DNA of 25,328 nucleotides from Candidatus Thorarchaeota archaeon (GTDB lineage Archaea > Asgardarchaeota > Thorarchaeia > Thorarchaeales > Thorarchaeaceae). The translations under genes and the position numbers were made by a program. The notes under the pieces are model-generated. The model did no database searches, had not been told where the DNA came from, and saw only the letters and a program-made list of their open reading frames with translations. Each line of letters opens with the position of its first letter. The first letter of the stretch is position 1. The stretch spans positions 1 to 25,328 of the forward strand of contig JBHLQM010000018.1 in assembly GCA_048884785.1 (NCBI GenBank). The letters are read 5' to 3'. This document shows, piece by piece, positions 1-25,328 of this stretch.

Positions 1-2
1 TT

Positions 3-2300
3 ATTAGGCCAGCCGCTGAAGTAAGAACCAAAGCTAGTGATTGTCGAATTGCACCTGGTGGCACAACAGAGATTCCGCTGTCGATTCTTAGTTCCGCAGA
101 TTTCAGACTCACTGGGACTTTGCATGTTGAAAGTCCTACATCGAGTCTTGTTGTGAAACCAGAGGAAAGCAGAGTTAGCTTGCTAAAGGAGGGAATCTCA
201 GGAGTAGTTTTGAATATAAGAGCAAGTCCAGATTTGCCGCCTGTCACACATGATCTCTGGGTATACATGAAGCTTTCAGACCCGGATGGTGCTTCATTAA
301 CAACACGCAAATTTCGAGTTCCTGTTTTCTGCTTGGAAAATGGCAGCGTTGCTCTGGGAGAAGACGAGCGTTTGCGGAGAAAAACCATCGTTACAGCTCA
401 GTATCTTGCGACCTTTGATTATGAAGGCGCGATTCTCCGAGCATCAAATACAGCTGCATCTCTGGAGGGTTCCTATTTACTACGTTCTCAAGTTGGCCCT
501 CCCTTTGGAATTGACGCCTTTAGATTTACACCGCGTAATGTCGAGATAACTGAGGATCATGTTAGTAGAATTGTGACAATGAATGGAGTTCATCCAGAGC
601 GACCACTGTTCATAGAAGATAGAGCAATCTTCGAACAGGGCACGGGTGTCATTATCTATCAAGTATGGGTTACCAATACGGGAACTGAACCTCACGCTCT
701 ACAAGTGAGAGTTTTTGGAGCCGGAGGAGGAATCAGCATCAGTCCTGGGATAAAATACATCCCTCTGAAAAACGGAGTAGTCTATGGCAGATGCCAGAAT
801 TTGTCACTTGGCTATCCATCCTTCCCATCCAATCCTAATGATTTCGAAGAAGGATGGATTGCTCTTGAGGGCAATCTTACAGTCAAAGGCCAAGTCTGGG
901 ATAATAATACGGTTGAAGAGATTAGAATCGGTAATAATCAGCTCCTCTCTCTTAGCTATCCGAGTGTGAGCATCCTACCTGGAGAAAGAAGGCTCATGTC
1001 ACAAGTCTGGCTCATGATGAATGCTTCTAATTGGAGGGAAGTTAGGCAGCTTTGGCTCTCAAGAGTCGGAAAAAGATTTGCAACCGAATTTGAGAATGAA
1101 ACCCTGACAGCTCATCCATCAATTGATTTTGATATCAAGCCTGCAATAATTGCCTCTGCAAAAGATGTTGCAATAGAGGTGAGAGCTCGCAAAGGCATAG
1201 TGGCTCCTGTTCCAATTGATGTTGAGGTTCTTCCACCATCTGGATGGTCTGCTAGTCTTTCAACTTCAGCAAGTCCTTCTGAGAAACGAGAGCATTCAGC
1301 AAAGATAAAGCAGCATCCTGTGCAGGATGGTGAAAAGTTCTGGATAGGATTGTCACCAGGCAAGGTTGTCAGTGATGGGTTTGGCATTCATACTGGTTCT
1401 ATGAAACTTAGAATTAACACAGATATGACTGTCCCCATTGACATAATACAACTCGGTGATAAGGAAAATCAAGTCAGAGTGGATGAAATCGAAGATCAAG
1501 GATTGAAGGGCTACTCTGTTGACAATGGGCTTATTCAGTTCAGGGTTTCTCCTGAATATGGAGGTGTTCTATATTCTCTGAAGAACAAACATGGTACAGA
1601 GTTTCTCATGTCTACATTCCCTACTGCAGAGCAAAAACCTGGGAGTTTTCTTAACAACTATTATGGCGGAATCCAACCTGTTGTTTGGGATGAATCTATG
1701 GACGAAGTATTCACGAATGCCATCACAAACAAAGAAAAGATGGATGGCAAAATCGTCGAAATCGGACCATGGAAGGGAATTGAAATCTCTTGGACTGGGA
1801 AAAAGCAATTATCGACCAGAGGAGCAAAACTGAAACTTCAATACCTCACCGCCGCTGGGAGTCCGCTTCTCGTAGCTAGATGGATAATTCAAAACAAATC
1901 AGAAGCACCTTTGGAAGCAGTTCCTACATTACTTGTTGACGCAGCATTGAATGGCACCGTTCCCGAAGTAGTCTTCAGGGCGGAGGAGTATGGTGTTCAG
2001 ACCAACTATTACACCTCTCAAATACCTCCTGTTGTCATGGCCAACAACAATATCATCTGGATGCGTGAAACAGGTAAACGAAAACCTTCTGACGGTCTTG
2101 CTCTTGTCCATGAAGGCACTCTGGCAGGAGTTGTTGGTCTTGCATTTGCAGGAAATCTTGTTTGGGGAACATTTGGCAGAGAAGGGCCTCTCCCGCCAAA
2201 AGGGACAAGGACCACTACATCATGTTTTATGGTTGATCCCTCATCCGATGAAGAACTAAGGATACTCCAGAGGAATATTGAATTTCTGATTGAGAGATGA
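3..2300 (+). CDS. Large hypothetical protein, 5'-truncated by the window edge; beta-rich, with a C-terminal galactose-mutarotase-like/supersandwich region; resembles the C-terminal part of ~1000-aa GNAT-headed proteins
   Basis: The frame is open from position 3 (IRPAAEVRTKASDC...) through the track start at 120, so the true start lies upstream. The C-terminal segment YSVDNGLIQFRVSPEYGGVLYSL...FP...YYGG recalls this family from memory only. Ends with TGA TGA. Confidence 0.6.
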   Translation: MRPAAEVRTKASDCRIAPGGTTEIPLSILSSADFRLTGTLHVESPTSSLVVKPEESRVSLLKEGISGVVLNIRASPDLPPVTHDLWVYMKLSDPDGASLTTRKFRVPVFCLENGSVALGEDERLRRKTIVTAQYLATFDYEGAILRASNTAASLEGSYLLRSQVGPPFGIDAFRFTPRNVEITEDHVSRIVTMNGVHPERPLFIEDRAIFEQGTGVIIYQVWVTNTGTEPHALQVRVFGAGGGISISPGIKYIPLKNGVVYGRCQNLSLGYPSFPSNPNDFEEGWIALEGNLTVKGQVWDNNTVEEIRIGNNQLLSLSYPSVSILPGERRLMSQVWLMMNASNWREVRQLWLSRVGKRFATEFENETLTAHPSIDFDIKPAIIASAKDVAIEVRARKGIVAPVPIDVEVLPPSGWSASLSTSASPSEKREHSAKIKQHPVQDGEKFWIGLSPGKVVSDGFGIHTGSMKLRINTDMTVPIDIIQLGDKENQVRVDEIEDQGLKGYSVDNGLIQFRVSPEYGGVLYSLKNKHGTEFLMSTFPTAEQKPGSFLNNYYGGIQPVVWDESMDEVFTNAITNKEKMDGKIVEIGPWKGIEISWTGKKQLSTRGAKLKLQYLTAAGSPLLVARWIIQNKSEAPLEAVPTLLVDAALNGTVPEVVFRAEEYGVQTNYYTSQIPPVVMANNNIIWMRETGKRKPSDGLALVHEGTLAGVVGLAFAGNLVWGTFGREGPLPPKGTRTTTSCFMVDPSSDEELRILQRNIEFLIER

Positions 2301-2321
2301 TGAATAGGAAGGCGGTATGAA

Positions 2322-2346
2322 ACCCTGTAACCCGTGGATACAGGGT
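2322..2346. terminator. Hairpin between convergent genes
   Basis: ACCCTGTA (2322-2329) pairs with TACAGGGT (2339-2346) in the 85-nt gap between two converging stop codons. Confidence 0.45.
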
Positions 2347-2385
2347 CACAACTACAGATGGGAGGTTTCACTGGTGCGGCCTTAT

Positions 2386-3225
2386 TCATGGATAGAAAAC
2401 ATAGGACATGCTTTCAGATTCAAGTTCAAAACCAAATGACTCATACAATTTAATGGCCGGCATGTTCTTTGCATGGACCCGAAGATATACTCTTCCCCAT
2501 CCCAACTCCTTGAGCCTAATTAGTGCGAATTTCAATAGCTTTCGAGCAATACCTCTCTTCCTAAACTCCGGCTTGACCGCGATTGACATCAGGACACCTT
2601 GCTCCACTGAGATGACTACAATTCCCACAACGACCTCGCCCTGCAATGCAAGAAAAGTCGTATCCTCATTGAAAATCGAATCAAGGTCCTCATCTGATAG
2701 CGTCAGTAGATTTCTTTGGATTATTGGATTCGCCTCATCATCCGTGCTTTCGTAAATTGCCGTCTGCAATTCGAGTATCTTATCTCTCTTCTTGATATCC
2801 ATCGGCTGGAATGTAATTCCCTCAGGTGGCTCCGGTGGGATATCAATATCAACAAACATTGAATATGCGTGATCTACCAAGTGGAATTGATGTTTTTCAA
2901 GAACTTGCTTCAGTTCATCAGGAATCATTGATTCTGAGTAGATCAGATAATGGAGTTGTTCTGACTTGACGATTCCATGTGCCGCATTGAGAACCTGATC
3001 AAGATATTCCAAATCCGGATTAAGGATTGTAAGCCTCCCCAGCTTGCTCCCGGCAGGTCCTAGGAAGTAGTATGGCTCTATGTGGATTGAAATCAGGGCT
3101 CTCACCCAAGTATCATCGACTATCAGGAAAAAGGGGGTGTCACTCTCCCTCAAAGAGTCTGCGTATCTTGGAATGAGCCTCAGAAACTTCGCTGCATCAG
3201 CGTCATCTTGTTTCAAGGTTCTCAT
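2386..3225 (-). CDS. GNAT-family N-acetyltransferase (C-terminal RimI-like domain, degenerate N-terminal domain)
   Basis: Motif A IAVKPEFRKRGIARKLL and motif B LRVHAKNMPAIKLYESFGF. Confidence 0.9.
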   Translation of the reverse strand: MRTLKQDDADAAKFLRLIPRYADSLRESDTPFFLIVDDTWVRALISIHIEPYYFLGPAGSKLGRLTILNPDLEYLDQVLNAAHGIVKSEQLHYLIYSESMIPDELKQVLEKHQFHLVDHAYSMFVDIDIPPEPPEGITFQPMDIKKRDKILELQTAIYESTDDEANPIIQRNLLTLSDEDLDSIFNEDTTFLALQGEVVVGIVVISVEQGVLMSIAVKPEFRKRGIARKLLKFALIRLKELGWGRVYLRVHAKNMPAIKLYESFGFELESESMSYVFYP

Positions 3226-3244
3226 CAGAAGATCTCCCGGTTTC

Positions 3245-4240
3245 CTATCTTGGCTTCACAAAGCCTTTCCACTGCACCATATCTCTCACCGTAGAGCTGA
3301 GATCCCATTTGGGTGAGAATCCTAGGTCCTTTTTCGCCTTGTCTGTGCCAATAACATAGTTGCTACCAAACAGTAGAACGCGGAAGTCTGTTAGAAGTGG
3401 TGCATTCTTTCTCCTTGCAGTACTATAGATTCCTGCACTTATTTTACCAAGCCCCAAAGCCGCTCTGTATGGAAAATTCCTGAATTTGTTTTCTGCCCCC
3501 AATTCACTAGCGATCGACTCTATGAACTCGATGAATCTGCAGGTAAAAGAAGTAACATTGTATGCGTTTCCCGCGGCTTTATCGAAATTCTCAGCAGCTA
3601 GCACAAGGCATTCTGCAACATCATCTGCGTGAACAAAGCTTTGTAGGTTCTTCCCACCACCAAATGTAACCATTGACCCATTCTGAATAAAATCAATAAT
3701 CTGTGGGCCTGTAAACATATCACCATGCCCGAGCACTGTTGGAGGTCTCACTCTTGTGGCTTTAATTCCATATGCCTTTTCATACTCCGTGATCAATGCC
3801 TCAGCGGCAGCCTTGGATCTCTGATAGTTATTCATTGGTTTCCAAGGATCATCTTCAAGCAATGGCTCAGTTCTATTCGGGAATCCGTATAATGCAGTCG
3901 ATGAGGTATGAATGAGTTGGGGGATATCCTTCTTTCTGACGACTTCAAGTATGTTTCTTGTACCCTCAACATTCACAGGAAAGAATTTCTCCCTTCCTCC
4001 CCACTCTGCCATCACTCCTGCATTATGAAATAGCCATTCGATTTCCTCAGAGATAATGTTATTCAGACAATCGCCATCTGTCACATCGCCTATGCACTTC
4101 TTGTAGGTATATCCATCGACAAGGTCCAAAGATGAAGTTTCTCTGATCATTATCTCAACTTTGTGCCCTCTCTGTTCAAGCAGGCGCACAATGTGGGAAC
4201 CAACAAATCCTGTACCCCCGGTAACAAAACATCGAGCCAT
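3245..4240 (-). CDS. NAD-dependent epimerase/dehydratase (extended SDR, 3-beta-hydroxysteroid dehydrogenase-like)
   Basis: TGGTGFVG Rossmann motif, FHNAG, VNVEGTRN, TSS, catalytic YQRSK, SFVHADDVA. Confidence 0.9.
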   Translation of the reverse strand: MARCFVTGGTGFVGSHIVRLLEQRGHKVEIMIRETSSLDLVDGYTYKKCIGDVTDGDCLNNIISEEIEWLFHNAGVMAEWGGREKFFPVNVEGTRNILEVVRKKDIPQLIHTSSTALYGFPNRTEPLLEDDPWKPMNNYQRSKAAAEALITEYEKAYGIKATRVRPPTVLGHGDMFTGPQIIDFIQNGSMVTFGGGKNLQSFVHADDVAECLVLAAENFDKAAGNAYNVTSFTCRFIEFIESIASELGAENKFRNFPYRAALGLGKISAGIYSTARRKNAPLLTDFRVLLFGSNYVIGTDKAKKDLGFSPKWDLSSTVRDMVQWKGFVKPR

Positions 4241-4330
4241 CTCTCAACCCACTCTACCGAAAACATTCGCTCTATTCAGTCTTGTGAGGTTAGTGATTCT
4301 CTATGTTCTTCAGAAATTATCTCACTGAAT

Positions 4331-5758
4331 TCAGTGATGATGTCCATGGCCGCCATCTATTGGAGCAAGTCTTCCGAACGCCCTTTGAACTAATTCAGGG
4401 AGAGCAGGATGAATATGCATTGCATCAACCATCGGAATGTAGGTTCTATCTGGAGTGTACATGAGATTGATGATTTCCTGGATCAGCGTTGGTGCATGCG
4501 GACCGATGATAGTGGCTCCCAGAATATTTCTGTCATTCGCATCTGCTATGACCCTGAGGAATCCAGATGGATACCCCATTGCGGCTCCCTTGGCAGAACC
4601 ATCGTAGCCAATTTGTCCCACTAGCAGCTCTCTCTTTGATTCCTTTGCCTCTTTTAGGGTCATCCCAACAGTCGCGATAGGCGGATATGAAAACACAGCT
4701 CGGGGAACCGCATGATAGCTCATAGACCGGAGTTCGGGTTTCCCTCCGTGATGCTTTGAGTTCAGAGTGCTCACCATATTATACCATACAATCTGCGACT
4801 CATCGTTGGCTACATGTCTGAATTGATATCGACCAATTGCATCACCAAAGGCCCAGATATCCTTCTTACTAGTTCTGAAGAAATCATCAACAATGACCCA
4901 ACCTCTCTTGTTGACCTTCACGCCTGTCTTCTCAGGCTTGAATAGATCTGCATTGGAAATCCTGCCAGACGCTAGAAGAATTATTTCAGCGCTATACTCC
5001 TTTTCTACACCTGATGTTCTATCTGCTGCAATTACAGTTTTAGTTTCGCCTTTCTGACTAGCAGATACAACTTCGTGATTTGTCAATACCTTCATCCGTT
5101 TTGCAAGTTCATTTCTTAGCAGGTCTGATACATCTGCATCTTCTTCCTTTACTAGGTAAGGATTTCTTCCGAGAATTGTAACTTCGGTTCCAATAGCTGA
5201 GAAGAAATGAGCAAACTCAACCGCAATATATCCGCCTCCAACTATAATCATTGACTTTGGAATCTCTTCTATTGAGAGCACGGTATTATTAGTCAGATAT
5301 TCTACCTTGTCAATCCCATTGATTTTTGGAATGTACGGTCTGGCACCTGCGGCAATGATAACATGGTCTGCTTTTATTCTCTCATCATTTACTTCCATCG
5401 TATAGTCCGCCACGAATTCACCAGTGCCTTTGTAGAAATCATAATTCTCCGCTTCCAAGATGGAGTGTTCCATCTCATCAGCCTCTCCCCAGGTCTCTCT
5501 TCTCATCCTCTCCATGAGTGCTGGAAAATCAACGCCATCGACCGAGGCCTTGAGGTTCACGCGTTCTGCATGCCGAATCTCCATGATAACATCTGCAACA
5601 TAGGTAAGTATCTTCGTGGGAATACACCCTACATTGAGGCATGTGCCTCCAAATCTTCCATTATCCACAATAGCAACAGACAACCCCTGCTGATATGCAT
5701 TAGCCGCGACATTTGCACCGGCACCTGATCCCAGAACTAGAAGGTCATATTTCCTCAT
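4331..5758 (-). CDS. Class-I pyridine nucleotide-disulfide oxidoreductase (dihydrolipoamide dehydrogenase / mycothione reductase-like)
   Basis: LGSGAG FAD motif, redox disulfide GGTCLNVGCIP, VGGGYIAVE, WAFGD, C-terminal HPALPE His-Glu dyad, His-rich tail GHGHHH. Confidence 0.88.
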   Translation of the reverse strand: MRKYDLLVLGSGAGANVAANAYQQGLSVAIVDNGRFGGTCLNVGCIPTKILTYVADVIMEIRHAERVNLKASVDGVDFPALMERMRRETWGEADEMEHSILEAENYDFYKGTGEFVADYTMEVNDERIKADHVIIAAGARPYIPKINGIDKVEYLTNNTVLSIEEIPKSMIIVGGGYIAVEFAHFFSAIGTEVTILGRNPYLVKEEDADVSDLLRNELAKRMKVLTNHEVVSASQKGETKTVIAADRTSGVEKEYSAEIILLASGRISNADLFKPEKTGVKVNKRGWVIVDDFFRTSKKDIWAFGDAIGRYQFRHVANDESQIVWYNMVSTLNSKHHGGKPELRSMSYHAVPRAVFSYPPIATVGMTLKEAKESKRELLVGQIGYDGSAKGAAMGYPSGFLRVIADANDRNILGATIIGPHAPTLIQEIINLMYTPDRTYIPMVDAMHIHPALPELVQRAFGRLAPIDGGHGHHH

Positions 5759-5875
5759 GCGAATTCGGTTCTCTTCATTATTGTTATGCCTTTTGGTCCT
5801 TCAGTAGATTTCTAATAGATGAATCCTTATTAGACTCAGTATCGAATAGGTCATCAGTCAGGTATTGAGGGGCAT

Positions 5876-7705
5876 ATGGTGAAAAGGGCGTTTTCATACT
5901 CTTTGGTTTTAAGTATCCTAGGAATTCTGCTCCTATGTTCAGTCGTTAGCGCTTTACCTGTACAATTCATTCAGAGTGAGGATGGAGGTGCATACCTAGA
6001 TAAAATAGTGTACAAGTCGATCGGACAAGAGGACCAGCAAATTCTGGATCTGATGGATAACGAGATTGATATAATTGGAGATATGATTTCCCCCTCCTTT
6101 TTTCAGCAATTGATGGAAGCATCAAATATCGAAGTAGCCAATCTTAGCAGAAATGGCTATGGGAAGATGACAATCAATTGTGCAAAATACCCATATAGTA
6201 TCACTGCATTTAGACGAGCTCTGGCCTTCGCTGTCGATAAAAGAGCCATATGCGATGACATATGGGGGGGATTTGCCAAGCCACTTGATTCACCCATTCC
6301 TGATGTTAATCCGTTCTCGATTGAAGGACAGCTTTCATACTCCTACTACGAGAGTAATATTGCCCTCGGAAACAGTCTCCTTGATGAAGCTGGTTTCTTG
6401 GATACTGATGCAGACGGCTACAGAAACTCCCCAGATGGCTCGTTTTTTGACGTTCTTATTGAGTGCGCTGATTCATCTAGTATTGCTATTGAAGTTGGGG
6501 CATATTTCGCCGATGCTCTCCGGGCTCTTAGTATCGATGCTGTGTCGCAACCCACAGATTTCTACGAATATCTAAATAGGGTATTCTTTCATGGTGATTA
6601 TGATATTGTGTTTCTTGGGAGAACTCAGTCCAATTTTGATGTTGATTGGCTTGCTGACGAATATTGGTCAGAGTATTGTGATGAACCGTACTACAACTTT
6701 CCAAACTGGTCTAATGCATCATTTGACAGCTATCGGGATACTCTATTGCATTCGGTAGCATATGATGAAGTCTATACTGCGGCTTCTGAGATGCAGAAGA
6801 TATGGATTTACGAGTGTCCTGAGATTATTGCCTATCAGAATATTCAGATGTCTGCCTATCGAAATGATAGGTTTGAAGGATTTACCAATGATGTTGTTGA
6901 AGGCGTTCCGGGTTGGTGGACAAACTTTCAGACACATTTGATCAATGAAGGTATTGGTATCCAGGGCGGAACTCTCCGGATAAGCACTCCAATAAATGTC
7001 GACTCTTTCAATTTCATGGCATTGGCATCTTTTTCGTTTTATGCTCAAAAGGTGAGCGACAATCTATGGGACAGTCTTCTCAGGAGATCTCCTACAGGGG
7101 AGGATCTACCATGGATAGCTGAGTCATATTCGGCAGAAGTAACTTCGGGCGGTGGGACCAGATTCACGTTCAATCTAGTTCAGAATGCAACATGGACGGA
7201 TGGCGTTCCAATCACTGGTGAAGATGTTGCATTCACATTGAATTACTATAAAGATGCCTCTGGAAATCCCTATGGCACTGATCTCTCAGAGATGACAGCG
7301 GCATATTCGCCTACAACCTATTTCGTGATTGTTGAATTCTCAAGTCAGTCTTTTTGGCACTTGCATACCTGTGGATACAAACCAATCATACCTAGACACA
7401 TCTTTCAGGAGATACCTCCTGATGAATGGTATACTTGGAATCCCCAACCTCCATCAGAGCCCATGGTTACTTCAGGTCCTTTTAATGTGACAAACTATGT
7501 TCTAGGTGAGTTTACTGAACTCAGCAGGAATTATGCCTATTTTCGTTCTGCGGATTCATCCTCTGAAAAGCCAACAGAGCCTTTTGAATTTCTCCTAAGC
7601 GTGAGTGGAATTATTACTATTGGCTCAGTTTTTGTCATAATAGTTGTTGCAGTGCTAATTCTGAGGTCCCGAACACCTCAGCAATCCGAATGGTCATATG
7701 GGTAG
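5876..7705 (+). CDS. ABC-type peptide/nickel solute-binding protein (family 5), circularly permuted, with signal peptide and C-terminal TM anchor
   Basis: N-terminal hydrophobic signal. Family-5 motifs FRRALAFAVDK, LLDEAGF.D.DADG, GGTLR, PWIAESY, ATWTDGVPITGEDVAFT and TSGPF. C-terminal TM followed by RSR. Confidence 0.88.
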   Translation: MVKRAFSYSLVLSILGILLLCSVVSALPVQFIQSEDGGAYLDKIVYKSIGQEDQQILDLMDNEIDIIGDMISPSFFQQLMEASNIEVANLSRNGYGKMTINCAKYPYSITAFRRALAFAVDKRAICDDIWGGFAKPLDSPIPDVNPFSIEGQLSYSYYESNIALGNSLLDEAGFLDTDADGYRNSPDGSFFDVLIECADSSSIAIEVGAYFADALRALSIDAVSQPTDFYEYLNRVFFHGDYDIVFLGRTQSNFDVDWLADEYWSEYCDEPYYNFPNWSNASFDSYRDTLLHSVAYDEVYTAASEMQKIWIYECPEIIAYQNIQMSAYRNDRFEGFTNDVVEGVPGWWTNFQTHLINEGIGIQGGTLRISTPINVDSFNFMALASFSFYAQKVSDNLWDSLLRRSPTGEDLPWIAESYSAEVTSGGGTRFTFNLVQNATWTDGVPITGEDVAFTLNYYKDASGNPYGTDLSEMTAAYSPTTYFVIVEFSSQSFWHLHTCGYKPIIPRHIFQEIPPDEWYTWNPQPPSEPMVTSGPFNVTNYVLGEFTELSRNYAYFRSADSSSEKPTEPFEFLLSVSGIITIGSVFVIIVVAVLILRSRTPQQSEWSYG

Positions 7706-7865
7706 GTGAGTCTGAATCTAGTTTGATGATTCAGCAAGAAAGATTATATCGACCTCAGTAGCGCGCATGAAGCTAATATACCTTGGATTACTTGGTCTTT
7801 ACATGGTGATTGCGTCTATCTCATCCTTCAGGAAAAAGCCAAAGAGAAACAACCAGGGTTGAGAA

Positions 7866-8372
7866 GTGTGTACTTTGAAAAAAGTCGTAAGAAAAATTGT
7901 CATCATTGGAGCTGGCGGATGCGGAAAGAGTTCAATCGCATCTAGGTTGGCCACAGGTGCCTTTGTTGACCATAAGATGACAATTGGTCTCGGAGTCGAT
8001 ACGTGGAAATCCATAGATGATGAAAATGAACTGGAGATACATGCATCGTTGTTTGATCTGGGTGGCCAGGAGCATTTTAGGTTCTTTCAAGAAGGATTTG
8101 TGACAGGGGCCCAAGTGCTACTGCTAATATTTGATGTTAACCGTTTCAAAACACTCTTTGACCTTGACGAGTGGATTCCTATTGTTGAGCAAATCCCACG
8201 GGACAGATGGATTCTTGTGGGAAACAAAATCGATCAGCCATCCTTTGTGACAGAAAATGATATCAAAGAGAAGGCTGAAAGTTGGGGCATCCCATATGTG
8301 ACTATTAGCGCAAAAACCGGTCAAAACTTTGAAAAACTAGTAAAAATGATTCTTGCAATCAAAACAGAATAG
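7866..8372 (+). CDS. Small GTPase, Rab/Ras-like (eukaryotic signature protein)
   Basis: G1 GAGGCGKS, G2 MTIG, G3 DLGGQ, G4 NKID, G5 SAK. No C-terminal Cys prenylation motif. The start may be GTG 7866 or TTG 7875. Confidence 0.92.
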   Translation: MCTLKKVVRKIVIIGAGGCGKSSIASRLATGAFVDHKMTIGLGVDTWKSIDDENELEIHASLFDLGGQEHFRFFQEGFVTGAQVLLLIFDVNRFKTLFDLDEWIPIVEQIPRDRWILVGNKIDQPSFVTENDIKEKAESWGIPYVTISAKTGQNFEKLVKMILAIKTE

Positions 8373-8438
8373 CCCTAAACATCAGGTCAGAGCAATAGGC
8401 TTCAGCTGAATCATTGTGATGCCTTCTAAATCATACAC

Positions 8439-8445
8439 TTTATAA
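8439..8445 (+). promoter_or_regulatory. Probable TATA box for the second solute-binding protein gene
   Basis: TTTATAA about 40 nt upstream of ATG 8483, followed by a G-rich SD-like AGGGGG. Confidence 0.45.
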
Positions 8446-8482
8446 CAACCTTTGAGCAAACAGTCGGAATAGGGGGCACACT

Positions 8483-10882
8483 ATGATGGCAAGGAGTATT
8501 CAGTTATTTATTTTCTGTACTCTAGTTCTTTCAGTCCTTTCTTTCAATGCTGCTATGCCTTGTGCTGAAGCAGCAGTATCTCAAGAAGGCGGTAGTCCGT
8601 TTCTAAACAAAGTCGTGTATAATGTCATAACACAAGACGACCAGCAAGTCCTTGCTCTACAAAACGATATGATTGATCTTATTGGTGATATGGTCGATCC
8701 GGCCTTTCTCCCTTCGCTTGCAGAAGCTGAGAATATTGAGGTGGCAAATGTATTAAGAAATGGGTACGGGTCGCTAATAATAAACTGTGAAAAGTACCCA
8801 TTGAATATAACGACATTCAGACGTGCGTTTGCTTTCGCTTTTGACAAGGAGGCTGTTTCTGATGACGTCTGGGATGGGCTATCTCAGCCAATAGACAGTT
8901 GTGTGCCAAGTATTAATCCATTCTCAATTGAGGGTCAGTTGCCTTACACCTATTATGAGGGAAATATTGCACTTGGCAACTATTTCCTAGACATTGCAGG
9001 TTTTTACGATGTGGATGAAGATGGTTTCAGAGAGGCTCCTGATGGATCTGATTTTGATGTTACCATAGAGTGCGCACAGTCATCCAATATTGCTATCCAA
9101 GTCGGAGCACTTGCCGCTGATGCATTGACTGCTCTAAATATTGATGCGACTTCAGTTCCAGCAGACTTCTACGAATATCTTAATCGGCTCTATTTTCATG
9201 GCAACTATGATGTTGTATTCCTCGGTTCATCGTTCAGTGATTTTGATGTTGACTGGCTTGCGTATGAGTTCTGGTCTGAGTATGCGGATGAACCATACTG
9301 GAACTTCCCCAACTTCAAGAATGCATCATACGACGCGTGGAGAGACCAGCTATTGCATTCAGTTGAGTATGATGATGTTTATGAGGCAGCTATCGTGATG
9401 CAGAAGATTTGGGTACATGCGTGTCCTATGGTCATATGCTACGAGAACATACTTCTATCAGCATATAGAACGGACAAGTTTGAAGGGTGGAAGAACGATG
9501 TTAATGGTGGAGTACCCGGATTCTGGACGAATATGATGGTCCACCTAAAAGCAGAACTAGGTGGACCGTATGGGGGAACTCTTCGATGGGGTAATCCTCT
9601 AGATATTGATACATTCAATTTCATGGCATCCTCGTCTGCATTTACCATGAACGTGCTGGAAATGCTTTATGATAGCTTGATTCGACAGGATTGGAACGGC
9701 GATGATATCATGTGGCTTGCCGAATCATATATGGCAGAGACCCACGATGACAACCCGAATGTACCTAATGGTTACACAAGGTTCACGTTCCAGATGATTC
9801 AGAATGCCACATGGACTGATGGAACTCCTCTCACTGCAGAAGATGTCGCATTCACATTGAACTACTATAGCGATGCACCTGGTAATCCCTACGGTACCGA
9901 CCTCACCCAGATGACAGCAGCTTATGCATCATCTAACTACACTGTTGTCATAGAATTTAGTACCGAGTCATTTTGGCATCTTCATACCGTTAGCTATAAG
10001 CCAATTATCCCAAAGCACATTTTCGAGGATATTGGCCTTGATCAATGGAACCTCTGGAACCCCAATCCACCCGCTGAGGAAATGGTCACCTCTGGTCCGT
10101 TCATTGTATCTGACTACGAACCTGGTGAGTTCACTGAACTAACTCGCAATCCGAACTACTTTATTGATAGAGATGTCGTATTGAACGCACCAGATATTGC
10201 TCCAGTCGATGATTTCACCATGAATGAAGGAACATCAGCTGATATTGCTTGGAATATCACTGACGATAATCCGGACCGATACGAGATACTCCATAATGGG
10301 GATTTTATTAGAGGTGGAGCAATCAATTCGACTGAAGAAGTAATTCGAATACAGCTAGAGAGCTATGGAATTGGCATTCATGAATTCACCCTAACAGCGT
10401 ACGACAAAAGCGGATTGACATCAGAAGATTCAGTTATAGTCATCATTTTGGACACAACCTCACCTGTGTTGAATCATCCACCTGACATATCATATGCAGT
10501 TGGAGACACTGGAAATAACATCACGTGGACACCAGCGGATAGAAACCCAACAATATTCATGATTATTCGGAATGATGAGGTAATACGTCAAGGCTATTGG
10601 GAGGAAGGAGACGAGATTGCTGTCAATGTGGATGGGCTCTCCGAAGGTATGTATAACTATACAATTGTTGTCTTTGATGCTGGTGTGAATTTTGCTTTTG
10701 ATTCTGTGTATGTTAATGTTGCAAATACCACTCCAACAACCCCCATTTTTGGTGAGAATATTTTGTCAATAATCTCAATCTCCATTACCATTGGCTCTAT
10801 AGGCGTGATTGTGATTGTTGTCACGCTAGTAGTTCGGTCTAGACGTAGTGAGGCCTTACAAACGCAGTGGACATTCAGTTAG
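8483..10882 (+). CDS. ABC-type solute-binding protein (family 5), circularly permuted, with two Ig-like stalk repeats and C-terminal TM anchor; paralog of 5876-7705
   Basis: Long near-identical blocks shared with 5876-7705 (NPFSIEGQL.Y.YYE.NIALGN, DFYEYLNR..FHG.YD, QNATWTDG, GNPYGTDL, SFWHLHT..YKPIIP.HIF, MVTSGPF). Two ~90-aa repeats precede the TM. Confidence 0.9.
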   Translation: MMARSIQLFIFCTLVLSVLSFNAAMPCAEAAVSQEGGSPFLNKVVYNVITQDDQQVLALQNDMIDLIGDMVDPAFLPSLAEAENIEVANVLRNGYGSLIINCEKYPLNITTFRRAFAFAFDKEAVSDDVWDGLSQPIDSCVPSINPFSIEGQLPYTYYEGNIALGNYFLDIAGFYDVDEDGFREAPDGSDFDVTIECAQSSNIAIQVGALAADALTALNIDATSVPADFYEYLNRLYFHGNYDVVFLGSSFSDFDVDWLAYEFWSEYADEPYWNFPNFKNASYDAWRDQLLHSVEYDDVYEAAIVMQKIWVHACPMVICYENILLSAYRTDKFEGWKNDVNGGVPGFWTNMMVHLKAELGGPYGGTLRWGNPLDIDTFNFMASSSAFTMNVLEMLYDSLIRQDWNGDDIMWLAESYMAETHDDNPNVPNGYTRFTFQMIQNATWTDGTPLTAEDVAFTLNYYSDAPGNPYGTDLTQMTAAYASSNYTVVIEFSTESFWHLHTVSYKPIIPKHIFEDIGLDQWNLWNPNPPAEEMVTSGPFIVSDYEPGEFTELTRNPNYFIDRDVVLNAPDIAPVDDFTMNEGTSADIAWNITDDNPDRYEILHNGDFIRGGAINSTEEVIRIQLESYGIGIHEFTLTAYDKSGLTSEDSVIVIILDTTSPVLNHPPDISYAVGDTGNNITWTPADRNPTIFMIIRNDEVIRQGYWEEGDEIAVNVDGLSEGMYNYTIVVFDAGVNFAFDSVYVNVANTTPTTPIFGENILSIISISITIGSIGVIVIVVTLVVRSRRSEALQTQWTFS
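10186..10728 (+). repeat. Two tandem ~90-aa Ig-like (beta-sandwich) protein repeats
   Basis: AP.I....D....EG....I.W...D.NP..Y.I..N...I..G ... G.HEFTL..YD..G....DSV.V.I.DTT aligns with SP.L....D....G......I.W...D.NP..F.I.RN...I..G ... G.YNYTI..FD........DSV.V.V.NTT. Boundaries are approximate. Confidence 0.75.
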
Positions 10883-11052
10883 CTGAAAAATGGTCAAATC
10901 GGCATCTCTATAGCTTAGATTGTATGCCGCAATAATGCTGGCATGTTCATGGATGTGATCAATACAGTTGATGGTGTCTGATGCAGCAAAGGTATTCATT
11001 ACGCCAAGCTTAAGTGCAAAAAGGGATGATTGAACCTTCAGAGGTCTCTAGA

Positions 11053-12942
11053 ATGAGAATGCTACAGATTCACAGTGATGGCTTTGCCTTTGAAGCCAAG
11101 AGGAAAGCACTGAAGAGTGCGGAAAAGGTTGATTCCAAAAGCTACTCTACCAAGGAGTCATGTTTAGTCAATTTCATCGCCGCCGAGACCTCCGATACAA
11201 CAAATATCACTAAAGCTGCGAAAATTACTGCTGATATGATCGCTGCAGCTGCTGATGAAGTGAAAGAGAAGAAAATCATTGTCTATCCATGGGTTCACCT
11301 TAGTGAAACGCCCTCTCCTCCTGGGGAAGCTTTGAAGCTCCTCAAGATAATAGAGAAGGATTTGAAGGAGAAGGGGTATGATGTTCTTCGAATTCCCTTT
11401 GGCTGGTATAAATCGTTCATGATAAATTGCAAGGGACATCCATTGGCAGAAAGATCCAAGGTTCTTGATGTGACCAAGGTTTCTGAAGACATTCACGGCG
11501 AGATTACCATCGGAGAAGACCTTACTGCCATTAAGGCAGAGTCAGAAGCGAGTTCAAAGTTCTACATCTTTGAACCTGATGGCAAGATATCTGAGGTGGG
11601 CAAGTTTGACTATACCGGATACGAAGATCTCAGGCTCTATGTAGCATATGAAACCGCAAAAGATAGAACTGCACAAGAGGCACCGCCTCATATTGAGATG
11701 ATGAAGAATCTTGAGCTCGTGGACTACGAACCAGGTTCTGATGCAGGTAATTTCAGGTGGCCGCCCAGAGGGCTGACTCTCAAAAAGGCGATTGAAGAAC
11801 GTGTAACCGCAGAGATGGTGGAATATGGTGCCAACGTAGTGCAGACCCCGCTTATCTACGATTATGAGCATCCTTCCCTGAAATCATATCTTCAGAGGTT
11901 TCCATCTCGTCAATATGTGGTGCGTTCTGGTGACAGTGACTACTTTGCAAGATTCTCTGCATGTTTTGGTCAATTCTTGCTTATCTCACAGGCAACTGTT
12001 TCTCACAAGCAACTGCCCTTGAAGCTGTTTGAGATTGCTCCTAGCTATAGAAGAGAACAGAGCGGAGAGCTGGCGGGAATGCGAAGACCCAGGGCATTCA
12101 CTATGCCAGATATCCACGAGTTTGTTGCAGATGTTGAGATGGCGAAGGATTCCGTGAACAATCAGATGGTCTTTGTAGAGAAGCTGATGAATGAGCTTGA
12201 AGTAAACTATGAGGTTTCATTCAGGATTCTCAGAGAGTTCTATGAGGAAAACAAGGAATTCGTCCAAGGAGTAGTGAAGAAGGTCGGCAAGCCCCTTATG
12301 ATTGAACTTTTCGAAGAGCGATATGCATACTTTATCTTCAAAGGTGAATGGAATGTTGTTGACGAACAGAAGAAAGCTGCATGTCTGGCAACTATCCAGA
12401 TTGACGTCGAGAATGCTGAGAGATTCGACATCAAGTATGTTGGAGATGATGGCAAGACAAAACGGCCGCTTATTCTACACACCTCACCATCCGGCTCGAT
12501 TGAAAGAGTTCTCTATGGTGTCCTGGAACAAGCCAATAAAGACAAGAAGAATGGAATTAAGCCCATGCTTCCTCTATGGATGACGCCAGTCCAGCTAAGA
12601 CTATTGCCTGTGGATGAAAGTCTGGTTGAATACGCAATCAAGCTAGGAAAAGAATTGGAAGCGGCAGGAATACGCTACGAGGTCGATGATCGCTCGATGA
12701 CTCTAGGAAAAAAGATACGGTCAGCTGAGAAACTCTGGATTCCGTACATCTGCGTTATTGGAGAGAAGGAGAGGGATTCAAAGATACTGTCTGTACGTAT
12801 TAGGAGAGAGGAGGAGCAGGCTTCAATGTCCATCAAGGAATTAATTGGTGAAATCTCTGAAAAAACGTCATTTGCACCGAAGCAGAGGTTGCTTTTGCCC
12901 TCCCTAATCTCTCAACAGCCAATCTTCTCGAGAGAGGTATGA
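11053..12942 (+). CDS. thrS: Threonine--tRNA ligase, archaeal type with N-terminal editing domain
   Basis: Editing domain MRMLQIHSD, YPWVHLS, PFGWYKSF.I.CKGHPLAE.S. Catalytic core DAGNFRW, RFSACFGQF, YRREQSGE, FTMPDIH, QIDVENAERFDI, LHTSPSGSIER. C-terminal anticodon-binding domain. ATG 11053 is preceded by SD GAGGT, so it is preferred over GTG 11014. Confidence 0.97.
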   Translation: MRMLQIHSDGFAFEAKRKALKSAEKVDSKSYSTKESCLVNFIAAETSDTTNITKAAKITADMIAAAADEVKEKKIIVYPWVHLSETPSPPGEALKLLKIIEKDLKEKGYDVLRIPFGWYKSFMINCKGHPLAERSKVLDVTKVSEDIHGEITIGEDLTAIKAESEASSKFYIFEPDGKISEVGKFDYTGYEDLRLYVAYETAKDRTAQEAPPHIEMMKNLELVDYEPGSDAGNFRWPPRGLTLKKAIEERVTAEMVEYGANVVQTPLIYDYEHPSLKSYLQRFPSRQYVVRSGDSDYFARFSACFGQFLLISQATVSHKQLPLKLFEIAPSYRREQSGELAGMRRPRAFTMPDIHEFVADVEMAKDSVNNQMVFVEKLMNELEVNYEVSFRILREFYEENKEFVQGVVKKVGKPLMIELFEERYAYFIFKGEWNVVDEQKKAACLATIQIDVENAERFDIKYVGDDGKTKRPLILHTSPSGSIERVLYGVLEQANKDKKNGIKPMLPLWMTPVQLRLLPVDESLVEYAIKLGKELEAAGIRYEVDDRSMTLGKKIRSAEKLWIPYICVIGEKERDSKILSVRIRREEEQASMSIKELIGEISEKTSFAPKQRLLLPSLISQQPIFSREV

Positions 12943-12962
12943 TTACAGTCCGAGGAGATGAA

Positions 12963-12994
12963 ACAATTGAGGAGCGATCATCCTCCTCAATTGT
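12963..12994 (+). terminator. 12-bp perfect hairpin downstream of thrS
   Basis: ACAATTGAGGAG (12963-12974) pairs with CTCCTCAATTGT (12983-12994), with an 8-nt loop and T-rich sequence shortly after. Confidence 0.6.
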
Positions 12995-13061
12995 GATTAT
13001 ATTTTCTGCAAGTATGATAATCTTTTTAATTACTCAAATGAACTATAAAGAATAAATAACA

Positions 13062-13316
13062 ATGGTGAAGATAGTGAGGGTAATGTCAAAAGAGACCCGA
13101 AAGAGTGTAAATCAGATTATAGAGACTGCAATCGATTTCTTTACGGGCATCTATGGTTTCTCAATCTCTGATTCCGTTCCAAACTGCTGTATTGAATTCA
13201 GAAATGACCTTGGTTATGTTACAGTTCAGGTCTTTCCTAAAGGAAAATTAAACGAAGTCGTACTAACAACTCAAGAATGGGACTACCAGATCATGCAATT
13301 TGCAGAGGCAATCTAG
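13062..13316 (+). CDS. Small hypothetical protein (84 aa) with a CC motif
   Basis: Clean ORF in an intergenic gap with an upstream TTTTTAATTA TATA-like element. The pattern A..FF...G......CC.EF....GYVTV.......EV...T.EWDYQ...F looks like a conserved small alpha/beta family (from memory). Confidence 0.75.
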   Translation: MVKIVRVMSKETRKSVNQIIETAIDFFTGIYGFSISDSVPNCCIEFRNDLGYVTVQVFPKGKLNEVVLTTQEWDYQIMQFAEAI

Positions 13317-13428
13317 AAATGCCTGTTAATTGAACCTATACTCCATCTAGATGGTACCTCAAGGAATGATTCGATAGTATTTTTACCTGCCGTATCCAGT
13401 AGTTCTTCCGTGAGGAGAGCTGTCTAGG

Positions 13429-14571
13429 GTGAAGGTTCTTGTTCTAGGTTCAGGTCAAATGGGAAAAGGCGCTGCTTATGACTTGGTAAGAAACGACAAC
13501 GTTGAGCAGGTGATATTGGCTGATATAGACGAGGCCAATGCAAAGCGACTTGCAAAAGAAATGGGACAGAAAGCTGTACCAAGAAAGGTGGATGCCAAGA
13601 ATAAGTCTCAGCTGAAAACCGCATTCTCTGAAGTCGATTCGGTTGTTAGTTGCGTTAGCTATACGGTGAATAAACTACATACTCAAGTTGCAATAGAAAC
13701 TGGGACACATATGTGCGATCTTGGGGGAAATCTGAATGTTGTCAAAGAGCAATTAGAGATGCACACTGCTGCTAAAGAGGCAGGAGTGACCATTGTGCCT
13801 GATTGCGGCCTAGCTCCTGGGATGGTGAGTGTCCTCGCGAGGGCCGGAATTGATGCAATGACCAGCGTTGAGGATGTGAAGATTAGAGTGGGCGGCCTTC
13901 AGCAGGAACCTCGTCCTCCTTTGAACTATGCTCTGATATTTTCAGTAGAAGGATTGATCAATGAGTATGTTGAACCATGCATGGTTCTAAGAGGTGGAAA
14001 GATAGCCTATGAGGAACCTTTGGTGGGGTTTGAGCAAGTTGACTTTCCACAACCATTTGGTGTCCTTGAAGCATTCAACACTTCAGGGGGGACATCTACT
14101 CTACCATTAACCTATGAAGGAAAAATCCCAAACCTCGATTACAAGACATTGAGGTATCCCGGACATGGCCATAAGATGTGGTGCATGAAAACTCTGGGAC
14201 TGATGAAGAGTGAAGAAACAGAGGTTGATGGAATTAAGATTGCTCCTCGTCGTGTATTAGAAAAAATGCTGGAAGAAAACCTGCCACCGTCCGGAAAGGA
14301 TGTTACTCTAGTTCGAGTAACAGTTTCAGGATGGAAAGGAACAGAGTCTAGACAGATTGTCTATGAGATGATTGATTATTATCATGACGAAAGCAAACTC
14401 ACCTCGATGATGAGAACAACCTCTTTCCCAGCGGCCGTCACTGCCGTCATGATGGCAGATGGAACCATCAAAGATCGAGGAGTGCTTCCCCCAGAGCGAT
14501 CAATACCTCCCGAACCGTTCATCAAGGCCCTTAGGGACCGAGGACTCGATATTCAGTTCAAGCAGATATGA
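13429..14571 (+). CDS. Saccharopine dehydrogenase family protein, lysine 6-dehydrogenase-like
   Basis: VLGSGQMG Rossmann motif, CDLGGN, PDCGLAPG, FSVEGLINEY, LEAFNTSGG, YKTLRYPGH, SMMRTT. GTG start with SD GAGGAG. Confidence 0.88.
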   Translation: MKVLVLGSGQMGKGAAYDLVRNDNVEQVILADIDEANAKRLAKEMGQKAVPRKVDAKNKSQLKTAFSEVDSVVSCVSYTVNKLHTQVAIETGTHMCDLGGNLNVVKEQLEMHTAAKEAGVTIVPDCGLAPGMVSVLARAGIDAMTSVEDVKIRVGGLQQEPRPPLNYALIFSVEGLINEYVEPCMVLRGGKIAYEEPLVGFEQVDFPQPFGVLEAFNTSGGTSTLPLTYEGKIPNLDYKTLRYPGHGHKMWCMKTLGLMKSEETEVDGIKIAPRRVLEKMLEENLPPSGKDVTLVRVTVSGWKGTESRQIVYEMIDYYHDESKLTSMMRTTSFPAAVTAVMMADGTIKDRGVLPPERSIPPEPFIKALRDRGLDIQFKQI

Positions 14572-14656
14572 AAAATGCAAAAAACACACCTAGTCTCATC
14601 AATTAGTCTCCTAGGCTATACTCCGTTTTGGTTAGACTTGCTTTAAAGATAAGGGC

Positions 14657-14669
14657 TTTTTATATAAAA
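14657..14669 (+). promoter_or_regulatory. Strong archaeal TATA box with upstream purine-rich BRE-like segment
   Basis: AAAGATAAGGGC-TTTTTATATAAAA. TTTATATA at 14659-14666 predicts a start site at about 14685-14689, where the GC-rich stem begins. Confidence 0.65.
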
Positions 14670-14685
14670 TACACAGAATAAATCA

Positions 14686-14765
14686 GAGCCGCAGTTGTGT
14701 GATCATTTTCCACACTTTGTGTTCTTTACCCGTGATCTCCGTACCCGCTGCGGCTCGCATTTTTT
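14686..14765 (+). ncRNA. Candidate small non-coding RNA or structured leader (~80 nt), family unrecognised
   Basis: Perfect 9-bp terminal stem GAGCCGCAG (14686-14694) / CTGCGGCTC (14748-14756), internal GTGTG/CACAC hairpin, pyrimidine-rich loop, T6 tract (14760-14765), and a correctly spaced TATA box upstream. Confidence 0.55.
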
Positions 14766-14808
14766 CACCGCCAGTATACTAATTAGGTCATAATCGCTTT
14801 ATGGACAC

Positions 14809-14916
14809 ATGGTTAGCCTAAGAATGCGAGCAGTACTTAGTTTGTTTCTTCTGATTTTAGGCATTGTCTTGTTTATTTTGTTCTATCTCCTGTCAAGAGG
14901 CGTACCACTGACCTAG
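14809..14916 (+). CDS. Small single-pass membrane protein (35 aa; 30 aa if started at ATG 14824), absent from the ORF track
   Basis: Manual translation MVSLRMRAVLSLFLLILGIVLFILFYLLSRGVPLT*: basic N-terminus, ~21 consecutive uncharged residues, tandem TAG TAA stops. Confidence 0.65.
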   Translation: MVSLRMRAVLSLFLLILGIVLFILFYLLSRGVPLT

Positions 14917-14961
14917 TAAGTGTTATCAGATACAACTGCTTTTTGCCTCTAGGTACTAGCA

Positions 14962-16185
14962 TTGACTGATTACTCTCACATTTATTCAAAGATTCTTGAT
15001 GCTCAGATAGTTCTTGAAGGACTCATCCACAAGACCAGGCTTGACCGATCATCCACTTTCTCCCGGCTCACCGGAGGAGATGTCTATCTAAAACTGGAGA
15101 ACCTTCAGAAGACCGGATCCTTCAAGGTGCGAGGTGCCGCGTATGCTATGTCACAACTCAGTGATGATGAGAAGAGAGGTGGTGTTATTGCGGCGTCTGC
15201 AGGAAATCACGCTCAGGGAGTTGCATATGCTGCTTCACGGCTGGGAATAAAATCAACAATCGTGATGCCAATATTCTCGCCAATAGCAAAGATCCAAGCC
15301 ACACAAGGTTATGGCGCAGATGTAGTCCTTTTCGGAGCCGCCTTTGATGATGCTCTTTCGCATGCACTTGAAACTGCAGAGAAGACAGGTGCTAAATTTC
15401 TGCATCCCTTCAACGACACCGATGTAATTGCCGGCCAAGGGACAATTGGAATGGAGATCCTAGAAGAACTTCCTGAGGTGGACATCGTTGCAGTTCCTGT
15501 GGGCGGAGGTGGAATATTCACTGGTATCGCCATTGCCATAAAGGAGCAAAGACCGAATGTGGACATCTACGGTGTCGAGGCCGAAACTGCTGCTTCAATG
15601 TATGCATCCCTTGCCAATGGGCATGTCACTTCCATCACTAATCTCGATACAATTTGCGATGGAATTGCCGTTAAGACTGTTGGAGAGAAGACCTTTGAGA
15701 TAGCACGAGACCTCCTCAAGGGCTGTGTCACGGTTAGCGATCTTGAGGTCACAAGAACCCTATTTCTCCTTCTAGAAAGGGCGAAGATAGTAGTCGAACC
15801 TGCAGGATGTGTTGGCCTTACAGCATTTCATAGTGGTCAGATAAATGTGAAAGGAAAGACCGCTGTTGCAGTTCTATCCGGAGGCAATATCGATATGAGC
15901 CTCATGGCACGCATCATTGACAAGGAACTCTATCGGCTTGGCAGGAATGTCCGACTTAAAGGTACGATATCTGATAGAGTGGGTACATTAAACAAGGTCA
16001 TTGAGCTTGTTGCGGAATCTGGGGTTAGCGTAATTGAACTTGATCAGGACCGCAGCGATCCCGATATACTTCCAAACAAGACGGATCTCACCATGATTCT
16101 TGAGGTTCCTGATGAGTCTGCCGTTGAGAAACTTCTTCGGCTCTTGGGTGAGCATGGATTCAGTTTCCATAGATATGAGGACTAA
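14962..16185 (+). CDS. ilvA: Threonine ammonia-lyase (dehydratase) with a single C-terminal ACT domain
   Basis: LKLENLQKTGSFKVRGA (PLP lysine), AASAGNHAQGVA, HPFND..VIAGQGT, PVGGGG, VEPAG, SGGNID, and ACT-like D.VG.L..V. TTG start. Confidence 0.93.
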   Translation: MTDYSHIYSKILDAQIVLEGLIHKTRLDRSSTFSRLTGGDVYLKLENLQKTGSFKVRGAAYAMSQLSDDEKRGGVIAASAGNHAQGVAYAASRLGIKSTIVMPIFSPIAKIQATQGYGADVVLFGAAFDDALSHALETAEKTGAKFLHPFNDTDVIAGQGTIGMEILEELPEVDIVAVPVGGGGIFTGIAIAIKEQRPNVDIYGVEAETAASMYASLANGHVTSITNLDTICDGIAVKTVGEKTFEIARDLLKGCVTVSDLEVTRTLFLLLERAKIVVEPAGCVGLTAFHSGQINVKGKTAVAVLSGGNIDMSLMARIIDKELYRLGRNVRLKGTISDRVGTLNKVIELVAESGVSVIELDQDRSDPDILPNKTDLTMILEVPDESAVEKLLRLLGEHGFSFHRYED

Positions 16186-16188
16186 TCA

Positions 16189-17961
16189 TTAAATGAGCGG
16201 AATGCTTGATATCGAAACCCAGGCCCAAATAAATGCGCAGATGATTATAGCTGGCCATGGATTCTGTATCTCCTGGGATGCCCATGCGATAAGTACAGTT
16301 GATAATGCTGAAACGATAAAGAAGAGCATGAGCAACAAACCAAGCAGTACCATTGAACCTGCTATGAATCCAAATATTGTAGTCACAGCAACAACAACAA
16401 CAGACAAGAAGCCTGCAACACCATGTCTCGCACCTATCGCGAACACAATGTTTTTGGAAAACGTATTTCCGTTCCATTCCCGATTGTCTATCAGCAAACC
16501 TCGAATCCAAGCAGTTTCTGCGACATAGTAGGGTATCGCAAAAACCATGATGACTATCGTATTCGTTATACGAATGCCAACAGGGTATCGTACCATCGAG
16601 AAAACAATCCATGGTTCCATTGCATCAGGAAGTCCTCCAATACCCATCCATCCGATTAGCCAGAAGATTACAATCAGTGCAGGAATAAGTCCTCGAAGGA
16701 ATTCTTTCATGTATTCAGCCAAAGATTGTATTCTTATTCCGGCGGCGTCAAACGCATAGTATGTTTGTCTTCTTCCCAAACCGATTCTAAGAATCACAAT
16801 CGTTGATATTGTAAAGAATATGAAGAAAAGGACAAGCCCTGTAGCGAACATAGAGTTTGGCCAATAGATACGAGCATTTTCCAAGTGAAACGTGATTGAA
16901 GATGTGGCTGTGAAAATGAGGACAAATGCAGTACCCAAAAAGGTGCTGAGAATTAACGACTTCTTAATGCTTTGAGGTTCAGTTTTGGTGAGATATGGTG
17001 CAGGCTTGATCTTCTTTGGTAGTTTCTCGTTAATGATAAAAAGTAATGGAATTGTCGAAACCAATAGCGCAAAGACGCCACTTGCCATGGCAAAAACCTT
17101 GTACATGAAAACCTGACTAGACACATCCAAGGTTTGTTCAAGCTGGCCTTCTCCCTGAAGCGCTTGGATCATCCAGCTGCAGCTCTCAGATACAATAGTG
17201 CCATCAATCGCCTCAAAGACATGGTCTGTTGGTGCAAGCGCAAGCCGGTATGCGGTTTCATTTTCAAATGAACCATATGTTGTATCAGGCTGGAAGTCTT
17301 CTATGCCCGATGCCTGTACTAGGGTATCAATACCATCTTCAGCAGAAATCATCTCATCGAATTCGCCTAGTGCAACCATGAAGTTGCCTGGTAGATGGGA
17401 TATGGTTCCGAGACCCATGTCTGCGACTGCGCCAACAGCGACGTATGCATGAGGTGCGTTTGTGAAATTTTGCATCTGGACTGCAACTTGAAATCCAAGT
17501 GAATGTGTCAAAACACCGTAGAGTGAATCATCAACTTCTGGTCGTTGCTGTACAAATTCAACTGCCGCGTAAATGTCAAGTGCCATGTTGTAGAAGTCTG
17601 TTATATTGAATGACAGCATTGAATCTCCATGACCCGGCAAGTCAACAGAAACGACAGTGAAATTCCTTCTTGCAAGTTCAATATTAAATGAATACATGCC
17701 TTCCTTGGATCCAGCTACTCCATGTGTTGTCAGGACCACTGGCATTGGTGATTCATACCTTGAATATCTGGGTTCGTATATCATGAAGTTGATTGGTCTA
17801 CCTGGCTCTCTTTCAATAGTATGGCGTTCCAGTATCAGCTCACCAAGACCTCTATCTGTTGACCATGAAAGGTAAAGCGAAGATGCAATGATAATAGAGA
17901 GTATTAACAATGTGAAGTAAAGGGAGCTTTTGGCCAATGTAGTGTCTCCGAATTGTGTCAC
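16189..17961 (-). CDS. Membrane-bound alpha/beta-hydrolase: N-terminal anchor, hydrolase domain, and about 8 C-terminal TM helices
   Basis: HGVAG oxyanion region, DLPGHGDS, nucleophile elbow THSLG, GEFDE (acid), TDHVFE (His). The C-terminal half is strongly hydrophobic. Confidence 0.8.
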   Translation of the reverse strand: MTQFGDTTLAKSSLYFTLLILSIIIASSLYLSWSTDRGLGELILERHTIEREPGRPINFMIYEPRYSRYESPMPVVLTTHGVAGSKEGMYSFNIELARRNFTVVSVDLPGHGDSMLSFNITDFYNMALDIYAAVEFVQQRPEVDDSLYGVLTHSLGFQVAVQMQNFTNAPHAYVAVGAVADMGLGTISHLPGNFMVALGEFDEMISAEDGIDTLVQASGIEDFQPDTTYGSFENETAYRLALAPTDHVFEAIDGTIVSESCSWMIQALQGEGQLEQTLDVSSQVFMYKVFAMASGVFALLVSTIPLLFIINEKLPKKIKPAPYLTKTEPQSIKKSLILSTFLGTAFVLIFTATSSITFHLENARIYWPNSMFATGLVLFFIFFTISTIVILRIGLGRRQTYYAFDAAGIRIQSLAEYMKEFLRGLIPALIVIFWLIGWMGIGGLPDAMEPWIVFSMVRYPVGIRITNTIVIMVFAIPYYVAETAWIRGLLIDNREWNGNTFSKNIVFAIGARHGVAGFLSVVVVAVTTIFGFIAGSMVLLGLLLMLFFIVSALSTVLIAWASQEIQNPWPAIIICAFIWAWVSISSIPLI

Positions 17962-18031
17962 TCAAATTAATTCTTGAAATAAACAAATCGGTGTTGTCAT
18001 AAATTTGAATGCCAGTAACACACGCCCAAGC

Positions 18032-19126
18032 TCAATCCAATAGAGAACCAACGTCAACAGACATTAGAAATGTGTTATATTCTGTGAATATGCTCATAAT
18101 AAAGTAAGTTGTTTCTCCACTATTCTCAACATAATCAGGATGAACGAATGAACCATACAGCGATGGATATTCCTCTGCATCCACAATGGTGAAAGGTTCG
18201 CTCCAAGGGCCCCATAGATACTCAGATGATCGTACAACTATTGAATATGCCACATTATCTGTGTAGAAGGCCGTCCATTTATCCAAGTATTCATTCCACA
18301 TCAATGATACTTCTCCAACCGGTGCGCTAAAAACCTGAGAGGAATCCTCCGGGTCCGAGCTCCAAATTGGGTCTCCCATGGTTGTCATTCCCGTATAATA
18401 TTGATAGGCAGATTGGTTTAGTATCTGCATCTTTTCTACTCGACTGAGATAACAAGCTCCGAATCTTCCCGCGGGTGTAGAGAGAAGATATAGAAAACTA
18501 GAGTCCATAGAGGTTGGCTGCGCAACTCCAAATAGGACAAAGTTACTGTTTCCGGCCCAGGATATATTCGTCATCTTTGTGAATGACTGCCCGTTATTAG
18601 TAGAAACTGCTATTGATGCATTGTTGCATGTCCAGATGCCTCCTATCTCTGACCAGTGGCGCACTGACATATAATACACATACAGATTCCCAAATAGAGA
18701 AACTGCGGCAGTTGGTATGCAAGTCATCTCAATATTGTCGACCTTCAAACTAGAAATCAGTTCTTTGGCGTATCCAGAAGTCGGATTGAGGACCCACGAA
18801 TCAACAGAAATCCCATCCGATGGATCAGTATCCTCACTTATTGCAATTGTATTTGACCTCCAGTTGCCAGTCATGCTAGGAGAAGAGAAAGTATCTCCAA
18901 AAATGAAGAGGTATTGCCCATCGTGTTTGACAATGATTCCAAGGTCAGTTCCTCCCACATCATAGACTGTTGAATCTGATATTGCTTCAGACCCTGTCAG
19001 TTGTGCAACCAATTGATGTGGCAGATTCTGGTTGTCTTCTGGATTAAAGAAAGGCCATGCCAACCATGCCATAAGAATGACTATCACAATGAAGCAAATA
19101 CCATAACGCCTTCTCTTCGGTGGCAT
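18032..19126 (-). CDS. DUF4185-domain protein (GH183-like beta-propeller) with N-terminal membrane anchor/signal
   Basis: GGTDLGI, FIFGDTF, WRSN, IPT, YYMSV..W, VGEVSL.WN.YL.KW, GPWS, LYG.F.HP. ATG 19126 follows SD GGGGGT; the track start is TTG 19132. Confidence 0.82.
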   Translation of the reverse strand: MPPKRRRYGICFIVIVILMAWLAWPFFNPEDNQNLPHQLVAQLTGSEAISDSTVYDVGGTDLGIIVKHDGQYLFIFGDTFSSPSMTGNWRSNTIAISEDTDPSDGISVDSWVLNPTSGYAKELISSLKVDNIEMTCIPTAAVSLFGNLYVYYMSVRHWSEIGGIWTCNNASIAVSTNNGQSFTKMTNISWAGNSNFVLFGVAQPTSMDSSFLYLLSTPAGRFGACYLSRVEKMQILNQSAYQYYTGMTTMGDPIWSSDPEDSSQVFSAPVGEVSLMWNEYLDKWTAFYTDNVAYSIVVRSSEYLWGPWSEPFTIVDAEEYPSLYGSFVHPDYVENSGETTYFIMSIFTEYNTFLMSVDVGSLLD

Positions 19127-19183
19127 GTTCAACCCCCATCGGTAACTCTGAATCCCACCCTTATTTTCTTTTGTTGATTGGCT

Positions 19184-19432
19184 TTAGTCTTCGTTAGCAT
19201 TCATTCCAGAATACCTTGATTCATCAGATCGAATCAGAAAACTAAGGATGATAATTCCCAATATCGAAAATGGTAGAATAAAGAGCGATGCACGGCACTG
19301 CAGACCTCTCAGGGGCGGCGTGGGATCTACCAGGAAGGTGACACAATCGTAAATCCAACTAGCTAGCAATAGTGCCAAAATGATAAGAAACAGCCTCAGA
19401 GTCCTTTTCGCTCGAGCTGTTTCTTGAATCAA
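19184..19432 (-). CDS. Small two-TM membrane protein (82 aa)
   Basis: Two hydrophobic segments, LFLIILALLLASWIY and LFILPFSILGIIILSFLI. TTG at 19432 follows SD GGGGTGA, which overlaps the upstream stop, and removes the 80-nt overlap implied by the track start at 19519. Confidence 0.6.
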   Translation of the reverse strand: MIQETARAKRTLRLFLIILALLLASWIYDCVTFLVDPTPPLRGLQCRASLFILPFSILGIIILSFLIRSDESRYSGMNANED

Positions 19433-19439
19433 TAGTAAG

Positions 19440-21467
19440 TCACCCCATCGTATAATTTGAGCCATTTGGATATTGAGGCACCTGTCCAACTCCTCGTAAT
19501 GTTTCAGATCGTCTGTCAATTATAACCGCAATGCCAATTGTGACAGCAATCAATGAAATTGCCCCTCCAACTACTGCGATCTCAACCAGAGGTGATAGTG
19601 CAGTTACATCACTCGTGAGCTTGTACATGTGAAAGAAGTAGGTGTTTCTCATAGGATTGAAAACATAGCCATAGAGTTTCGAGATTTGGACATGGAAGTT
19701 TGTTTCTTGATAGCAATAGATGTATGCTGAATGTTGAACCAAGGTTTCTTGGATTTCATAGTATATCTCCTCTCTGCTTAATGAGTCCAGAGTGGATATT
19801 GCCTCTTGGACAAGCTCATCTATTACCTCAGAATTCCATCCATCAGATTCTGACAATCCTATTCTTTCATCCCAAACACTTGAGCTATGGGTGAAATGTC
19901 TAGCAAAGTCATCAGGATCTGCAATACTCGGTGTCCATCCTGTGAAGAATATCGGCAATCGATTATCCATGTAGTACTGATTGTAATTTGACCATTCAAT
20001 TCCCTGAATTGAAATGACTAAAGGTTCTGAAGGCTGCATTGCTCCATATAGTTCATTGGAAAGCATTTCAGAAATACCATCTCTCAAGAGCAGACTCAAA
20101 ACTTCACCAAAAGGAGGTCCCCAGGTTATATAATAGAACACTAGCTCATAGTTCATACTTGCCAACACATTGTCAAGCCATCCTCCCTCCATTGCCTGAT
20201 TCCAGGCAGACGCCGCTTTGGTTAAGTTGAATGAGAATGTAAATAATTCCGCAGCATAACCAAGCATACCTTGTGGAATCAAGCCTCTTTGCTGAACGCC
20301 AAACCCGTGAACAGAATTTGAGATAAGTTGACTGTAATTCAATGCATACGAAAAGCACTCTCTAACACTCCTATTTGCGAATGGATTCAGAATAATCCCC
20401 ACTGTTCCGTTGATGAGGGGATGCATATTGAAAGCCGCAAATCTCACTCTGTAGATCGGCTCTCCGCACCAAAGGCTGATGTCTGGATTGCTTGATTTTA
20501 CAGAGCCATCCAGACTTTCTCCAGTGAGACCGTTGTAAATCCGATCAGATTGACTAGTTGGCCAATAGCATCCGTCTGTTTGACCTTCCTCGAGATGGAT
20601 AATTCGTAGAGCCTCATCTTCCTCAGTAAGGATTATGACATCCTCAATCGCTCCTGAATATGGGAAATATACCTTTGAGGAAGCACTCCGCCAATAGTTC
20701 TCAAATCTATGCAGATGGATCGCATCATCACGTATCCAGAAATCGACAGTATAGGGGCCTGTTCCACAGGTATGTGCTTCAATCCAGCTATTATGAATTC
20801 CAATCTCAATCCCACCATTGGCTTCAATGTAAGATGGGCTGATAATAGCTGAAACCGGGCTAGCTAGAACTTTCATGAATGGCGCATATGGAAATGCAAG
20901 CTGGATTCTGATAGTGTAGTCGTCCAATACAAGAATTGGATTCTTTTCCATCCAGTTCTCATAGGCACCTATATGCTCCGCACTTCCAGATCCAAATACT
21001 TCAACCGCATTTGCAACTACATCCCCTCCAAGAATCGATTCTGCCAGTAACCAGGCTGGTCCGTATTCATTGAATATTGCCAAAACCCTCTCTAGGTTGT
21101 ATTTTACACAGGAAGCGTTGAGCGGAGTGCCATCATGAAATGTGATTCCTTCCCTCAGGGTAATTGTATAGTTCAATTGATTTGAAGAGATATGGGCGGA
21201 TTCTGCGAGGAGAGGTATCGGTGTGTCTGTGTCTTTGGAAACCCAGTCATAGGTAAAGAGAGTTTCATAGACATTGGTACATATCCAATTGGCAAAGTCA
21301 TCATTTGCAATGTGGGGATCTAGAACCTCAGGATTTCCTACTGTTTCCCAAAAAACAGTTTGCCCCCATGGTGGAGGGGGCATATAGGCCATTGCGTAGC
21401 AATATGGCGAAGGAAATATCATCAATATGCACAGAAATACAAGCTGGCTCTTTGCCATGGATTTCAT
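19440..21467 (-). CDS. ABC-type peptide/nickel solute-binding protein (family 5), canonical motif order, C-terminal TM anchor
   Basis: P.VLDPH, VYETL, PLLAES, LREGITFHDGTPLNA, GTGPY, RFENYW, PFAN.SVR..FSYA, GW.P..ADPDDF and REEIY.EIQ occur in normal DppA order. ATG 21467 follows GAGG; the track start is TTG 21473. Confidence 0.9.
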   Translation of the reverse strand: MKSMAKSQLVFLCILMIFPSPYCYAMAYMPPPPWGQTVFWETVGNPEVLDPHIANDDFANWICTNVYETLFTYDWVSKDTDTPIPLLAESAHISSNQLNYTITLREGITFHDGTPLNASCVKYNLERVLAIFNEYGPAWLLAESILGGDVVANAVEVFGSGSAEHIGAYENWMEKNPILVLDDYTIRIQLAFPYAPFMKVLASPVSAIISPSYIEANGGIEIGIHNSWIEAHTCGTGPYTVDFWIRDDAIHLHRFENYWRSASSKVYFPYSGAIEDVIILTEEDEALRIIHLEEGQTDGCYWPTSQSDRIYNGLTGESLDGSVKSSNPDISLWCGEPIYRVRFAAFNMHPLINGTVGIILNPFANRSVRECFSYALNYSQLISNSVHGFGVQQRGLIPQGMLGYAAELFTFSFNLTKAASAWNQAMEGGWLDNVLASMNYELVFYYITWGPPFGEVLSLLLRDGISEMLSNELYGAMQPSEPLVISIQGIEWSNYNQYYMDNRLPIFFTGWTPSIADPDDFARHFTHSSSVWDERIGLSESDGWNSEVIDELVQEAISTLDSLSREEIYYEIQETLVQHSAYIYCYQETNFHVQISKLYGYVFNPMRNTYFFHMYKLTSDVTALSPLVEIAVVGGAISLIAVTIGIAVIIDRRSETLRGVGQVPQYPNGSNYTMG

Positions 21468-21603
21468 GCCCAATCCTCGATTCCATTTCTGATTTCCACG
21501 ATTATGTTACTCCTTGGTGCGAATAGATAAATGCCTTTTCAAGTCTCAGAAATATATGTTCGTATGCACACTTTAAAATAATAGTTTGATAATGAGATTC
21601 TTT

Positions 21604-22389
21604 TCATCTGTGTTTGAACTCTGGCTTGCGTTTTTCAAGGAATGCAGCAACACCCTCAGCAATGTCCTCAGTCTCAAATGTCTGGCAAAAAGAATCAAAC
21701 TCCAATGTCAAGTGTTCATCAAGTGTTAGATGCCATGTTCTCCCAAGGGTCTGATTTGCCAGTTTCACTGCCGCCTCAGGTTTACCAGCAAGTTTTGTGG
21801 CAAGTTCACGTACACCCTCTCTAAGGGATTTTACTGAATCGAATATCTTGTTTGCAAGACCTATCCTTTGAGCTTCTTCAGCAGTGATTAGATCTCCAGT
21901 AAGGACCATCTCCTTGGCAACTCCCAGTCCTACTAATCTTGCGAGCCTAACAATACCACCGTTTCCAGGAATTGTCCCAAGATTGATTTCAGGAAGTCCA
22001 AAACGTGCATTGGCGGATGCATAACGAATGTCACATGCTAATGCGAGCTCACAGCCGCCACCAAGCGCATACCCATTAACTGCGGCGATGGTTGGTTTAT
22101 TCATTGCTTCTATGTATCTAGATACTTCTCGACTTGGATTTGCCACCGATTTTATGGTTTCCGAGTTTCGACCTACGAATTCAGTGACGTCGGCACCAGA
22201 AATGAAAGCTTTGTCCCCACTGCCTGTGAGAATGACCACTCTTACTGAGTAGTCCTCATTAGCACGCTTAAACATTTCAAGAAGCGTGTTTTTCACGAGA
22301 ACATTCAGAGCATTGTACCTGTCAGGTCGATTAACAGTGATAGTTGCAGTCGCATCTCTTACCTCATAAAGCACAACATCCTCTGTCAA
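21604..22389 (-). CDS. Enoyl-CoA hydratase (crotonase family)
   Basis: NRPDRYNALN, AFISGAD, NGYALGGGCELA, FGLPEINLG.IPG.GG (both catalytic Glu present), EGVAAFLEKRKP.F. Confidence 0.93.
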   Translation of the reverse strand: MTEDVVLYEVRDATATITVNRPDRYNALNVLVKNTLLEMFKRANEDYSVRVVILTGSGDKAFISGADVTEFVGRNSETIKSVANPSREVSRYIEAMNKPTIAAVNGYALGGGCELALACDIRYASANARFGLPEINLGTIPGNGGIVRLARLVGLGVAKEMVLTGDLITAEEAQRIGLANKIFDSVKSLREGVRELATKLAGKPEAAVKLANQTLGRTWHLTLDEHLTLEFDSFCQTFETEDIAEGVAAFLEKRKPEFKHR

Positions 22390-22392
22390 TAA

Positions 22393-23535
22393 CTATTTAC
22401 CCCCGATTTTTTGAAGCATTTTGGGAAGACTAAAGCAATTTCCAAAATCTCTTTGAAGCTTCATCAGCTCTTCTCTGATTCTGTCAAGACCTAATCTTTC
22501 AATGGTTTCAAATGGGCCCTCCTTGTAATTCGATCCTAATCTCATTGCTTTGTCAATATCCTCTTTTGATGCAATACCAGTTTCATATTCAATCATGGCT
22601 TCTCTTAGGTACGGAATGATGATTCTGTTAACAATCCAATCAGGATCCGCACCCTTCGGTTCGTCTAGTGAACGTTTCTGTCCCTCCTCATAGGCATAGA
22701 ATCCTTTCCCTGCTTTCCTTCCGATTCTTCCCTCCTTTACAAAATTCTTTAGTGTTTCAGGGACTTTGTAGCATTCTCCCAATTCTCTCTCAAGAGTGCT
22801 CATAGTTCCTAATGATACATCCAAGCCAACAAAGTCAGATAATTCCAATGATCCCATTGGTGTGCCTAACTTCTCCCTCATCGCTGTATCAATCTCTTCA
22901 GCACTTGCCAAACCCTGTTCATAGATATAATATACTGCTCGGGAGATCTGCATGCGGAGTCTGTTTACAATAAATCCGGGACTATCTATCGCCTTTACAC
23001 AGATTTTCCCCTGCTTCTCTCCAACCTCCATGGCAGCCTTTATTGTATCCTCAGTTGTCTTCTCACCAACAACAACCTCGAGCAGCTTCATTGCGGGAAC
23101 CGGAGAGAAATAATGCATCCCGATCACTTTCTGTGGTCTTCTAGTTACCTTACCAAGCTCAGTTATACTAAGAGAAGATGTATTGGATGCTAGAACTGTA
23201 TGAGATGGTGCTGCTTCATCCATTTCTTTAAACAAGCCCTTCTTGACGTCCATGTCTTCGAAAACTGCCTCAATTATCAAGTCTACATTGCCAACGGCCT
23301 CTTTCATGCTAGTAGTTGTGGAGATTCTCTTCAGGAGGTTCTCGCCTTCTTGTGGTGAAATCTTGCCCCTGTCTAGCCCTGATTTGACATATGCTTCGAC
23401 TCGAGACATCCCCCGTGCTATGGAATCCTCATCTAGGTCTACTAGTACAACCTCAAATCCCGAAGCGGCAGACACATATGATATACCTGCACCCATAAGT
23501 CCTGCACCAATCACACCAATGTGCTTGACATTCAT
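22393..23535 (-). CDS. 3-hydroxyacyl-CoA dehydrogenase with duplicated C-terminal domain
   Basis: IGAGLMGAGI, IEAVFE, ASNTSS, GMHYFSP, PGFIVNR, GRKAGKGFY.Y, then a second C-terminal unit IVNR...GIASKEDIDKAMRLG...GPF. Confidence 0.93.
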   Translation of the reverse strand: MNVKHIGVIGAGLMGAGISYVSAASGFEVVLVDLDEDSIARGMSRVEAYVKSGLDRGKISPQEGENLLKRISTTTSMKEAVGNVDLIIEAVFEDMDVKKGLFKEMDEAAPSHTVLASNTSSLSITELGKVTRRPQKVIGMHYFSPVPAMKLLEVVVGEKTTEDTIKAAMEVGEKQGKICVKAIDSPGFIVNRLRMQISRAVYYIYEQGLASAEEIDTAMREKLGTPMGSLELSDFVGLDVSLGTMSTLERELGECYKVPETLKNFVKEGRIGRKAGKGFYAYEEGQKRSLDEPKGADPDWIVNRIIIPYLREAMIEYETGIASKEDIDKAMRLGSNYKEGPFETIERLGLDRIREELMKLQRDFGNCFSLPKMLQKIGGK

Positions 23536-23541
23536 TCCTAC

Positions 23542-24306
23542 TCACACCTCATTTCTAAACGCTAGTCTCTTGTATGGTTTTCCCCAGCGTTCCTCATACA
23601 TTAATCCCTCAAGTGGTGGCCTACTGGGTCCAAGATGTCTAGTAGTAATGGGTACGCCTAGACAGAATGCGGCAAGAGGAAGCCAAATTGGAGGAATACC
23701 CAATCTATCACGAATGAGCTGGCAGTGCCGAGGATCTGAGAATGGAAGAGCCTGATATCCACATCCATATCCCATTGCACTTGCAACTAGCCACATGTTT
23801 AGTACTGCCATTCCAGCAGTGACTGAACCAAAGAGCTCGTTGGGGTATAATTTTGTAGCGTCATTCCATGCATCACTAGCACACACTATTATTACGGCAT
23901 CACTCTCCTCAGGATATCTGAAGAGATCACCCTCCCGAAGTCGTGAATAGACTGCTGCTCTGAATTGCTCTTCTATGTACCAATTTCTCCCACTTGTGAG
24001 TTCGAAAGGCGATGAGCCAAAAACTCTTTGTGCATTCTCCTGAGCAATATCTGCTAAGAACTTCTTCATATCAGCATCGTCACGTATAACAATGAGCCGA
24101 ATCATCAACATATTTTCTGGACTCGGAGCATGCCTAGCAGCCTCCAGGATTAGCTCGATATGATGATCAGGGATTTTTGCCCCTGTGAATTGGCGGATTG
24201 AGCGCCTCGACCTAATATATTGAAGCGCCTTCATCCCTTCGATAACTTTCGTGTCGTCCTTGGATTCACGAACGGATTCGTCTATAGTCTCAGGGTGAGC
24301 TGTCAT
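23542..24306 (-). CDS. Nitroreductase-family flavoprotein
   Basis: IRSRRSIRQF, ILEAARHAPS..N, NMWLVA.AMGYG, LGIP, LG.P...GPSR. The start is ATG 24306 or GTG 24318. Confidence 0.88.
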   Translation of the reverse strand: MTAHPETIDESVRESKDDTKVIEGMKALQYIRSRRSIRQFTGAKIPDHHIELILEAARHAPSPENMLMIRLIVIRDDADMKKFLADIAQENAQRVFGSSPFELTSGRNWYIEEQFRAAVYSRLREGDLFRYPEESDAVIIVCASDAWNDATKLYPNELFGSVTAGMAVLNMWLVASAMGYGCGYQALPFSDPRHCQLIRDRLGIPPIWLPLAAFCLGVPITTRHLGPSRPPLEGLMYEERWGKPYKRLAFRNEV

Positions 24307-24389
24307 TCTAGTGCACACATCCTCAACACAATAGACCGAGAAATATCAGGGGTGCGCAATATAACCTTCGGTTATTTGAGAGAGTAAGT

Positions 24390-25328
24390 CTAGTATTTGA
24401 TGCCAAGCTTCTTGGAGAGTTTGCTAAGCATGTCCTCAACCATTGATGGTAAATCATAGTCAGGACTCCAGCCCCATTCCTCTCGAGCTGCACTGTCATC
24501 AAGGGATGCTGGCCATGACTCAGCAATGTGCTGTCTGAAGTCTGGTTCATATGCTATCTCAAACTCAGGGATATGTTTCTTAATTTCAGCAGCAATCTCT
24601 TCAGGTGCAAATGACATCGCAGTGATATTATAGCTACGATGGATGAGCTTCTCTATCGGTGCCTCAATGAGGTCGATGGTACACTTGATACAATCAGGCA
24701 TATACATCATAGGCAAGTATGTTCCCATATCTAGGAACGAAGTGTATCTCTTGTTCTTGAGAGCCTCATAGAAGATCTCAACGGCATAATCAGTAGTTCC
24801 ACCGCCAGGCATCGTTTCAGAGCTGATAATTCCGGGGTACCTCAGTGAACGGAAATCAAGTCCGTATCTCTTCACATAGTACTCTCCCCAAAGCTCGATG
24901 AACACCTTGGAAACGCCATACGCAGTTGTTGGACGCATAATGACATCATTTGGTGTGTTTTCTCTTGGGGTGTTTGGACCAAATGCTGCAATCGAACTTG
25001 GAATCATGACTTGGTCTAGGTTCAGATTGCGAACCACCTCTAGGACATTATAGGCACCAATAATGTTGGTTTCGAAGGCGAGCTGCGGATTCTTCTCACC
25101 AGTGCCAGACAGGAGTGAGGCATTATGAATTATGATATCAATATCTTGGTCGACTAGCATCGTCTGTAGCTGATTCGTATCCATGATGTCTAGGTGCTGA
25201 TAGGGTCCATCTTTTGTGAGGATCTCTGGAGGTTTCTTTCTCCCGGTTGCAATAACATTGGAACCCCCATATTTCTTCCTAAGCGCACCAATGAGTTCAG
25301 TACCGATTTGTCCGTAACTGCCTGTTAC
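24390..25328 (-). CDS. tdh: L-threonine 3-dehydrogenase, SDR/epimerase-like type; 5'-truncated by the window edge
   Basis: The frame is open to 25328 (VTGSYGQIGTEL...YG..NVIAT). Motifs LLSGTGEKNP, PSSIAAFG, PTTAYGVSK, RYPGIIS, GGGTTDYAV, LPMMYMPD, RQ.IA.SWP are typical of SDR-type ThrDH. Confidence 0.88.
   Translation of the reverse strand, partial: VTGSYGQIGTELIGALRKKYGGSNVIATGRKKPPEILTKDGPYQHLDIMDTNQLQTMLVDQDIDIIIHNASLLSGTGEKNPQLAFETNIIGAYNVLEVVRNLNLDQVMIPSSIAAFGPNTPRENTPNDVIMRPTTAYGVSKVFIELWGEYYVKRYGLDFRSLRYPGIISSETMPGGGTTDYAVEIFYEALKNKRYTSFLDMGTYLPMMYMPDCIKCTIDLIEAPIEKLIHRSYNITAMSFAPEEIAAEIKKHIPEFEIAYEPDFRQHIAESWPASLDDSAAREEWGWSPDYDLPSMVEDMLSKLSKKLGIKY

Follow-up and report, generated by a model that had tools for sequence, protein, structure and literature searches.

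Circularly permuted family-5 solute-binding proteins in a Thorarchaeota genome, most likely receptors of an Opp-type importer

The window, by which we mean the whole analysed stretch of 25,328 nucleotides from a Candidatus Thorarchaeota archaeon draft genome, carries two genes for permuted family-5 solute-binding proteins (SBPs) on the forward strand, P0001 (5876..7705, 609 aa) and P0002 (8483..10882, 799 aa). Both were identified from their open reading frames and by Pfam SBP_bac_5, which scores 164.8 bits for P0001 and 175.2 bits for P0002 (cut-off 32.4), in each case over two stretches in swapped order. Each begins with a hydrophobic signal and has one transmembrane segment at its C-terminal end, and the two are 60% identical across 566 residues, so the swapped order is no one-off assembly or gene-calling artefact. 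A canonical-order family-5 SBP, P0003 (19440..21473, reverse strand, 677 aa), with a signal peptide and a C-terminal anchor (hydropathy segment 623–655), served as internal control. A Ras-family small GTPase gene (7866..8372, forward strand, Pfam Ras 3.9e-27) lies between the permuted genes; it was dropped as a component of the system since most of its orthologues in relatives have no adjoining permuted SBP, and it probably stands outside it. Canonical PF00496/cluster C references were Bacillus subtilis AppA (1xoc), Escherichia coli DppA (1dpp, 8z1z), Campylobacter jejuni NikZ (4oet), Thermotoga maritima TM1223 (1vr5), and a Vibrio harveyi chitin SBP (7ebm).

All features of the two permuted genes are on the forward strand. 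In P0001, a signal peptide of residues 1–27 (5876..5956), read from the sequence by its hydrophobic core with predicted cleavage at VSA-LP, is covered by the hydropathy segment of residues 2–35. Half A (5981..6955), delimited by a half-A HMM envelope and by VIA-align structure matches, is the canonical C-terminal ~60%, in which the second part of domain I is followed by domain III and the return to domain I. The junction between the two old termini was placed from the alignment consensus at residues 357–365 (..EGIGIQGG, 6944..6970); across the permuted family this consensus is HLKxxxGGPFGGT, with G365 invariant. Half B (6959..7555), delimited by its own HMM envelope and by VIA-align of the separately folded half, is the canonical N-terminal ~200 residues, namely strand 1 of domain I and domain II up to NPNYF. 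A linker of ~10–20 aa leads to the C-terminal transmembrane anchor (residues 569–602, 7580..7681, hydropathy scan), within which the AF2 model predicts a helix at 582–598.

P0002 has the same two halves, half A at 8588..9562 and half B at 9566..10174, both from HMM envelopes and from phmmer searches against PDB chains, in which residues 108–352 matched 7ebm 267–519, residues 360–564 matched 1xoc 16–212, and residues 430–590 matched 7ebm 64–220. Two ~90-aa Ig-like (PKD-like) repeats (10190..10744), giving the order binding module, repeats, anchor, were assigned from weak, sub-threshold Pfam matches to K319L-like_PKD, ChitinaseA_N, and TcfC E-set, and longer homologues carry a precomputed PF22352. 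The C-terminal transmembrane anchor of P0002 (residues 755–788, 10745..10846) was taken from a hydropathy scan.

An earlier note on this DNA had read the two genes as natural circular permutants from their motif order, and the evidence bears this out. All motifs that it listed were found where it had placed them, with GGTLR at 6965–6979 and 9572–9586, residues 364–368 in both proteins, and the canonical order was present in the control. When the Pfam check that it proposed was run, P0001 and P0002 each gave two swapped stretches, the best running from residues 37–266 to profile positions 144–363 of 368, and P0003 gave one collinear stretch (residues 85–532 to profile 2–365). A six-frame search placed profile 143–364 upstream of profile 4–142 in both genes, and E-values of the swapped-block matches, 1e-19 to 1e-51, are far beyond chance. 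BLASTP of P0002 against P0003 aligned the N-terminal block alone, to P0002 residues 362–459 (E 1e-4); P0003 being too distant for a dot-plot, canonical-order Asgard relatives were used as the better reference. Against these, hhalign of the native family profile gave two swapped matches (columns 2–336 to 307–651, E 2e-46; columns 340–527 to 62–278, E 3e-17), and the profile rotated in silico gave one collinear match of 500 columns (E 1e-62). A collinear N-to-C order of the SBP_bac_5 profile or fold was found for neither protein by Pfam, phmmer, six-frame search, or hhalign. The permutation is almost certainly real: P0001 and P0002 are circular permutants of the family-5/cluster C fold in which ~325 residues of the canonical C-terminal side precede ~200 of the N-terminal side, the old termini are joined through a conserved GGPxGGT linker, and the new termini lie in the loop after NPNYF, as had been proposed.

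At the level of structure, the AF2 model of whole P0001 (609 residues) reached pLDDT 80 and pTM 0.76, a whole-chain confidence above the 325/609 = 0.53 that one rigid half by itself could yield. Foldseek and VIA-align are sequential aligners and match one half of the full model, and half B was for this reason also folded alone (pLDDT 87.8). VIA-align matched residues 34–357 of the P0001 model to 1xoc 207–520 (Z 28.5), 1dpp 206–507 (Z 27.6), and 4oet 182–494 (Z 26.5), with half A also matching 1vr5 213–557, and matched residues 2–197 of the half-B model to 1xoc 20–210 (Z 19.3), 4oet 4–185 (Z 19.4), and 1vr5 25–215. The halves thus cover each solved chain once, with all parts of the cluster C fold present and a breakpoint that agrees within ~3 residues, and the pTM of the full model suggests that the two halves assemble into one Venus-flytrap fold. 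Half A might instead pair with half B of another chain, giving domain-swapped dimers or oligomers, or each half might act as a domain of its own. The junction is modelled at lower confidence (pLDDT 66–76; residues 374–386 are also low), and the half-B structure search listed PDB 8qlh, a domain-swapped dimer of a family-5 SBP; this arrangement is nevertheless very improbable given the whole-chain pTM, a junction linker that is short and conserved, and halves that together cover the canonical chain exactly, neither overlapping nor leaving a gap.

The source genome encodes 14 permuted copies and 4 canonical family-5 SBPs, so that the permuted form is its dominant family-5 SBP, and the order is A then B in all 14. 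Among homologues, 264 of the 286 scanned have the A–B order and none B–A; at E<1e-30 the family comprises 247 clusters (50% identity), and the permuted order turned up again in about 100 genomes from several Asgard families. The earlier suggestion of a lineage-specific family is borne out if the lineage is taken to be the Asgard archaea: hundreds of the proteins searched stand under Thor, Hod/Heimdall, and Hermod names, and never under a non-Asgard name. Two large genome families gave no match to the permuted query at E<=1e-25 (f9, 0/68; f5, 0/28). The cut after NPNYF may have had a single origin, which was not rejected. That the swapped order is an artefact of assembly or gene calling, or of two gene fragments fused, could be argued from the source genome being a 158-contig draft with 5.4% contamination; recurrence in independent assemblies already refutes it, as the order is repeated among paralogues, across Asgard families, and in hundreds of independent database proteins, and the reading frames are intact, with a signal peptide and an anchor at their new N- and C-termini, respectively. 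Literature searches for a permuted family-5 or OppA-type SBP, or for a permuted Asgard protein, returned nothing relevant, and we found the rewired chain order undescribed for family-5 SBPs.

The permuted proteins share with canonical cluster C SBPs all parts of the three-domain fold, each present once, the hallmark motifs W.DG.P.TA.DV, GPF...NPNYF, and FRRA..A.DK, and, for some paralogues, a place beside OppBCDF-type genes; in contrast to them, the permuted chain has its N-terminus at about DppA residue 206 and its C-terminus at about 205, its old termini are fused, and no collinear alignment is possible. The closest relatives are canonical-order SBPs from four loci of other Asgard families (L015, L017, L018, L020; half A 129–152 bits), with the same design of signal peptide and C-terminal transmembrane anchor and near-identical motifs, and in the tree they mix with the permuted clade or branch as its sister. 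Their order is B then A, with a 20–30 aa insertion exactly at the loop that is cut in the permuted forms. Since these canonical relatives are also anchored C-terminally, it is the attachment point of the anchor that changes, from the chain end to the loop after NPNYF; this may, as the earlier note proposed, bring the tether to a different face of the protein.

In the Asgard permutants ~60% of the cluster C chain has moved, and the hinge count is presumably unchanged, as mapped with the domain boundaries of DppA. A naturally permuted binding protein of an ABC transporter is also known in TpMglB-2 (Tp0684) of Treponema pallidum, a ‘cluster Bc’ glucose-binding protein, a class likewise found mainly in organisms with tethered binding proteins; it is of a different SBP class (type I/cluster B, two domains), in which just ~3 strands of a single lobe have shifted and a fourth crossing of the hinge is required (PMC4990184). 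All sequence and structure matches of the Asgard proteins were to cluster C proteins and none to the cluster B (type I, MglB-like) fold, and in fold terms their sole likeness to TpMglB-2 is that of being a permuted SBP.

In this arrangement the chain begins, after the signal peptide, at the domain I strand normally downstream of the NPNYW/F motif, passes through domain III to the normal C-terminus, runs by the short conserved GGPxGG linker into the normal first strand, continues via domain II, and stops at NPNYF, with a linker and one transmembrane helix behind it; the domain boundaries follow the DppA structure. As the cut falls inside domain I, both Venus-flytrap hinge crossings would be left untouched, and the permuted protein should still be able to open and to close around an oligomeric ligand, peptide or oligosaccharide, bound in its cleft. 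Among solved proteins, the nearest by sequence are binders of chito- and manno-oligosaccharides, followed by binders of peptides.

Genomic context points to a receptor of an Opp-type ABC importer. The paralogue P0014 (15947–17827 of contig C6) immediately follows a run of permease genes (OppC-like, OppB, OppC-like), and divergent genes for OppD/OppF ATPases, which carry oligo_HPY, stand alongside. Of 11 orthologous loci in other genomes, 8 keep the order of permease then SBP (8 other Thor genomes), and in a Hod-type genome a permuted SBP, OppB, OppC, OppD, and OppF share one locus. With sister copies inside Opp-type importer operons, nutrient delivery has most likely survived the rewiring of the fold. 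No permease or ATPase gene was found on the contig of the window, and 13 of the 14 permuted copies, both window genes included, are orphans without transporter genes on their contigs; association with Opp genes is thus absent for the window genes and present for the C6 paralogue, its orthologues, and the Hod-type locus. The 13 orphans probably carry other ligands to the same translocator; sharing of one Opp/Dpp translocator by several SBPs is known in bacteria (PMC5736914, PMC12728205).

The orphans, both window copies among them, might instead have kept the permuted fold and lost transport, serving as adhesins, sensors, or an abundant glycoprotein coat, with the operon-linked paralogue alone a transporter receptor. 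Beyond the missing transporter genes, fusions within the family recall adhesins or sensors more than receptors of a transporter and count against an importer role: Ig-like repeats, as in P0002, extensions of up to ~2000 aa, relatives with the module at the N-terminus of proteins of 1000–4300 aa, TSP3 repeats, and a cytoplasmic zinc-ribbon tail behind the anchor. P0001 has 5 and P0002 9 N-X-S/T sequons, and in the cultured Asgard archaeon P. syntrophicum the surface protein of by far the highest abundance is an N-glycosylated family-5 SBP, with no S-layer protein detected (PMC11284389), a parallel given as context only. However, P0002 is 73% identical to operon-linked P0014 and groups with it at support 97, so functional divergence would be recent; translocator-sharing orphan SBPs are common in bacteria; and conservation is high over both lobes. 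We consider a loss of transport unlikely. The preferred reading is of exported, C-terminally anchored, permuted proteins of cluster C (the Opp/Dpp/Nik class), most likely Opp-type importer receptors (probability roughly 0.7), and for P0001 and P0002 themselves we lean, a little less firmly, towards the same receptor role.

To our knowledge, large multi-domain proteins are rarely circularly permuted in nature, and an entire family for comparison is seldom at hand when they are. Here one phylum offers hundreds of permuted proteins alongside near relatives in canonical order and a variant cut at a second point. This amounts to a natural rewiring experiment, in which the tolerance of a Venus-flytrap receptor to new termini and a moved tether can be studied, and biosensor design can take the natural cut site and the linker as permissive positions. 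At present the proteins bear the ordinary label ‘ABC transporter substrate-binding protein’, domain tools report each as two partial matches, and orthology calls based on length or order will mishandle them. Asgard archaea are the closest archaeal relatives of eukaryotes, and their cell surface and nutrient uptake may rely on the permuted form.

The second cut point was found in Asgard family-5 proteins such as P0269 (945 aa), which, like the window genes, have a signal peptide and a C-terminal anchor; the cut, at about position 305 of the Pfam profile, falls within domain III and puts the last third first, as against about 142/143 in the window genes. A tentative reading, which we hold to be rather doubtful as a whole, is that the Asgard family-5 fold behaves as a closed sequence ring re-cut at at least two positions, after NPNYF and inside domain III, with tandem genes and two-module proteins as raw material, and that the rewired module may have become a general-purpose surface receptor of this lineage that is shifting away from transport, towards sensing or adhesion, in Opp-type importers, giant adhesin-like proteins, and zinc-ribbon-tailed transmembrane proteins.

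The two genes that the earlier note had described as circular permutants, P0001 (5876-7705, + strand, 609 aa) and P0002 (8483-10882, + strand, 799 aa), encode permuted family-5 solute-binding proteins (SBPs) with 60% identity across 566 residues, and the canonical family-5 SBP of the same window, P0003 (19440-21473, - strand, 677 aa), served as internal control. The motifs and coordinates listed in that note for the three proteins were all correct on re-reading. P0001 and P0002 both have a signal-type hydrophobic segment at the N-terminus and one transmembrane segment at the C-terminus, a signal-plus-anchor layout also seen in P0003, and in P0002 two Ig-like repeats of ~90 aa, with weak, sub-threshold Pfam matches, precede the anchor. 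Below, half A denotes the canonical C-terminal ~60% of the chain, and half B the canonical N-terminal ~200 residues, so that permuted proteins read A-B and canonical proteins B-A.

Two partial, order-swapped matches to Pfam SBP_bac_5, as had been expected, were found in both P0001 and P0002, well over threshold. The N-terminal stretch (residues 37-266) aligned to profile positions 144-363, and a genome-wide six-frame search for the family put profile 143-364 ahead (5') of profile 4-142 in P0001 as well as P0002; P0003 gave a single collinear stretch (85-532 to profile 2-365). When compared with PDB sequences, P0002 residues 108-352 matched 267-519 of a Vibrio chitin SBP (7ebm) and residues 430-590 matched 64-220, while residues 360-564 matched 16-212 of AppA (1xoc). 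Close relatives with canonical order, B then A, are present in other Asgard families (L015, L017, L018, L020), and were used for hhalign comparison. The native permuted profile aligned to these in two swapped matches (columns 2-336 to 307-651, E 2e-46; columns 340-527 to 62-278, E 3e-17), and the same profile rotated in silico gave one collinear match of 500 columns (E 1e-62), supporting the proposal of a natural circular permutation. The canonical Asgard relatives carry a 20-30 aa insertion precisely in the NPxYF-GPYVK loop, where permuted chains begin and end, and this loop is therefore a permissive surface loop. The permutation of P0001 and P0002 is real.

For structural comparison, P0001 was modelled with AlphaFold2 on a 32-sequence alignment (mean pLDDT 80, pTM 0.76), and half B was folded separately on a 23-sequence alignment (pLDDT 87.8). 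On the full model, sequential aligners could align no more than a single half, with Foldseek giving a TM score of ~0.42-0.5 over ~300 columns. Model residues 34-357 superposed on 207-520 of 1xoc (Z 28.5, rmsd 3.7, 313 aligned), 206-507 of 1dpp (Z 27.6), 182-494 of 4oet (Z 26.5), and 213-557 of 1vr5 (Z 27.4), and residues 2-197 of the half B model superposed on 20-210 of 1xoc (Z 19.3, rmsd 2.0), 4-185 of 4oet (Z 19.4), and 25-215 of 1vr5 (Z 17.4). From these two sets of ranges, halves A and B together cover each solved chain once, with breakpoints that differ by no more than about 3 residues. At 0.76, the pTM of the full chain is higher than one confidently placed half (325/609) could give, which argues that the two halves are probably packed into one unit. 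Domain I of DppA, which we take to comprise residues 1-33, 183-262, and 479-507, would by these boundaries contain the cut at about DppA 205/206, and both hinge crossings would thus stay unchanged.

By sequence and by parts, P0001 and P0002 are members of the PF00496 / cluster C superfamily, but they do not have its collinear order, and are therefore a topological variant of it. The natural permuted SBP TpMglB-2 of Treponema pallidum differs in belonging to the unrelated cluster B, in having only three strands moved, and in needing an extra hinge crossing (PMC4990184). Our literature search yielded no other natural permuted SBP, nor any account of permutation in a family-5 SBP or of this Asgard family.

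Archaeal origin of the window follows from a ThrRS gene (11014-12942) whose editing domain is of the archaea-specific type, and its placement in Thorarchaeota (Asgard) from database names of near-identical proteins. The genome (3.6 Mb, 158 contigs) holds 14 permuted copies, all A then B, and four canonical copies. A homologous-protein search returned 447 proteins, the best 120 of which were all strong full-length matches, and in an exhaustive representative search 247 clusters (50% identity) reached E<1e-30; of the 150 best, almost all were single collinear matches spanning the junction. Among 286 retrieved proteins, 264 were A-B and none B-A, the remainder being fragments or multi-module. Across 300 genomes of the phylum, the permuted form was found in 70/76 genomes of the window's own family, with collinear matches in four further families (f2, 1/1; f12, 18/19; f22, 10/21; f13, 1/3), and none at E<=1e-25 with the same query in two large families (0/68 and 0/28). 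By source name, copies outside Thorarchaeota came from Hodarchaeota, Heimdallarchaeota, Kariarchaeaceae, Hermodarchaeota, and Promethearchaeota, the strong matches there all being A-B; bacterial matches (Chloroflexi, Actinomycetota, Thermomicrobiales) were weak and B-A.

In a tree of 15 canonical and 56 permuted sequences, the latter aligned after rotation, the canonical Asgard relatives fell beside or within the permuted group, where node support was weak. A constraint tree holding all permuted rows together had a log-likelihood 15.9 above that of the free quick-search tree (p-AU 0.69), so the data are compatible with, and do not prove, the idea that this cut point arose once within Asgard SBPs. 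P0269, a metagenomic representative of 945 aa, has a second cut point and runs from signal peptide through the last third of the fold, the fused termini, and the first two thirds (residues 259-609, matching Pfam profile 1-305) to bacterial TSP3 repeats and a transmembrane anchor. Elsewhere in the window's genome, tandem permuted SBP genes ~81% identical to each other (C11:1238-5110, - strand) represent a recent duplication, a head-to-tail layout of the kind from which new permutations can arise.

No ABC permease gene was found on the window's contig. A paralogue 73% identical to P0002, P0014 (C6:15947-17827), immediately follows three permease genes, OppC-like (525 aa), OppB-like (354 aa), and OppC-like (534 aa), which adjoin divergently transcribed OppD/OppF-type ATPase genes with oligo_HPY domain. 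Permease-then-SBP order was kept at 8 of 11 orthologous loci of other Thor genomes from several genera, and a presenilin-like gene lies downstream of the SBP in 8/8 of those syntenic loci (tblastn; loci L003-L011). Genome G215, of Hod type, groups a permuted SBP with OppB-like, OppC-like, OppD, and OppF genes, and the three other Opp-type permease pairs of the window's genome all adjoin canonical SBPs. The nearest solved relatives by sequence bind chito-/manno-oligosaccharides, followed by peptide binders. On the most economical reading, the permuted fold remains an ABC-importer receptor, and the orphan paralogues, P0001 and P0002 included, would add specificities to the same translocator, as with Borrelia OppA1-5 and Pseudomonas DppA1-5, where several SBPs share one (PMC5736914, PMC12728205).

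The main rival reading, that orphan copies have turned into adhesins, sensors, or surface coat, is supported by the parts found fused to the module (Ig-like repeats, TSP3 repeats, and zinc-ribbon tails in the cytoplasm), by extensions that reach ~2000 aa, and by proteins with two modules. Also in its favour, the cultured Asgard archaeon P. syntrophicum has a family-5 SBP as the surface protein that is both most abundant and most heavily glycosylated, a likeness at family level only (PMC11284389).

Among the retrieved homologues, two Hodarchaeota-type proteins (P0370 and P0373, 668 aa) combine a permuted SBP module, a transmembrane anchor, and, at the C-terminus on the cytoplasmic side, a zinc-ribbon (Zn_Ribbon_1 / Zn_ribbon_3), a layout that recalls single-pass receptors. 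Giant proteins (P0124, 4308 aa; P0126/P0129, ~2580 aa; P0131, 2427 aa; P0212, 6240 aa) have one or two permuted modules, usually N-terminal, and very long extensions, P0131 having two A-B modules in series. Among the permease genes of the P0014 operon (L001:5185-9822; G000:C6:11184-15821), the two OppC copies are 77% identical and unusually long, with ~280 unassigned residues separating the OppC_N helix from the BPD_transp_1 core; OppC frames adjoining canonical SBPs span 296-449 aa. Directly 3' of P0014 lies a 292-aa membrane protein (L001:11959-12837, + strand) with a weak presenilin-like Pfam match (E 2.9e-5, below cut-off).

Within the window, a 726-aa ORF (120-2300, + strand) matched no Pfam family at E<=0.001, and a Ras-family, Ras/Rab-like small GTPase gene (7866-8372, + strand, Pfam Ras 3.9e-27) lies between the P0001 and P0002 genes; in related genomes, the best orthologues of this GTPase gene mostly do not adjoin permuted SBPs, one genome alone (G005, contig C31) having one within ~2 kb. 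The P0003 gene is also an orphan, followed on the - strand by genes for a DUF4185 protein (18032-19132) and a 590-aa alpha/beta-hydrolase (16189-17961). Mycobacterial arabinan-degrading glycosidases belong to the DUF4185 family, and the 16189-21473 (-) region hints at an oligosaccharide-related surface cluster.
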